Shown one piece after another: positions 1-64,000 of a stretch of DNA of 64,000 nt; within the stretch, counting starts at the first letter, position 1, and each line of letters opens with the position of its first letter. A program made the position numbers and the translations under genes. This stretch comes from a phage: the sequence record OZ335960.1. One strand, written 5' to 3'. Under the pieces are notes generated by a model. That model worked only from the letters and a program-made list of their open reading frames with translations, made no database searches and was not told the DNA's origin.

Positions 1-395
1 TAAGTTGCAATAATCATTGCTTCTTCGCGGGTCCAATAATTACTATATTGGTCAATAAACCCTTGGTCATCATCACAAACTTGTTGAGTAACTAATTGAG
101 GTTTAACTACATCTAAAACTTCTGCCATATCTTTAGAATAATGACGAGCACCTGGAATAACAAGATTTCGACCATCTTTTAATTTAAAACGGTTGGCGGC
201 ACAAACAATTCGTCGTTGATACTTTTGGTTTTCGTCCCAATACGCAGTCTGCCAACAGATTTCAGGAACTTCTTTCAGAATATCTTCTTCTGTGCATTTA
301 TAACCATGTGCTTTAAATTTTTCAACAAGACTTTCTGGAGTTTCACGAGATAAAGGAACATTCAGCATTTTTAAACGATTAATAAATGGGTTCAT
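1..395 (-). CDS. hypothetical protein, N-terminal 131 codons only (gene runs off window start)
   Basis: ATG at 395-393 overlapping stop of upstream ORF (ATGA); open frame to position 1; begins [21 protein letters not shown]; absent from ORF track because no stop in window. Confidence 0.45.
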
Positions 396-721
396 TTAAG
401 CCATCCTTTAATACGCTGCCACAAAGTTTTCTGTTGAGCTTTGTTAATACCAATTGAGCGAATAACTGGTTGAGATTCCTGGAATTCTTTATAATCAGCA
501 AGGTAAATTTCGTAAGCTGCATCCGTAAATGAACTTATCGCCGCCATAAAATTATTGCGAATACCTACTGGAGCATCTTTACTTTCACGAATAATCATGT
601 ATTTACCAGTCTTAATCTTTACGATAGTTCCAAGATAAGCTCCATGGTACCAGATGTCCCACCCCTCTTGAGTGGGTTCTGCACAACGACGAAGTTCATT
701 GATAATTTCTAACTTGTTCAT
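392..721 (-). CDS. hypothetical early protein, 109 aa
   Basis: Six-frame ORF, translationally coupled to neighbours; no domain recognised. Confidence 0.5.
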
Positions 722-731
722 TATTTATTCC

Positions 732-1367
732 TCACAGTTCAGATGCTACGGTGATTACTGCTTCAATGTTTTCTGCCGAGCGTTTAATGTCAAGATACAC
801 ATTACCGTTTTTAGCGATTTTACATGACATTCCGATATCAGTAAATTTCTGAATATAGTGTTCCATCATTTTGTATCCAAAAATTCGCATATTTCCGTTG
901 TTGTTAATTTCAAAATTGCGAATTCCGTGAGTACGTTTTTCTAAAATAGCAAGATAGTTACTGCGGTAAGTTTCAACCTTTTTAAGAACAAATCCATTTT
1001 CATCTAAAAGTTTTAACATGAAGTCTTTATCTTCTTCCATATCGGAAGTAATCTCACGAGCTTTACGAGTTGCTCGTTTTTTCAGTAGTTCAGGAGCATT
1101 TTCCTGTGCGTATAAAGTTGCCGCATTTGAAATAATATCCTGAGCTTCACCAGTAATGATTAATCCATCACCGGATTTCTCCACCAGGCCTTTTTTAATC
1201 AATACCCCAATATTACTATTAACTACTGCATTACCTAAATCTGGATGCACCTCACGAACTTCTGCAGCTGTAATGAAATCTTTCTTAGCAATGGTAATTA
1301 AAATTGCAGCAGTTTTTTCATTCAGAACATCGTTAGAAGCTTTGATGATGTAAGTTACTTTAGACAT
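732..1367 (-). CDS. motA: MotA, activator of middle transcription
   Basis: 211 aa, the length of T4 MotA; position next to gene 52; early promoter and SD upstream. Confidence 0.8.
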   Translation of the reverse strand: MSKVTYIIKASNDVLNEKTAAILITIAKKDFITAAEVREVHPDLGNAVVNSNIGVLIKKGLVEKSGDGLIITGEAQDIISNAATLYAQENAPELLKKRATRKAREITSDMEEDKDFMLKLLDENGFVLKKVETYRSNYLAILEKRTHGIRNFEINNNGNMRIFGYKMMEHYIQKFTDIGMSCKIAKNGNVYLDIKRSAENIEAVITVASEL

Positions 1368-1399
1368 TTTCTAATCTCCGTAATTCTGTATCAGTAGTT

Positions 1400-1440
1400 G
1401 ATAGTTGTATAGTACCACAGTATGCTTTGGTTGTAAACCG
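1400..1440 (-). promoter_or_regulatory. T4-type early promoter (-35 GTTTACA, -10 TACTAT) upstream of motA
   Basis: Member of conserved ~45-bp repeat; -35 rc at 1432-1438, -10 rc at 1406-1413. Confidence 0.55.
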
Positions 1441-1461
1441 TTTTGTGAAAAAATTTTTGAA

Positions 1462-1489
1462 ATAAAAAAGGGAGAGCCTCAGCTCTCCC
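1462..1489 (-). terminator. intrinsic terminator hairpin
   Basis: GGGAGAGC/GCTCTCCC stem followed by U-run on minus strand, downstream of gene 52 unit. Confidence 0.6.
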
Positions 1490-1494
1490 TAAAA

Positions 1495-1644
1495 TTACTG
1501 CATGACTGTGATAACTGTCATGATAACACGTTGAATTCCGAACGCAAGAAGACCTCCTGCTACGGCAGGAACAACACCTAAACCCGCCAGTAAAATGCTA
1601 CCAGATACTAATGCAGCGCTTGTAATACCAATGAATGGACTCAT
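1495..1644 (-). CDS. small hydrophobic protein, 49 aa
   Basis: ATG overlaps gene 52 stop (ATGA); MSPFIGITSAALVSGSILLAGLGVV...; ends just before terminator. Confidence 0.35.
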   Translation of the reverse strand: MSPFIGITSAALVSGSILLAGLGVVPAVAGGLLAFGIQRVIMTVITVMQ

Positions 1645-2969
1645 TTGATTTCCTCTAAATCTTTGGTGTATTCTGTAACTACATCAGTAGTTTTCCAATA
1701 TTCGTTTTCTTCTTTCTTAGCTTTAGCTTCTTCGGCAAGTTTCTTTGCTTCGTCGGAAGTCATATGAAAAATATTCATTCCGACTAGTTTATCAACATAA
1801 GAAGAATACATATCAATTTTAGAAAGTTCTTCGGTCAGTTCTTTGCGAGTTTTACCTTGCACAACAATTTCACCTGAAATTACTTTCTTAATGAAATGTG
1901 CCTTGGCAAAAGCTAAACGAAATGCTGATTCAGTTTCTTTGATTTTGTTATCAATTCGTTTTTGGACATAAGTTTTACGAACTTCAACGAAGTCTTTGAT
2001 TAAATCAACTACATTATCGTAAACTTGCAGCTTTCCTTTCTCATTAATAACGGTGATATTCTGGGAACGACGCTCAATCAACCCAAAGTCTTTCATGATT
2101 TTTGCGTGGCGTTCTTCTTCGTTATCGCTCAAAGAATATTCTTTGCGGAATTTAACTTTGAAGCCAAAACCATGCTCACCACAAGCATCATCCCACGTAA
2201 TGAAGCCTTTATCTTCAAGCGGGTCTAAGATTTTACTCACATAAGTTTCACGATCATACTTATACGGAATCTCAGTGATATGCATTTGAGTTCGTGAAGT
2301 AAACTTGTATGTTCCACGAATTTCATATTGACCGTCAATTTCAACGACTTCACCACGAAATTCTGGGAATTCTACCTTCGGTTTAGTTACTTTCTTTCCT
2401 TGAAGAGCTTGCAATACAGCTTTCTTGACAGAAGAAACACTATGAGGAAGAATGTAAGTTGCATAACCAGTTGCAATACCGGAAACACCATTAAGAAGAA
2501 CAGTAGGAATAATAGGCAAATAGAAAGCAGGCGGAATGTGTTCTTTATCTTGATGTACCGGAGCATATTCAGTATCTTTATATACACTATAGAAATTTTT
2601 ACTTACACGAGCAAAAATATAACGACTTGCCGCTGCTTTTTGAACGGTACGAGAACCAAAGTTTCCTTGACCATCTAACAAAGGAAAGTTATTATTCCAA
2701 GTATTAGCCATCAAAGCACCTGCGTCTTGCGCAGAGTTTTCACCATGATGATATCCAAGGTCTGCTACACCACCTGCAATAGAAGCGAGTTTGTGAAACT
2801 TATCTTTATTTCCTCGTGCCAAATCAAGAGCTCGAGCAATAACAAATCGTTGAACTGGCTTAAATCCATCAATCATATTTGGGATAGCACGATTTTCAAC
2901 CGTGTACATAGCATAAGCCAATGCTTCATTATCAATGATACTTTTTAAATCGCGATTATTCAGTTGCAT
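1641..2969 (-). CDS. 52: DNA topoisomerase II medium subunit gp52
   Basis: 442 aa as in T4 gp52; GyrA-like N-terminal motif AIPNMIDGFKPVQR. Confidence 0.9.
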   Translation of the reverse strand: MQLNNRDLKSIIDNEALAYAMYTVENRAIPNMIDGFKPVQRFVIARALDLARGNKDKFHKLASIAGGVADLGYHHGENSAQDAGALMANTWNNNFPLLDGQGNFGSRTVQKAAASRYIFARVSKNFYSVYKDTEYAPVHQDKEHIPPAFYLPIIPTVLLNGVSGIATGYATYILPHSVSSVKKAVLQALQGKKVTKPKVEFPEFRGEVVEIDGQYEIRGTYKFTSRTQMHITEIPYKYDRETYVSKILDPLEDKGFITWDDACGEHGFGFKVKFRKEYSLSDNEEERHAKIMKDFGLIERRSQNITVINEKGKLQVYDNVVDLIKDFVEVRKTYVQKRIDNKIKETESAFRLAFAKAHFIKKVISGEIVVQGKTRKELTEELSKIDMYSSYVDKLVGMNIFHMTSDEAKKLAEEAKAKKEENEYWKTTDVVTEYTKDLEEIK

Positions 2970-3106
2970 AAATTTACCATACTAGTGAATGTAGTGCCAT
3001 AATAACATCAGAAATGAAAAGCACGACTTGAATTAATCCGAACATTACTCCATAATATAGTGCTACCAATAAAGTAGCAAGGGCTAATGAATAGCCCAAG
3101 ATTTTC

Positions 3107-3265
3107 TTAATCATTAGTAGATAACAACACAAATGTTAAATATGCACACATACCCTGGGCTAAAGCTTGTGAAAACACACTGCTAGCATCAATACAGATA
3201 GTTAAAACACATGCTACTATCCAACAAACAAATGAAATAACTCCTAATAATTTTGCGATATTCAT
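3107..3265 (-). CDS. small membrane protein, Ac-like paralog (52 aa)
   Basis: Internal ATG of track ORF 3107..3295 with SD GAGGAG; hydrophobic; shares ...SVF.QA.AQG motif with adjacent ac. Confidence 0.5.
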   Translation of the reverse strand: MNIAKLLGVISFVCWIVACVLTICIDASSVFSQALAQGMCAYLTFVLLSTND

Positions 3266-3275
3266 AATATTCTCC

Positions 3276-3431
3276 TCAACTATTTTTAGAACCAATGTAC
3301 GCGAATAATGATAAAATCGCTAATACGCCCTGAGCTGATGCTTGCAAAAATACTGAAGTTTCTCCAGTTATTACTGTTCCGATGCATAAAAAGAACCAAC
3401 AGAAAAAGGCTATACCGTGAACAAATTTCAT
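3276..3431 (-). CDS. ac: small membrane protein Ac (acridine sensitivity), 51 aa
   Basis: Hand-translated MKFVHGIAFFCWFFLCIGTVITGETSVFLQASAQG...; 51 aa and position directly downstream of stp as in T4. Confidence 0.5.
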   Translation of the reverse strand: MKFVHGIAFFCWFFLCIGTVITGETSVFLQASAQGVLAILSLFAYIGSKNS

Positions 3432-3438
3432 ATTTTCC

Positions 3439-3519
3439 TCACTGGCGTCCGAAGACGCCTTTGGTTTTAAGATTATTACGATAGAACTGCATCACGTGTT
3501 CGTTATGGAAATTACTCAT
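3439..3519 (-). CDS. stp: Stp peptide (26 aa), activator of host anticodon nuclease PrrC
   Basis: Hand translation [26 protein letters not shown] matches the T4 Stp peptide as I recall it; ATG overlaps ndd stop. Confidence 0.75.
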
Positions 3520-3974
3520 TAGTATGCCTGCAAAACAAATTTAAAGTTATCAGCCAACATACGGTTCATTTCTTCAAGCGTTTGATATTCAGAATGATGA
3601 TTACGAGTAAACGCTAAAGCTAACTGGCCTTTTCCAAATCCTGTCGTCAGAGGTTTCATCTTAGAAGCAGGTAGATAAAATACTGTATATGGAACATTAT
3701 TATTTGCAATAGTACGCGCAAGCTGAGACCGACGCTGACGAATATGACTTAGAACTGCACTGAATCCTTGCTTAGAACGCTGATTACCTACATAAAATCG
3801 TGCAGATACACACGGACTATCAAATGGACCACCAAATTTACTCACTAAAAAGTAAAATCCAGGTGTAGATAAAATGTCTTTATGTGGAGTTCCAAAAACC
3901 CATTCACCGCCCTTGATTGTACCAATAACAGTAGCACCTGCATTATTCAAATCAGTAACAGTCATGTATTTCAT
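3519..3974 (-). CDS. ndd: Ndd nucleoid disruption protein
   Basis: 151 aa as T4 Ndd; position between denB and stp. Confidence 0.75.
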
Positions 3975-4033
3975 ATTAATTTCCTCTAATTATTTTCTAC
4001 TCCAAGGCCGCATGAATACACACGGCCGATAAA

Positions 4034-4351
4034 TTAATCGTCGCAGTCGACGCTCAATTCCCAGAACTCTTCTACAGTATAAGTTTCAGTATCGTTTTCA
4101 ATACAGAAACGTTCATTACTGTTATTTGCTAAAGTAGCATTAACTGTCATTTTCTCGCTAGTGCTCTTAAGAGGTGAAATACGAATTAACTGATCACCAC
4201 TATCCAAGCAAAAAATTTCGCCAACTTTTACATCTTTAAAAATTTTCATATTCACCTCAGGGAGTATAAAATCCAAATGCAGTTGTTGACCATCCCATCC
4301 AATACGGAAAATTTGCACCAACGTAAAACATGAGAATATAAAACCAACCAC
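4034..4351 (-). CDS. hypothetical protein (ndd-denB interval); true start may be internal ATG at 4249
   Basis: Six-frame ORF 105 aa; internal MKIFKDVKVGE start has SD GAGGTG. Confidence 0.45.
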   Translation of the reverse strand: MVGFIFSCFTLVQIFRIGWDGQQLHLDFILPEVNMKIFKDVKVGEIFCLDSGDQLIRISPLKSTSEKMTVNATLANNSNERFCIENDTETYTVEEFWELSVDCDD

Positions 4352-4363
4352 TCAGCAAATTCA

Positions 4364-4561
4364 TCATTTTACACCATTCCAAATTGTTTCAACCACAGAT
4401 TTTAAGCCATTTTGATGAATGTCCATTCCGACAACTGCCATCAAATAAATTCCAACTACAACTGAACCTAAGGCAAAAATCAGCATGAAAATGAATAAAG
4501 CTGGAAAAATATTATCGAAAAACCATTCAATAAATGTAAAAGCACTACGTTTACGCTTCAT
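4364..4561 (-). CDS. small membrane protein, 65 aa
   Basis: Start MKRKRSAF with SD GAGGAAAAT; hydrophobic core. Confidence 0.5.
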   Translation of the reverse strand: MKRKRSAFTFIEWFFDNIFPALFIFMLIFALGSVVVGIYLMAVVGMDIHQNGLKSVVETIWNGVK

Positions 4562-4568
4562 ATTTTCC

Positions 4569-4682
4569 TCACATAAATCCAAAGTAAGCGTTTAATACAT
4601 CAATCATTAAAACGATTGGGAATATACTCAAAACTACTAGTATTATAACTACATTCCATATAGCTTTAACAATCTTTTTCAT
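4569..4682 (-). CDS. small membrane peptide, 37 aa
   Basis: MKKIVKAIWNVVIILVVLSIFPIV...; SD GGAGG; the longer track ORF 5' part is read-through of the early promoter repeat. Confidence 0.45.
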   Translation of the reverse strand: MKKIVKAIWNVVIILVVLSIFPIVLMIDVLNAYFGFM

Positions 4683-4702
4683 TTTCTGTTCCTCCGTAGT
4701 TG

Positions 4703-4742
4703 ATAGTTGTATAGTACCACAGAGGAACAGTCTTGTAAACAA
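4703..4742 (-). promoter_or_regulatory. T4-type early promoter
   Basis: Conserved repeat GTTTACAagactgttcctctgtggTACTATAC on minus strand. Confidence 0.55.
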
Positions 4743-4957
4743 CTTTTTTAAAAATATTCGTAATAAATGTGAATACCAATCACTACTGCCGAAACTTGCG
4801 CAACCCACCACGCACAAGCAATAAGCACAGAATTCAAAATTTTCATAATAACCTCATTACAAAAGTAAATGTTAAACAAATTAATGGAATACTAATTAAC
4901 CAAACAAAACACCACCACAATGAACTCATAGTTCAATCTCAACGATTTTCATTTTAC

Positions 4958-5176
4958 TCAATAATCTGCTAAAAGATCGACGATTGCATCACGAAGACAC
5001 TTATTCGCAATACGTTTAAGAGCAATTTCAGTTTCTGGAGCATTTTGAATAATCATTGAATTCAATTCAGCCTCAGCAAACTGAAGTTCTTTAACTAATT
5101 CAGCTTTATATTTTCCTTGCCCTTTCTTAGCTTTTGCTCGTTTTAATTCAGCTGTAGTAAACATTTTATTCTCCAA
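4958..5176 (-). CDS. hypothetical protein, 72 aa
   Basis: Six-frame ORF directly downstream of early promoter with SD GGAG. Confidence 0.55.
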   Translation of the reverse strand: MENKMFTTAELKRAKAKKGQGKYKAELVKELQFAEAELNSMIIQNAPETEIALKRIANKCLRDAIVDLLADY

Positions 5177-5189
5177 ATCCGTATCAGTT

Positions 5190-5231
5190 GATAGTTGTAT
5201 AGTACCACAGTCCTTGTGGTATGTAAACCGT
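5190..5231 (-). promoter_or_regulatory. T4-type early promoter
   Basis: -35 GTTTACA / -10 TACTAT; spacer contains CCACA..TGTGG inverted repeat. Confidence 0.55.
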
Positions 5232-5245
5232 TTTGTGAAAATTTT

Positions 5246-5803
5246 TTAAATGGAAAGATACCATCCGTTGTAGTTGCTTTTTCTTACAACCTTACGAAGG
5301 TCTTCTCTATCACCGATGAACTTCGGAGTGTACTGGATGACACCTGGGTGAATTTCTTTAGTGTTGAATATAATTATACAGTCAGCGACCTGATGATTCA
5401 GAATGGGCCCTAGATTTATTCCAGAACCATATGGATACTCTCCGCTGCATCCTGTTGTTACAGAAATCCAACGTGAGTCAGTTTGATGTGTCTTAACTTC
5501 TACACGAAGCCCGCAATATCTTGGATGCGCCAATACATCCCATGCGTATGTATACGGGTCATTAACATCCTCTTGGCCTTTGTTAACATACCCGCTTAGC
5601 CAATCTGCTACAAAAAACTCTGCGTACACCGCGATACGACATCTTTCAATAACTTCTGCTTTATCCTGATTTGGATTTTGTTTTAAAGAGTATCTTGCTG
5701 TATCAGCAATTTTGACCTTCATTTCACTAGTCAAGTCACTGTTCGATAGGGTAAATGTCGGAATCTGAAATAGTCTCTGTAAACCCGGATTCGTTTTCTG
5801 CAT
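5246..5803 (-). CDS. denB: endonuclease IV DenB
   Basis: 185 aa as T4 DenB; position next to rIIB side. Confidence 0.75.
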   Translation of the reverse strand: MQKTNPGLQRLFQIPTFTLSNSDLTSEMKVKIADTARYSLKQNPNQDKAEVIERCRIAVYAEFFVADWLSGYVNKGQEDVNDPYTYAWDVLAHPRYCGLRVEVKTHQTDSRWISVTTGCSGEYPYGSGINLGPILNHQVADCIIIFNTKEIHPGVIQYTPKFIGDREDLRKVVRKSNYNGWYLSI

Positions 5804-6065
5804 TTAGACTTTCCTTTTTACCGCTGAGATAAGCGTTATATACTTTAAGAGTGCCGTAATAAATTCGGTCATTTTCGTCTAAAGACTCACGGTCAAGTTC
5901 ATCGAGTTCCTTTTTATCCATGACTATAATATCATTGCAGTAAAGAAACCCAAGTTTTTCGTGACCAAACTCAAATTTATTGCAGTACACAATATTAGCA
6001 TGATGATTTCCGTGCAGTTTAATCTCTTTTATGTCGGAATCACCGATATTCATACAATAAATCAT
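5736..6065 (-). CDS. hypothetical protein, 109 aa
   Basis: Six-frame ORF overlapping denB start; acidic. Confidence 0.45.
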   Translation of the reverse strand: MIYCMNIGDSDIKEIKLHGNHHANIVYCNKFEFGHEKLGFLYCNDIIVMDKKELDELDRESLDENDRIYYGTLKVYNAYLSGKKESLNAENESGFTETISDSDIYPIEQ

Positions 6066-6077
6066 AATTTTTCCTTA

Positions 6078-6098
6078 AAACAAAAGGGCCGAAGCCCC
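6078..6098 (-). terminator. UUCG-loop hairpin terminator
   Basis: minus strand GGGGCUUCGGCCC followed by U-run. Confidence 0.5.
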
Positions 6099-6103
6099 TT
6101 ATT

Positions 6104-6298
6104 TTATTTGAATTGTGCAATTCTTTTTTCTAAACAATCTGCGTAAGATTTCATTGAGATGAACTGTGAAAGCAGTAATTCTTGCTCAACTTCATTAATC
6201 GTTAGAAACTTTGTGCTTTCTAAAAATTTGCTCAGTGCATTAATTTTGAGCATTAATTGATCGTATTCTTCTTTTACTCGTGCTTGATAACCTAACAT
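6104..6298 (-). CDS. hypothetical protein, 64 aa
   Basis: Six-frame ORF bracketed by two UUCG hairpins. Confidence 0.5.
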   Translation of the reverse strand: MLGYQARVKEEYDQLMLKINALSKFLESTKFLTINEVEQELLLSQFISMKSYADCLEKRIAQFK

Positions 6299-6326
6299 AA
6301 TTTTCCTTAGTTAAGGGCCGAAGCCC

Positions 6327-7265
6327 TTATTTAAATTGTTCAGTAACGTCTTCAACTACTTCGTATTGGCAGGTACGCATTTTAGCATCATTGTAATCAA
6401 TCGGAATTGATACTACATCGCGAGGATGTACTTTAACTTTTACAACTCGACTGGTTGAACTGCCAAAGTGACGAATATAAGATTTAGAACACACATGCAG
6501 ACCATGAGAACAAGTTTGTGTATCATCGTCATTCACGCGAGTACGTGGCATTTTAACTACTTTACCGGGACTGTTATCAAAAGTATTTGAATGACAGTCA
6601 AAGTAATTGCTGCGAACTACTTTCCAAGCATAGAAGTAACCATCTTCTGTAATTTCAATATCGTTTGCTACCAAGAAATCAAAGAGTCGAGATACTGCTT
6701 TTTGGCTTGGGTTTTCCAACAGATTTTCCAAGAACGGAAAATAAAATTCAAAGTTTTCACCTTTTTCCATCGAATCGAGAATACGATCAACTAAACCAGA
6801 CCGCAATTCAATATTTTGATAGAACAAGCTTCCACCTTCAATTCGAACATCACCGGAAATATATTTTTCAACAGCGCGGCGAACATTAATTTTTTGTGCC
6901 GCTTCTTCCAATTTATCTGCAACAAGCAGATTAAGAATTTCCTGGAAGTTTGAATGAGTATTAGGAGTTGCGTTATAAGTTACACCGTCAACAGTAATTG
7001 AAATGAATTTTTTAGATGCATTCCAAATAATGTCAGATTTAGCAACTGGAGCGATAGCTGTATCGCTATTAACTTTAACCGTAATATCACCACTAATAGT
7101 AACTTTAGAGCGCTCAGCTTCTTCAGCATTTTTCAAAACACGACGGATTGTGTCAACCGATACACCTTGCCAATCAGCCAATTCCTGCTGGGTGTAATTA
7201 CCACTTGAATACAGTTTGACAATTTCAGCTTGTTCGTTTTTGGTCAGGCATTTAATATTGTACAT
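6327..7265 (-). CDS. rIIB: rIIB membrane-associated protein
   Basis: 312 aa as T4 rIIB; immediately downstream of rIIA. Confidence 0.85.
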   Translation of the reverse strand: MYNIKCLTKNEQAEIVKLYSSGNYTQQELADWQGVSVDTIRRVLKNAEEAERSKVTISGDITVKVNSDTAIAPVAKSDIIWNASKKFISITVDGVTYNATPNTHSNFQEILNLLVADKLEEAAQKINVRRAVEKYISGDVRIEGGSLFYQNIELRSGLVDRILDSMEKGENFEFYFPFLENLLENPSQKAVSRLFDFLVANDIEITEDGYFYAWKVVRSNYFDCHSNTFDNSPGKVVKMPRTRVNDDDTQTCSHGLHVCSKSYIRHFGSSTSRVVKVKVHPRDVVSIPIDYNDAKMRTCQYEVVEDVTEQFK

Positions 7266-7276
7266 AATTTTCCTTA

Positions 7277-9454
7277 TTAGGCCGCAAGGGCCTTCATAGT
7301 TTTAGCGATTTGTGAAACTTCATCATCACTTAAAGAGTTGCGATAACCGATGAAGTCGGAAACAATACGGAATTTCTTAGTAAACTCAGTAACCATTTTA
7401 TCACTGTTTTTTGAAGCATTGTTTGATAATACATCAAAAAGATTAGTTACTGTCCAGATGTCATGACCGATGGTACCTTTTCCACCGTTGAAATATATAC
7501 CCTGCAATGAACTAACCATATTACCAAGGCGAGTATATTCTTCAGAAACTTCATCTACACTGAAGTACTTCATCATAAAATCTAGTTCAGGATACTTAAT
7601 AATTTTATCAATATATCGTTTAGCTGAACTTGAATAACCTACATACTTATCATAATCTACAGCATCAAAAGCATCTACATATAAATCACGTAGAGTTTCA
7701 AAAATACATTGGCATTGACCGAGTTCTTTTACCTTTTTCTGTAAAAGCGGACGAATAACATAAAATTCATTAATGCCAATAAGATTAGCCATACGAGTCA
7801 AAATACTCGTAGATGGATGACAAAGAGATGTAGTACCATCCATAGAGAAAATATCAGAACGATGCATATATGCTACATAGCCAGTAATTTCATCTGCTTC
7901 TGATGTGAGTGTAAACAGTTCCTCTTTTTCCCAGCGTCCGTCTTTAATTTCAAACTTAAATGCAGTGGCAGCTTTAGGACGAGGAGCTTTACTTTTAACT
8001 ACCTTCGGAATATAACTTTTAACTAAAGCTTCAATTTCTGACAAATAATGAATGTTAACTTCATCACTTTCAAACATTGCCATAATATCAGGGAGTAAAT
8101 CAATCTGTGATTCTACTTCCGGATTAATAAACAGAAGACGCTCATTGTGATGAATATTCAAAGTGTTATTAAATTCACTATCATCTAATGCACGTGCTAA
8201 TCCACGGACAATATTAACACGATTTTTAGTATTATCAATAACAATATTAATTTTTGTTGTATTAATACCAAACAGACGATAACTTGATGCAACGGCTGAA
8301 GTTTCATGACTTTGCTTAATGCGTTTCAGTCGAGGGTCAAGATTTACTTCATACACAACCCCTGCATTGCATAGTTTACTATCAGGTTCAAACATGCTTT
8401 GCATCTTCTTATATGACAGATTTTTAGTCGTGAATTTGACTGAATTACTAATCATATAATCTCGAGCAGAATACCCCATCTTCATCAATTCACGGTATGT
8501 ATGACGAGGAGATGTAGATTCTTTAAATCGTTTTACATCTTTATTAAATGCCTTCTCACTGAGCTCTTTAACACGCTCAATAATATTTTTACGAGTACGA
8601 TCATCTAATGAAAGAGCCTCACGCGATGGAGCAATATCAAGTGAACCCATTGGAAACTTAATGTAATTCACTTCATTGCGGATGCTTAACCAGTTACGGT
8701 CTCTAATAACACCATCAATAGGATAAACAATACCACCATAGATAGCATATAATCCACCGCGATCTGGCCAGTATCTTTCTGGATTTACACCGTAATAGTC
8801 ATCAAAATCAGGAAAATAATCAATTTCGCGGTCAAGACCATTAATGATAGCCAAATCTTTGAATGGCCGCATGATATAAGAAACTTCATAAGCAAAGTTT
8901 CTAAAGTCTTTTTCTTCAACTGGAACTACGATTTCAATACCAGTTTTATCGTTTGGACCCATTTCTTTTACGAATGTAGGTTTAATTTGCGGACCATCAC
9001 CATCCATGTAAGCTACATAACCACGAATTTCACCTTTATGATATGAAGTAATACTAAATGTATCAGTATAACTAAACGGAGATTTAGAACCTAAACCAAA
9101 TCCGCCAATGAAATCGTTAGATTCAGCCTTAGATGAACTAAAGTATGAATTATACAACCCAGGAGAATTATCATCACCTTGAATATCAAAATCACTCATA
9201 CCCGGACCAAAATCTCGACAAACAAATCGCGGATCTAATCGTCCTGGAACTTGAATGATAAATTTTTCAGGATTTCCATTGAGAGCATGGGCATCAATCA
9301 TGTTGGTAATCAATTCACGGACTACTGCGCGAATCCTGTTTGTATACAAATCAGATGACAGAATTTTAAATACTTTAGGAGATGCTGTGATGCTAAATGC
9401 TTTTGATTTAGAACCATTACCAAGAATTGTTTCTTTTTCAGTGGTGATAATCAT
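7277..9454 (-). CDS. rIIA: rIIA
   Basis: 725 aa as T4 rIIA; order rIIA-rIIB. Confidence 0.9.
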
Positions 9455-9464
9455 AATTTCCTCA

Positions 9465-9668
9465 TTAATTCATATTGCGTTTAATAACTTCAGCGACTTC
9501 TAGTAGTTCATCTTTAGTTGCAGTGTCAGATTGAATTTTATCTCTAATATCCTTAAAGCGGTTTTTAAACTCTTCGGCTTCTCCCATATCGAAAAAGCGT
9601 TGAATGATTCTATATTCTCGATGAACTGCTTTATCAAAAAGTTCTAAATTTACTTTATATGATTTCAT
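9465..9668 (-). CDS. hypothetical protein (rIIA.1 position), 67 aa
   Basis: Six-frame ORF downstream of early promoter. Confidence 0.55.
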
Positions 9669-9687
9669 TTCAATATCCTCATTTGCC

Positions 9688-9721
9688 CAATTAATTATAC
9701 CACATCCTTGTGGTAAAGTAA
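9688..9721 (-). promoter_or_regulatory. early promoter (-35 GTTTAC, 18 nt, -10 TATAAT)
   Basis: Minus strand GTTTACtttaccacaaggatgtggTATAAT. Confidence 0.6.
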
Positions 9722-9722
9722 A

Positions 9723-11540
9723 CTACTGGCTCATCCATTCTTTACGAAGGTCAGCATTATCTCCCATGAGCATTTCAAAAAGCTCTTTCCAGTTCTCAGG
9801 AAGTTTAACAACATCATATACCGGGTTTTGAATCATCTCACGATATTCAGATTTTTCCAAAGAGCCAAGTCCCTTAATATAACGGATGCTATGTTTAGGT
9901 AGAGCATCTTTGGCACTCTCATATTCAGCGACTGTATAAAACCATTCTTGTTTTTTACCGACCTGGGCGATGATTACAGGAGTTTTGACGAAACGAATTC
10001 TTCCTTGTTCAAACAGTTCTGGCCAATTACTAAAAAATCCGAGCAGAGAAGGATAAATGCTTCCTAGACCATCGTGGTCAGCATCGGTCATAATAGCAAT
10101 ATTATGATAATTCAAGTTTTCAGCTTTTTCACCAAGAACTAATCCAGTGATTGCGCAAATATCAAATAGTTCTTTGTTTTTAAGCATATCAGCATATGAC
10201 ATACCCCAGCTATTAAGAACTTTACCACGCAATGGATAACCACCATGAAGTTCTTTATCACGAACATCAATAAGATATCCGATAGCAGAATCACCCTCAG
10301 TCAAGAAAAGAGTAGTATCAGCATCTTTACCGCAAAGATTCGCTTTAATGTGTTTATGAACCTTAGCTTTAGAAGCCTTTTTAGCTGCTTTAGTTTCTGC
10401 TGCCTTTTCTGCCGCCAATTTACGAGCCAAGGCAGCTTCAATAATTGGCATTAAAATTGCTTCATTATTTAAAATAGCACGTGAAATCTTTTTAGCATCA
10501 AGCTGAATATGACTACGAATTTCACCAAATGGAGAAGTCAAACGCTCTTTAGTCTGAGAATCAAATCGCATGTTTTTCATATCACGAACAAACATAACGA
10601 TAGTCAAACATTCTTTAACCCGTGCTTTAGTTACATCAATTTTAAACTTGCGTTTGATTTGTGGAATAAGGTCTTCACAAATATCATCCATAACGCAGTC
10701 AATGTGATGGCCACCATTCTTAGTATGAATGTTATTGACGTATGTTAATTGACGAAAACCATCCGGTGAACGACCGACTGCAATAGAACAGTTTTCCTGT
10801 TCTTGAACGATAGCATGCTCATCATATTGGCGTGCATATTTCTTAAAATTACCCTGAACCTTTTTACCATTAAAGGTAAATTGAATATCAGGATAAACTA
10901 CTGCAAGTGTCTGGAGACGATCCAGTGTAATGTCAAGATAAACTTGAGATAGCTCATTAGTTTCAAATGACATAAAATCAGGAATGAAAGTAACACGAGT
11001 TCCTTTCCATTTTCCAGGAATAGTTTCCCATGATTTATTTTCCATGCCATTTGAACAACGAACTACAATATTATTTTGACCGTCGCCAGTTTCACCGACA
11101 AACATCACAGAAAAAATGTTAGTTAAACTAGAACCAACACCGTTCATACCGCCAGTGACGCGTTCTTTATCATCACCAAAGTTACCACCTGCTTTTGGAA
11201 TAGTCCATGCAGCAACAGGACCAGGAATTTCTTCACCAGTAGGTGTTTTAACCATCGCTTGCGGAATACCACGACCGTTATCTTCAACTGTTACTTGATT
11301 GTTTTTGATAGTAACATTAATTTTATTCGCGAATTTAAACTTAGTACGAATACCTTCATCTACTGAGTTATCGATAATTTCATCAATAAGCTTAACAAGA
11401 CCAGGTACATACTGAACACTTTCCCATTTACCAAACAGAAAGCGCTCATGCATTTCATTAGCAGAAGAACCAATGTACATGCCGCTACGCTTTTTGATAT
11501 GTTCAATATCGCTCAGAATTTTAATTTCATTCTTAATCAT
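9723..11540 (-). CDS. 39: DNA topoisomerase II large subunit, fused 39/60 form (605 aa)
   Basis: GyrB-like ATPase N-terminus; C-terminus ...NIAIMTDADHDGLGSIYPSL contiguous, no split or bypass; ATG at 11540. Confidence 0.9.
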   Translation of the reverse strand: MIKNEIKILSDIEHIKKRSGMYIGSSANEMHERFLFGKWESVQYVPGLVKLIDEIIDNSVDEGIRTKFKFANKINVTIKNNQVTVEDNGRGIPQAMVKTPTGEEIPGPVAAWTIPKAGGNFGDDKERVTGGMNGVGSSLTNIFSVMFVGETGDGQNNIVVRCSNGMENKSWETIPGKWKGTRVTFIPDFMSFETNELSQVYLDITLDRLQTLAVVYPDIQFTFNGKKVQGNFKKYARQYDEHAIVQEQENCSIAVGRSPDGFRQLTYVNNIHTKNGGHHIDCVMDDICEDLIPQIKRKFKIDVTKARVKECLTIVMFVRDMKNMRFDSQTKERLTSPFGEIRSHIQLDAKKISRAILNNEAILMPIIEAALARKLAAEKAAETKAAKKASKAKVHKHIKANLCGKDADTTLFLTEGDSAIGYLIDVRDKELHGGYPLRGKVLNSWGMSYADMLKNKELFDICAITGLVLGEKAENLNYHNIAIMTDADHDGLGSIYPSLLGFFSNWPELFEQGRIRFVKTPVIIAQVGKKQEWFYTVAEYESAKDALPKHSIRYIKGLGSLEKSEYREMIQNPVYDVVKLPENWKELFEMLMGDNADLRKEWMSQ

Positions 11541-11565
11541 CACTTATCCTCGTTTGGTTTCGGGA

Positions 11566-11593
11566 ATATTATACTCCGGTAATCATAAAGCTA
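11566..11593 (-). promoter_or_regulatory. middle-type promoter (MotA-box-like GCTTTA, 12 nt, TATAAT) upstream of gene 39
   Basis: Minus strand tAGCTTTAtgattaccggagTATAAT. Confidence 0.45.
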
Positions 11594-11611
11594 AAGGCCC
11601 GAAGGCCTTTT
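11594..11611 (-). terminator. UUCG-loop hairpin
   Basis: GGCCUUCGGGCC on minus strand after upstream ORF stop. Confidence 0.45.
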
Positions 11612-11882
11612 ATTTAAAACGGATAGTCGAATCCTTGAAGAATAGACCAGAACATACGGTTCCTTCTACTTTCTGCCCGGTAGGTCCAATAGCACGAAAT
11701 CCAGTATGTTGGAAATCATTTTCAGAGCAACCGAACCAATTGTATCCAGTGATTTCAATATTAGTAAAACCGCTTGAAGACAAAACTTTGGTTGCATTAT
11801 CAGCATCAGTACATCCTGCTAAAGACACTGCTAATACTAATGCCGCGATAGAACGATTAACATATTTCATAATTTCACTCAA
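11610..11882 (-). CDS. predicted lipoprotein, 90 aa
   Basis: Signal peptide plus lipobox LAGC. Confidence 0.55.
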   Translation of the reverse strand: MSEIMKYVNRSIAALVLAVSLAGCTDADNATKVLSSSGFTNIEITGYNWFGCSENDFQHTGFRAIGPTGQKVEGTVCSGLFFKDSTIRFK

Positions 11883-12246
11883 ATTTAATGGCTTGAAGGA
11901 GACTAATAATTCTTAAACGGCTTCTTTCATCTTTAACCGTAAAAGAAAGAGGGTCGCCAGATTTCATAGTGATAGTGCATTCAAAACTAAAATCTTCAGG
12001 AACTTCTTCGAAGAAGTCAAATTCTTCATCATATATTAGAACATTACTCTGAAAACTGTGAAGAATTTTTCCGTCATTTCCAGATGCTGTACTAATCATT
12101 GTAACATTATTACCTTTCATATCTTCAACGATAAATTCGCTTGTAGATATTACGGCATTAATAGAACCATTCCTATAAATAGAAGAAAGCAGATATTTCT
12201 TTTCTTCACCTTCACGAATGCGATATTTCTTACCGATTTTAAACAT
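11875..12246 (-). CDS. hypothetical protein, 123 aa
   Basis: Six-frame ORF; ATG at 12246 (track start is GTG). Confidence 0.5.
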   Translation of the reverse strand: MFKIGKKYRIREGEEKKYLLSSIYRNGSINAVISTSEFIVEDMKGNNVTMISTASGNDGKILHSFQSNVLIYDEEFDFFEEVPEDFSFECTITMKSGDPLSFTVKDERSRLRIISLLQAIKFE

Positions 12247-12248
12247 AA

Positions 12249-12425
12249 TCACCCTTTAAGTAAGTCATAAAATCCGCCATTCACATGCTTAGGAGCAGAA
12301 GGCCGACGAGTAGACAGACGATGGCATTTAGGGCAAACATCATTTTCTCGTTCAGAAATCTTTTTAATTTTTTCGTATTCATGCCCGCAATCTTCGGATT
12401 GGCATTTATAATCATACATTGGCAT
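12249..12425 (-). CDS. FmdB-like zinc-ribbon protein, 58 aa
   Basis: Hand translation MPMYDYKCQSEDCGHEYEKI...CPKCH; two CxxC pairs. Confidence 0.5.
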   Translation of the reverse strand: MPMYDYKCQSEDCGHEYEKIKKISERENDVCPKCHRLSTRRPSAPKHVNGGFYDLLKG

Positions 12426-12427
12426 AA

Positions 12428-12847
12428 TTATTCCTTAAAGTGTGCTTTCAACATCTGATACAAGGACCATGCCTGTTCATTATTTTCAATAGTAACTTTC
12501 ATGACAGGAAATTCTGTGAAATCTTCTATTTGTTCTTGCTCTTCCTGCTCTTGCTCTTCAGATGCCTGATATGGATTTTCAACTTCATCAAAGAACTCAG
12601 CTTCGTTAGTAGAGAGCCAGATAAAGTTTTCGTCAAGGATATCACCATGTGTTGCATATCCAACTGTGCCAGTAGATGTCACAATTTTAGTAGGACGACC
12701 AAGATGGTCAACATCTAAAATTTTAAAAGGATGCATACCTAAACGGCGTGCATAGATTCCGTTATCAGTATGGTCTTTAATAAAATTTTCTTGAGCTTGT
12801 TTATTTTTAAATTGATACCATTTATTAACTTCAAATCTAATAGCCAT
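12428..12847 (-). CDS. hypothetical protein, 139 aa (goF position)
   Basis: Six-frame ORF; acidic E/Q-rich linker; identity to goF not verified. Confidence 0.5.
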
Positions 12848-13062
12848 TAATAAATTTCCTTCCAGTAAGTTGTGCCATCTTCAGTAATTTCACGGAATAC
12901 ACCGTAAATTGGTTGTTTATCGCCGGCTTTCTCATACACATAAACCGAAGTCAAGTGAGTAAACTTAACAGTATGTTCCTTTTGAACTACTACCAAATCT
13001 GGATCGAATAATACATCTTCAAATTCGTCATTAGTGCAGTTCTGAACAATTTTACGTTTCAT
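12847..13062 (-). CDS. hypothetical protein, 71 aa (cef position)
   Basis: Length equals T4 Cef (71 aa) and position fits; sequence identity not verified. Confidence 0.45.
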
Positions 13063-13075
13063 TACAATTTCCTCA

Positions 13076-13357
13076 TTAATTGAACAGTGGAGCGATGCGT
13101 TTCAGAAGAGTGGCAGCACCTTTGGCGAATTTTACATCATGAAAAACAGTTTCTTCTTCCGTTACAACACGAACTTTAATGTTTTCACAATCCCAATTTT
13201 TACGAACAATCTTCAAAAGCTGCAGTAAATCTTTACATTCAGCAATATCGATAACACATCCACGAGAATCTTCCATTATCGCACGATAACCGTAAGCCAT
13301 ACCATAATCGTTGAAAGATTGTTCGATGATAATTAAGTTTTCCATTTTATTCTCCAA
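13076..13357 (-). CDS. hypothetical protein, 93 aa
   Basis: Six-frame ORF downstream of degenerate early promoter repeat. Confidence 0.5.
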   Translation of the reverse strand: MENKMENLIIIEQSFNDYGMAYGYRAIMEDSRGCVIDIAECKDLLQLLKIVRKNWDCENIKVRVVTEEETVFHDVKFAKGAATLLKRIAPLFN

Positions 13358-13442
13358 ATTGTTTTCTGTATCAGTAGTTGATATTGATATAGTACCATAA
13401 TCAACTACTGATGTATATAGTTTTATGAAAAAATTTTAAACT

Positions 13443-13940
13443 TTATGCACAGCGGGCTTTGCTATAGTGTTTAATCCAACTTTCTGGAATGACTTTGTAT
13501 GTTCCTAAAAATACCGCGTTGTACAACTTAACGCCATCTTCTACCCACTGATCGGTAATGTATGCACACATAGCGCGAGTACGGTGTTTTTGAACAACCC
13601 CTTCCTCATCTTCAGTAAATTCGAATTCATAAGGAGCAACGAACTTAATAGCTTGACCGAGTTTCCACTTAAAGTCTACGCCTACATGCGAAGTATCAAT
13701 CGTTTCAATTCCTTTAGCAGGAACAGCTTTCAAAAACGCAGACTCAATAAATTTCGCACGAACATAGCCAAACTGAGGTTTAGATTTTCCATCTTTAGGA
13801 ATGATACGCACTTTTACTTCAGAATCTTCATCTTTAACACCGTGTTTAAGCTGAATGCTTACAATTTCAACCAATTTTCCTGCTGCTTTAGAACGGGATT
13901 TATCAGATACACGAGCAATTTCACCAATATTAATAATCAT
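13443..13940 (-). CDS. hypothetical protein, 165 aa (motB position)
   Basis: Six-frame ORF; C-terminal motif C.YITDQWVEDGV shared with next ORF. Confidence 0.5.
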   Translation of the reverse strand: MIINIGEIARVSDKSRSKAAGKLVEIVSIQLKHGVKDEDSEVKVRIIPKDGKSKPQFGYVRAKFIESAFLKAVPAKGIETIDTSHVGVDFKWKLGQAIKFVAPYEFEFTEDEEGVVQKHRTRAMCAYITDQWVEDGVKLYNAVFLGTYKVIPESWIKHYSKARCA

Positions 13941-13964
13941 AGTTATCTCTCACTTGTTAAAAAG

Positions 13965-14012
13965 ATTTTATACTCCACGGGACCATTATACTCTGGTCCC
14001 AAGAGTTTGTAA
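13965..14012 (-). promoter_or_regulatory. early promoter
   Basis: Minus strand GTTTACAaactcttgggaccagagTATAAT. Confidence 0.5.
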
Positions 14013-14016
14013 ACTA

Positions 14017-14559
14017 TTAATTCAAAATAGCTACCACTGCACTACGAGGTACTACGCTAAAATCGCCTGCATGAACCACGTTCAGAAGTTCAACACCATC
14101 TTCAATCCACTGGTCTGTTACCCAACCACAGACCGAAACAAATGGAGTCTTAATAGCTACTGCACGAGTCAAAAGGTCAGTAGGATCGCATTCTTGGAAG
14201 AGGATAAGCTCTGCTTCAAAGACTATAGTTTTAATTACTTCATCATTATCTAAGCGTTGTGCTCGAATCACATAAGCTTTATTCTTATCATACCAATTAC
14301 TTTTTGAAAAACTTTTAACCACAAACTCGCCTTCACCAAAAACACTAGTCAATGCTTTATAACCCAAACTTAGTTCAGTAGTTTTAATTTCGGTTTCAAC
14401 CAGTTTGTAGGTTTTGCCAATTTCGATGGTCCGAGCAGTCATAAAGGTTTCCTTAATTTCCAGTGGTTTAACAGGGCATACATAAGTGCTTAAAACATCA
14501 AAATCAATCAATTTAGCTACCGGATTTGGTGTGTATTCAGGATTATAATTAAATTTCAT
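14017..14559 (-). CDS. hypothetical protein, 180 aa, paralog of 13443..13940 in C-terminal domain
   Basis: C.WVTDQWIEDGVELLNVV vs C.YITDQWVEDGVKLYNAV. Confidence 0.5.
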   Translation of the reverse strand: MKFNYNPEYTPNPVAKLIDFDVLSTYVCPVKPLEIKETFMTARTIEIGKTYKLVETEIKTTELSLGYKALTSVFGEGEFVVKSFSKSNWYDKNKAYVIRAQRLDNDEVIKTIVFEAELILFQECDPTDLLTRAVAIKTPFVSVCGWVTDQWIEDGVELLNVVHAGDFSVVPRSAVVAILN

Positions 14560-15062
14560 AATTGTCTCATTTCAATAAAATCTACAAGTTCAGCATGGGA
14601 TTTACGGAACATTACTTGGTGTCCGCCAATGATAACTTCATCTTCAGGAACTTCGTATATAGCGAGATAAAATCCTTTAGAAGATAATTCTTCACGCTCT
14701 TCTCGTGTGAACCATCTCATCATATCATATTCGCTAGCGAAAGCAAAATGATAAAGAGCTATAAACCATCCTGGAATATGATATTCTACTCCAACATAAT
14801 CTTTCTTGAACTTAGTATTAATTACTATATTAGCGTTTTTAACTAATAGTTTATCTTCATGTGGTACAGGAATTCTTTTATTATCATCACTATGATGCAT
14901 AAAATTAGGTCTGCTATAACCTACCCGTAATAGCCACTCTTCGCTCCATGAATCTATTATACTCCTGTATGGCGTTATTTGAACACAAAGATTTCGACGT
15001 ATTGTTATAGCATCTTCATAATCAAGAATACTAAACGATGATTCAACACGATAAATTTTCAT
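14556..15062 (-). CDS. hypothetical protein, 168 aa
   Basis: ATG at 15062 with SD GAGGA; track 5' extension overlaps the promoter. Confidence 0.5.
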   Translation of the reverse strand: MKIYRVESSFSILDYEDAITIRRNLCVQITPYRSIIDSWSEEWLLRVGYSRPNFMHHSDDNKRIPVPHEDKLLVKNANIVINTKFKKDYVGVEYHIPGWFIALYHFAFASEYDMMRWFTREEREELSSKGFYLAIYEVPEDEVIIGGHQVMFRKSHAELVDFIEMRQL

Positions 15063-15087
15063 TTTATTATCCTCAGTAGCTATGGTG

Positions 15088-15121
15088 TTATAATACCACA
15101 ACTAACCGAGGAAGTAAACAA
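15088..15121 (-). promoter_or_regulatory. early promoter (-35 GTTTAC, -10 TATTAT)
   Basis: Minus strand GTTTACttcctcggttagttgtggTATTAT. Confidence 0.5.
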
Positions 15122-15125
15122 CTTT

Positions 15126-15809
15126 TTATCGTTTTGTTGGAAGGGAAAGAGGATCGCACTCTTCCTCTGACGGAGCATCTTCAAGACCCATAGCATATCG
15201 CAAAGCATACTTCATCATCAGGATGTCTTTCGCACAGTCATGAATAGAATCATGTGCAACGAATCCGTCTAAAGTTCCCTTTGGAAGAGGACATGTGGTC
15301 ATATCACGAACAAGCAGAAGTGCTTCAATTCTTGTACGGATATCACGCTGATTCCAGAATTTACAAGGTTCTAACTTAAACGTATCAAGCTCATTCTCGG
15401 AAACGCCGTTAAGACGTTGAATATCACGAATGAGATCAACTAAAATTGGAAAATCAAACGACATTCCACGACACCAGCCTTGAGATTTCCAAGGATCGAT
15501 ATTATGCGCATTGATGTAATCATTAAATTTTGCAATACCATCGATAGTGCTTACATCTTCATCTGATGGCGCAATATTTTTTCGAGCTTCAGGAGATTGA
15601 TTTTTCCACCATTCGATAGTGCTTTTAGTAAAAAGACGATGTCCTTTTTGGCTTTTTAAATCAAACTTGATTTTAATGCCGCGTGAAACTAATTCATCAA
15701 ATGTTTCAACTACTTCTGGATTAGGGTCAAAGGCAATAACAGCCAAATCAATAACAGCTGCCTTTTCACCGCTTCCCATTGTTTCAAAATCTATAATAAA
15801 ATCAAACAT
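15126..15809 (-). CDS. dexA: exonuclease A DexA
   Basis: 227 aa as T4 DexA; DEDD-type exonuclease N-terminal motif DFETMG. Confidence 0.8.
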   Translation of the reverse strand: MFDFIIDFETMGSGEKAAVIDLAVIAFDPNPEVVETFDELVSRGIKIKFDLKSQKGHRLFTKSTIEWWKNQSPEARKNIAPSDEDVSTIDGIAKFNDYINAHNIDPWKSQGWCRGMSFDFPILVDLIRDIQRLNGVSENELDTFKLEPCKFWNQRDIRTRIEALLLVRDMTTCPLPKGTLDGFVAHDSIHDCAKDILMMKYALRYAMGLEDAPSEEECDPLSLPTKR

Positions 15810-16084
15810 TAAATTTTCCTCGCTAAATCGCGAATTTGACCTACAGTATAATCTTGGATATAAACTTTATTAATGGGCTCATCAATAAATTTTGCCATAG
15901 ATTCAATATCTTTTTGTATCTCTTCAAGACTGTATACTATCTTTAAAGCTTTTTCGCGAATAGTAACATTATCAGGTCCTGGATTTTCTTGAATGACAGC
16001 TTTAACATTTGCCATAAGAGATTTAAACTGATGCAAACTTAATTCAATCATTAATAACCGCCTTATAAAGATGGCTAATTTCAC
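15809..16084 (-). CDS. hypothetical protein, 91 aa
   Basis: Six-frame ORF, translationally coupled. Confidence 0.45.
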   Translation of the reverse strand: MKLAIFIRRLLMIELSLHQFKSLMANVKAVIQENPGPDNVTIREKALKIVYSLEEIQKDIESMAKFIDEPINKVYIQDYTVGQIRDLARKI

Positions 16085-16304
16085 CTAAAACATAATCACT
16101 GATTGTGACAGTTTTCACTTCACCACAAAAGAATTCTAACGCAATCAAATCTCGTTCAATTTCTTCCAATTGAAGCATTAACTTGCCTGATTCAATTTTC
16201 ACGTTTTTGCGATTTTTACTATAAGCTATTTCATAAATTTCGCTCACTTTATCTTGAAGTAGATAAAACTGATCTTTAGTTATTTCCACGAATAGCTTCC
16301 TCAA
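16044..16304 (-). CDS. hypothetical protein, 86 aa
   Basis: Six-frame ORF. Confidence 0.4.
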   Translation of the reverse strand: MRKLFVEITKDQFYLLQDKVSEIYEIAYSKNRKNVKIESGKLMLQLEEIERDLIALEFFCGEVKTVTISDYVLGEISHLYKAVIND

Positions 16305-16536
16305 ATTTAATTAGTAATTTACAGACACTTTCATCTAGCGTAATTACCGTGTCTGTATTACTGTGATATGATTGTTTTTCAATTCGTTTAATTGCTAGTA
16401 TAGTATCACTTATAAGATTAAGCTTATAAAGGAGCTCAGCTCCTGTTACCATAACACTGAGGTTATCTTGCTTATCAGTATGCTTCTTTATACCATCTAT
16501 TAGACGATTTAAATATTTTGAATTGATGTTAATCAT
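16276..16536 (-). CDS. hypothetical protein, 86 aa
   Basis: Six-frame ORF. Confidence 0.4.
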   Translation of the reverse strand: MININSKYLNRLIDGIKKHTDKQDNLSVMVTGAELLYKLNLISDTILAIKRIEKQSYHSNTDTVITLDESVCKLLIKFEEAIRGNN

Positions 16537-16542
16537 ATATCC

Positions 16543-17862
16543 TCACACATAAAACACATCATAACGACCACGAGTGACACCAACATAAAGAAGCTGCTGA
16601 GCCAATTCAGCGTCTGCATAATGAATACAAGGCGTATAGATGAAAGCACGGTCTACAGACATGCCCTGAGCTTTATGGAATGTTGATGCAGGAAGTGCTT
16701 TCACTTTACTAAACTGTGATTTAGCATCCCAAAAATCACTCCACGGAGCTTTTCCACCTTTATTCCAATTTTTATACGTTTCTGCCGTTTTACCTAAAAA
16801 TAAGTTAAACTTATACAGCTCTTCATCAGATGAAATTATTTTAATCTTTTCACGATAATATTCATCATCGCCGTAAGTTTCTACTGTTAAATCCCAATGA
16901 CGAATTAGATATTCTCCAGAAACACCACGAGCTTTAACAAATGTTGATGTATACTCTGCTTCTATAATACGAACTAATTGTCCGTTATTAAAAATAATTT
17001 CTGACACAGGCTTTCCATCAATTTTATATGTTTTAATTAATGGTTCCTGCATTACAATAATTTCACCAACGATAAAATCTTTATCAGTTTCAAAAATCTT
17101 TTTGCGAATAATGCTATTTAACTTGTCGACAGATTTATTCGTAAATGCCATTACGCGATTTTCAAACAAATCATCTAGCGATTTTACGATTGAAAAATAA
17201 TTTACCATAAAATCGCGTAAAGCGGTATCACCAGTAAATCCACGTACTCCATGCCCGTCAACAACTTTATCATAAATCCACTTACCGTTGCGAACATCAG
17301 TAGCTACATCAATAATAGGAGCATTACTGCGTTTAACTTCAGTGAGTTCACACTGATAAAAATCTTTATGCGTAAAGAATGGACTGATATAAGCAGTGTT
17401 TTCTCCTGGGTCAACAGGTCTAATTTGCTTATTATCGCCTATTCCAATTATAGTACACCACGGCGGGATAGTTGAAAGCAGAATTTTAAATAGCTTTCTA
17501 TCATACATTGACACTTCGTCGCAGATTAATACTCTACATTTAGCTAAATCTGGTACTTCTTTTTGTTCAAAAAGAACGTTTTCTTCATATGTTACTGGGT
17601 TAATTTTAAGAATACTGTGAATAGTACTCGCTTCTTTCCCTGATAGTTTTGAAAGAATCTTTTTAGCCGCATGTGTAGGAGCTGCTAAAATAATGCCAGT
17701 TTCGCCTGTAGATATTAAGGCTTCAATGATGAACTTAGTAAGAGTAGTCTTACCAGTACCAGCAGGTCCATTAATAGTTACATGATGTTTCTTTTCTTTA
17801 ATAGCCCTCATAACTATGTTAAAGGCATTTTTCTGACCTTCTGTCAAATCATCAAATGTCAT
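16543..17862 (-). CDS. dda: Dda DNA helicase
   Basis: 439 aa as T4 Dda; Walker A GPAGTGKT, SF1 helicase motifs. Confidence 0.9.
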   Translation of the reverse strand: MTFDDLTEGQKNAFNIVMRAIKEKKHHVTINGPAGTGKTTLTKFIIEALISTGETGIILAAPTHAAKKILSKLSGKEASTIHSILKINPVTYEENVLFEQKEVPDLAKCRVLICDEVSMYDRKLFKILLSTIPPWCTIIGIGDNKQIRPVDPGENTAYISPFFTHKDFYQCELTEVKRSNAPIIDVATDVRNGKWIYDKVVDGHGVRGFTGDTALRDFMVNYFSIVKSLDDLFENRVMAFTNKSVDKLNSIIRKKIFETDKDFIVGEIIVMQEPLIKTYKIDGKPVSEIIFNNGQLVRIIEAEYTSTFVKARGVSGEYLIRHWDLTVETYGDDEYYREKIKIISSDEELYKFNLFLGKTAETYKNWNKGGKAPWSDFWDAKSQFSKVKALPASTFHKAQGMSVDRAFIYTPCIHYADAELAQQLLYVGVTRGRYDVFYV

Positions 17863-18170
17863 CGTAAATTCCCTGCAATTGGTATACTAACAATACGCCC
17901 AGTATCTAAAATTCGCCGATATAATCTTTGCGTGTCTACATCAGGCTTAACATGTTTAACTTCTATTTTATTAAACCAAAACTTGCGTGGAGTCTCAACT
18001 AATCTCGGAATTCCCATACCTAAAGCTAGTCGATACTGCTCTTTAAGAGTGGTAAATACTTTATCAGCAATCTCCCTTTCAAAAAATACAGCAGGGCGAT
18101 GTTCATCAAGCGGAACTGGCACCGCAAATCCATCTTTATCTCTATACACTATCGCATATACATAAAACAT
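17859..18170 (-). CDS. hypothetical protein, 103 aa (dda.1 position)
   Basis: Six-frame ORF. Confidence 0.5.
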   Translation of the reverse strand: MFYVYAIVYRDKDGFAVPVPLDEHRPAVFFEREIADKVFTTLKEQYRLALGMGIPRLVETPRKFWFNKIEVKHVKPDVDTQRLYRRILDTGRIVSIPIAGNLR

Positions 18171-18171
18171 A

Positions 18172-18918
18172 TTATCCTCGGATAAGTTTAAAAATTGAAC
18201 AATTTAGCGGGTATCCTCTTTTCAGTTTAAGTTTATCAATAAAAGACAAGTTTTGATACCGCTCTACACCTTGAATAATTTTATCACACATGTCATATTG
18301 CATTTCTGCTTCTGACAACTTTTTCACAGTTTTCCAATCAGAGCCTTTAAGAAGAACGTTCAATTTAACAACTTCAGTGCCTTCTGCTATACGAGAACCA
18401 TCAATACGAGCTTTGAGTGCTACAATCGTTAGCTTAACGTCAGAGGTCTGTTTTGATTTAGAAAGCTGAGAAATGTGTTCAATTCGGTTTTCACGTTTTT
18501 TCTGTATAGCTTTAATTTGATTATAAGTCTTTTTGATTTTAGCCCATTTCTTTTCATCTAAATTTAGTTTATGAACTTTTTTCGCAGATGAACGACCAAT
18601 TCGCAAAGCAAATAAATCACGCTTTTCAATCAACTCTTCTAAAGTATAATCAGAACGAAATGTATTGTACTTTTTCTTTACTGCAATAACATTCCCTTTA
18701 ATGTATCCAACGTTATTATCAAAACGTTCTAATGATAATTTCTCTCCTTCAATACGATTATCAAAAGGTTCTCCCGAGTAAGCGCAAACTTTCTGATCTA
18801 AAATGTTCTTAATGTAATTGAAGTCTAAGTTAAAATCTTTAGAACGTCTTTTAGCAGATGCCTGAGTGTGCTCTAGACGACGTGTAATTTTACGAATTTG
18901 ATTTTTAGACAGTTTCAT
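18172..18918 (-). CDS. srd: Srd-like protein
   Basis: 248 aa basic protein at srd position between dda and modA. Confidence 0.55.
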   Translation of the reverse strand: MKLSKNQIRKITRRLEHTQASAKRRSKDFNLDFNYIKNILDQKVCAYSGEPFDNRIEGEKLSLERFDNNVGYIKGNVIAVKKKYNTFRSDYTLEELIEKRDLFALRIGRSSAKKVHKLNLDEKKWAKIKKTYNQIKAIQKKRENRIEHISQLSKSKQTSDVKLTIVALKARIDGSRIAEGTEVVKLNVLLKGSDWKTVKKLSEAEMQYDMCDKIIQGVERYQNLSFIDKLKLKRGYPLNCSIFKLIRG

Positions 18919-18944
18919 ATTTTTCTCACGGACGGGTTAACTAC

Positions 18945-18980
18945 TTATACTATAACATTTTTACTTCAGCTTGTAAACAA
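18945..18980 (-). promoter_or_regulatory. early promoter upstream of srd
   Basis: Minus strand GTTTACAagctgaagtaaaaatgttATAGTAT. Confidence 0.45.
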
Positions 18981-19034
18981 CTTTATGAAAAATGCTTTAA
19001 AACTTTCATGGTATAATGAATCTAAGTCCTTCCA

Positions 19035-19637
19035 TTATAGATTAAATCCTTCAAAGTCAAGAGTATAGATAGTGTATGTTGAATACTTTTTATACTCATA
19101 TCTATCCGCAATTCTAAATACACTTCCAGCCGGTATCATTACTTCTTGTTCATCTGAAACTAATTCCATATTACGATAGCGATGGCTATCTGGAAACTTA
19201 AAACTCGGACTATATTCTTTACAACGTAGAGCTTTTATAGCATACTCCTGGAAATTAAACACCATAGGAGCTTTGAATTCAAAAATAACTTGTGTGTTGT
19301 ATTCTAATCCAGAAGCAAAATGTAGAGCTATATTTTTATCATATGAAGCTGATACTACTTTATCAAATGTAATAATATCAATTCCTTGATTTAACACCTG
19401 TTTAGTCTCAACTGGAACACCTCTCCAAAGAGGTTTATCGTTTGGAACCAAACGAGATTTGATTATTTCATTTAACCAAGAATGATCGTCTGGCTTATTA
19501 GTAATACAATGAATTAAAAGTTCAATTTCGGATAAATTAAATCCTTCAGAAAGTAATTCTTCACGAATAGAAGCACGCACCGATGCATCCATTGATTTGA
19601 TTTTAAAATCTTTTAATTGCATTGCTGAATATTTCAT
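19035..19637 (-). CDS. modA: ADP-ribosyltransferase ModA
   Basis: 200 aa as T4 ModA; tandem with paralog ModB. Confidence 0.75.
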   Translation of the reverse strand: MKYSAMQLKDFKIKSMDASVRASIREELLSEGFNLSEIELLIHCITNKPDDHSWLNEIIKSRLVPNDKPLWRGVPVETKQVLNQGIDIITFDKVVSASYDKNIALHFASGLEYNTQVIFEFKAPMVFNFQEYAIKALRCKEYSPSFKFPDSHRYRNMELVSDEQEVMIPAGSVFRIADRYEYKKYSTYTIYTLDFEGFNL

Positions 19638-20269
19638 TCAACTACCTCAATATCATACACTTTAAATGTTCCAAATGAATCGTGTAATTTTTCTTTTGAA
19701 ATAGAAGTTATTTTATACTTTCCAATTGGAATCATCCATTCTTGTTCACGTACAATCATCATTAAGTTATCAGTACGTTCTGAATCTAATCCATCGGTAT
19801 CTTCATATGTATACTTAAACTCAGTATTAGGAGAAGAAAGTATAATATCGCTGATATGGTCAGAATAATTAAAAGCTTTATCAGTTTTTAAGCGAAATAT
19901 TATTTCAGTGGAATATTCAACATAAGAAAAACCACATGCTGTATGCAAACTAGTAGTAAATGAATCTACTCTGTTCGTTGAAAACACTTCTCCAACTTGT
20001 AAATCTTTAATGAGTTCTTTTGTCGATTTTGATATACCACGATATAGCTGATAAGGCGATTTAGTTAAATGCTTTTTAACGATTTTATTCAACTGCCGAT
20101 GAAGAGCTTCATTCTTTTTGGCTTCCATACATTGCCAAAGAACTGACTGTTCAAAGTCAGTAAATTTTTCACAGACCTTTTTATACATATTATATTGAAA
20201 ATCGACACTTTCAGCTTTTATAGATAACTGTTCAACATCTGCGAGATTAATAATCATGATAGCCTCCAT
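19634..20269 (-). CDS. modB: ADP-ribosyltransferase ModB
   Basis: 211 aa; paralog of ModA immediately upstream. Confidence 0.7.
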   Translation of the reverse strand: MEAIMIINLADVEQLSIKAESVDFQYNMYKKVCEKFTDFEQSVLWQCMEAKKNEALHRQLNKIVKKHLTKSPYQLYRGISKSTKELIKDLQVGEVFSTNRVDSFTTSLHTACGFSYVEYSTEIIFRLKTDKAFNYSDHISDIILSSPNTEFKYTYEDTDGLDSERTDNLMMIVREQEWMIPIGKYKITSISKEKLHDSFGTFKVYDIEVVE

Positions 20270-20283
20270 ATACTTCAGAAGCT

Positions 20284-20316
20284 ATCATATCATTGTTAGG
20301 AAGGAAAGTAAACAAC
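20284..20316 (-). promoter_or_regulatory. early promoter upstream of modB
   Basis: Minus strand GTTTACtttccttcctaacaatgaTATGAT. Confidence 0.5.
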
Positions 20317-20324
20317 TTTTTGAA

Positions 20325-20507
20325 TTATTTTGCCCAGGGAGCCCAGGGCGGAGGGTCAAGATGGTATGAAGCTAGTTCTTCTAGAAGAGCATCTGGGGCT
20401 TCAATTCCATAATTCTGTAATACTATACGGTACTCTTTCTTATAATCACTAGAATCATTCTGGATATTCGTAGAATGATTATCTTCTAACATCTCAAATA
20501 AATCCAT
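20325..20507 (-). CDS. hypothetical protein, 60 aa
   Basis: Six-frame ORF; C-terminal PPPWAPWAK. Confidence 0.4.
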   Translation of the reverse strand: MDLFEMLEDNHSTNIQNDSSDYKKEYRIVLQNYGIEAPDALLEELASYHLDPPPWAPWAK

Positions 20508-20515
20508 ATTAATTC

Positions 20516-20986
20516 CTAGCGATAAAAACCAAAATAACGATTAGCTTCAATAATCTTTCTTTCTTCTTCAGACATTCTCCAGCGTAGTCCAACATCAAAA
20601 TGAGCCCAGACCATCTTAACAAATGCATTTATATCTTTAATATCTTCAATAATGAATGATTTACTTTTAGAAGGTTGACTAGCTAATTTAACTTTATCGT
20701 CTTCAAACAGGTCAAAAAGACCATATTCATGAGCTCTTTTATAGCCTTTAATAGTTAAAGCTTCAGAAGAAGAAAAAGGTGAATCAGTATTCTGCAAAAT
20801 ATCTTCAGTATGCTTTATAATTAGAATAACATTTTCTGGATATTTTCTTTCTTTTATATCTTTAATTAAAAGATCCGGATTTTCTGCTAAAGGAATAATT
20901 AATGAGCACTTTTTATCAAGTGTATTTACTGATTTACCTTCTTTGGACATAAATTCTATTGAATAATGTTTTGCTACTTCAATCAT
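20516..20986 (-). CDS. hypothetical protein, 156 aa
   Basis: Six-frame ORF. Confidence 0.5.
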
Positions 20987-21139
20987 GTGATTTCCTCTTG
21001 CCTACTAATGGGCCGTCAGGAATTTTGTTTTCCTGGATATATTTCTCATTTTCTTCCATCATTTTACTGCCAATTTTAAGAAGCAAATCCATTGCTTCAT
21101 TTGCTTTAGCTTTAGCCTCTTCTAACGTCATATCTCTGT

Positions 21140-21343
21140 TCACGATTTATCCCCATAGATGTCTCTCATCAATTTAAGCGCTGAGCGTTCTAATTTCTTT
21201 TCTTTCTCAGCACTAATCATTGATTTCATCCATTCTTCTGATTCGTTCTGCATTTCTTTATTTGCTTGTTCAACCCAACCATCGTCAATATACATTGAGT
21301 TTGGTCTATTGAACCATTCAAGCATCTTCTTCAGAACTTTCAT
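21140..21343 (-). CDS. hypothetical protein, 67 aa
   Basis: Six-frame ORF. Confidence 0.4.
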
Positions 21344-21815
21344 TTGTTTTACCTAAAACAATAGTAGGAGCATCGTCAAATTTATGAATTTTTAGTAAAT
21401 TTGGATGTAAACTATTCCACACAGAAGAAATAAAGTATGATAAAGCATCTTCACTTGCAATTATAAATTTATTTCCTTTATCTATTTTCCAACTATATAC
21501 TGAATCATACGAATAAAAAGATAAAGGTTTATCATTATATTGTTCTGCGCTAACATTAATGTATTCTGATTTAGTAAATGCTTCAATTGCTCTAAACGGA
21601 ATATTTGGCACAGTTTCAATAATACCAATCTTTTTAAGTTTTATTTCAGCATCTTCTGGAACTGGCATTGAAACGAAATTTTCTACGAGATACATTGGGT
21701 CACAATAACCCTTATCAATCATTACTGCTACGGTAATTGGAACGTCTTTAGCAAACGACAAACTATTACTGCTAATATACATTTCAAACAAAATCGCTTC
21801 CATAATTTTCCTCAA
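21318..21815 (-). CDS. hypothetical protein, 165 aa
   Basis: Six-frame ORF. Confidence 0.5.
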
Positions 21816-22150
21816 TCACAAGATGTAGATGAACAACTAGAATCACAAGAACTTCCACATGAATCGCCCGTCCATACATGAATAGGAACATTAGTGTCAT
21901 ATGAATCAGAACTAGACTGTGCATTCTGTGTATTAGATGATGTAGGTGTTGACCAGCGCCAAGGATTTTTATAATATTCCTGGGCTTCTTCATAAGTCAT
22001 AGTAACTGCTTCTACTGTTCCATCTCCCATATAAACATATTCAACTACAGTTAAAGGAAGGTAGTCATTTGAAATAGGAACTACACCTTCTCCGGGAGTT
22101 GTAGAGAAAAAATCCGTAAAGAAACTTTTAAACCAATTAAAGATAAACAT
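21812..22150 (-). CDS. hypothetical protein with Cys/Ser-rich C-terminal tail, 112 aa
   Basis: C-terminus [18 protein letters not shown]. Confidence 0.5.
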
Positions 22151-22362
22151 TACAAAAAGCCTCTTTGAAATTCGACTCTTTGAAATCCACCCCAGTCAGT
22201 GTATCGCATTTCAGCATTGAACTCGACTGAACCATCTGCATGCATCATGAATGAATGCGTGACGATATCACAATCCCAGCTTTTCATACCCCATTTATCA
22301 GAGATAGCTTTATCAAGAACCTTCTGGAGGTCTTCATTTGGTTTAATCCAGCGATTTAACAT
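22150..22362 (-). CDS. hypothetical protein, 70 aa
   Basis: Six-frame ORF downstream of promoter 22387-22420. Confidence 0.5.
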   Translation of the reverse strand: MLNRWIKPNEDLQKVLDKAISDKWGMKSWDCDIVTHSFMMHADGSVEFNAEMRYTDWGGFQRVEFQRGFL

Positions 22363-22386
22363 AGTGCTCTCCTCTATAAGATAATT

Positions 22387-22420
22387 CTATTATACCATAC
22401 TCATTTTGGAAAGTAAACCG
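22387..22420 (-). promoter_or_regulatory. early promoter (-35 GTTTAC, 18 nt, -10 TATAAT)
   Basis: Minus strand GTTTACtttccaaaatgagtatggTATAAT. Confidence 0.6.
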
Positions 22421-22426
22421 GTAAAA

Positions 22427-22451
22427 TGAAAAAGGACTCCCGAAGGAGTCC
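22427..22451 (-). terminator. UUCG-loop terminator after soc
   Basis: GGACUCCUUCGGGAGUCC plus U-run on minus strand. Confidence 0.6.
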
Positions 22452-22457
22452 TTGAAA

Positions 22458-22703
22458 TTATTCACCAGTTACTTTCCACAAATCTTCGTTTGCAGCAATC
22501 CATGCATCACGTTGATTTTCTTCGTATACTGTAGTATATGCTGCTTTTTCTGAAGGGAATATCTGATAATGAGCGCCAGAAATTTTGTGAACGTCAGAAT
22601 AAAGAGGGAAAGCTACAGAAATTTCTTTTCCTTCAATTTTCTTATTTCCATCTAATTTCTGCTCAAATGTTTTAATATTAACATAACCGCGAGTACTAGC
22701 CAT
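22458..22703 (-). CDS. soc: small outer capsid protein Soc
   Basis: 81 aa; sequence MASTRGYVNIKTFEQ... as I recall Soc. Confidence 0.85.
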   Translation of the reverse strand: MASTRGYVNIKTFEQKLDGNKKIEGKEISVAFPLYSDVHKISGAHYQIFPSEKAAYTTVYEENQRDAWIAANEDLWKVTGE

Positions 22704-22775
22704 GTAATTCTCCTTTTATTTAAATTACATGACTATTTATAATAAATTCTCACAGCTTTTAAGCTGTCGTTTATA

Positions 22776-23294
22776 TTAATAACCTCGGTCTTGACGAGCG
22801 AAGTTTTCGGCATTTTTTAGATAATAAAGTTTAAAGATTTCTTCAGCCGTAAGACCGAGACTCTGGAACATGTTCAGAACGAAATGAAGAATATCAATCA
22901 TTTCAAATTTAATTTCCAACTGGTCTTGTGGAGATAAGTCAGTAATCAGAGTTTCACGACGTTCACCGTGTTGAGCTTTCCACGGCTTCCATACAGCAGA
23001 TGCATCTTTTTCGCCATTGCTCATACCACCAAGAGAAGTCAGTAGTTCGCGGAATTCATCATCAATATAATCTTTCTGATTACGCAGCCAATCAACAACT
23101 TCACCTGCGGTAGCCAAATCATCAGGATGACGGTTATATTCAGGTTTATCTTTAGCTAAACGAACCTGCAGAGATTTCTGCATATCAAGCATAACTTGCA
23201 GCGGATCTTTTTCATCACCGAGAATATCCCAGTATTCGTTTTGAGCTTTATCAGCGCCTTCAATCAGTTGTGAACATTCATTAAAGTAAGCCAT
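22776..23294 (-). CDS. 56: dCTP pyrophosphatase gp56
   Basis: 172 aa from ATG at 23294 with SD AAAGGA; MazG-like; T4 gp56 is 171 aa. Confidence 0.75.
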   Translation of the reverse strand: MAYFNECSQLIEGADKAQNEYWDILGDEKDPLQVMLDMQKSLQVRLAKDKPEYNRHPDDLATAGEVVDWLRNQKDYIDDEFRELLTSLGGMSNGEKDASAVWKPWKAQHGERRETLITDLSPQDQLEIKFEMIDILHFVLNMFQSLGLTAEEIFKLYYLKNAENFARQDRGY

Positions 23295-23365
23295 TATTTT
23301 TCCTTTCAATTCATGGGTTAGTAGATTAATTATACAATAAATATATAAAGCAATAAGGAGGACAT

Positions 23366-23566
23366 ATGGTACAAAAATTAATGGCACTTGTTAATGCCAT
23401 AAAAGGTAATAAAAGACGTATAGCTTTTACTATTTCTGCTATGGTAGGAATTTTACTTTGGAATTTTATTTTATCACCAATTGCTATTGCTCATGGCGTT
23501 AATATTCCAGTAATTACTCTTGATACATTCGTAGATTTAGCATTTGCTTTAGTTGGGTTAATTTAA
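23366..23566 (+). CDS. small membrane protein, 66 aa, plus strand
   Basis: Strong SD AAGGAGG 4 nt before ATG; two hydrophobic segments; intergenic between 56 and 61. Confidence 0.4.
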   Translation: MVQKLMALVNAIKGNKRRIAFTISAMVGILLWNFILSPIAIAHGVNIPVITLDTFVDLAFALVGLI

Positions 23567-24591
23567 ATCTTAGCATATTTAGATAGCCGCATTTTAGCCA
23601 TCAACCCTTGAGCAATATTATTTTTCATATATTCCATAATTTGTTCAGGGGTTGCACCTTCCTTTCTAATCATATCATTAACATCTTTTGATTTCCAGGG
23701 AGATTTGTCCCAAAACATAACCCTTTCTCCTGCATCAACTAATTTAGTCATTCGTTTAATAGTGTCAGGGTGACGAGGTTCATTATCTAAAACCCATACA
23801 CGTCTATCTTTAAATGGAACAATTTCTAGGTCTAATTGACCACCCGTAATAGCTATACCATTTTCAATAAAAAGTGAATCTATAGGTCCTTCTAGAACAT
23901 ATACATCACCATCTTTGACTCGTTCAACTCCATAGATTTTTGTTGCCTCAGGATAAGCTTTGATGGTAATATATTTTTGAGGAGCATCTTTCTTTAGTGC
24001 ACGTCCTTGAAAAGACTCAGCTTTTCCATTAGCGTTATAAATTGGAATAACAAGACGAGGCTCAGGTATTTCCTTTTTATATGTTCCTGGCGCTATACTA
24101 TTAACTAATTTAGGCCATTCGGTTGTAAACCAAAGATATTTCCATTTATCCTTTGGAATACAACGAGCTTTTACATATTTTATAATTGGATGGTCTTCCG
24201 CCAGTTTATCTAATCTAATGCATGACGGAAGAGATTTAATTATTTTCTTCTCAGGTTGTTTAGGAAGTTCTTTAGGTTTTTCTACTGGACGACTTTTACC
24301 TTTTTCTTTTCTTATTTCAAAGATATACTCACGATATAAATCGGGTTCAAACTCCTTTAAATATATTCCAATTGGTGCATGATAGTTACAGTTATAACAA
24401 TGAATATTTCCTTCATTATTATCACCATAATACCATCCACGGGCTTTATTTTGGTCGGTTTTTGAATCTCCACAAACAGGGCATCTAAACCGCAATTTAA
24501 AAGTTGAACTATTATTTACTTGTGTGAATTTAGGTAAATGAGCTAATGCACGGTATGCAAACTCATTATCAATCCAAGGTATTGATGACAT
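23563..24591 (-). CDS. 61: DNA primase gp61
   Basis: 342 aa as T4 gp61; zinc ribbon CPVCGDS...CYNC. Confidence 0.9.
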   Translation of the reverse strand: MSSIPWIDNEFAYRALAHLPKFTQVNNSSTFKLRFRCPVCGDSKTDQNKARGWYYGDNNEGNIHCYNCNYHAPIGIYLKEFEPDLYREYIFEIRKEKGKSRPVEKPKELPKQPEKKIIKSLPSCIRLDKLAEDHPIIKYVKARCIPKDKWKYLWFTTEWPKLVNSIAPGTYKKEIPEPRLVIPIYNANGKAESFQGRALKKDAPQKYITIKAYPEATKIYGVERVKDGDVYVLEGPIDSLFIENGIAITGGQLDLEIVPFKDRRVWVLDNEPRHPDTIKRMTKLVDAGERVMFWDKSPWKSKDVNDMIRKEGATPEQIMEYMKNNIAQGLMAKMRLSKYAKI

Positions 24592-24593
24592 TT

Positions 24594-24758
24594 TTACTCT
24601 TCTTTTTCTTTAGATTCCTCTTTTTTCTTTTTAGGAATCTGTTCAGGACCTTTATTTACTACAGCGCCTGACGTTGTTCCAGTGGAGATATTTTCAGGAT
24701 TACCACCTGAATCTCCAGCGACCATATCTTCTTTAATAAATTCTTTAAACGTTTTCAT
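24594..24758 (-). CDS. hypothetical protein, 54 aa (61.1 position)
   Basis: Hand translation MKTFKEFIKEDMVAGDSGGNPENIS...; stop overlaps gene 61 start. Confidence 0.5.
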   Translation of the reverse strand: MKTFKEFIKEDMVAGDSGGNPENISTGTTSGAVVNKGPEQIPKKKKEESKEKEE

Positions 24759-24770
24759 ATTAGCCTCTAA

Positions 24771-25064
24771 TTATTCACCTACCACTTCAGCGATGATATT
24801 TTTATTATTAAAGTTTTTATCGCAATACAGAACATAATTATACTGCATTACACCGCCAGACTTAAGCTGTTTTTGCACTTCAACTTTCATTTCAGGACGA
24901 TCACGCTCAACGATATTCATAATATCTGCTTCAATTTGAGTTTCAACCTCAGTCTGATCTGCAGTCATAGACCACTCACACAAATCTTTGTCATAACCCG
25001 CCATAGCAGGCTGAGCAGCGCAAGAAGATAAAGCAAAAATTGCAGCAAAGATAAATTTTTTCAT
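24771..25064 (-). CDS. sp: Spackle periplasmic protein
   Basis: 97 aa with signal peptide, as T4 Sp. Confidence 0.75.
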   Translation of the reverse strand: MKKFIFAAIFALSSCAAQPAMAGYDKDLCEWSMTADQTEVETQIEADIMNIVERDRPEMKVEVQKQLKSGGVMQYNYVLYCDKNFNNKNIIAEVVGE

Positions 25065-25122
25065 GATAATCTCCTCAGTAGTTTATGTTTATAGTATCTC
25101 AATTTCCAATAAAAGTAAACAG

Positions 25123-25422
25123 TTATTTTAAAACTTCTGCATAATCGCATGTTACAAACTGTTTCTCTAACTTGACGATTTTACGAAAGTATCTTTTGCA
25201 TTGACGAATCTGTCGCTTCGTAGGGCGCACAGCAAACTTAATAAATTCCACTCGACCAAATGGAGGACTTTCTTCTGCCGGAATATCTAACACCAATTCC
25301 CACGTATCTGCAATAAGTGCTTTAAATTGAGTATTTTTCCTGACGTTATACGGAGTAGGTTTAAATAAAACAATATGCATATTATCCTCGGCAATCCACT
25401 TCGCATACTTTCTTGTCATCAA
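25123..25422 (-). CDS. hypothetical protein, 99 aa
   Basis: Six-frame ORF. Confidence 0.5.
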   Translation of the reverse strand: MMTRKYAKWIAEDNMHIVLFKPTPYNVRKNTQFKALIADTWELVLDIPAEESPPFGRVEFIKFAVRPTKRQIRQCKRYFRKIVKLEKQFVTCDYAEVLK

Positions 25423-25564
25423 TGAAAGCTTTAACTAGTGCTTTATTAACTTCAGCATATTGATTAGTAGCCCATTGAACGTCATCTTTCATCATTGTGA
25501 TTTCTTTAGTAAACATGCTTTCGTTCTTAAACCACCCCATAAAAACTACCTTTACCAATTCCAT
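25382..25564 (-). CDS. dmd: Dmd, inhibitor of RnlA/LsoA toxins
   Basis: 60 aa, MELVKVVFMGWFKNESMF... as I recall T4 Dmd. Confidence 0.75.
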   Translation of the reverse strand: MELVKVVFMGWFKNESMFTKEITMMKDDVQWATNQYAEVNKALVKAFIDDKKVCEVDCRG

Positions 25565-25622
25565 AACAATCTCCTCATTTAACCAACAAGACTACTATAC
25601 CATAGTCTTGTCAGCTTGTAAA

Positions 25623-27050
25623 CTAAAATTTTAATTCATTTGCCAAAGCATCTAACTGAGCTCGAGCAGATTCGTTTCTTTGATAGCGATTCTGTTCAGC
25701 CTGAATCTGTTGTGAACCTGCTACTTCGTTCACTTCAGTTGGAGTAGAATCTTGTTCAATTTCTACCCATTTCTGATTTCCTTTTTGAACACCCATTAAA
25801 AACTTATTCCATTTATTCTTATCACCATATCGTGATTTGATTTGCTTAATGAGTTGTTGTTCAGCAGCTGCTAACTCCTCGGTTTCAATGACCGCAAGCA
25901 TAAAATCAGCTGTTGCTGGAAGCCCGGCAGATTCTGCAATATCGCTCATGTTAACATCAGAAGAATCCCAAGCTTGCTTACCAACCTGTGCTGCAGTCCA
26001 AAGAACGGTTTCGGTTTCAACAGCAAGAGCACGCAATTCCTCTGCGATAGCTTTAACAGTCGTGTAACTATTTTCTGAATAAACTCTAATGCGGCAAGAT
26101 TTACAAATACCCAGATAGTCAACAATAATGATTGTTGGAACAAAATTCTTCTTGAGCTTCAATTCATTCAAGAGAGACCTGAATGTATTAGCGTCTGCTC
26201 CACCAGTAGGATACTGTTTAACGATTAAACGACCGAGAGTAGATTTCTCACGCCATTTTTCCATTTTTCCTTTATATTCAGCGTAAGAAATATGCCCATC
26301 ATCAATGTCATCAAGAGAAACATCAAGCATATTAGCATCAATACGCTTAGCACAGACTTCTTCTGCCATTTCCATGGAAATGTAAAGAACATTATGTCCG
26401 AGCTGCAAATAATCTGCTGCTAATGAACACAATCCTAATGACTTACCAACGTTAACACCAGCCATTAAAACGTTCAGTGTTCCAGTTTCAGCTCCGCCTT
26501 TAGTAATTTTATTTAGAATTTTGAGTTTAAATGGAACCTTACGAGCTTTATTCATATAAGATAGCCAACGTGCTTCGTAGTCATCCATCCAATCATGACC
26601 AACGTAACTATCAAATGAAATTGATAATGCTTGGCGCATGATGTCAGGAATAGCACCAACATCCGGCATTTTCTTATTTCGTTTTTCCGGAGGAAGCTCA
26701 GCATTAGTTTGAATTTCAATTATTTTAGATGTGGCGTTAAACATCGCCCTTTGCTGAACATATTTTTCTGTTTCTTTTACTAACCAGCTGTGGTCTTCTG
26801 GAGAATCGGCTAGTTTCGAAATAAGTGTTTTTACACCAGAATATTCTGTTTCAGTAAATGAACTATTTTCTAATGCAACATTTAACGCATTAATAGATGG
26901 AACGCTATGGTACTCATTAACATGAGATTTAATTAATTTGAATGTATTTTTAGCTGGACCACTTTCAAAATATTCTGAATCCATATATGGCCAAACTTTT
27001 GAAAAATAAGCTTGATCAAATATGAGATGAGAAAGAATAATTTCTACCAC
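25623..27050 (-). CDS. 41: replicative DNA helicase gp41
   Basis: 475 aa as T4 gp41; DnaB-like Walker A GVNVGKS. Confidence 0.9.
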   Translation of the reverse strand: MVEIILSHLIFDQAYFSKVWPYMDSEYFESGPAKNTFKLIKSHVNEYHSVPSINALNVALENSSFTETEYSGVKTLISKLADSPEDHSWLVKETEKYVQQRAMFNATSKIIEIQTNAELPPEKRNKKMPDVGAIPDIMRQALSISFDSYVGHDWMDDYEARWLSYMNKARKVPFKLKILNKITKGGAETGTLNVLMAGVNVGKSLGLCSLAADYLQLGHNVLYISMEMAEEVCAKRIDANMLDVSLDDIDDGHISYAEYKGKMEKWREKSTLGRLIVKQYPTGGADANTFRSLLNELKLKKNFVPTIIIVDYLGICKSCRIRVYSENSYTTVKAIAEELRALAVETETVLWTAAQVGKQAWDSSDVNMSDIAESAGLPATADFMLAVIETEELAAAEQQLIKQIKSRYGDKNKWNKFLMGVQKGNQKWVEIEQDSTPTEVNEVAGSQQIQAEQNRYQRNESARAQLDALANELKF

Positions 27051-27059
27051 ACTTACTCC

Positions 27060-27404
27060 TTAAAAGAATTTAAATTTTTTCTTTGACCTTTTATTAAATG
27101 CATCTTGTAGTTGCATTGTAATACATTTTTCTACATGAGGAGCTAACTCAGCTTTTCTTTCTTGGTCAAGAACAGCAAAGTCCATTACGACTTTTCCATC
27201 AACCCAATCTAATTTTGTCACATACACAATGTGTGTAGAACCGTCTTCTAGTTTAATGACAATCTCCTGGATAACATTTTCCATGGCAGATTTAATTATC
27301 TTAAGAGATTCATTAAAAAGACGTTCTTTTCTTTCTTCTTCCCCCTCCGAAGAGGGGGATTCATCGATAATTTCTAGATCTAAATCTAAATCATCTTTAT
27401 TCAT
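27060..27404 (-). CDS. 40: gp40 head vertex assembly chaperone
   Basis: 114 aa from ATG at 27404; position between uvsX and 41. Confidence 0.6.
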   Translation of the reverse strand: MNKDDLDLDLEIIDESPSSEGEEERKERLFNESLKIIKSAMENVIQEIVIKLEDGSTHIVYVTKLDWVDGKVVMDFAVLDQERKAELAPHVEKCITMQLQDAFNKRSKKKFKFF

Positions 27405-28578
27405 TAAATTCTTCCATATCACTTAACTGATCTAGGTCAGTTTCTAAATCAGCTGCTGATTTACTTTTACTTTCTGGAGATTTAAATTTTTCAACCTTTG
27501 AGTTAATCAATTCATCAACTTCAGCTTCAACAATTTCATTACTATCAATAGCACCTAACTGATAAGCACGTTTAATAGCATCTCGGAATGGTTGATGCTT
27601 AAATAAAGGACCCCAGAATGTAGTGCAATTGGTATCTTTTGCACGCCAAGATTTTTCTTCGCGAATCATCTCGCCGGTTTCTTCGTCAAGAAATTCACGA
27701 GCATACCAGCCATTTTTAGGTTTTACCACAAATCCTAATTCAAGAGCCATATCTAACAATCCAGAATAAGGATCGATACCACCGTCAAATTTAACATCAA
27801 TAAAGAATTTACTTTTTTCTTTAACGGTACGAGATTTTTCTACATTTAGAACAAATTGATACCCCTGAAGATCAGAACCATCTTTAATCTGGCGCTTACC
27901 GATAATGAATACAGTATCAGCCGAATACATTACGCCTGTACCACCTGTCATCACGGTTTTACTAAACATTTCAATTGTTTCAATTGTATGGTTAACCGCA
28001 ACACATGGAATGTTTTTAATACTAAAATAAGGAGTAACAATACGGAATAATGACTTCAGTGATTTAGCACGAGTCATATCTGCCACAGATTTTTCATTCA
28101 AGGCATCTTCCGTTTCTTTCTTAGAAGCCATATTACCAATTGAGTCGATGAATACAATAACTTTTTCACCACGCTCAATAGCTTCAAGCTGATTCACCAT
28201 ATCAATTTTCAGCTGTTCAACTGACTGGATTGGTGTATGAATTACTCGTTCCGGGTCAACTCCCATGGATCGCAAATAAGCAGGAGTAATACCAAATTCG
28301 CTATCATAGAATAGACATACCGCGTCAGGATATTTGTTCAAATACGCCGCAACCATAGTCAAAGACATATTTGATTTAAAGTGTTTAGAAGGACCTGCAA
28401 AAATAGTTAAACCAGACTGCATACCACCGTCAATCGCACCTGAAATAGCGATATTAAGCATTGGGATTTTTGTACGGATTACATCCTTTTCATTAAAGAA
28501 TTTAGATGTAGTCAGTTCAGCAGTCATTTTAGAAGTGGAAGCTTTAATCAAACGGGATTTTAAATCTGCAATAGACAT
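27397..28578 (-). CDS. uvsX: UvsX recombinase (RecA-like)
   Basis: 393 aa; Walker A GPSKHFKS; acidic C-terminal tail. Confidence 0.9.
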   Translation of the reverse strand: MSIADLKSRLIKASTSKMTAELTTSKFFNEKDVIRTKIPMLNIAISGAIDGGMQSGLTIFAGPSKHFKSNMSLTMVAAYLNKYPDAVCLFYDSEFGITPAYLRSMGVDPERVIHTPIQSVEQLKIDMVNQLEAIERGEKVIVFIDSIGNMASKKETEDALNEKSVADMTRAKSLKSLFRIVTPYFSIKNIPCVAVNHTIETIEMFSKTVMTGGTGVMYSADTVFIIGKRQIKDGSDLQGYQFVLNVEKSRTVKEKSKFFIDVKFDGGIDPYSGLLDMALELGFVVKPKNGWYAREFLDEETGEMIREEKSWRAKDTNCTTFWGPLFKHQPFRDAIKRAYQLGAIDSNEIVEAEVDELINSKVEKFKSPESKSKSAADLETDLDQLSDMEEFNE

Positions 28579-28655
28579 TCATTTTTTCCATAGGCATCAT
28601 TATATTTTCCTCACTGGTTAAAGATAGAGTAATTATAACACAATAAATTTAGGCA

Positions 28656-29504
28656 TTAATCAACTGCTATTGGATGAATAGCATTAAACTTATGAAACGC
28701 TTCTGATTTTTCTTTGCGCGAAACACACATGCGAAGAACCTTTAATGGCTCGTCTTCTTCACCTAATGATTTTCGTTTTTCAATATTCGATGTTTTCCAA
28801 CGAGCTTGCTCTGGAAACTCTCTATTGATTTGCTCAAGCGCTCTATTATGTTTAGAATTACTACGAATTGAACTACATCCGCCTGGGGCTTGTGCTTTTC
28901 CAGATACAACCAGATATTTGAACAAGGCCAAATGCGGATAACCTTGATTAATTAAATTGAGAAATGCATACATATCTTCGCATAAATCAATTTTTCCATA
29001 CCCAATTTGTTCTGTTGTAAGTTTTCCAAGGTCATACCAGGTATTCGTGAATCCATATGAATTTTCACGATAATTACCCCAAGATGAAGTAATTTTAAAA
29101 ATAGGCAGACGAGCATGACCATGATAATACCCGCAATCCATGGCATCTTCAACGTATTGAATCAATTCATAGAACTGTTCACGAGTTAACTGATTAATTT
29201 TATCTACGCAGCGACGATCATCTTTCTTTCGCATTGAACTCATACGAATAGTAGTATCATCATCAATCATCCAAATTCGTTGACCTGCATACATATCAGT
29301 AATTGCTTTACGAGTACCAGCAATTCCGTTAACATCATCAGGAATAATTATAATTTTAGCTCTAGACCCGTAAGCGTCATAATAAGCTTTTTCTTCGTGT
29401 TCACGTACTACAATATGAGGTTCATAATCAGTCGGAAACATATCAAGGGCAGAAACTGCCCCTACGCGCTGATAGCTTGGAATTACGAATTGAATCATTT
29501 CCAC
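28656..29504 (-). CDS. DNA glucosyltransferase, probably beta-glucosyl-HMC-alpha-glucosyltransferase
   Basis: 282 aa in b-gt position but shorter than the ~351 aa I recall for T4 b-gt; size fits T2/T6 ba-gt. Confidence 0.6.
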   Translation of the reverse strand: MEMIQFVIPSYQRVGAVSALDMFPTDYEPHIVVREHEEKAYYDAYGSRAKIIIIPDDVNGIAGTRKAITDMYAGQRIWMIDDDTTIRMSSMRKKDDRRCVDKINQLTREQFYELIQYVEDAMDCGYYHGHARLPIFKITSSWGNYRENSYGFTNTWYDLGKLTTEQIGYGKIDLCEDMYAFLNLINQGYPHLALFKYLVVSGKAQAPGGCSSIRSNSKHNRALEQINREFPEQARWKTSNIEKRKSLGEEDEPLKVLRMCVSRKEKSEAFHKFNAIHPIAVD

Positions 29505-30235
29505 TCACCGTTATAATCTTTTTTCGCAATATGAGTTTCGCCAGTTTTCCACCAATGGTCAACCAAATAAAAATGACGGGAATACACATGAAGGCTTCCG
29601 ACATTCCATATAATGGAACCTGCTTTATACTGACGAGTTGAATCACCTGCATTCAAATCAGATACTAATTTATCTAGTACGTATTTTTGCCACGCATAAT
29701 CATTACGGAATCCGAAGACCACGTCATTTGAACGCATGCTTACTACTGCATTGACTTTCTTATCACGAATCAGGTACTGTACTGTATTCGTACACATGAA
29801 ATCTGACATACCATCTTTACGATAGTCAAACTGCATGGATGGGCGAGTATAAATCATGATACCACGCCGAGAATCAGGATTTTGACCAAGTTCAAATAAA
29901 CACATATCATACTGGGCATAGTTATCTTCTGACCAGATGGCCCAACCATAATTCGAGTTAATTTCGCCTTTAGAAGATGCTACCTGCTGCCAAATCTTTG
30001 GTGTTTCGCCTGGAATATCTTTAACAAACAAACTTTTAGATTTATACCATTCAAGTTCACGCTGAATGTATTCATCATTAAGAGCGCCAAAAATAAACGG
30101 TTCATCTGCTACAAATGATGCACCAATAATTTCAATAGTTTTAACACCAGTTTTATCAACTACGAAATCTTTTTCCTTTAATGCAAGCCCCAAATGAAGA
30201 CGGATTTCTTCAACTGTCATAGAGTCACTAATCAT
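29495..30235 (-). CDS. 42: dCMP hydroxymethylase gp42
   Basis: 246 aa as T4 gp42; thymidylate-synthase-like. Confidence 0.9.
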   Translation of the reverse strand: MISDSMTVEEIRLHLGLALKEKDFVVDKTGVKTIEIIGASFVADEPFIFGALNDEYIQRELEWYKSKSLFVKDIPGETPKIWQQVASSKGEINSNYGWAIWSEDNYAQYDMCLFELGQNPDSRRGIMIYTRPSMQFDYRKDGMSDFMCTNTVQYLIRDKKVNAVVSMRSNDVVFGFRNDYAWQKYVLDKLVSDLNAGDSTRQYKAGSIIWNVGSLHVYSRHFYLVDHWWKTGETHIAKKDYNGEWK

Positions 30236-30388
30236 TTAAACCTCAATTGATACATTCATATTTAACTTGTAACAGTAATAAACCCCAACCTATAATAAGG
30301 GTCGGAATCATAAGAGGAACCGTTACGCTATAGTATATACTTATTATAATCATCAAGATTAAAAGCAATACTGCTAAAATTTTGCTTT

Positions 30389-30640
30389 TCATTCCTTCTC
30401 TCTGATGATAATTACTTGATTTTGCTGTGCGGATTTTTTAGTTTCACCCGCAATTGACCAAATAAAGGTAATAAACCAACCAATAATTGACCAATTAAAC
30501 AGTAAAGATGTGAAAAAGATTCCTACTGTCGATTTTGACCCACGCATCAAGGCGATGAACCATGGAAGCATGTATATAATAATAGCCAACACGCCTGAAA
30601 CTAAAACCATAAAAATTGAACCTGCTACTAAAGTTTCCAC
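30389..30640 (-). CDS. imm: Imm superinfection immunity membrane protein
   Basis: 83 aa, two TM segments. Confidence 0.8.
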   Translation of the reverse strand: METLVAGSIFMVLVSGVLAIIIYMLPWFIALMRGSKSTVGIFFTSLLFNWSIIGWFITFIWSIAGETKKSAQQNQVIIIREKE

Positions 30641-30647
30641 GTTTTCC

Positions 30648-31028
30648 TCACTTAATCAAATTTTTTACACATGAATTATAAGAATTCACTACATACTCCA
30701 TTGGAGCATTTTTACCAGTACGCCATTGATAATTATTAGCCCAATTAGCCCAAAGTTCGGCACAGTAGTTTTCAATTTTTTCTTCGCGTGTAATTACATC
30801 TGAATTACGATATGCTTGAGCAGATTCATCTGGACGAATAGCTTCGTCAAAATTCGCCTGCATTTGTTCTACTGTCTGTTTTGGAGCCTCTTTATAACAC
30901 TTAACGTTAGGATTATAAAATTTGCTTGAACAATTTACAATTTTTCCTGCGTCAGACTGATTTACTACTGATCCTTGAGCTACACAGCCAGTAAGACCCA
31001 ATGCAATAACCAAAATAGCGATTTTCAT
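30648..31028 (-). CDS. predicted lipoprotein, 126 aa (imm.1 position)
   Basis: ATG at 31028 with SD GGAG; signal peptide and lipobox LTGC; longer track ORF is promoter read-through. Confidence 0.55.
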   Translation of the reverse strand: MKIAILVIALGLTGCVAQGSVVNQSDAGKIVNCSSKFYNPNVKCYKEAPKQTVEQMQANFDEAIRPDESAQAYRNSDVITREEKIENYCAELWANWANNYQWRTGKNAPMEYVVNSYNSCVKNLIK

Positions 31029-31057
31029 TTCATTCTCCAAATCCGTATCAGTTGATA

Positions 31058-31094
31058 GTTGTATAGTACCACAGAGGAACAGTCTTGTAAACAG
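31058..31094 (-). promoter_or_regulatory. T4-type early promoter
   Basis: Conserved repeat, -35 rc 31086-31092, -10 rc 31061-31068. Confidence 0.55.
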
Positions 31095-31175
31095 TTTTGT
31101 GAAAAAATTTTTAATGAATTTACAGGACCTAGAATCATCTATTTTTCTTAAGTATAGATTTATATTACTTGTATG

Positions 31176-31197
31176 AAAAAGGGACCCGGAGGTCCCT
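31176..31197 (-). terminator. hairpin terminator after gene 43
   Basis: GGGACC-UCCG-GGUCCC plus U-run on minus strand. Confidence 0.55.
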
Positions 31198-31209
31198 AGA
31201 TTTATTCTA

Positions 31210-33906
31210 TCAGCCAAACAGGAAGTCTAACGAAGCTTTTTCCTCATAGTCCATACCTGCCGATTCACACATACCCGCAAGCGGTTTAACAAACGATTTT
31301 TGGAACAAAGTTGAGTAGTCAATCCAAGACAGTACGTCAGAACGAATTTCCTTTGGAAGTTCTGTGCCTGACGGCCAAGCAATGCACTTATCACCAAATG
31401 GATTTCCTTCACGTAATGGAAGAACCATTACCTTATTTCCATCCAAAATTGGAGCTACACCTAAACCGCTAACAGCTCGACGATAAGTTAGCACACCACG
31501 AATATGGAACGGACATTTAAATCCTGGCCAACCTTTATCATCATATTTCGCTATATCGTTCGCAGTTTTTACTTCAGCAATAACTTTATAGTCAAGTTGA
31601 CGATATTCTTTCTCAAAGTTCTTGTAGTATTCTTGGACAGACTCTTCGCCTTCCTGAAGAATACGACGAATACTTTCTTCGAGAGCTTCTTGCACTGCTT
31701 TTGGTGTTGAACTTTGCTGAGTTTCCATACCCATGATTTTTAGATGCGGTTCAGCAAATCGCTTATCTTCCATATCATAAACGTTCAGAGCATAACGTTT
31801 TTTCGCTTTCCAAAATCCACCAACACCCTTTGAACCAAGCGGAGGGCAAGAAATAGCTTCACGGTCCATATGCATCAGATGCTCGCGGTTATTCATATAG
31901 TCACATAACTCACGATATGCAACATCAATCATCGGTTCCATCTTTTTCTTACCGAACTGATTCATGAATTCAACTAAATCATTTTGTTCTTTAAAGCGGT
32001 CAAGACCTACTTTTTCAATTACTTTATCTACACAAACATATACCGAATCAGTATCACCTGCTGCGATGAAATCTTCACCATTAGTTCCACATACTTTATT
32101 CAGATATTCATTAATTTTGCGAGCAATCCATTGAATACCGACTTGACCGAAAATTGTGATAGCAGTAGCATTTCGCAAATCATAGTAGCGAAAATGAATA
32201 TTACCAAGAGCACCATAAAGACTGTTAATAAGAATTTTACGGTTCAGCTGATTTGTGTTAGCAAGCGTAGCTGCTTTTTCACATTCTTCGATCAGACTAT
32301 TAAGAACAGATTCAGTGTAATTCGATAATTCGTTTAAGAAATCATCATTGAACTTAACATATCGTTCAACTTCCGGTTTAGTTGAACAAGACCCTGCACC
32401 TTTCATAATAATTTTTTTAATAGCTTCGGCATTCATTTCTTCCGCGAACATTTTCTTTTTCCAATCTTTACGCTGGAAAAATACTTTAGCGATTTCCTTT
32501 GGAATGATACCTTCTTGGTGCTTATCATACATCCATCCATTCGGAGAACAAGAATATTCATCACTTGGCTTAGGAGCTGTTCCTGCGATATATTCATGAA
32601 TTGGATGAACTTTAAACTGCCCACGAATAGTCTCAGGACTAATGTTAACCTGACGAATAATGCTAGGATACAGAGACGTCAAGTCAAAACTCATAATGTA
32701 TCGACGAGCAATCGGTTTAGGTTCAAACACAAATGCACCTGGAAAACTCTGTTTAACGTGCGAACCTTGTTGAGGAATAACCTTATGTTCACCTTTCAGT
32801 GAGTTAAAAATAATAGCATCCCAAGTTTTAATAGGACTCATTACACCAGAAAAAGGCATTTTAGCGTAATAAGACATACTTAAAACTAGATCGATAAACC
32901 CACGAATTTTATCAATTGCTTGAACTGATTCTACGTCAATGATGTTATAACTAATGTATCGTTGATGATTAGTCTCACGAAGTTTATTAATAGGACCATC
33001 ATACGGCAATTTACCTTTTTTGGTTTCATGTTGAGCAACTGATTCCAAAGAGAACGATGGCAAATTAGTAAATGCGAATTTCTTGTACAAATCTAAATAA
33101 TCAAGAATAGATACACCATCAATAGAATAAATTTCTTTGCTACCGTACATATTTTGAATTAGTTTAGATTTTACTCGACCGATTGGAGAGAAGCGTTTCA
33201 TACTACGTTCACCGAGAACCATTTTAACACGATTCATGATATACGGAACGTCAAATCCCTCAATATTCCAACCAGTAAAAATAGCAGGTCGTTTCTGTTC
33301 CCAGAGATTAATATATTCCATGAGCATATCACGCTCACTATCAAATGGCATATAAATTACTCGGTCAAGAATTTCTTGAGGAACTTCATCACCACCTTCA
33401 CAGTCAAGCTTAGCAGCTAACTTTGCATCCCATTTTGATACTGAACCGTACATTGAATTCAACAAATCAAAGACGTAAAAACGGTCGTCAATTGAATCAT
33501 AATGAGTGATAGCATCAATTTCATATTCTGCTTTCATTGGGTCAGGAAATTTATCACCAGTAACCTCAATGTCACAGTTAGCTACACGAACAAATTTTCG
33601 GTCATAAACAATTTCTGAACCATATGTATCACTGATATAAGCGAGTTTAAAATCGTTCATACCGAGAGCTTCGAGACCGATGTCTTCCATTCGCTTCATC
33701 CAGTCTCGCGCATCTTTCATTGATGGAAATTTTTGAGGAGCGCAATTTTTACCATAAATGTCTTTGTATTTTGACTCTTCCTTACAATGCCTAAACATAG
33801 TCGGAAGATATTCTACTTCGCGAGTACGTTCCTTTCCGTTTTCATCAATATAACGCTCAACAATATTATTTCCGACTGTTTCGATAGAGATATAAAATTC
33901 TTTCAT
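31210..33906 (-). CDS. 43: DNA polymerase gp43 (family B)
   Basis: 898 aa as T4 gp43; exonuclease motifs and polymerase YGDTDS. Confidence 0.95.
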   Translation of the reverse strand: MKEFYISIETVGNNIVERYIDENGKERTREVEYLPTMFRHCKEESKYKDIYGKNCAPQKFPSMKDARDWMKRMEDIGLEALGMNDFKLAYISDTYGSEIVYDRKFVRVANCDIEVTGDKFPDPMKAEYEIDAITHYDSIDDRFYVFDLLNSMYGSVSKWDAKLAAKLDCEGGDEVPQEILDRVIYMPFDSERDMLMEYINLWEQKRPAIFTGWNIEGFDVPYIMNRVKMVLGERSMKRFSPIGRVKSKLIQNMYGSKEIYSIDGVSILDYLDLYKKFAFTNLPSFSLESVAQHETKKGKLPYDGPINKLRETNHQRYISYNIIDVESVQAIDKIRGFIDLVLSMSYYAKMPFSGVMSPIKTWDAIIFNSLKGEHKVIPQQGSHVKQSFPGAFVFEPKPIARRYIMSFDLTSLYPSIIRQVNISPETIRGQFKVHPIHEYIAGTAPKPSDEYSCSPNGWMYDKHQEGIIPKEIAKVFFQRKDWKKKMFAEEMNAEAIKKIIMKGAGSCSTKPEVERYVKFNDDFLNELSNYTESVLNSLIEECEKAATLANTNQLNRKILINSLYGALGNIHFRYYDLRNATAITIFGQVGIQWIARKINEYLNKVCGTNGEDFIAAGDTDSVYVCVDKVIEKVGLDRFKEQNDLVEFMNQFGKKKMEPMIDVAYRELCDYMNNREHLMHMDREAISCPPLGSKGVGGFWKAKKRYALNVYDMEDKRFAEPHLKIMGMETQQSSTPKAVQEALEESIRRILQEGEESVQEYYKNFEKEYRQLDYKVIAEVKTANDIAKYDDKGWPGFKCPFHIRGVLTYRRAVSGLGVAPILDGNKVMVLPLREGNPFGDKCIAWPSGTELPKEIRSDVLSWIDYSTLFQKSFVKPLAGMCESAGMDYEEKASLDFLFG

Positions 33907-33961
33907 AGATATTCCTTAGTTTATAGCCCGAGTTATTAGGCTCTTGATATATTATACTCCA

Positions 33962-33981
33962 AATAAGGGGCCGAAGCCCCT
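33962..33981 (-). terminator. UUCG-loop hairpin
   Basis: GGGGCUUCGGCCCC on minus strand. Confidence 0.5.
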
Positions 33982-33984
33982 TGC

Positions 33985-34206
33985 TTAAATTAATACCAGT
34001 TGTCGGTGAAAAATTGTTAATCCATCTGCATTAATTGACTTAACCACTGCGGTAAAGTGTTTTTGTTCTGGGTGAACTAATTTTTGAAATTCTACCTGAA
34101 ATTTTAGTTGGAGGTTTTCTGGTAAATCAAAAAGTGTTTCTGTTGCAGAAAGATTATATTTTTCTTTAAGGGACGCCATGTATTCTTGCGGAGTTATAGC
34201 AGTCAT
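33985..34206 (-). CDS. small ORF between regA and 43, 73 aa
   Basis: ATG 1 nt after regA stop; ends 4 nt before UUCG hairpin. Confidence 0.4.
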   Translation of the reverse strand: MTAITPQEYMASLKEKYNLSATETLFDLPENLQLKFQVEFQKLVHPEQKHFTAVVKSINADGLTIFHRQLVLI

Positions 34207-34207
34207 A

Positions 34208-34576
34208 TTAATTACCAATCGTATATTTAGGAACGAGTTTCCATTCATGTTTTTGTTTAAAAGAAATAACTCGGAAGTTATTGGTTAAATCTTTCATAAA
34301 AGTTCTTTGACCAGGAACGATTTCAATCAGTCCCCAATCTTCTAACAGCCACGCAATCGAATCACGACGAACTTCATCTTCTTCTGTCATTTCAACCTGA
34401 CGGCCATCCATACGAAGCATTTCTTTAAAATGAACGATATAGTATAGTCCTTTTTTCTGAAGAATGTGGCAGGACTGATACAGAACTTTATCTTTATTAT
34501 TAGCAATTCCCATACGAGTCAAAGTTTCTTTTACTTTCAGAAAATCTTCAGGTTTTTTAAGAGTAATTTCAATCAT
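34208..34576 (-). CDS. regA: translational repressor RegA
   Basis: 122 aa as T4 RegA; position 62-regA-43. Confidence 0.85.
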   Translation of the reverse strand: MIEITLKKPEDFLKVKETLTRMGIANNKDKVLYQSCHILQKKGLYYIVHFKEMLRMDGRQVEMTEEDEVRRDSIAWLLEDWGLIEIVPGQRTFMKDLTNNFRVISFKQKHEWKLVPKYTIGN

Positions 34577-34577
34577 T

Positions 34578-35141
34578 TTACCATTCCAATGCTAGTTTTT
34601 TGAGTTGTTTCTGTTCTTTTACATTCTTAGTCACTTCTTTCAAAAAATCATCCGTGACTAAACCTTTTAGTTCTTTTAATACTAAAGGAAGTTTTCCATT
34701 TTTAGTAAGAATTGATTTATAGTTAATTGCATCATTTGTATTAACTTGATACCGCTTAGCAAGTAACTTAATAATCAATACTTCGGTAGAATCTTCGACC
34801 AGTTTTGCCCATTTACCATATCTTTTACCCCGAGGAACAGCAGCCATCAGATAATTAAAATGGGCTTCATCGCTTAAACCTGATCCAATTAAATTCATCG
34901 CATATACAGCTGGCATGCATTCAGGAAATTGTGATAATGCGTTCTCAACCATGTATTTTGAATAATCTTTTTGAGCAATAGAGCATTTAGTTTTATTATT
35001 AATAGCTCCAATTATTTCAAAAAATTCATTTTCAGCTTTTTCCTTAAAAGAATCAGCAGCAGATTGGACAGCTGTCCAATCTTTTGAATACCAAGCAACT
35101 TGATGCTCGTTTAATTGAATATCATCTTCAAATAAGCTCAT
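34578..35141 (-). CDS. 62: clamp loader small subunit gp62
   Basis: 187 aa as T4 gp62. Confidence 0.9.
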
Positions 35142-35142
35142 A

Positions 35143-36102
35143 TCACTTCCACTGCATTTCGCATGCTAATTGAATGAAAAGATATGCTAAATGTAATTCA
35201 GTATTAGCCGCAATTCCATGATACTGGTTATTTTCACCAACAATTTCATACATACGAATAATACTTTGCGGAGTTACGCGTGTATAGATTTCTTCGGCAA
35301 GTTTACCTACGAACCACGAATAATCAGCCGCATATTTTGGTGCTAAAGCTCTGAGTTGTTTAACATCTTTATTTTTGAGAGACTCAAGAACATCATCAAT
35401 AGCACCACGATCGTTAGTAACCAGTGATAAAATACCAGCATCCAAAACACCTTTAGATGAATAACTATCGAGCTCACCAATAGTTTTACGAAAATCAGGA
35501 AAATTCTTTTTAACCAAAGCTGCTACAACTTTCATATCAGCTATAGCAATTCCTTCATGCTTGCAGATTTCAGTCAATCGACGAATCATCTGCTTCATCA
35601 TTTCAATTTTATCTTCATCGGTCGGTTGACCGAATGTAATAACTCGGCAGCGTGACTGAAGTGGTTTAATAATACCATCAATATTGTTAGCAGTAATAAT
35701 AATACTACAGTTTGAACTATAAGCTTCCATAAAGGAACGAAGATGTCGCTGAGACTCTGCTAACCCTGAGCGGTCAAATTCATCAATAACGATTACTTTT
35801 TGACGACCATCAAATGAAGCTGCACTAGCAAAATTAGTCAAAGGACCACGAACGAAATCAATTTTACAATCTGACCCATTCACAAACATCATATCAGCAT
35901 TTACATCATGACACAATGCTTTTGCTACAGTTGTTTTACCTGTTCCTGGAGAAGGAGAATGAAGAATAATATGTGGAATTTTACCTTTACTTGTAATAGA
36001 TTTAAAGGTTTCTTTATCAAAGGCGGGAAGAATACATTCATCGATAGTAGATGGACGATATTTCTGTTCAAGAATGTGTTCTTTTTCATTTACAGTAATC
36101 AT
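35143..36102 (-). CDS. 44: clamp loader gp44 (AAA+)
   Basis: 319 aa from ATG at 36102; Walker A SPGTGKTT. Confidence 0.9.
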
Positions 36103-36133
36103 AATTTCCTCATTCAAGTTTTAATGTAAATTA

Positions 36134-36151
36134 TAAAGGGCCGAAGCCCTT
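36134..36151 (-). terminator. UUCG-loop hairpin after gene 45
   Basis: GGGCUUCGGCCC plus U-run. Confidence 0.55.
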
Positions 36152-36153
36152 TA

Positions 36154-36840
36154 TTAAAAATCGTGGGTAGAATCAGCTTCAAGAGCTACTACATAATTCG
36201 CGTGTTCACCTTCAAATTTAGCAGCACCTTGTTTACCTTTTGCCCAGAGCAGAAGTTTATAATTTCCTGGTTGCATTTTCATATTTGCCATATTGATAAT
36301 GAAATTAAATGTATTTTCACCGTCATAATCACCAAGAGTCAAAGAATATTTAACACGGGTCAAAGCAGAATCTTCTACTTTATTAAAACCGTTAATTACA
36401 ATTTTACCTTCTTTTACTGTGATAGCAATTGTATCAATCTGCAGACCGCGAGATACACGCAACAGCTGTTGAAGGTCTTCAGCTTTAATTTCGGTAACAA
36501 CAGATGCTACCGGGAATGGAATTGGTTTATTAGGAGCAACTACTGTACTCGGATCGGCTGCTGGCCAAAAAATTGTTGAACGAGCATCAGCAATTTTAAT
36601 ATTTCCATCTTCTGACTGGGAAATTTCTGCATCGTCATTAACTAGAGACAGAATACCGAGAAAACCGTTCAAATCGTAAATTGCTACATCAAAATCAATA
36701 GTGTCAGAAATATTTGCTTCTGCATAAGTTGTACCATTAACAGCGCGAGTCATAATAAATTGACCGGATTTAAGCATAATGCCAGAGTTAATAGTAGCGA
36801 AATTTTTGAGCAGAGCAGTAGTATCTTTAGACAGTTTCAT
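36154..36840 (-). CDS. 45: sliding clamp gp45
   Basis: 228 aa as T4 gp45. Confidence 0.9.
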   Translation of the reverse strand: MKLSKDTTALLKNFATINSGIMLKSGQFIMTRAVNGTTYAEANISDTIDFDVAIYDLNGFLGILSLVNDDAEISQSEDGNIKIADARSTIFWPAADPSTVVAPNKPIPFPVASVVTEIKAEDLQQLLRVSRGLQIDTIAITVKEGKIVINGFNKVEDSALTRVKYSLTLGDYDGENTFNFIINMANMKMQPGNYKLLLWAKGKQGAAKFEGEHANYVVALEADSTHDF

Positions 36841-36895
36841 GTAATTTCCTTCAATTCAAATGAGATTTAATTTTATAACTAATTTAATAAAGCAA

Positions 36896-37285
36896 TTAAC
36901 GATTAAAATCAGAAGCAATTGTTTCCGCAACAATTTGAGCAGCGATAATTAGACGTTCATCTGCATTACCACAATAATCGTCTTCAAGGCGTTCACCACA
37001 TGAAGTCATAATAAATTTAGCACCAGCATTTAAAGATTCTGTCGTATGTTTGCGCATTAGTTCAATCCATTTATTACTTACTTCACGATCGATAGCTTCA
37101 TAATACGCATGACGAGCAGGTGCAGATTTAATTTTATTCTGAATAACTTCCATCGCGTTATCAGAAAGAGACAAAACCCATGCTCGACGAATTTTATTTT
37201 GGTTTTGTGGATTTGATTCAGAACGCACGTGTTTTGGCTGAATATCTTTTACATCAACAGTATAATTCACAGTAATTTTAGTCAT
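36896..37285 (-). CDS. rpbA: RNA polymerase-binding protein RpbA
   Basis: 129 aa as T4 RpbA; position between 45.2 and 45. Confidence 0.75.
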
Positions 37286-37294
37286 AATACACCT

Positions 37295-37483
37295 TTAGTC
37301 ATAATAATCAGTAACAGTCCAAGCTTCATTTCTGTTGGACATTATTTTCGTATATTCTGCTTTAAATGCATTCTTAAGCATAGATTCAGTAACTATATGC
37401 TCTTCATTAGAAAAATTATTTCTCAGAATATATCGTTTTATTTCAGGAATAGTTAATAGATGCTGTCCAGTTGAATATTCCAT
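37295..37483 (-). CDS. gp45.2-like small protein
   Basis: 62 aa as T4 gp45.2. Confidence 0.65.
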   Translation of the reverse strand: MEYSTGQHLLTIPEIKRYILRNNFSNEEHIVTESMLKNAFKAEYTKIMSNRNEAWTVTDYYD

Positions 37484-37498
37484 GTTTTTCCTCCATAG

Positions 37499-37526
37499 AG
37501 ATTATACTCTAATAAATTAAAGCATA
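37499..37526 (-). promoter_or_regulatory. middle promoter (MotA box TGCTTTA, 12 nt, TATAAT)
   Basis: Minus strand aTGCTTTAatttattagagTATAAT. Confidence 0.55.
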
Positions 37527-37538
37527 ATCTCTTATAAA

Positions 37539-39221
37539 TTAAACCATTACAGTAAATCGACCAACTTTCTTCATTTGAAGATGCTGACCATATGCTTGCG
37601 GGTCGTGGTCTCTATGTGAAATAACAAAAACATTAGTATTTTTTAAACTATCTAAAATAGTTGAAATAGCTTTTACACCTTCAACATCGGTCGCTGAATC
37701 AAAAACTTCATCAAGAATTAACGTGTTTATTTTAACACCTGAAACTTTTTCAGCAATATCACGCCAAGTAAATAAAAGAGCAATATCAATTCGTGCTTTT
37801 TCACCTTGACTGAATGAAGCATAACTAAAATCTTCACGACCACGGGATTTAATTGTCTCATTAAATTCTTCATCTAATGTAAACACATAATCCGCTTCCA
37901 TTATTTTAAGATAATGGTTAATCTGCTTATTAAATAATGGAATGTACTTTTTAATAATAGCACCTTTAATACCAGAATCTTTGAGCATATCAGTCAAAAT
38001 TCCTCTGTGGTATTTTTCCATTACTAAATTAGTTTTTGTCTTAACAATTTTATCAAGTTCTTCTTGAAGCAGTGCTATTTCATCAGCATGGTCAATAAAC
38101 TCAGATGATGCTTTTTCTATAGCTGCTTTAACTTTTTTAGCTTTATCTACCGTCGTGATTAGAGATTGCTTTTTATTGCGAATATCATTCGCCAACGTCT
38201 GCTGGGTTTTAATATTATCTCGGTATTCATCAACGAGAACTTTTAAATTATCACGATGTGTTGAAAGCTGTTCAAACGAATGCGTGCATTCAGAAACTTT
38301 ATCTTTAATTTTAGAAACAACTTTATCGCCGGAACTTAATTGTGACAAACAGGTTGGACATAATCCACCTTCGTGATACATATTAATGACTTTATTATAC
38401 GAGTCAATTTTTGATTTAATTAAAAATGCTTCTTGACCGATTTTATTAAATGCATCAGTTGGGTCTTCATCCAAAACAATATTAACTAATCTTTCATTAG
38501 CTTCTTCTATTTCCGATTTTAACGTTCTAGCTTCTTTTGCCAAATCATCATACATATTCTGTAGACGAGTAAGGTTATCACCAGTTAATTTTTTCTGGCG
38601 TTCAACGTTATCATTATATATTTTAATTTGCTGGATAATACTATCTTTTTTAACATCAAGCACTTGGTTTTGTGAATTTAATTCACGTATTAGTGCTTTA
38701 TTAAGCTTATCCATTTCAGCTAATGTTCCTACCTCGAGTAGGTCTTCGACAAGCTTTCTTCTTGCAGGAGTGGATAAGCCCATAAAAGGGGTATATCCAG
38801 CCGTGCCGAGTACGACGATCTGTTTGAAACTGGCGTATGACATTCCGATAAGCTGTTCAAATTCTGCTTGGAAATCTTTACTGCTGGCAGATTCATTAAG
38901 ACGTGTACCGTTAACGGTGATTTCGAAAACATTCGGTTTTTGTCCTCTTTTGATATAGTACTTTTTCTCATCATATTCCATCCACAGTTCAACTAAAAGT
39001 TCTTTCTTATTTGTGCTGTTTATTAATTGACCTTTCTTTACATCACGAAATGGCTTGCCAAAAAGCCCAAATGTGATGGCTTCTAACATAGTAGACTTAC
39101 CACCGCCATTTCGTCCAGTAATAAGAGTTTTTTGAACCTTATCTAGTTGAATGTCAATAGGATTTCCACCTACTGACATTATATTTTGATACCTAACTCG
39201 GTTTAGTTTAAAATTCTTCAC
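37539..39221 (-). CDS. 46: recombination nuclease subunit gp46 (Rad50/SbcC-like)
   Basis: 560 aa as T4 gp46; Walker A GRNGGGKST. Confidence 0.9.
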   Translation of the reverse strand: MKNFKLNRVRYQNIMSVGGNPIDIQLDKVQKTLITGRNGGGKSTMLEAITFGLFGKPFRDVKKGQLINSTNKKELLVELWMEYDEKKYYIKRGQKPNVFEITVNGTRLNESASSKDFQAEFEQLIGMSYASFKQIVVLGTAGYTPFMGLSTPARRKLVEDLLEVGTLAEMDKLNKALIRELNSQNQVLDVKKDSIIQQIKIYNDNVERQKKLTGDNLTRLQNMYDDLAKEARTLKSEIEEANERLVNIVLDEDPTDAFNKIGQEAFLIKSKIDSYNKVINMYHEGGLCPTCLSQLSSGDKVVSKIKDKVSECTHSFEQLSTHRDNLKVLVDEYRDNIKTQQTLANDIRNKKQSLITTVDKAKKVKAAIEKASSEFIDHADEIALLQEELDKIVKTKTNLVMEKYHRGILTDMLKDSGIKGAIIKKYIPLFNKQINHYLKIMEADYVFTLDEEFNETIKSRGREDFSYASFSQGEKARIDIALLFTWRDIAEKVSGVKINTLILDEVFDSATDVEGVKAISTILDSLKNTNVFVISHRDHDPQAYGQHLQMKKVGRFTVMV

Positions 39222-39481
39222 AAAAGATTCCTTTTAATGTATCTTTTAGACCATTCTATCATATCATCATAATCTAAAAAGTATTCATCAAATTCAGCCA
39301 TGCAAACAACACCTTGTGCTGCTTTTGATGTGATATAAATTATTCCAACATATCTAGAATCTTCTTCGGTGTAATCAATATTTGCTATAAATTCATCGTT
39401 AATGTCAAATGTCGAAAACTTCACAGTATGCATCCTTAATACAAGATACAGCCATATCTTGTAATGATTTAGGTGTGTCAT
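39218..39481 (-). CDS. hypothetical small protein between 47 and 46 (start uncertain)
   Basis: Six-frame ORF overlapping next ORF in another frame. Confidence 0.35.
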   Translation of the reverse strand: MTHLNHYKIWLYLVLRMHTVKFSTFDINDEFIANIDYTEEDSRYVGIIYITSKAAQGVVCMAEFDEYFLDYDDMIEWSKRYIKRNLL

Positions 39482-39668
39482 TATCTAAAATGTTGAAGTT
39501 AAAAGATACGGCCCAATCAGTGCAGACCGTAACCTTTTTAATACAATTATCTTCAACCTCTAGCGGTTCAAACCAATATTCAATAATTTCTTTATGCCCA
39601 ATATCATCTTTTACTTCGCATTCAAAATGCTGACTCATCATAACATTTTTAAATTCATCAAAAGTCAT
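39405..39668 (-). CDS. hypothetical protein, 87 aa
   Basis: ATG overlaps gene 47 stop. Confidence 0.4.
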   Translation of the reverse strand: MTFDEFKNVMMSQHFECEVKDDIGHKEIIEYWFEPLEVEDNCIKKVTVCTDWAVSFNFNILDNDTPKSLQDMAVSCIKDAYCEVFDI

Positions 39669-40684
39669 TGTGTTGCCTCTACATATAACTGATTTGCATA
39701 TTGAATAAGTGCTTCGCGATCAGAATCAGTGATGTCTGGAATTGCATTAATGTATTCTTCCATCAACGTCTGAAGAGATTGAACTTCAACTTCTTCACTA
39801 TCATCTGACTCGACAGAGTTATCAATCTTTGACACAACTCGTAATGAATGCACAACTTTTTCTAGTTCAGATTCGAACTTCGTTAGATTTTTGTCTACTT
39901 CAGTTACTATAACACGTACTGATAGATTTGTAAAATCTTTATAGTCAATTTTTCCCTTAAATGGATACTGAATTCGACGATGCCAGGTAGTGTTGTTTGG
40001 AATAAATTCCATTCGTTCTGTTTCTGTATCAAACATCCAGAACCCGCGAGGGTCATTCTCGTCACCTGCAGTTAGTGTCCATGGTGTCCCAATATATCTG
40101 ACATTAGCAGCCTCAGAGATAGTATGGAAGTGACCAGACCACACCTCTTTATAAGTCTTAAGGAAATCAGGTTCAAGACCGTGAGATTTCATTCCTTTAT
40201 AAAAATAAAATCCATTCAGTTCCCAGTGACCAACACAAAAAGAAGCAGATGAAGTTTTGATGTGTTCAAGAATTTCACCAGTATTTTCTTCGCACATCCA
40301 AGGAATTAAATCAATCAAACATCCGTCAAAATCTACTGTAGCAGGCTTATCATATACTTTAACATTAGGATATTTAGCCAAAAGCTCAGTAGAAGCATTT
40401 GGATGCATTACATTTTTGTAGTGGAGATCGTGATTTCCTACAATAGTATGTAATGTGATTCCAGCGTCATCAAGCATTTGAACTATTTCACGGGCAAACT
40501 CCATTGTTTTATGCGTGATCGCTTTTCGCACATCAAAAATATCACCATATTGAATCCATACCGTAATTCCATTTTTCTTAGAATATTCTATCGCTTGCTT
40601 AATTCCATCAATTTGAATACCGCGAATCCACTCATCATCAGCTTTAACGCCTAAATGCCAATCACCCAAGTTTAGTATTTTCAT
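39665..40684 (-). CDS. 47: recombination nuclease subunit gp47 (Mre11/SbcD-like)
   Basis: 339 aa as T4 gp47; phosphoesterase motifs GDWHLG, GNHD. Confidence 0.9.
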   Translation of the reverse strand: MKILNLGDWHLGVKADDEWIRGIQIDGIKQAIEYSKKNGITVWIQYGDIFDVRKAITHKTMEFAREIVQMLDDAGITLHTIVGNHDLHYKNVMHPNASTELLAKYPNVKVYDKPATVDFDGCLIDLIPWMCEENTGEILEHIKTSSASFCVGHWELNGFYFYKGMKSHGLEPDFLKTYKEVWSGHFHTISEAANVRYIGTPWTLTAGDENDPRGFWMFDTETERMEFIPNNTTWHRRIQYPFKGKIDYKDFTNLSVRVIVTEVDKNLTKFESELEKVVHSLRVVSKIDNSVESDDSEEVEVQSLQTLMEEYINAIPDITDSDREALIQYANQLYVEATQ

Positions 40685-41285
40685 GATGTCTTTTCCATCC
40701 TAATTTAGCTGCTTTTGAAACCAGTTCTTTAATTTTTCCTTTTGCCCATTCAGGACCAGGAGGTTCATGACATAACATTTGCTTAACTCCGTTATTATAC
40801 CATTTTTTACCTTTATTATGTGATGAAGCTTTAAATTTATTTGACCTTCCTTTTACATAACCTTCTGGAATATAAGGTAAAAAGGCAGATTTTCCTGTTA
40901 ATGGATCATGTGAATGTATATTTCCTTTACAATTATGAGAACCATATAATGGATGATTTTGTCCTTTATTATCTCTTCCAAATGAACCTTTTGGAGCAGC
41001 ATATGACATATTAAAGAATAATGGATTTTTAACTGCATCATGCAATCGTTGATAATATAACTCGCATTTAATAGCTTCTTCACGCGTATCAAATTCAGCT
41101 AAAATGCATGAATCAAATAAGTGAGGATTATCTGAAAGCTCTTTATTATAAATTTTCTTATACTTTTTAGATAAAACTGAACCATGATATCCAGCTAAAT
41201 GCCTATCTAAAGACGTAGATCCAATATAAAAAGGAGGAAGTTTATCTCCATTATATATTGTTAAATAAGTTATATATTTTTTCAT
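40662..41285 (-). CDS. GIY-YIG family endonuclease-like protein (Seg-like), 207 aa
   Basis: N-terminal ITYLTIYNGDKLPPFYIGSTS..R...E...N pattern; basic Gly/His-rich C-terminal region. Confidence 0.55.
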   Translation of the reverse strand: MKKYITYLTIYNGDKLPPFYIGSTSLDRHLAGYHGSVLSKKYKKIYNKELSDNPHLFDSCILAEFDTREEAIKCELYYQRLHDAVKNPLFFNMSYAAPKGSFGRDNKGQNHPLYGSHNCKGNIHSHDPLTGKSAFLPYIPEGYVKGRSNKFKASSHNKGKKWYNNGVKQMLCHEPPGPEWAKGKIKELVSKAAKLGWKRHHENTKLG

Positions 41286-41444
41286 ATATCAAGAACCGTC
41301 ATTGAAATGCAAAATAAAATTATTGAAATAAATCCATCTGGAGTGCTAAAGAACCCAATCCAACATGCTCTAGTGAATAGATAAAATGCGAGAAAAAGTA
41401 TCACATATCCAAGAAATATCATTATATCAAACTCCGTATAAAGC

Positions 41445-41460
41445 TAAAGGGCCGAAGCCC
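41445..41460 (-). terminator. UUCG-loop hairpin after a-gt
   Basis: GGGCUUCGGCCC on minus strand. Confidence 0.5.
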
Positions 41461-41461
41461 T

Positions 41462-42664
41462 TTATTTTGTAATAATGTCAAATTGTTCTTTAAAGCAGAA
41501 GCTTGAATCTTGATGCTGATACAAAAATTCATAAGCTTTTTCGCGTTCACGGTCATAAAGAGTTCGGTCAGATGACAGTTCTTTAATACGCTCAAATGTT
41601 GATTCCATGTCATTTTCATCAAACCAAACGATACCGCTATCATGAGAAATTAACGGAGTATTATCAACACGGAATTTTAAATTTTCGCCAGTAGATTTCC
41701 AAAATACTGGAATTGTTCCACATGCACCAAGCTCGAGATGAGTATATTCTAAAGAACGTTGTAGATATTTTTTATCCAACTTACTCAGCTGATAACCAAA
41801 TCCGGATTTACTCATGCGTTCAAGCATTTCGCTATTTACATAACGGTCGAGAATTTGCGTTGGCAAATTAGGAGCAATTTTAATTTGGTCTACTTGATGA
41901 AGACGATAATACTCGTATGGAATTCCTTTTTCTTTAATAGGAATGAACGCTGGAGAACGTTCCAGACCTTCCATAATAGTACTTAGTCCAGCAGGTTTAA
42001 GATGTTTTTCGTGAAAATCAAACATCTGATAAAAACCTTTCCATGTAGTCGTACGACCAATCCAACGGTTGACATTCATGTTAATTTCAGAAACATCTTT
42101 CCAGTAGGTTGATCGAACCTTCGCAATATCCATAGGAGGCTGAAAGTTGTATACAGTCGGTGCTTCTTCAATATCATCAAACAGTGAAACAGTTTCTGGA
42201 TACCATTCTTTCATCAAAACTTTATTAAAATCACCATTATCAGAATGACTAAAAATAACATCAGCTCGACGAACAGTTTCTTCTAACCCCAAATTTCGGC
42301 GCAAAGAAAGAGAAGAATGGTCATGTTGATAAACTACAACACGAACCGAAGGTTTAATGTTATCAATAATTTTTTTATAGTTATTAATAGTGTCTTCTTC
42401 GACTGAAGTAGCAGGAACTGAATTGATAATTAGAATATCACAATCATTTACCAGCTTAAGTGTTTTATCGTATTCTTTTGCCAATAAAACCGGAATTGAA
42501 AATGATTTATAATCATGCGCGCAATTACGGGTAAATGATTTATCTTTAGCATAAACCAAAGTTACTTCATGACCATTTTTAATAAACCAATCACGTTGCT
42601 CGAGAGAAAATTTAGTTACGCCGCAACCTTCAAGACCTCTAGCCATAAAAATACATACTTTCAT
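41462..42664 (-). CDS. a-gt: DNA alpha-glucosyltransferase
   Basis: 400 aa as T4 a-gt; position between 47 and 55. Confidence 0.85.
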   Translation of the reverse strand: MKVCIFMARGLEGCGVTKFSLEQRDWFIKNGHEVTLVYAKDKSFTRNCAHDYKSFSIPVLLAKEYDKTLKLVNDCDILIINSVPATSVEEDTINNYKKIIDNIKPSVRVVVYQHDHSSLSLRRNLGLEETVRRADVIFSHSDNGDFNKVLMKEWYPETVSLFDDIEEAPTVYNFQPPMDIAKVRSTYWKDVSEINMNVNRWIGRTTTWKGFYQMFDFHEKHLKPAGLSTIMEGLERSPAFIPIKEKGIPYEYYRLHQVDQIKIAPNLPTQILDRYVNSEMLERMSKSGFGYQLSKLDKKYLQRSLEYTHLELGACGTIPVFWKSTGENLKFRVDNTPLISHDSGIVWFDENDMESTFERIKELSSDRTLYDREREKAYEFLYQHQDSSFCFKEQFDIITK

Positions 42665-42713
42665 TTAATATCCTCATTGTTTTGGTTTATTTTACCAAAA
42701 ATTTATAAAGCAA

Positions 42714-42733
42714 TATAGGAGCCGAAGCTCCTA
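42714..42733 (-). terminator. UUCG-loop hairpin
   Basis: GGAGCUUCGGCUCC; weak U-run. Confidence 0.4.
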
Positions 42734-42907
42734 TCCGCATAATACACCATACAGAGGCTCATTAGAGCTTCTAAATTTTATACGCTTATATGTTATAGTT
42801 CCTTCTGCTTTAGCTTTATCATGAGACTCTTTAAAGCGTCTCATCATTTCTACTTTAGAGGAACGAATTTTATTATAATCTATTTCAGAAGTCTGGATGT
42901 TCATCTT

Positions 42908-43114
42908 TCACAGTTGCCACCATTTTTTAACTTGATAAGAATCAACCCACACTTTCATATTAGGGTCTGCTCTTACAATAGGAGGATTAACTTCTTTAAT
43001 TGAACTATCATGGTATTCTTTTTCAGAAATTTTCACACAAAGATGACCATTCAAAGATTCAGTAAATCCTGCATTAATTTTAAGACGCTTGAATTTTACG
43101 TGTGTAAGCATCAA
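42908..43114 (-). CDS. hypothetical protein, 68 aa
   Basis: Six-frame ORF. Confidence 0.4.
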   Translation of the reverse strand: MMLTHVKFKRLKINAGFTESLNGHLCVKISEKEYHDSSIKEVNPPIVRADPNMKVWVDSYQVKKWWQL

Positions 43115-43397
43115 TCATATCCTCAATCTGCGATCTAGTAGTCTTCCAAAGAATACTAATGAGTTCATCGTTATATGGCTGTTTTAGAATATCCCGACTT
43201 TTCTTGATAGCATATTCGTATTGAGCGAAATTATTGTTTTCAGCTGCAATCTGAGCGTGCTTATAAAGACGGTTCAGTTCGCGTTTGTTTTTAGACAATA
43301 ACTTATTTGCTTTTCTTTCTGCTTCAAGACGGTTCTTTTCTTCAATAGAAGAAATAAGCTTTTCCACTTCATCATTAATTTCGGGTTTATCAGTCAT
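43080..43397 (-). CDS. hypothetical protein, 105 aa
   Basis: Six-frame ORF. Confidence 0.5.
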   Translation of the reverse strand: MTDKPEINDEVEKLISSIEEKNRLEAERKANKLLSKNKRELNRLYKHAQIAAENNNFAQYEYAIKKSRDILKQPYNDELISILWKTTRSQIEDMIDAYTRKIQAS

Positions 43398-43398
43398 A

Positions 43399-43617
43399 TT
43401 ATTTCTCTAATATAAAATAAAAATCATCATCTGTTAAATGATACCGATAGTTTAATTCTACACCATTAGATTTAAAAGCGGTATCATACGGATTTTCTGG
43501 ATCAATATCAATGTCAAGAGCTAAAACTTCCCTGAGATACATTTTAAGTAAATAGGGAATAGCTTCAACTTCAGGTATTTCTTCCAAGAATCCGGAGAGG
43601 TTAATCGTTAGCCTCAT
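43399..43617 (-). CDS. hypothetical protein, 72 aa
   Basis: Six-frame ORF. Confidence 0.5.
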
Positions 43618-44158
43618 ATAAAAAATCCAAACTAGGAGAATCGTCTACAACACTTTTCTTTTCAGCCCCCGGTGTTCTATAGGTTGATTCTTCGTAATGC
43701 GTCATTTTATCGTAGATGTCTTGAATAAAAGTTTCATCTACTAACGCAACCATATCGTCGTCACGACTGTCATAGACATTGTGAACGAAGTAACTGTATT
43801 TCTTTGCAACTTCCTTACGTTCTTTTTTAATACGTTGGACGAATGCATTAAAACAAGCTTGAGTTATATATGCATGTGGGTTTTTATATTTCGTTTCATC
43901 AAAATTATGAAGCCCCTTAATAGAAGCTTCTATACCATCTGCAATCATTTCTTGTTTCCAAGATTGGGTGTATCCTGAAAAGTTGAAACGTTTAGATAAG
44001 CCTTCTGCGATAAGCATAATGGCCAATCCGATAGTATCATTCTGACGAACTACTTTATTTGGGTCTTTATTATTTGCTAATTCTGTTTTCCAATCAATAA
44101 TAGCTTGTAAAAGCTCTTTATTGTTTACGTAATTATATTTAGGCTTAGTTTCTGACAT
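43601..44158 (-). CDS. 55: late sigma factor gp55
   Basis: 185 aa from ATG at 44158 ([13 protein letters not shown]...), as T4 gp55. Confidence 0.9.
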
Positions 44159-44236
44159 TTTCACCTCTTAGCTCAATTCATAGATCTATTATATCATAAT
44201 ATTTGAAGATCTATCTTAAAGCATAGAGGATATCAG

Positions 44237-44506
44237 TTATCTAAGTAAGCAGTATGCTTGGAATACTTTCTCCATCATCTTTTTAAATTCATGAATATCT
44301 ATATAATGACTAGTTAAATCAGCATGATATAAAAAGTCTAAAAACTTTTCATGTGTGCTAACATATTCGCTTTCATTTAATTCAGAAACATGGCTTTCCC
44401 AATATCCAACACCAGTCTTATTTGGGAAAAATGAAATTTTCATGTATTGATCAACATAGAAAATGCCATAATTTTCAATAGTAATAGAAATATTAATAAA
44501 TTTCAT
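44237..44506 (-). CDS. hypothetical protein, 89 aa
   Basis: Six-frame ORF. Confidence 0.45.
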   Translation of the reverse strand: MKFINISITIENYGIFYVDQYMKISFFPNKTGVGYWESHVSELNESEYVSTHEKFLDFLYHADLTSHYIDIHEFKKMMEKVFQAYCLLR

Positions 44507-44724
44507 GCATTCATCAACTTAGCCGCTTCAAGAGCTGCATCTAGTGAATCAAACTGGTCAACGTATTCAATCAATTCGCCATAATTAGCGTATAACCACC
44601 ATTGGCTAAATTCATACTCAAGGATGAATCCATTTCCTTCAATTTGAGTTAAACCAATGCCATTTGTATTTACTTCATATCCGGCAAGACGTAAATCGTT
44701 AATAAGAGCTTCGTTCATATTCAT
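44503..44724 (-). CDS. hypothetical protein, 73 aa
   Basis: Six-frame ORF. Confidence 0.45.
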   Translation of the reverse strand: MNMNEALINDLRLAGYEVNTNGIGLTQIEGNGFILEYEFSQWWLYANYGELIEYVDQFDSLDAALEAAKLMNA

Positions 44725-45047
44725 ACCTTAGTAATTTTCAGATCAGCAAATTTTTTCTTGCGTTGATTTTTCATACGACGAATAGTTTTATCGGAAATTT
44801 CATGCTTTTGATAAGCTTTAGATTCTACACCAAAAGCTTTAACATCAAATTCTGACAAGATATATTGAACCAACAATTCGCGGACAGTATTGCGTCCAAT
44901 CTTCTGATCATTCTGTTTCATCGTCTGATGAAGCTCTTTTTCCCATTTATCCAAAATTTGAGGAGTTACAATACCGCCTTTTTCTAGCAAAGAAACTACT
45001 TTATCATATGCGTAAGAATTGATGGCGTTTTTAATTTGAATAGTCAT
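44721..45047 (-). CDS. hypothetical protein, 108 aa
   Basis: Six-frame ORF; basic C-terminus. Confidence 0.5.
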   Translation of the reverse strand: MTIQIKNAINSYAYDKVVSLLEKGGIVTPQILDKWEKELHQTMKQNDQKIGRNTVRELLVQYILSEFDVKAFGVESKAYQKHEISDKTIRRMKNQRKKKFADLKITKV

Positions 45048-45080
45048 ACATTATCCTCAATTACATTAAAATTTTATTAT

Positions 45081-45100
45081 CCAAAAGGGCCGAAGCCCTT
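45081..45100 (-). terminator. UUCG-loop hairpin
   Basis: GGGCUUCGGCCC plus U-run. Confidence 0.5.
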
Positions 45101-45299
45101 AGCTAAACTTTTTTGCACCCTTCCAGCCTTCGTACATCATTGCGGCTGATATTAATATTGCTCCTGAGCAACTTGAATATTTGTGATTCCAAAACCAGTT
45201 TAGAAAAACTTCGTCATCAATACCTTGGGCTATCATATTTTCAAAGAACTGACGACGAGATTCAGCAATTCGTTGCGATAATTTAGATTCAGGATTCAT
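45099..45299 (-). CDS. hypothetical protein, 66 aa
   Basis: Six-frame ORF. Confidence 0.45.
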   Translation of the reverse strand: MNPESKLSQRIAESRRQFFENMIAQGIDDEVFLNWFWNHKYSSCSGAILISAAMMYEGWKGAKKFS

Positions 45300-45515
45300 T
45301 TAAATTTTCCAGTTACCATTTTCATCAATAAATTTAATCCAATCATTTACTGACCACTTGGTCGTATCACCTTTTGGAGCAACATTTAAAGTGTATAATC
45401 CTTGTTTAAAAAGCATGCGTTTGATATTCATATTTTCCTCAGCTGTAACGATAGCACTCGTTTGATTTACGCTTAGCAACTCGTTGAGAAGTATTGTAAT
45501 CAAAATCATCGTCAA
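45300..45515 (-). CDS. hypothetical small protein (probable start at internal ATG 45431)
   Basis: Internal start MNIKRMLF has SD GAGGAAAAT. Confidence 0.35.
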   Translation of the reverse strand: MTMILITILLNELLSVNQTSAIVTAEENMNIKRMLFKQGLYTLNVAPKGDTTKWSVNDWIKFIDENGNWKI

Positions 45516-45732
45516 TGTAAACTGATTTTTTCAACTTTCTTACTTCACCACGTAATTGGCGATTTAACTCATCTTTAACTTCTGAATCAATGCCTTTCAT
45601 TCTACGCCATTTATCAGAGCGAAAAATGTTTTCGACCATATCTTTATGACTTACACCATCAGGAGCTTTACGCTTTCCAAAATAGTCATAATCACGCACT
45701 TTTAAATCTTTACGACGATACGTTTTACCCAT
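45439..45732 (-). CDS. basic protein, 97 aa
   Basis: ATG at 45732; Lys/Arg-rich. Confidence 0.45.
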   Translation of the reverse strand: MGKTYRRKDLKVRDYDYFGKRKAPDGVSHKDMVENIFRSDKWRRMKGIDSEVKDELNRQLRGEVRKLKKSVYIDDDFDYNTSQRVAKRKSNECYRYS

Positions 45733-45901
45733 GGAGTTTAATTTCCTTAGCAACTGAACTAAATACAGCACGATCACAAATCAAGCGTTTATTCCATTTA
45801 AGTAAAGTATAGTGAACCTCAAAATCATCTACTGCTGTAACAATAACAATATGTCCGTTAACACGATAATACTGATCTCTTTTAATCTCTTTATCAACCA
45901 T
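45725..45901 (-). CDS. hypothetical protein, 58 aa
   Basis: Hand translation MVDKEIKRDQYYRVNGH...; SD GAGGA; downstream of early promoter. Confidence 0.35.
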   Translation of the reverse strand: MVDKEIKRDQYYRVNGHIVIVTAVDDFEVHYTLLKWNKRLICDRAVFSSVAKEIKLHG

Positions 45902-45927
45902 ATCAAATCCTCAAAGGCAATTCATAT

Positions 45928-45963
45928 GTTAATAATACCACAGTTTGAACTTGTTGTAAACAA
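45928..45963 (-). promoter_or_regulatory. early promoter
   Basis: Minus strand GTTTACAacaagttcaaactgtggTATTAT. Confidence 0.5.
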
Positions 45964-46035
45964 CTTTGTGAAAATTATTTTAGGGAACGATAAGAAGGGA
46001 ACGATAGCTTAGAATGGTAATATACAGAATGTGAG

Positions 46036-46056
46036 AAAGAAAGGCCCAGAGGGCCC
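46036..46056 (-). terminator. hairpin terminator
   Basis: GGGCCC stem with short loop, U-rich tail on minus strand. Confidence 0.4.
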
Positions 46057-46059
46057 GTC

Positions 46060-46383
46060 TTAGTCTTCTATGATATCTCTATCATATCCAAGTGAAATGA
46101 GAGTTTCTTTGAAGTGTTTAATGTTCTTTTGTCTAGAATCATTAATGAAAATGACTGGATAACGAATATTAAGAGATGTGAATCCAGCGCGTTTAGCAAG
46201 AGATACAATCAGTGGACGATCATACTCAATCTTACCATTATTTGTAAGAACTTTATAGAAAGTAAAAGGAGCATTGAGCTCCTTTAAAAGTTTTGTAACT
46301 GATTGACATCCAGGACAACGACCAACTTCATCTGGAATTCCATAGACTTCAATCTTATTCTTTAAGTTCGAGTTTTGTTCCAC
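46060..46383 (-). CDS. nrdH: NrdH-like glutaredoxin (start codon uncertain, possibly GTG)
   Basis: CPGC redox motif after IEVYG beta strand; adjacent to nrdG/nrdD. Confidence 0.55.
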   Translation of the reverse strand: MEQNSNLKNKIEVYGIPDEVGRCPGCQSVTKLLKELNAPFTFYKVLTNNGKIEYDRPLIVSLAKRAGFTSLNIRYPVIFINDSRQKNIKHFKETLISLGYDRDIIED

Positions 46384-46666
46384 GAGAAATAATTCCTTGA
46401 TAAGCCCAATATGGCGGATTAACAGAATCATCGCCAGAATTTTCTTCAGGAAAATAAACCTGGATAACAAATCCAGATGCATCAAAGGTAAAATAAACCG
46501 TAGGTAATTCACCTAACAATTCAGCACGATTATTAATTTCTTCGAGTTCTCGTTCTCGTCCAGCCCAAAAACTAGGATTTAGACTACATTCATAGAAATA
46601 ATAGTCATTACCGAACATATCAAAACCCTTCCAACTCTCTACCACATACCGCTCAAAACTAATCAT
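46355..46666 (-). CDS. hypothetical protein, 103 aa
   Basis: Six-frame ORF. Confidence 0.5.
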   Translation of the reverse strand: MISFERYVVESWKGFDMFGNDYYFYECSLNPSFWAGRERELEEINNRAELLGELPTVYFTFDASGFVIQVYFPEENSGDDSVNPPYWAYQGIISRGTKLELKE

Positions 46667-46668
46667 AA

Positions 46669-46884
46669 TTAATCCTTTTTATCAAGAACAGCATTCAGCT
46701 TATTAGTAATTTTATCCAGACGCTCATTGAACTCGCTAGAAGATAGACCTTTTTCTGGAGAAATCAAACTAATCACGAAAAATATAACAATAAAAGGAAT
46801 AAGGAAAATAGCTCCAACTGCCATAAACAAAAAGAATGTTACAGTTGTAAGAAAATCAGCTAAACCTTTACGAAATTTATACAT
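46669..46884 (-). CDS. small membrane protein, 71 aa
   Basis: Long hydrophobic stretch. Confidence 0.5.
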   Translation of the reverse strand: MYKFRKGLADFLTTVTFFLFMAVGAIFLIPFIVIFFVISLISPEKGLSSSEFNERLDKITNKLNAVLDKKD

Positions 46885-46999
46885 ATTTTACCCTTAATTG
46901 ATTAACCAAGCATTGATAAGCACTAAACTATATTGTGAATAAAATTCTGGACCAAAATGAAAAATCATATCATTTATAGTGTCCATAATATAATTCAAT

Positions 47000-47470
47000 T
47001 TAATCATGTTTCCACACCCCATCGGTATTTGACCAAAGTCGCTGATTATCTGATCCTCGCCACAGCTTTTTGGTCGGAAGATTTTTCTCATACTTCCCAT
47101 CAATAATAACATCAACATATTTAAGCATTTCTAGTTGTTTAATATCTTCAAACTTATATCCTGTCCATAACCAAATGCTTTTATTGGGATAAAGATTTTT
47201 TACTGTTTGAACAATACAATGAACAACATCTCGGTTATCAGGATAGAGAGGGTCTCCTCCAGTTATAGTTAATCCTTCTATATAATCATTATTCAAACAT
47301 TCAATTAATTGTTCTAGTGTTTCACCAGTGAATGGAACGCCATTTCTAGCATTCCATGTTGATTTATTATAACACCCTTCGCATTTATGCAAACAACCAG
47401 TAACGAAAAGAACGACCCTGCATCCAGGGCCATTCACAAAATCGCAGGGATAAAATCTATCGTAATTCAT
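47000..47470 (-). CDS. nrdG: anaerobic ribonucleotide reductase activase NrdG
   Basis: 156 aa; radical-SAM cysteine cluster CLHKCEGC. Confidence 0.9.
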   Translation of the reverse strand: MNYDRFYPCDFVNGPGCRVVLFVTGCLHKCEGCYNKSTWNARNGVPFTGETLEQLIECLNNDYIEGLTITGGDPLYPDNRDVVHCIVQTVKNLYPNKSIWLWTGYKFEDIKQLEMLKYVDVIIDGKYEKNLPTKKLWRGSDNQRLWSNTDGVWKHD

Positions 47471-49284
47471 TGGTGTTTAACCCTATGCATGATTTCTTTA
47501 TTTTTGCCAAGATTAAATCCACGTTCGTTCGGATTTCCTAAATAACCGCAAGTTCTTCTTATTGTGTTCATCTTTTTAGGATCAGTTTCTCCACAAATAG
47601 AACAAACAAATCCGTTTTCAGTAGGAGTCATTTCATGTGTACTTCCGCATGTAAAACACTTATCTACTGGCATATTAACGCCAAAATAATCTAAATGTTG
47701 TGCAGCATAATCCCATACAGCCTCAAGACCTTTTAGGTTATTTTTCATATCAGGAAGTTCAACATAAGAAATGTGACCACCTGTCGCAATGAAATGATAC
47801 GGTGCTTCGCGAGAAATCTTTTCAAACGGGGTGATATTTTCTTCTACTGAAACATGGAAACTGTTAGTGTACCAGCCTTTATCAGTAACATCCTTTACAC
47901 TTCCATATTTTTCAGTATCAAGTTTACAGAAGCGATAACAAAGGTTTTCAGCAGGAGTAGAATACAAGCTAAAAGCAAAACCAGTTCTTTCAGACCACTG
48001 CTTAAGACGAGCATTCATTTTAGTTAAAATTTCCTGTCCAATATTACGTCCGACAAGAATATTCAATTCGTGAATTCCAATGTATCCCAAAGACACTGAA
48101 CTTCTACCGTTTTTAAATAACTCAATTATGTCGTCATCAGGTTTAAGACGAACCCCGAATGCACCTTCTTGGTAAAGAATAGGAGCTACAGTTGCTTTAA
48201 CACCCTTTAAAGAACTAATTCTACACATCAAGGCTTCAAAACACAAATCCATTCGTTCATTAAATAGCTCAACAAATTTCTGTTCATTGAACTGTGTTCC
48301 AATATAAGAATCTAACGCAATACGAGGAAGATTCAGTGTTACAACACCAAGATTATTACGTCCATCAAGAATTTCATTACCAGTCGAATCTTTCCATACA
48401 CTCAAGAAACTACGACAACCCATTGGAGAAACAGGAATAGATGAGCCGGTGATAGCTTTATTGTTCTTAGCTGAAATAATATCAGGATACATTCTTTTGC
48501 TTGCACACTCTAGAGCAAGCTGCTTAATATCATAGTTCGGGTCGTCTTTATAAAGATTAACACCTTCTTCAACGAACATAACAAGTTTAGGGAAAATAGG
48601 AGTTATCCCATCACGACCAAGACCTTTAATACGATTTTTCAGAATTGCTTTCTGAATCATTCGTTCAGTCCAATCAGTTCCCGTACCAAATGTAATGGTT
48701 ACAAAAGGCGTTTGTCCGTTTGAACTAAAGAGAGTATTTACTTCATATTCATAAGCTTGGAATGCATCGTATACGTCTTTTTCTGTTTTAGACTGGGCGT
48801 AATTCAACGCATCAGCGATTTGCCATTTTTCTGCATCCTCAATATGTTTTGCATAGGTGCGTTTAACATAAGGAGAAAGTACTTTATCTACATTCGCAAA
48901 AGTCGTTCCGCCATATTGATGGGAAGCAACCTGTGCAGTAATTTGCGCCATAATTGCAGTAGCAACGCCGATTGATTTAGGAGTTTCAATCTGTGCATTA
49001 CCGAGCTTAAATCCGTTTTCAAGCATTCCTTTTAAATCTACTAAACAGCAATTAGTAAATGGAAGAGCAGGGGAATAATCAATATCATGGAAATGGATAA
49101 TTCCGCTTTCATGCGCTTTCATAATAAAAGACGGGACCATATTTTTGGCAATGTGTTTAGACACAATACCAGCCATAAGGTCCCGTTGAGTTGGAAAAAC
49201 ACGAGAATCTTTATTAGCATTCTCGTTTAAAAGGTCTTTATTAGTTTTATGAATCAATCCTTCAATTTCTTTTTCAATTGTCAT
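47467..49284 (-). CDS. nrdD: anaerobic ribonucleotide reductase NrdD
   Basis: 605 aa uninterrupted; glycyl-radical motif RRTCGYLG; C-terminal zinc cysteines. Confidence 0.95.
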   Translation of the reverse strand: MTIEKEIEGLIHKTNKDLLNENANKDSRVFPTQRDLMAGIVSKHIAKNMVPSFIMKAHESGIIHFHDIDYSPALPFTNCCLVDLKGMLENGFKLGNAQIETPKSIGVATAIMAQITAQVASHQYGGTTFANVDKVLSPYVKRTYAKHIEDAEKWQIADALNYAQSKTEKDVYDAFQAYEYEVNTLFSSNGQTPFVTITFGTGTDWTERMIQKAILKNRIKGLGRDGITPIFPKLVMFVEEGVNLYKDDPNYDIKQLALECASKRMYPDIISAKNNKAITGSSIPVSPMGCRSFLSVWKDSTGNEILDGRNNLGVVTLNLPRIALDSYIGTQFNEQKFVELFNERMDLCFEALMCRISSLKGVKATVAPILYQEGAFGVRLKPDDDIIELFKNGRSSVSLGYIGIHELNILVGRNIGQEILTKMNARLKQWSERTGFAFSLYSTPAENLCYRFCKLDTEKYGSVKDVTDKGWYTNSFHVSVEENITPFEKISREAPYHFIATGGHISYVELPDMKNNLKGLEAVWDYAAQHLDYFGVNMPVDKCFTCGSTHEMTPTENGFVCSICGETDPKKMNTIRRTCGYLGNPNERGFNLGKNKEIMHRVKHQ

Positions 49285-49754
49285 TTTAAACTCTTTCTAA
49301 GCTGCTTCTTAAATGAAGCTATTAATTGTGTTTTGGTGTCAGATTCATTATATTCAAATCCTCTTTGAAGCATCTCAGCCATCATTTCCTCTTTTCCTAA
49401 ACGAGAAAATTCCTTTGATTTATCTCCAACGAAGTTAGGGTGAATATTATTTTGAGTGTAATCAGATTTTAAATAAGTAAGTAAATTTTCTAACCATTCA
49501 AGATAATCAACACCTTGTCCCTTTAAGCCAGAACGATTAAATTTGTGCTTCATTTGACCTTCCGCTGCATTGCAGAGATTACAAAGCAATCCACGTACCT
49601 TTCCTGCTTTTGGTCCATTTAATTCGTGGTCATGGTCGAGGTGATTAGCTTGAACATCAGGATTTAGTTCTCGTTGGCAAATTAAGCATTTACCGTTTTG
49701 TGCATCATAAAATTTCTGTTTTTCTTCTTTGTATAATTTGCCAGTCAATAACAT
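49281..49754 (-). CDS. 49: endonuclease VII gp49
   Basis: 157 aa as T4 gp49; HLDHDH and Cys zinc-binding motifs. Confidence 0.85.
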   Translation of the reverse strand: MLLTGKLYKEEKQKFYDAQNGKCLICQRELNPDVQANHLDHDHELNGPKAGKVRGLLCNLCNAAEGQMKHKFNRSGLKGQGVDYLEWLENLLTYLKSDYTQNNIHPNFVGDKSKEFSRLGKEEMMAEMLQRGFEYNESDTKTQLIASFKKQLRKSLK

Positions 49755-49796
49755 AATAAAACCCTTACCTTGAATAGATAAGGGTATTTATTATTT

Positions 49797-49973
49797 TCAA
49801 GTATTGTAAAACATTCGATGCAATCGCTTGTATTGTCGAATCATCTTTTTAGTAGGACGAGAATAAGTTCCTACACAAGTGGTCATATTAAGGTCAGTAG
49901 GACTTCCTTTAATAAAAAGTTTCCAGACCTTACCGCCATTTAACTTTTCAGTATAAATTAATTCGGTTTTCAT
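49797..49973 (-). CDS. hypothetical protein, 58 aa
   Basis: Hand translation MKTELIYTEKLNGGKVWKLF...; ATG overlaps pin stop. Confidence 0.35.
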   Translation of the reverse strand: MKTELIYTEKLNGGKVWKLFIKGSPTDLNMTTCVGTYSRPTKKMIRQYKRLHRMFYNT

Positions 49974-50437
49974 TAAAACGCTCGGTCAGAAAAAGAAATT
50001 TGAGTTTCAAGCCATTCAATATATTCTGCCGCAGCTTGCATTAAATTTCCTTCATAACCATCATTATTTTCTTGTGCAGCTAATTTAGCTAATGCATATG
50101 AAATACGTTCACCTTGAAAAGCAGCTTCAGGCTTCCGAATAACTTGATCAATTCGTTCTACAACTTCTTCAATTTCGCCATTTTCTGCGGATTCAGTATT
50201 CCACAAGCACCAATACGTAATTGGCTTATCATAGATGTTAATAATCTTTCCATCAGAAAGTTCAATTTCAATAATTCCAGTATCAGGTTCTATATCATCT
50301 TCGCATTCTTTTGCAAGTTCACGAACTTTAAAGACAGTACCTGCACTAAGTTCCGGCCAGTAATTACACAGCCCTTTATCAGCACGATTAATTCTAAACC
50401 ACTTATCTACTGCAATCATATCCCATCTCCATATCAA
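49973..50437 (-). CDS. hypothetical protein, 154 aa (pin position; possible Lon protease inhibitor Pin)
   Basis: Assigned by position after gene 49 and approximate size only; sequence identity to T4 Pin not verified. Confidence 0.5.
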   Translation of the reverse strand: MIWRWDMIAVDKWFRINRADKGLCNYWPELSAGTVFKVRELAKECEDDIEPDTGIIEIELSDGKIINIYDKPITYWCLWNTESAENGEIEEVVERIDQVIRKPEAAFQGERISYALAKLAAQENNDGYEGNLMQAAAEYIEWLETQISFSDRAF

Positions 50438-50542
50438 TTAAGTCGTTTATCGTTGGTTCATTATATACTGTTTCTTCATCAGTGTAAACCGGTTCTTCCG
50501 GCTCTGGCTCTACAGTTTCCCATCTAGCCGCCCACCAAGATT

Positions 50543-50890
50543 TTATAGCGTAATCCATTCTCGTATTGTCTGAGTTACTACACGTTCACGGGGCTCGACT
50601 AGTTCAACAGTCGGAACTGCATAATACCAGTCAGAATGGTAAGAACCTGAGCGAGTTTCATTTACGGAAACATGTACATTGTGTTTTGGACTAAAATAAA
50701 CACACTGACGATATTGGCATTTGCCGTCTTGTACCCAATCTTCTATTTCGATAGGTTTAAGATAATCCGAAAAATCGAAATCATAATTTTCTGAAAATGC
50801 ATCATGGTCTTCGATGATTTCACTCAGAACTGCATCAACATCGTAAATCATATTTACCCCAGTTTGACCATACAATCGCCATATTTCCAT
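50543..50890 (-). CDS. hypothetical protein, 115 aa
   Basis: Six-frame ORF. Confidence 0.5.
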   Translation of the reverse strand: MEIWRLYGQTGVNMIYDVDAVLSEIIEDHDAFSENYDFDFSDYLKPIEIEDWVQDGKCQYRQCVYFSPKHNVHVSVNETRSGSYHSDWYYAVPTVELVEPRERVVTQTIREWITL

Positions 50891-51069
50891 TTAGAAATAG
50901 ACTTTTCACCATTAGAATAATAAACTTCAAGTTTAGCACGGTTATTTTTAATTTGAATAACCTTGGCTGTCATCAAAGTTCCATACCCATAATAAACTGC
51001 AACCTCATCACCGACATATACCGCGCTTCCGCGGTAGTCATGGATATAATCAGTTCCTTCGAGCATCAT
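50854..51069 (-). CDS. hypothetical protein, 71 aa
   Basis: Six-frame ORF. Confidence 0.45.
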   Translation of the reverse strand: MMLEGTDYIHDYRGSAVYVGDEVAVYYGYGTLMTAKVIQIKNNRAKLEVYYSNGEKSISKWKYGDCMVKLG

Positions 51070-51329
51070 TTAAAATATTCCCGCAATTGGTCAAATCCAC
51101 CAATATGACTTCCATCAGGAGCAAATACTTGTGGCATCGTCAATCCGATTTGAGTATCACGACCTAGTTTCGTCAGAAGCTCAGCGATTTTCTCATCATC
51201 AAAAACACCTTTTTCTGGCATAATGTTGATAAATTCAAACGGCTGTTTCTTTACAGTCAAAAGACGTTTTGCATTATCGCAATACACACATTTATGGATG
51301 CTGCTATCATAACCATATACTTTAAACAT
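51066..51329 (-). CDS. nrdC: glutaredoxin NrdC
   Basis: 87 aa; CVYC active site. Confidence 0.8.
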   Translation of the reverse strand: MFKVYGYDSSIHKCVYCDNAKRLLTVKKQPFEFINIMPEKGVFDDEKIAELLTKLGRDTQIGLTMPQVFAPDGSHIGGFDQLREYFK

Positions 51330-51330
51330 A

Positions 51331-51573
51331 TTATTCCTTAATTCCTAGTACTTGTTTAAAAGTCTCGTCGTAATCAAGACTTTGGCCCGTTTGTTCTTTA
51401 TGTTTGTATATAATATCACTTACTTCTGATAGCATATTTTTATATGAACGAGTTAAAGCAGATTTAAGCACGCTGTATCTATCAGGAAATTTACCATGTT
51501 CATTATAATAAGCTATTGCTAATTCACGGACTGCCTTTTCAGCAGTCTCCATATATTCTTTACGCTTTGTCAT
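51331..51573 (-). CDS. hypothetical protein, 80 aa
   Basis: Six-frame ORF. Confidence 0.5.
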
Positions 51574-51575
51574 TT

Positions 51576-51965
51576 TTAATCCAAAATATTATTAGGCATT
51601 GGTTGAACACTCACAAGTTCTTTAAAGAACTCAGTAGAGTCAGGTAATTTAACCATTTCCGGAGCATGCTTGCTAAATTTGTGTTTACAATGACGGCATT
51701 TATATTCAAGTTCCGGTTTACGCCAGTTAATCAATTGAACCTGTTCAGTACCACATTCAGGACAATTAGGAACGTTTTTAGAAGCCCTTTCGCGACGTTC
51801 AACCATAGCCATAATGGCATCCCAAGCTGGAGGTTTAAAGTCTAAATCATCACAACCATGAATCTTTCCACGCATTTCCAAATCGTCTTCTTCACCAGCC
51901 ATAATAATTTTAATTAGACTGGAATTACTTGAAGCTGCAATATCTTCTAATAGACGCTTTTTCAT
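51576..51965 (-). CDS. zinc-ribbon protein, 129 aa
   Basis: CPECG...CRHCKHKF motif. Confidence 0.5.
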
Positions 51966-52891
51966 TTCAATACCTCAATAGCATTACGTAAACCATTTGC
52001 TTTTGCATTAAGAGCTTTTAACAATTTGGTGTGTTCGGCAATCTGGGCTTCAACTTCAATTAAACGAGCATTGAGATATTCACGTTCTTCGCTCAGGTTA
52101 TCAACCTTTTCTACTTTAGGCTCTTTTACAACTGTCTTATATGTATTAGGGTTCTTCAGTTTAATTAGAATGCGTGAGCTATATAACATTGAACCATTAT
52201 CTTCGGTTTCGTCATACATTTCTACTACGTCCATGATTTTTAACATCATGCGGAGTTTATAAGACAACGAACGAATAGTTTTGTTGTGCTTATTAATTTC
52301 TCTAGAGTTCATGGTGCCGAGATTACGTGAGTAATAATAAGGAACCTGGATATTAATTAACACTGATGAACCACCTGGCTTATGTGTTACTTCATCAGCA
52401 ATAACCCAGTCCTTAACATGAACTGTATTTGTACGGTCATCACCAGCGGTAAATAGTTTGCGAGCATGCTTAAAAAGCATATTCACTTGGGTATTGAATT
52501 GACAAGCAAATTTATCAGCAAATTTAGTTTCAGGAATGGTAGATAACCAATCAGCCAAATGGGTCTTTTTAACATCGTTAACAATAGTAAATTCAACCAA
52601 ATCGGTTATAGATGTCGTAGATTTAATGAAGCTCGGCTTCATAAAGTTTTTAATGTTATCGCGAGCTACAGTAGAAGATAACATACGAGAACGTTTAAAC
52701 CATTCAAGCAAATTGCCTAATGAATGAGAATAGGCGTTCTGAGTATCTTTACAGATATGATTTTCCTGGCCAATATATTGAAGGAAATCACGAAGAATAT
52801 TATTGATTACTGCTCTGTGTCCGATCTGATAATTACGGTGTTTAGCAATAAGACTGTCAAAATAATCAATATAATGTTTACGAGTTTTCAT
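51962..52891 (-). CDS. coiled-coil protein, 309 aa (tandem paralog family member 1)
   Basis: Starts MKTR; internal FKHARKLFTAGDD motif; heptad-rich C-terminal ~40 aa. Confidence 0.55.
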   Translation of the reverse strand: MKTRKHYIDYFDSLIAKHRNYQIGHRAVINNILRDFLQYIGQENHICKDTQNAYSHSLGNLLEWFKRSRMLSSTVARDNIKNFMKPSFIKSTTSITDLVEFTIVNDVKKTHLADWLSTIPETKFADKFACQFNTQVNMLFKHARKLFTAGDDRTNTVHVKDWVIADEVTHKPGGSSVLINIQVPYYYSRNLGTMNSREINKHNKTIRSLSYKLRMMLKIMDVVEMYDETEDNGSMLYSSRILIKLKNPNTYKTVVKEPKVEKVDNLSEEREYLNARLIEVEAQIAEHTKLLKALNAKANGLRNAIEVLK

Positions 52892-52943
52892 GTTCTTCTC
52901 ACTTGGTTAATGATTTATACTCCGAGCCATCCTTGGCTTTAAA

Positions 52944-53945
52944 TTACTTAATTAACTGTAAAGCTTGTTCAAGACGATCCAGGCGATTAACAGATTCTTC
53001 CCAAATCCTTTTAGCCTGCTCATATTCTTTCTGGGCTTTATTAGAAATTTCTAGAGCTTCTTTATAAGCTTTTTCTAGTGCAATAACTTCTGGACGAATT
53101 TCTACCGGTTCAGGCGAATCGTCAAGATTATCCATTAGTTCCTCAAGGGTAGTTTCTTCTTTAGGAGTATTCACAATTTCATCACATTTTTGTTGGTAAA
53201 TTTCTTTATCAGTCGGTGAGTACGCACACTTTACTTCACGAAGACTAACTACAATTTTATATCCTTCCCAACCGCACATATTCTTAAAAGGATAAGTATG
53301 AATATTTTCTACTGTTTCCATACAAAGTAATGCAGTCTCTAACTGACGAGTTATATCGCTAGCAATTGAGAAAAATTTATTAATGTTCTTTTGATTAGCT
53401 TCTGGTGTAAAAAATTCATAATTCACAAAAATAGCTGCTTTATTTTTATCAAGTTCATATTCTTTTATGATAATCATATCAGAAGCCCAAGGATGAATTT
53501 GACGATAATCGCCATAGCATAATTTAGAAGCGGATTTTATAATTTGCTTCTTGAAAAGTCTAAAATTACTAATCCAACGACGAGTAAAAATATTCTCAGG
53601 GTCTTCTTTAATATTAAGATGATAAGAATTAACATCACCGAACCAATTATATCCTACTACATCTTTAGTTCGTTTAATTTCTTTCCCAAATTTACTAAGA
53701 ATATCTTGATTAACTAAATATGAAAGAAGACGAGACCCTTTAAAGGTTTCCTTAATATCATCTTTATCTTCGCGACTAGAAATTTTATGAACTTCATGAA
53801 TAAATTTACTGGAAGAAACAATGCTTACATCAATATTATTGAGCCATTGATTGATAATGGAAATAACGCTATTCTGACTAGACATAGATTTAACTTTATC
53901 ATCAATAACGCTATTGAATGATTTGATATATTCGTTACGAGTCAT
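52944..53945 (-). CDS. coiled-coil protein, 333 aa (paralog family member 2)
   Basis: ATG at 53945 (MTRNEY) with SD GAGGAG; internal FKKQIIKSASKLCYGD; C-terminal coiled coil. Confidence 0.55.
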   Translation of the reverse strand: MTRNEYIKSFNSVIDDKVKSMSSQNSVISIINQWLNNIDVSIVSSSKFIHEVHKISSREDKDDIKETFKGSRLLSYLVNQDILSKFGKEIKRTKDVVGYNWFGDVNSYHLNIKEDPENIFTRRWISNFRLFKKQIIKSASKLCYGDYRQIHPWASDMIIIKEYELDKNKAAIFVNYEFFTPEANQKNINKFFSIASDITRQLETALLCMETVENIHTYPFKNMCGWEGYKIVVSLREVKCAYSPTDKEIYQQKCDEIVNTPKEETTLEELMDNLDDSPEPVEIRPEVIALEKAYKEALEISNKAQKEYEQAKRIWEESVNRLDRLEQALQLIK

Positions 53946-53972
53946 ATTAATCTCCTCAGTAGAAAGTAAGAA

Positions 53973-54005
53973 CATTATACCACATCCTTGTGGCAAAGTA
54001 AACTA
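53973..54005 (-). promoter_or_regulatory. early promoter (-35 GTTTAC, -10 TATAAT)
   Basis: Minus strand GTTTACtttgccacaaggatgtggTATAAT. Confidence 0.6.
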
Positions 54006-55019
54006 GTTCAGTGCATTTAGTGCGTTGTTCAGTTTAGAACGTTGCTTCGTAAGATTTTTGACTTTTTCTTGAGCTTTTTCTAGCATCTTTTCAGCTTCTA
54101 ACACTTCATTAGTTGCTTTAACGAGTTCATCATCTACTGCCTTGATAGACTTCTCAATCGCATCCGCGTGCCATTTTTCAACAGGTTTAAGACTCGGATT
54201 TTCAACAGGAAGAAAATTCACTTTATTGAATTTCCATGCATCCTTATTACCTGAACTATACATCCAAAATTTAGGATCGTTTGATAAGTAATTAGATAAA
54301 TTTAAGTTATAGTTATCTTGTACTTCCTGCTTTTTCTCTTGCGGGATTTCGTCCTTTCTCAAAAAATCATATTTAAATGAAACGATCATATCAAGTTCAT
54401 ATGTTGTTGTGTCTAATAAACGGGGTAAAATCTTAGACTGAACAGCGGCAACAACATCCATATACTTAAATGCTTCTGTCAACTGCGATTTAAGGCATTC
54501 GCAAATTGAAAGAGAATTTTTTGTATTAGGTTTAAAGCTAATTCGTGCAGTTCTGTTATTTTCTTTTAATGGTCTTACTTCCATCTGAAGAGTATAACCA
54601 TCAAATTTCAGGTTCTTTAAATTAATGTCAGAACCTTTTAATCGACTAGCCGTCGACAAAATTTGCTTTAATTGTTTACGGAATAGAGCAATAAATCTCC
54701 ATTCAATACGATAATGATTTGGATTGAAAAATCCAGATGATAAATCAACCTTACTCTGACCAACACCTTGAACAAATAGAGGATTTTTATAATCAATAGT
54801 TTTACAGAAATCGGTGAGCTGCTCACGAGCCGTCATTTGTGTAATATACCCCGCTTTACTAAAATTACGCACCCATTCACTGCTATTCGTATACTTAAAG
54901 TGATGAATAACACGATTAACTTTATCAGGGTCTAAATTATTTTGGCACAAAAATGTCATAACATCACGAGTATAGCTGGCATTACGAACCATATCTTCAA
55001 TTTGAGAACGAGTTTTCAT
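54003..55019 (-). CDS. coiled-coil protein, 338 aa (paralog family member 3)
   Basis: Starts MKTR; internal FRKQLKQILSTASRLKGSD; C-terminal coiled coil. Confidence 0.55.
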   Translation of the reverse strand: MKTRSQIEDMVRNASYTRDVMTFLCQNNLDPDKVNRVIHHFKYTNSSEWVRNFSKAGYITQMTAREQLTDFCKTIDYKNPLFVQGVGQSKVDLSSGFFNPNHYRIEWRFIALFRKQLKQILSTASRLKGSDINLKNLKFDGYTLQMEVRPLKENNRTARISFKPNTKNSLSICECLKSQLTEAFKYMDVVAAVQSKILPRLLDTTTYELDMIVSFKYDFLRKDEIPQEKKQEVQDNYNLNLSNYLSNDPKFWMYSSGNKDAWKFNKVNFLPVENPSLKPVEKWHADAIEKSIKAVDDELVKATNEVLEAEKMLEKAQEKVKNLTKQRSKLNNALNALN

Positions 55020-55027
55020 GGTGTTCC

Positions 55028-55939
55028 TTAAGATTTAAGTAAATCGACAATTTTAATTAACTTTTCACGCTCAGATTTAGCTTTACTACTCAGTCCAGAT
55101 AGTCTGAAAATTTCATCATCATATTGTTGAATAGAAATATTCAGCTCTTCAATCTGTTTATTAAAATAATCAATTTGTTCAGAATGTTTTTCGTTACTAC
55201 GAACTGGTACAGGTGTCGTAGGCAATTTAGTTGAACTGGATTCATCCGGGCGATAAATTAAAATACAACTTGAACCAATAGGGCATTTTGCACCAGATGA
55301 ATATTCTAATGTTCCAGCTTCTTTTAAAACTTCAAAAGCTAAACAGAGATGATGCCCCATATTAACATAATCTGTAGAGCGAGCTCTGATATAATAATCA
55401 TCGCCACGAATACTAAATTTGAAGCATTTAAGGTCTTCTGTATTATTGGTCTTAAAAATCATTTGTTTATCTAGACCTTTAGCTAATCGAGCGCCTAATG
55501 CTAATAATCGTCTTTGATTTTCCCACAAATCCGCAATCATTTGATCGAATGATAATTTTGGCATCAGTCGACCATAAAGGTCATATCCTTTATTATAATT
55601 ACGAAGGATTTCACTTGCATTAATACGAGACAATGCTCCAATTTTATTAAGGGCTTTCATAATGCGATTAGATAAACTCATTCCAGACCCATTTGTTCGC
55701 TGCAAATGTTTTTCTAATCCAAATCCAATATCAACTTTAAACTTATCTAAAATTTCTGCATGAACATCTCTGTCAATAACATTCAAATCCAAAGTTGGGT
55801 TAAATCTATGAAAAAATTTATCTGGCTCTCCACGGCGAAATACAGTCCATTCATTCATCATTTTTTTATTAACTAAAGATTTAATTACTGCATTGACATT
55901 ATTAATTACTACTGACATATTTTCCTCACTCAATTTCAA
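55028..55939 (-). CDS. coiled-coil protein, 303 aa (paralog family member 4)
   Basis: Internal NQRRLLALGARLAKGLD; C-terminal coiled coil. Confidence 0.55.
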   Translation of the reverse strand: MKLSEENMSVVINNVNAVIKSLVNKKMMNEWTVFRRGEPDKFFHRFNPTLDLNVIDRDVHAEILDKFKVDIGFGLEKHLQRTNGSGMSLSNRIMKALNKIGALSRINASEILRNYNKGYDLYGRLMPKLSFDQMIADLWENQRRLLALGARLAKGLDKQMIFKTNNTEDLKCFKFSIRGDDYYIRARSTDYVNMGHHLCLAFEVLKEAGTLEYSSGAKCPIGSSCILIYRPDESSSTKLPTTPVPVRSNEKHSEQIDYFNKQIEELNISIQQYDDEIFRLSGLSSKAKSEREKLIKIVDLLKS

Positions 55940-56333
55940 TTTTACTAAATATACAGAATAAGATGGAACAGACTATATAAGCACCACACACAGATTGAAC
56001 TAATACCATTCCAAAGAACCAAACAATATTATCAAACCATGTCTGTTTTACGTCGAAAGGACGTAAACTTACAGTAATATTATCACCTTTTTCTATTGAA
56101 GAATACATCTCTGGGGAAATATATTCACTAAATCTATAACCGTCTTTAAGTTCATATATGGCAATAAACGATAAACTAGACCCTTTTCCTTGTGTTCCTG
56201 TAATGGTATTAACTACAGTAACATCATAATCTTTATAATGCATATAATCATTAATTGCGTAATAACCATATGCAACTACTACACATAAACAACATATCAA
56301 TAAATTCAATCTTTTAATTATCAACTGTTTCAT
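55926..56333 (-). CDS. membrane protein, 135 aa
   Basis: N- and C-terminal hydrophobic helices. Confidence 0.5.
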   Translation of the reverse strand: MKQLIIKRLNLLICCLCVVVAYGYYAINDYMHYKDYDVTVVNTITGTQGKGSSLSFIAIYELKDGYRFSEYISPEMYSSIEKGDNITVSLRPFDVKQTWFDNIVWFFGMVLVQSVCGAYIVCSILFCIFSKIEIE

Positions 56334-56388
56334 AATAATCTCAATTAAAAGGGCTTAGAACCATTATACCATCCTTGGTATAAAGCGG

Positions 56389-56916
56389 TTATGCGAGTAC
56401 CGTCTTTAACCGTTCTTCAAACTTCCGAAGAGTATTTTGGCGTTCAGCTCTTTGCTTTTTGTAAGTTTCAATACGCTCTGAAATGAGAGTGTATCGTTCA
56501 TTTACTGATTCTTTCATAAAATCAGGAATTTCACGAGAAGCTTTAATCTCGTCAAATTTATCAATAACAGCTTGCTCTTCAGCAATTAAGTTATCATACA
56601 TTAAAATATCTTTCTTGATGAACTCAATATCTTCTTGAGTTACACGAGATAATTTAGATGCTTTATCCTTTTTGTACTGTTCATTAGTATCACGAGACCA
56701 GTGTAATGTACGATTTTTATTCGTATTCTTGTAAATTTCTACAATACCAATCTCATCAATAATAACGATCCAATTCCAACGGGATTTGTAAATTTGTCCT
56801 CCATCAACAGTGATTTCACCTCCGATTGAGATGTCATTAAAGAACTTGCTTTGTGCCTCAGATTTAAATTTACCATCGTTGTAATTTACCAAGTTGAAAA
56901 TATCTTTAGCGTTCAT
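56389..56916 (-). CDS. hypothetical protein with C-terminal coiled coil, 175 aa
   Basis: Six-frame ORF with SD GGAGGAAC downstream of early promoter. Confidence 0.5.
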   Translation of the reverse strand: MNAKDIFNLVNYNDGKFKSEAQSKFFNDISIGGEITVDGGQIYKSRWNWIVIIDEIGIVEIYKNTNKNRTLHWSRDTNEQYKKDKASKLSRVTQEDIEFIKKDILMYDNLIAEEQAVIDKFDEIKASREIPDFMKESVNERYTLISERIETYKKQRAERQNTLRKFEERLKTVLA

Positions 56917-56939
56917 TTTGTGTTCCTCCGTAGTTGATA

Positions 56940-56976
56940 GTTGTATAGTACCACAGAGGAACAGTCTTGTAAACCA
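56940..56976 (-). promoter_or_regulatory. T4-type early promoter
   Basis: Conserved repeat; -35 rc 56968-56974, -10 rc 56943-56950. Confidence 0.55.
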
Positions 56977-57291
56977 CTAAAAGAAACTTCTTTCACATTT
57001 TTTTCCACTGAACCAGGCGCTCACTGCTTTCTTAGTCTCAGGAGCAGTATTATCCATAAACCATTCAAAGGCAGCCTTTTTGTGATTCTGGAGGGCTTCT
57101 CGGGCTTTAATCTGCTCACGGTCTATTAACACTAACATATGAGCCTTTCTTGTCACCATGGGCTTCTTATGATTTTTTGAATACTCCCAGTCATTTGTCC
57201 ATCGCATTGTTGTTGCGAACTGAAATACTGCTTCTTTAATTTTAGTTTCGTAAATTTCACGAGCCTTTGAGTATAACATCATTACCTCCAT
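56977..57291 (-). CDS. hypothetical protein, 104 aa
   Basis: Six-frame ORF. Confidence 0.45.
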   Translation of the reverse strand: MEVMMLYSKAREIYETKIKEAVFQFATTMRWTNDWEYSKNHKKPMVTRKAHMLVLIDREQIKAREALQNHKKAAFEWFMDNTAPETKKAVSAWFSGKKCERSFF

Positions 57292-57380
57292 TCACCAGTT
57301 TAATTCTAGTCATCTTTTTAATGGCAGTCCATATAATCTATTTCTGAACTGCCTTTTTGTCATAGAAGTCCTCTTATGAA

Positions 57381-58361
57381 TTATTTCAGAAGAGTAACCT
57401 CAGCGATTTCTTCCCAACCGTTTTTGTCGGTCATAATAAAGTCAGCAAGATAAAGAGCAGTACGCAGTGAAACATTGCGTAAACGATTAACATTAACTTT
57501 CATCCATGATAATGCTTTATAAGTTTCTTCATCAGAAAGACCGCGCTTTTGCATCATGTCAGTTGAAAGAATAACATCTTCAACCCTGACCATAATTTCT
57601 TCATTAGTGTGAACACCCAAATCCAAATAAACCGAGCGGGACACTAATGCTTGTAAATGTGGAGCAAGTTTAGTACCACGGTCTAATTCGCGGTCAATGT
57701 CAACGTTTGTGATAAAAACAATCGTTCCTTTAAATTCAAACTCACGCTCAATGCCTTTTTCTTCTAAGTAAGAAGATGCAGTGCTCCAGCAGACTTTACG
57801 GGTCTCTCCGGTGTCCAGAGCGGCTTTTAGAAGATTAAGAATGTCCATATCAGAGAAAACATCCACATCATCAATCAAAAGGACAGAATTCTCTTCACGA
57901 TTATTCCAAAGCTGCTCATAAAGACCAATACCAGAGATTTTACCATTAATGCTTTTATATTCAATGTATCCAATATCATTTGCTTTATTCAAAGCTTTAT
58001 CTAAAGAATACGTTTTACCAATACCTGCTGCGCCAGAGATAATCAATGAACGAATATTTCCATTAATAATACCATTCGTCATCATTCCCATAACATTAAA
58101 TCTTTTATTAATGCGGGTTTTCATATCTTCATACGATTCTTTAACTTCTTCAACTTTTACACCATCATATGAAATATCTGATTTGTAAACCCAAACACCG
58201 CGACGTTTACCGTCAATTTCAACAAAAACTTTACCATCTCCTTGTGCATCTACCGGAGCATTATCTGGGAACCATTCGCCTAAGAGCTCAAAAGTTCCAG
58301 AGATTTCTTTGCCGAAGTAGATACCCTTATTGATAGTTACAGTTTTCATTTTATTCTCCAA
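57381..58361 (-). CDS. AAA+/P-loop ATPase with N-terminal ~90-aa extra domain, 326 aa
   Basis: Walker A GAAGIGKT, Walker B VLLIDDVD, sensor-1-like FITN; own early promoter and SD. Confidence 0.65.
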   Translation of the reverse strand: MENKMKTVTINKGIYFGKEISGTFELLGEWFPDNAPVDAQGDGKVFVEIDGKRRGVWVYKSDISYDGVKVEEVKESYEDMKTRINKRFNVMGMMTNGIINGNIRSLIISGAAGIGKTYSLDKALNKANDIGYIEYKSINGKISGIGLYEQLWNNREENSVLLIDDVDVFSDMDILNLLKAALDTGETRKVCWSTASSYLEEKGIEREFEFKGTIVFITNVDIDRELDRGTKLAPHLQALVSRSVYLDLGVHTNEEIMVRVEDVILSTDMMQKRGLSDEETYKALSWMKVNVNRLRNVSLRTALYLADFIMTDKNGWEEIAEVTLLK

Positions 58362-58379
58362 ATCCGTATCAGTTGATAG

Positions 58380-58416
58380 TTGTATAGTACCATAAAGCTT
58401 TATGCTTGTAAACAGT
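58380..58416 (-). promoter_or_regulatory. T4-type early promoter driving the ATPase gene
   Basis: Conserved repeat; -35 rc 58408-58414, -10 rc 58382-58389. Confidence 0.55.
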
Positions 58417-58435
58417 TTTGTGAAAAATTTTTAAA

Positions 58436-58461
58436 ATAAAAAAGGGAGCCCGAAGGCTCCC
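58436..58461 (-). terminator. UUCG-loop intrinsic terminator after NTase operon
   Basis: GGGAGCCUUCGGGCUCCC followed by UUUUUUAUUUU on minus strand. Confidence 0.65.
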
Positions 58462-58463
58462 TA

Positions 58464-59477
58464 TCATTTATAATAACTTCGGTGGTTTTCAAGATAAACC
58501 CTCTCAAGGAAGTCATCCCAGAAACCCATGTCTACTTTTTGCTGCATACCGTTCTTAGAAGCTTCAATGGATGCTGCTTCTACCTGATCGACCACATCTT
58601 CCAAAAACTCTTGAACAGTTTTAAATGGATGTTTACCCAACTTCACGTCGAGAATAAATGGAGCGTCTTGAAGTGGATAAACTAAGTCACCTGTTTTGTA
58701 AATTTCCAATAGTTGGAGTCCACCACGACAAGCATGACTTAGAGCTTTCCAATCAATGCCCTCATTCGCTTCAGCCTTACGAGCGCGTTCGCCGTATTCA
58801 GCATCAAGTTTATTCAAAGATTGCTTAAGCTCGATAAGAGAAAGCGTTGTTTGATATTTACGACCCAACACAGTGTAGAACGTTTGTGGGCCTGTTTTCT
58901 CATGATTATGGAATACCCATTCACAGAATTCGTTCTCTGGAAGACGATGCTTAATATCTTCAACTTTAGTGCGACGCTGCTTAATGGAACCGTCTTCTTG
59001 ATAATCAACCCATTGCTCAGGGATTTGATTAACTACTTTCAATACATCACGTAATGCGGCCAAACGAGAACCCTTGACGCCGTATTTAGAAGCTTGCTTG
59101 CGAACATATCCTAAATAGGATTTCATGTTAGTCGTATAAAAACGAGAACGATTGTCTTGAATAAATTTCCATACATCAGGCAAATCAGATTTAACCACTA
59201 ACTCAGGTGGAGTGTGGAGCATATCCAATGCTACAGTTTCACCATCTGCTGCTAATTTAAAGAAATACTTAAGACTGTATAGTTCATGGTCAATATCATC
59301 TTTAGTGTTTTTAGATGATGTGTTGTTAGTGTTTTTACTCATATGCTCTTTAACATTTCCGATAAGAATGTCGCGAGCAGGAGGAACAAAGATTTCTTTA
59401 AAATCTACATCAGATTCTGGAGTAGAAGTTCCATAAAGATGACTACCAAAATAGCTTTTCATTACTGTTTTCATCAT
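58464..59477 (-). CDS. Pol-beta-superfamily nucleotidyltransferase-like protein, 337 aa
   Basis: N-terminus YFGSHLYGTSTPESDVDF fits GS-x-G-x-SDxD NTase signature; helical C-terminal region. Confidence 0.6.
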   Translation of the reverse strand: MMKTVMKSYFGSHLYGTSTPESDVDFKEIFVPPARDILIGNVKEHMSKNTNNTSSKNTKDDIDHELYSLKYFFKLAADGETVALDMLHTPPELVVKSDLPDVWKFIQDNRSRFYTTNMKSYLGYVRKQASKYGVKGSRLAALRDVLKVVNQIPEQWVDYQEDGSIKQRRTKVEDIKHRLPENEFCEWVFHNHEKTGPQTFYTVLGRKYQTTLSLIELKQSLNKLDAEYGERARKAEANEGIDWKALSHACRGGLQLLEIYKTGDLVYPLQDAPFILDVKLGKHPFKTVQEFLEDVVDQVEAASIEASKNGMQQKVDMGFWDDFLERVYLENHRSYYK

Positions 59478-59935
59478 TCAGCCTTATATTCAATAACAGG
59501 ACATACTTTAGCTTTACGCGCTTTTAAAAATTCGACGATAATAGATTTCTTAGGTTGAATAGGAGGTAAACCTTTATACGCCCTATCAATATTTTCTACA
59601 TGTAAAGCATAATCCTTTTTCCATTTATAATCTTTATATTTTTCATGCAGTTGTGCAGGAATAACAAATGAACCAATAATAAGTAAAACAAGCAAAATGG
59701 CAAGTATAAATGCTGATGGAATAAGAGTCCATAGACTGCTAAAAATAATCCAACGCTGTAAACTTTCTGCGCAGATAATAGTTAGACCTGCGAGTATAGT
59801 ACATCCGAAAAAAGAAACGAAAAATGTAGGGATAACAATAGACCAAAAGTATGCACATAATGTCTTAGGTCGTTTCCATTCGTCGTTAAACATTTTGAAT
59901 AATTTATAATGCCAAGAGTTTTCATTAATAATCAT
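59474..59935 (-). CDS. multi-pass membrane protein, 153 aa
   Basis: Two long hydrophobic blocks; stop overlaps NTase ATG (ATGA). Confidence 0.5.
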   Translation of the reverse strand: MIINENSWHYKLFKMFNDEWKRPKTLCAYFWSIVIPTFFVSFFGCTILAGLTIICAESLQRWIIFSSLWTLIPSAFILAILLVLLIIGSFVIPAQLHEKYKDYKWKKDYALHVENIDRAYKGLPPIQPKKSIIVEFLKARKAKVCPVIEYKAE

Positions 59936-59937
59936 AA

Positions 59938-60459
59938 TTATCCTTTCATTGAAGGTGTAACAGTTGTTAAATACTTAATCATAGCTTCAGCTTCTGATTT
60001 TGATAATGAAATTTCTCCATTGTTTTGACGAATAGAAATAAAATCCGGATGACGGTCACCACCAGCTTTTAAAATACACATATAAGTATCAGTTTCATCT
60101 TCAATATCTGAAATGATTGAAGCAGTTCCGCATGAATGCGGTTTTTGATAAATCAATGCAGCTTTTCTTCCGCCGTTTGACTGTTCATAAACTTTTAACA
60201 CATCAAACAAATCGCTTCTTTTATCAATAGCTAAGATGTTGTTTTCATCTTCAATGTTAAATCCTTCGGATACTTCATAAAGTGTCACCCATAAATCGCC
60301 AATATCAATGACAGCATTCACCTTTCCATGATTTTCAAGAGCATTACAAATTTTCTTAATTTCATCATAACTCATTTTAATAATATCATCTCCTTGAATA
60401 AAGAAGATGTCATTTTTAAATTCAACGCGAATTAAACCACTTCCACTTGAAATAAACAT
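59938..60459 (-). CDS. hypothetical protein, 173 aa (paralog A)
   Basis: C-terminal SKSEAEAMIKYLTTVTPSM shared with next ORF. Confidence 0.5.
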   Translation of the reverse strand: MFISSGSGLIRVEFKNDIFFIQGDDIIKMSYDEIKKICNALENHGKVNAVIDIGDLWVTLYEVSEGFNIEDENNILAIDKRSDLFDVLKVYEQSNGGRKAALIYQKPHSCGTASIISDIEDETDTYMCILKAGGDRHPDFISIRQNNGEISLSKSEAEAMIKYLTTVTPSMKG

Positions 60460-60465
60460 ATTTCC

Positions 60466-60957
60466 TCACTTTGAAATCATAGTTGGAATGACAGAATCAA
60501 GATAAGTCTTTAGCGCAATAGCTTCGTCTTTTGTAAATGTGACAATATGCGATCGAAAATCATCAATTTGACGAATAGTTAAGACGTCTCCATCTTCATA
60601 ACATTTTGATACGTTTAAAACAGTTTCATCATTCTGATTGCAAGCGTTAGTAATAATAGCATTGCAATTTTTAAACCATTTTAAACTATGTTTTCTTTCA
60701 TTAGAATAATAAAAATATTTAATCTTATCTATAAAACTGTCCCAATGGATAACTGATAAACACATTGACTCACTTTTAATATTAAATCCTGGGCATGAAG
60801 AATAAAAATGAATTTTGTGCTCATCATTGATGCTTACTATTTTATCAGTATAAGGATATTCAATTTGGGTTAAATGAATGATTTCACTAGGCGTAAAATA
60901 CAGCATATCGTCTTCTTGCGTCAAACGATACATGTTATTTACTTTTTCTATAGCCAA
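60466..60957 (-). CDS. hypothetical protein, 163 aa (paralog B)
   Basis: C-terminal TKDEAIALKTYLDSVIPTM. Confidence 0.5.
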   Translation of the reverse strand: MAIEKVNNMYRLTQEDDMLYFTPSEIIHLTQIEYPYTDKIVSINDEHKIHFYSSCPGFNIKSESMCLSVIHWDSFIDKIKYFYYSNERKHSLKWFKNCNAIITNACNQNDETVLNVSKCYEDGDVLTIRQIDDFRSHIVTFTKDEAIALKTYLDSVIPTMISK

Positions 60958-60999
60958 TTCACCAAAAAGGGACTAACTTCTAATACTAATCGTTTCATA

Positions 61000-61278
61000 T
61001 TAATCCTTTTTACTAACATGAATTTGTTCTAAAATTTTAGAGTATTCCTTTGTATCAGATTTACGCACAATCGATACGCTATAAGGCATACTATCAGTGT
61101 CTTTTATAAAGCGTTCCAAATGACACTCTAACAAAATTTCTGGATTATAAATCGTGTACATCAAATTACCTGTTGCTCCACGATATTGGCAGATTTCTAC
61201 TGATTGAGCATCATTCCACAATTTTGTTAAGACTAAATCACCTACTTCTAATTTCGGAAAGCTCACATTATTCACCAA
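61000..61278 (-). CDS. hypothetical protein, 92 aa
   Basis: Six-frame ORF. Confidence 0.45.
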   Translation of the reverse strand: MVNNVSFPKLEVGDLVLTKLWNDAQSVEICQYRGATGNLMYTIYNPEILLECHLERFIKDTDSMPYSVSIVRKSDTKEYSKILEQIHVSKKD

Positions 61279-61453
61279 TTAAAGTTTCAATATAAGAATC
61301 AAGATTTACTTTAGCTTCTTCCATAAGAGTTTTGTATTTAATCTTGTTAGCATATCCAGAGAAAGCTGATTCATCAATAACTGTTGATGTATGAACAGCT
61401 TTACTATACATCTCAATTAATTCTCTTAATTTAAAAGCCTGCTCACTTGTCAT
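61268..61453 (-). CDS. small helical protein, 61 aa (small paralog family member)
   Basis: MTSEQAFKLRELIEMYSKAV... Confidence 0.45.
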   Translation of the reverse strand: MTSEQAFKLRELIEMYSKAVHTSTVIDESAFSGYANKIKYKTLMEEAKVNLDSYIETLIGE

Positions 61454-61583
61454 TACATACTCCTTTGAATAATATCAATAATGTTGTTCACCAAATTATA
61501 CGTAAACATTGGGTAATTATATTGAATCATCACATACACAACAAACAAAACTTTCATTCTCTTCTCCTTGGCAGTTGACAAGA

Positions 61584-61617
61584 TTACTATACCATAACCT
61601 TGCCAACTTGTAAACCA
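61584..61617 (-). promoter_or_regulatory. early promoter
   Basis: Minus strand GTTTACAagttggcaaggttatggTATAGT. Confidence 0.45.
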
Positions 61618-61791
61618 TTAAATGACGTTTTCAATAAAATTCTGAAGCTTTGTGTGAGCATCAACCATGATTTTCATTTCTTCCTTTGCGAAAGCTGTAC
61701 CTCTTTCACGAGAAGAATACTCATAGTCAGAAACTGCATTAGCATATTCTTCAATTAGCTTCATTAAAAACATCTGCTTTTCAGTTTTCAT
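61618..61791 (-). CDS. small helical protein, 57 aa (small paralog family member)
   Basis: Hand translation MKTEKQMFLMKLIEEYANAV...; below track cutoff. Confidence 0.4.
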   Translation of the reverse strand: MKTEKQMFLMKLIEEYANAVSDYEYSSRERGTAFAKEEMKIMVDAHTKLQNFIENVI

Positions 61792-61975
61792 TATTCCACC
61801 TAATCATTTCAAGATATTGAACTAACTTAGCTTTAGATTTATCCAAATCTTTTTTAGCTGCTGCTATACCTTCGTATGAATATCCTTCACAATGCTCAAC
61901 TGCCAATTGGTATGAATCTGTTTCAACATCACGTGCTAATTTAATGATTTTTTCAAACTGTTCACGTGTTAGCAT
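61781..61975 (-). CDS. small helical protein, 64 aa (small paralog family member)
   Basis: MLTREQFEKIIKLARDV... Confidence 0.45.
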   Translation of the reverse strand: MLTREQFEKIIKLARDVETDSYQLAVEHCEGYSYEGIAAAKKDLDKSKAKLVQYLEMIRWNNEN

Positions 61976-61977
61976 AC

Positions 61978-62181
61978 TTAAACTCTCGTATTATGATCAA
62001 TAATTTCATCAAGAAACATATCTAAAGCTTCTACAGCATTATCAACTTTAGCTTCAAGTTCTTCAGCACCTTTATTTGCAATGCCTGACGAAAACCAAGC
62101 AAAGTCACTAAGTTCCTCATCTGCTTTGCGAATTAAAGCTACCAATTCTTTAATTTTATCTGCTTGTTCAATGCTAATCAT
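61978..62181 (-). CDS. small helical protein, 67 aa (small paralog family member; start could be 62217)
   Basis: [20 protein letters not shown]...; ATG overlaps upstream stop. Confidence 0.45.
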   Translation of the reverse strand: MISIEQADKIKELVALIRKADEELSDFAWFSSGIANKGAEELEAKVDNAVEALDMFLDEIIDHNTRV

Positions 62182-62369
62182 TATTCCACCACATATGAAA
62201 GAGAGAATATTGCACACGCCATATGAGTTGCAGCTTCATCACACATATTATAACGTTTCTTAAGAAGTTCTACAAGTTCTTCACTAGTAACTTCATCCAT
62301 GTTGACGAAAAAATCACCATTAATGATGACGTAGATATTTCCTTCTTGATTAAGTGCTTCAATTTTCAT
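62181..62369 (-). CDS. hypothetical protein, 62 aa
   Basis: ATG at 62369 with SD GAGGAG; downstream of early promoter. Confidence 0.45.
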
Positions 62370-62395
62370 GATGTTCTCCTCTTTATCCGATGGTT

Positions 62396-62431
62396 GTATA
62401 GTATCACAGCTCAAATGGAAAGTAAACCGGT
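62396..62431 (-). promoter_or_regulatory. early promoter (-35 GTTTAC, -10 TACTAT)
   Basis: Minus strand GTTTACtttccatttgagctgtgaTACTAT. Confidence 0.5.
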
Positions 62432-62435
62432 AAAA

Positions 62436-62460
62436 TGAAAAAAGTCTCCCGAAGGAGACT
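62436..62460 (-). terminator. UUCG-loop terminator
   Basis: GUCUCCUUCGGGAGAC plus U-run. Confidence 0.6.
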
Positions 62461-62464
62461 AATG

Positions 62465-62851
62465 TTATTCGAGGGAAAGAAGATATTTGCTCTGGTAAAA
62501 CATCCCAGTAATATCATCTATCGTGCTTTGAATGGCCGGAGGCATTTCTTTATAAATGCTGTTAGATTGGTCTAGTATGCGATCAATCATTTTAATTGTG
62601 TCGGTAGGAAGTTTACTGGCATCTGGAATAGAAGGCGTGTATTTTCTACCAGAATACCCCAAATATTGCTCACCAAATTTATCAATCAAATCTGGCAACT
62701 CAGAGAAAATAAAATCGTATGCTTTGTGTCTAGCATAACTTTTAGTTTCAAAATGTGCAGAATGAAAATAAGCTTGTGCAGCCATTAATAAACCTAAGTA
62801 TTCATCTGCCTTTGAAGGTTTTCCACTTTGTGAAAAGTCGCTGAATTTCAT
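62465..62851 (-). CDS. hypothetical protein, 128 aa
   Basis: Six-frame ORF. Confidence 0.5.
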
Positions 62852-63141
62852 TCAGTCTCCAATTTAATGTTCATAATTCTAGCGTATGATTGTGCCATCT
62901 CCGCGCCTCGCTCTATACATTCGAAATCGGAAGAGCACGGGTCATTTTTATAGGTCGTTCGCATAAAACTATAGAACTGTTCAGATGATTCTACGCTTTT
63001 ATTTTCAAAAAGCATATAAACGTGTCTAATACCAGATTCCATAAATTTATCAAAATGAGGATCGACATTCGCTTCAATCGGTGGAGATAAAGCAAATGCT
63101 AATCCTAGCATGGCAAATAGTGCCGTTGCTTTTAAGGCCAT
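62848..63141 (-). CDS. secreted/periplasmic protein, 97 aa
   Basis: N-terminal signal peptide MALKATALFAMLGLAFALSPP; cysteine pair CSSDFEC. Confidence 0.5.
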   Translation of the reverse strand: MALKATALFAMLGLAFALSPPIEANVDPHFDKFMESGIRHVYMLFENKSVESSEQFYSFMRTTYKNDPCSSDFECIERGAEMAQSYARIMNIKLETE

Positions 63142-63153
63142 AAAGGCCTCCTA

Positions 63154-63366
63154 TCATTTTTGTCCTGTATTTACTTTATGCCGATGCACGGCCTTAACTT
63201 TATCAAGGTATTTTTCAAAATTTCGCAATCTAGTATAGTCTGCCGGAGATTGGTTGAGTGATACTTCTCGACGCAAAGCTGAAATGATATTTCCAACTTC
63301 CCTACGAATTTCATCTAATTGAAGAACAGTAAGATTGCGAAGTTGCTTTTCAGTTAATTGTAGCAT
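63154..63366 (-). CDS. hypothetical protein, 70 aa
   Basis: Six-frame ORF; TATAAATA late-promoter-like motif 26 nt upstream. Confidence 0.5.
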
Positions 63367-63391
63367 ATATACCCCTTTAGTTAGATAAACC

Positions 63392-63399
63392 TATTTATA
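63392..63399 (-). promoter_or_regulatory. late-promoter-like TATAAATA box
   Basis: Exact TATAAATA on minus strand between tk stop and next ATG. Confidence 0.35.
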
Positions 63400-63408
63400 A
63401 CTTTTGCA

Positions 63409-63990
63409 CTAACCGAGCTTTTTAGTTAATTCATTCCAGTGTTTTCTACACAAAGAAACATAAATTTCATCACCAATACAGATTTGATTACCTTCTTTAA
63501 CTGGTGTTCCATCTTCCATTAATCGAGCTGTCATAATCGCTTTTTTACCACAATGACAAACTGCTTTTAGTTCAATAAGTTTATCTGCAATCGCCAAAAG
63601 TTCTTTAGAACCTTCAAATAATTTTCCAGCGAAATCAGTCCTTAGACCATAAGCCATAACAGGAACATTATATGTATCAACAATTCGGCTTAATTGATGC
63701 ACCTGTTCAGTTTTTAAAAACTGGGCTTCATCTACAAATACACAATGAATATCTTTTTGTGCTTCTGCCCATTTATAGAACTCAAAAATATCCATATCAT
63801 CCGTAATAATATTCGCTTCCTGTTTAATTCCAATGCGAGAAACGACTTCACAGACAGAATCGCGAGTATCAATAGCAGGCTTAAGAACTAATACGCCCAT
63901 TCCGCGTTCTTTATAATTATGCGCAGCAGTCAAAAGAGAAGCAGATTTTCCAGCATTCATTGCTGCATAAGTAAAAATTAAACTCGCCAT
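63409..63990 (-). CDS. tk: thymidine kinase
   Basis: 193 aa as T4 Tk; P-loop MNAGKS; C-terminal zinc cysteines. Confidence 0.9.
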   Translation of the reverse strand: MASLIFTYAAMNAGKSASLLTAAHNYKERGMGVLVLKPAIDTRDSVCEVVSRIGIKQEANIITDDMDIFEFYKWAEAQKDIHCVFVDEAQFLKTEQVHQLSRIVDTYNVPVMAYGLRTDFAGKLFEGSKELLAIADKLIELKAVCHCGKKAIMTARLMEDGTPVKEGNQICIGDEIYVSLCRKHWNELTKKLG

Positions 63991-64000
63991 CTTAGTCCTT

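Follow-up and report, generated by a model that had tools for sequence, protein, structure and literature searches.

Bacteriophage T4 is the reference lytic phage, and five of its genes belong to the Pfam family PF24219 (DUF7438), all five without an assigned function and four of them detected as proteins. These are MobD.4 (P39237), MobD.3 (P39238), the frameshifted MobD.2a, Tk.1 (P13306) and Tk.2 (P13307). The four proteins A to D described here belong to the same family over their full length. In time-resolved omics, T4 MobD.3 and MobD.4 were classified as 'early RNA, early protein' and Tk.1 and Tk.2, both detected as proteins, as 'early RNA, middle protein', and mobD.2, mobD.2a and mobD.5 were found as early RNA with the protein undetected (PMC9697503). 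A published function for mobD.x, Tk.1-Tk.3, Y05F-I or DUF7438 proteins was not found in the literature.

A known protein of comparable shape is Rop, a 63-aa hairpin dimer. The Rop/Rom protein of ColE1 and other homodimeric alpha-hairpin four-helix bundles are, like the proteins of the array, ~60 residues long with a heptad-like spacing of hydrophobic residues, and their pair of long antiparallel helices around a short loop recurs in the predicted fold; a sequence relationship is not detectable, however, and structurally the match is a generic one (E about 0.3-0.8). With respect to gene order, Promoter-early/stem-loop (PeSL) cassettes reportedly shuffle small genes in the hyperplastic regions of T4-type phages, a model said to go back to Arbiol et al. 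2010. The present locus resembles such cassettes by its arrangement: upstream of mobD.5 an early promoter comes after a terminator stem-loop, and genes are gained or lost at exact junctions (A together with a tudor-domain gene); the model concerns the movement of genes and not their function. Two characterised small, dispensable early proteins of T4 improve fitness, the topoisomerase I inhibitor 55.2 (PMC4396842), whose target is a host protein, and MotB (PMC6070864). They stand for the functional class suggested in the preliminary description and are small early T4 ORFans like the DUF7438 proteins, but are related to them neither in sequence nor in fold.

Here we analysed a stretch of 64,000 nucleotides of phage DNA (the window), in which a preliminary description had pointed to four small helical paralogues as candidate inhibitors of host factors. 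The best explanation overall, to which we assign a probability of roughly 0.55, is that the four genes are early-transcribed DUF7438 paralogues whose products form helical hairpins and act as accessory protein binders. The identity, homology and expression of the four genes, taken jointly, are in our judgement close to certain. The discovery is a modest one, since DUF7438 had been catalogued before and its function is not revealed; hundreds of phage genes in public records are nearly identical to A to D.

Gene content and transcription units of the array

Positions 60900-62600 are 96-98% identical to many genomes of T4-type phages of Escherichia, Shigella and Salmonella, and by its sequence the window is a segment of a Tequatrovirus (T4-like) genome. 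Compared with the annotations of T4, T6 and Lv5cm, it is co-linear with the T4 mobD-rI region, in which all genes lie on the minus strand; the synteny of the array is also kept in T4, T6, Lv5cm, VR7, UPEC01 and Merlin. The letters A to D designate the four ORFs, which are transcribed in the order D, C, B and then A. In the direction of transcription, the features are:

63409-63990, minus strand: tk, by T4/T6/Lv5cm annotation
63154-63366, minus strand: rI.1, by the same annotation
62848-63141, minus strand: rI, by the same annotation
62465-62851, minus strand: rI.-1, by the same annotation
62460-62443, minus strand: stem-loop followed by a T run, the intrinsic terminator after rI.-1, for which phage G28 has a terminator annotation at the corresponding site
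62427-62422 (GTTTAC) and TGaTACTAT ending at 62398, minus strand: early promoter of mobD.5, following the terminator, the two together spanning 62398-62460
62181-62369, minus strand: mobD.5, 62 aa, first gene of the upstream transcription unit, unrelated to DUF7438
61978-62181, minus strand: D, 67 aa, homologue of T4 mobD.4, DUF7438 E 8.8e-16
61781-61975, minus strand: C, 64 aa, homologue of T4 mobD.3, DUF7438 E 2.7e-16
61618-61791, minus strand: B, 57 aa, full-length form of T4 mobD.2a, DUF7438 E 2.4e-16
61586-61615, minus strand: T4-type early promoter in the gap between B and A (GTTTACA, 17 nt, TGgTATAGT), predicted start about 61579
61453-61557, minus strand: mobD.2, 34 aa, hydrophobic, outside DUF7438, annotated MobD.2 in T6
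61268-61453, minus strand: A, 61 aa, homologue of RB14ncORF103c, DUF7438 E 1.5e-14
about 61000-61266, minus strand: Phage_tudor gene, downstream of A
60466-60957 and 59938-60459, minus strand: two mobD.1-type genes

The T4 genes tk.1 and tk.2, both DUF7438, lie upstream of tk, past position 64000. The four ORFs of 57-67 aa reported in the preliminary description are all present on the minus strand, including B, which with 57 aa had fallen below the ORF cut-off of 60 aa. Their adjacency was borne out for D, C and B, which are contiguous, but not for A, which is split from B by 164 nt containing an early promoter and mobD.2. It is this fifth small gene, and not A, that corresponds to the gene named 'mobD.2' in T4. 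A is missing from T4, which lacks window positions 60997-61441, comprising A and the tudor gene. The orthologue of B is annotated mobD.2a in T6, whereas T4 mobD.2a (38 aa) represents B after a frameshift, its two halves matching the family HMM in different frames; because of this frameshift T4 proteomics is silent on B. The genes of the window agree with those of T4 in length, genomic position and early expression class, and differ in that B is intact, A is present and the loop of D is 7 residues longer than that of T4 MobD.4.

Each ORF is preceded by a Shine-Dalgarno sequence. That of D is GGTGGA (62185-62190), and the initiation context of B is identical to that of D (GGTGGAATAATG); A has AAGGAG 6 nt upstream of its start, and AAGGAG also precedes mobD.2. 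The stop codon of mobD.5 and the ATG of D at 62181 have one base in common (TAATG), C starts 2 nt past the D stop, the 3' end of C runs 11 nt into B, and the mobD.2 stop and the ATG of A again have one common base (TAATG). An upstream GTG start for D at 62217, which would yield 79 aa, was rejected; it overlaps mobD.5 and does not supply the N-terminus typical of the family, so that we preferred the start at 62181 with its Shine-Dalgarno sequence and TAATG junction. The array is organized as two translationally coupled units behind two early promoters; one comprises mobD.5-D-C-B, the other mobD.2-A and then the tudor-domain gene.

By coordinate transfer from T4, the promoter between B and A is the counterpart of Pe57954/Pe57.9, an early promoter that was seen experimentally in T4 (PMC6024815). 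The transcript from the T4 mobD.5 promoter was mapped by primer extension and is RegB-insensitive (PMC1702504). The two T4-type early promoters upstream, together with the early RNA and early protein class of T4 MobD.3 and MobD.4, confirm that the genes are early, as had been proposed. For C and D, formal similarity was accompanied by evidence of translation, the proteins of their T4 orthologues having been detected. The intervening mobD.2 is conserved in all 14 loci compared (pN/pS 0.23) and retained in the divergent phage PTE-Eco05.

Homology, distribution and selection

Proteins A, B, C and D matched the DUF7438 profile with 54.5, 60.3, 60.1 and 58.5 bits, respectively (gathering score 25 bits), the matches spanning profile positions 1-56 or 1-57 of 57. 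With one domain and 57-67 aa each, they also conform to the usual size of the family (~55-70 aa) and to its location in the early tk/rI/mobD part of Tevenvirinae genomes. Since the PF24219 seed may already contain orthologues of each copy, tests independent of the Pfam model were run. In Smith-Waterman alignments against 1000 shuffles, z-scores of 6.8 for A-D, 5.4 for A-B, 3.0 for B-D and 2.0 for C-D were obtained, and no significance for A-C and B-C; in the controls with the mobD.5, rI.1 and tudor ORFs most pairs remained at z<1.5, the highest value, 2.7 for D-tudor, exceeding that of C-D. We then compared profiles built solely from the orthologues of one paralogue each by hhalign. These subfamily-only profiles linked A with D at 94%, C with D at 69% and A with B at 40% (E 3e-4, 50 columns), and on the Tk side C with Tk.1 at 83%, C with Tk.2 at 79% and D with Tk.1 at 92%; the negative-control profiles of small helical neighbours all stayed at or below 1.4%. 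In PHROG, C and D both fall into phrog_653 (1e-22 to 1e-24), and A, B and D cross-match each other's families. By these three lines of sequence comparison, the shuffle z-scores, the subfamily-only profiles and the PHROG cross-matches, the paralogy of A to D is established. B is the weakest-linked copy (A-B as given above), and C is joined mainly via D and the Tk proteins.

The four genes were thus rightly described as paralogous, whereas their shared N-terminal motif was only partly recovered: D carries it exactly, in A it is shifted by one residue, C has two mismatches and B fits loosely. Across the family, an N-terminal T/S-x-E-Q...K-I-x-x-L and a C-terminal L-x-x-[FY]-[LI]-[ED] are conserved. 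Scans of 60900-62600 with Rfam and for DNA repeats gave nothing meaningful, so that the paralogues have no similarity at the nucleotide level. A family HMM built from 20 diverse members and applied in six frames to the 64-kb window retrieved only A to D (E 1e-19 to 1e-25). The neighbouring small gene mobD.5 has no similarity to the DUF7438 copies by Pfam, PHROG, shuffles or profiles.

A search with the HMM, run exhaustively over 1.84 billion representative proteins, yielded 25 clusters at 50% identity with members of about 60 aa, none of which carries a fused domain; one protein of 3120 aa, matched over 27 residues, was set aside as probable coiled-coil noise. All members with an identified source phage come from Straboviridae (T4-type), mostly from Tevenvirinae (Tequatrovirus, Gaprivervirus, Moonvirus and others), across the genera of which the family is retained at 20-45% identity. 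The most distant members derive from metagenomes only; the distant member P0103 had no tblastn match in sequenced phages, and a distant relative, P0094, was placed with A by alignment inspection. Close orthologues of A (at least 80% identical) were found in 192 phage records, with one further record at 46%, and the array region was matched by 558 records; A-type sequences at about 46% identity occur in divergent phages and metagenomes.

The number of copies on the mobD side varies: this phage and Lv5cm have four, T4 has two intact copies and a broken one, VR7 has two, and UPEC01 and PTE-Eco05 have a single copy each. A moves together with the tudor gene as an indel cassette of roughly 445 bp that ends at gene junctions, C is frameshifted in Yersinia phage PYPS2T and B in T4. 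Moreover, T4 deleted for nrdC.11 through mobD.3 is viable (PMC9825161). The variable copy number, the pseudogenised copies and the tolerated deletion point to an accessory role that probably depends on the host strain.

Across 9-14 related loci, B had the lowest pN/pS (0.07), followed by C (0.12) and D (0.24); C and D are under purifying selection and B strongly so. The orthologues of A are too alike for a selection test (pS 0.018). The 37 D orthologues compared hardly differ at residues 1-22 and 51-67, and residues 23-50 show substitutions and in-frame indels of 3-10 residues. In terms of the hairpin described below, pN/pS of D is 0.07 at the base versus 0.47 at the tip, a value still below 1, and the faster evolution of the tip may reflect relaxed constraint rather than diversifying selection. 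The loops are rich in aromatic residues and glycine and differ by subfamily.

Predicted fold and possible roles

AlphaFold2 modelled D as an antiparallel two-helix hairpin with helices 4-30 and 37-66 (pLDDT 78.5) and C as an antiparallel two-helix hairpin with helices 4-16/19-28 and 34-63 (pLDDT 75.7), so that the proposed fold rests on monomer models of these two proteins at moderate confidence. Both helices bear a/d/e hydrophobic stripes. From the models we infer that the N-terminal T-x-E-Q cap and the C-terminal L-x-x-[FY]-[LI]-[ED] would meet at the open end of the hairpin. Foldseek searches of PDB and BFVD returned nothing at E<=1e-3, the top matches being hairpins of a generic kind, among them designed oligomers, variants of Rop and fragments of channels and SNAREs, besides T4-like proteins that are uncharacterised. 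In the profile search of all PDB sequences, two matches were judged spurious, a repeat-driven one to designed armadillo repeats (E 1e-4) and a marginal one to UPF0122.

The proteins are about 7 kDa in size and carry a net charge of -9 (D), -3 (A) and -2 (B and C). This range of -2 to -9 argues against DNA binding. The predicted helix-turn-helix of the preliminary description is accordingly not upheld in the DNA-binding sense, the models showing a long two-helix hairpin and the proteins being acidic. With modelled helices of 25-30 residues, acidity throughout A to D and no HTH family above threshold in the Pfam scan of the four proteins, a DNA-binding helix-turn-helix protein was rejected as a candidate.

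A hairpin of ~60 residues with a/d/e stripes would probably not be stable by itself; such proteins usually dimerise into a four-helix bundle or dock onto the helix of a partner. Most likely, it would pair with itself or with a paralogue to give a four-helix bundle. The product of this pairing would then bind other proteins stoichiometrically in the first minutes of infection, acting neither as an enzyme nor as a DNA binder; given the negative net charge and the absence of a catalytic motif, a stoichiometric early protein binder is the most economical model. We put forward such a binder or inhibitor mechanism, which builds on the modelled fold, as a tentative proposal with less than even odds. 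In biological terms, such proteins would serve host takeover or counter-defence in an accessory way that probably depends on the host strain, and a role of this kind is likewise a possibility that we rate below even. The inhibition of host factors suggested in the preliminary description would be a reasonable guess. Neither informative neighbours nor fused domains that would name a partner were found. Searches by peptide string found no occurrence in two T-even accessory-gene screens, and the supplement of a CRISPRi-ART screen of T4 has no per-gene entry. In a screen of a related Mosigvirus, six out of 45 early proteins were growth inhibitors, the 45 being a set in which DUF7438 may or may not be represented.

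A more specific version of the binder model is doubtful and less probable than the general one. It assumes multi-copy stoichiometric inhibitors in which the conserved open end forms homo- or heterodimers and the fast-evolving aromatic tip sets the host target of each paralogue, such as variants of an anti-phage defence or of a takeover target in the host. Targets specific to each paralogue would explain the up to six copies in Tequatrovirus, gained and lost individually, and if this reading were true, a previously unrecognised counter-defence or takeover family would exist in the best-studied phage. It is somewhat less probable still that the hairpins serve the phage itself as adaptors, chaperone-like partners or regulators, for example of the y05I-like MobD.1 putative transcription factors, and do not target host proteins. 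The neighbourhood of the array, with mobD.1, DUF7189 and TraR-like genes, is stable from genus to genus, and helical hairpins are common adaptor modules, both of which would suit such an internal role; the copy number, however, does not follow these neighbours, with four copies here, two intact ones in the mobD array of T4 and a single one in this region of UPEC01 and of PTE-Eco05, and the tk-side copies lie in a different neighbourhood. Acidic mimics of nucleic acids, as in DNA-mimic anti-restriction, or Rop-like RNA binders, which would recognise structured RNA as a four-helix bundle in the manner of ColE1 Rop, are improbable. D, Tk.1 and Tk.2 reach a net charge of -9 to -10, and the Rop variant 7kae_B occurs among the fold matches with a target-normalised TM of 0.80; size and predicted architecture equal those of Rop. 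Against this, A, B and C carry only -2 to -3, the Foldseek E of 0.81 is no better than that of designed hairpins, and Rop was recovered neither by the PDB profile search at E<=10 nor by Pfam.

Slightly lower again we place the view that the genes are evolutionary debris, that is, cassette-borne ORFs of a hyperplastic region with translation at noise level and no selected function. Copies are indeed often lost, frameshifted or situated in indel cassettes, and the region is partly deletable in T4, but purifying selection on B, C and D (pN/pS 0.07-0.24), the retention of the family across Tevenvirinae genera at 20-45% identity and the detection of four T4 members as proteins speak for genes that are kept. 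A chance or compositional similarity of short helical ORFs that are not true paralogues is very improbable. The pairwise scores of A-C and B-C are not significant, and the Pfam match is partly circular because the seed probably holds orthologues. In contrast, A-D and A-B stand out from their shuffles with z 6.8 and 5.4, the profiles connect all four proteins directly or via Tk.1/Tk.2 where small helical neighbours remain below 1.4%, and C and D both match phrog_653 at 1e-22 to 1e-24. We retain the reading of early DUF7438 hairpins acting as accessory protein binders at the probability given at the outset.

In kind, the array is ordinary for a hyperplastic early region of a T4-type phage, and it is useful mainly as a four-copy template for studies of function. 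The window holds the complete mobD-side set with four intact copies, two of which T4 has lost or broken. Since the T4 set is incomplete, this phage, T6 or RB14 would be better starting points for knock-outs and interaction screens.

Annotation labels carried by the four genes

Several functional names are attached to the genes of the array in public records. A matches phrog_4859 (E 6e-37), which is labelled 'helicase loader', and this label was copied onto A in many GenBank records; it appears unsupported, as A matched DUF7438 only and no helicase-loader family of Pfam or NCBIfam. The NCBIfam scan of A to D gave nothing at all. The name 'kilA' on A is likewise unsupported by the family scans. 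For the orthologues of C and D, the designation 'molybdopterin-guanine dinucleotide biosynthesis protein MobD' occurs, and no such family was recovered in the Pfam and NCBIfam scans. We suggest that none of these three labels should be propagated; the last one probably goes back to mobD.x, the name of the T4 genes, in which mobD refers to 'mobile endonuclease D'.

DUF7438 copies across tk and decaying copies

Besides the four DUF7438 copies in the window, there are additional paralogues of this family across tk from the mobD array, past the window end (>64000): T4 tk.1, T4 tk.2 and the orthologues of both. Sites of the tk.1/tk.2 type in the compared loci were as follows:

Locus L018, 647-1017
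Locus L002, 5602-5793
Locus L003 (VR7), 6008-6190

Where tk-side sequence was examined, two copies were present in T4 and in three of four IMG/VR Tequatrovirus relatives, and a single match was found in Lv5cm and in one of the four. Given these copies in T4 and its relatives, a phage like that of the window may carry up to six DUF7438 copies in total. Both T4 proteins, Tk.1 and Tk.2, have been seen during infection (PMC9697503 supplement). The counterpart of copy B in the T4 reference, mobD.2a, is frameshifted (T4 locus L001 5997-6178; T4 58049-58165 region), as is mobD.3 in Yersinia phage PYPS2T (locus L013 914-1108), so single copies are in decay in certain lineages.

Translation-initiation signals and the mobD.2 gene

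61789-61803, minus strand, initiation context of B, GGTGGAATAATG
62179-62192, minus strand, initiation context of D (mobD.4 homologue), GGTGGAATAATG
61453-61557, minus strand, mobD.2 (T4 name), conserved 34-aa hydrophobic ORF

The initiation context is identical in B and D, although their coding sequences are without nucleotide similarity. The supposed intergenic gap between B and A (RB14ncORF103c homologue) contains mobD.2, whose Shine-Dalgarno sequence is AAGGAG and whose stop codon has one base in common with the ATG of A. Its pN/pS of 0.23 and its retention in the divergent phage PTE-Eco05 were also recorded, and the product may be a small membrane peptide. For T4 mobD.2, an early RNA was reported, while the protein was not detected (PMC9697503 supplement). 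AAGGAG, which A likewise has instead of the context of B and D, includes GGAG, the recognition core of the T4 RegB endoribonuclease.

The A/Phage_tudor cassette and database labels

60997-61441, cassette of ~445 bp with A and the Phage_tudor gene
61000-61278, minus strand, Phage_tudor gene (PF24144), extent from the ORF lister

The cassette is shared by the window phage, T6, Lv5cm and others and is missing from T4 and several IMG/VR relatives. It begins and ends at gene junctions, and stop and start codons overlap as TAATG whether or not it is present. Phage_tudor usually starts with an ATG one base past the A stop; in the window phage this is replaced by GTG (61266-61264), so that the ORF lister gives an upstream TTG start. 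Among the GenBank/RefSeq matches (H1-H25, H69-H97), the label 'helicase loader' is widespread for A orthologues, with 'kilA' in T6 RefSeq, and C (mobD.3 homologue) and D orthologues carry 'molybdopterin-guanine dinucleotide biosynthesis protein MobD'; none of the family scans backed any of these labels.

The mobD.1 neighbourhood and related clusters

58464-59477, nrdC.11, RlaP nucleotidyltransferase
59474-59935, 153-aa ORF between nrdC.11 and the mobD.1 pair, zero Pfam matches
59938-60459, minus strand, mobD.1-type gene
60466-60957, minus strand, mobD.1-type gene

Both mobD.1-type genes match Pfam T4_y05I_N and T4_y05I_C ('putative transcription factor'). While T4 has a single mobD.1, the window phage has these two tandem paralogues, and it lacks the HNH homing endonuclease mobD of T4. 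The MobD.1 C-terminal domain and DUF7189 gave weak reciprocal Pfam matches and may be distantly related. The small-gene cluster of Gaprivervirus and Moonvirus also contains a zinc-finger gene of the DksA/TraR type together with a DUF7189 gene (VR7, L003 3225-3482; locus L005 3225-3482; Merlin, L017 7760-8017), and in VR7 and UPEC01 these lie immediately downstream of mobD.3.
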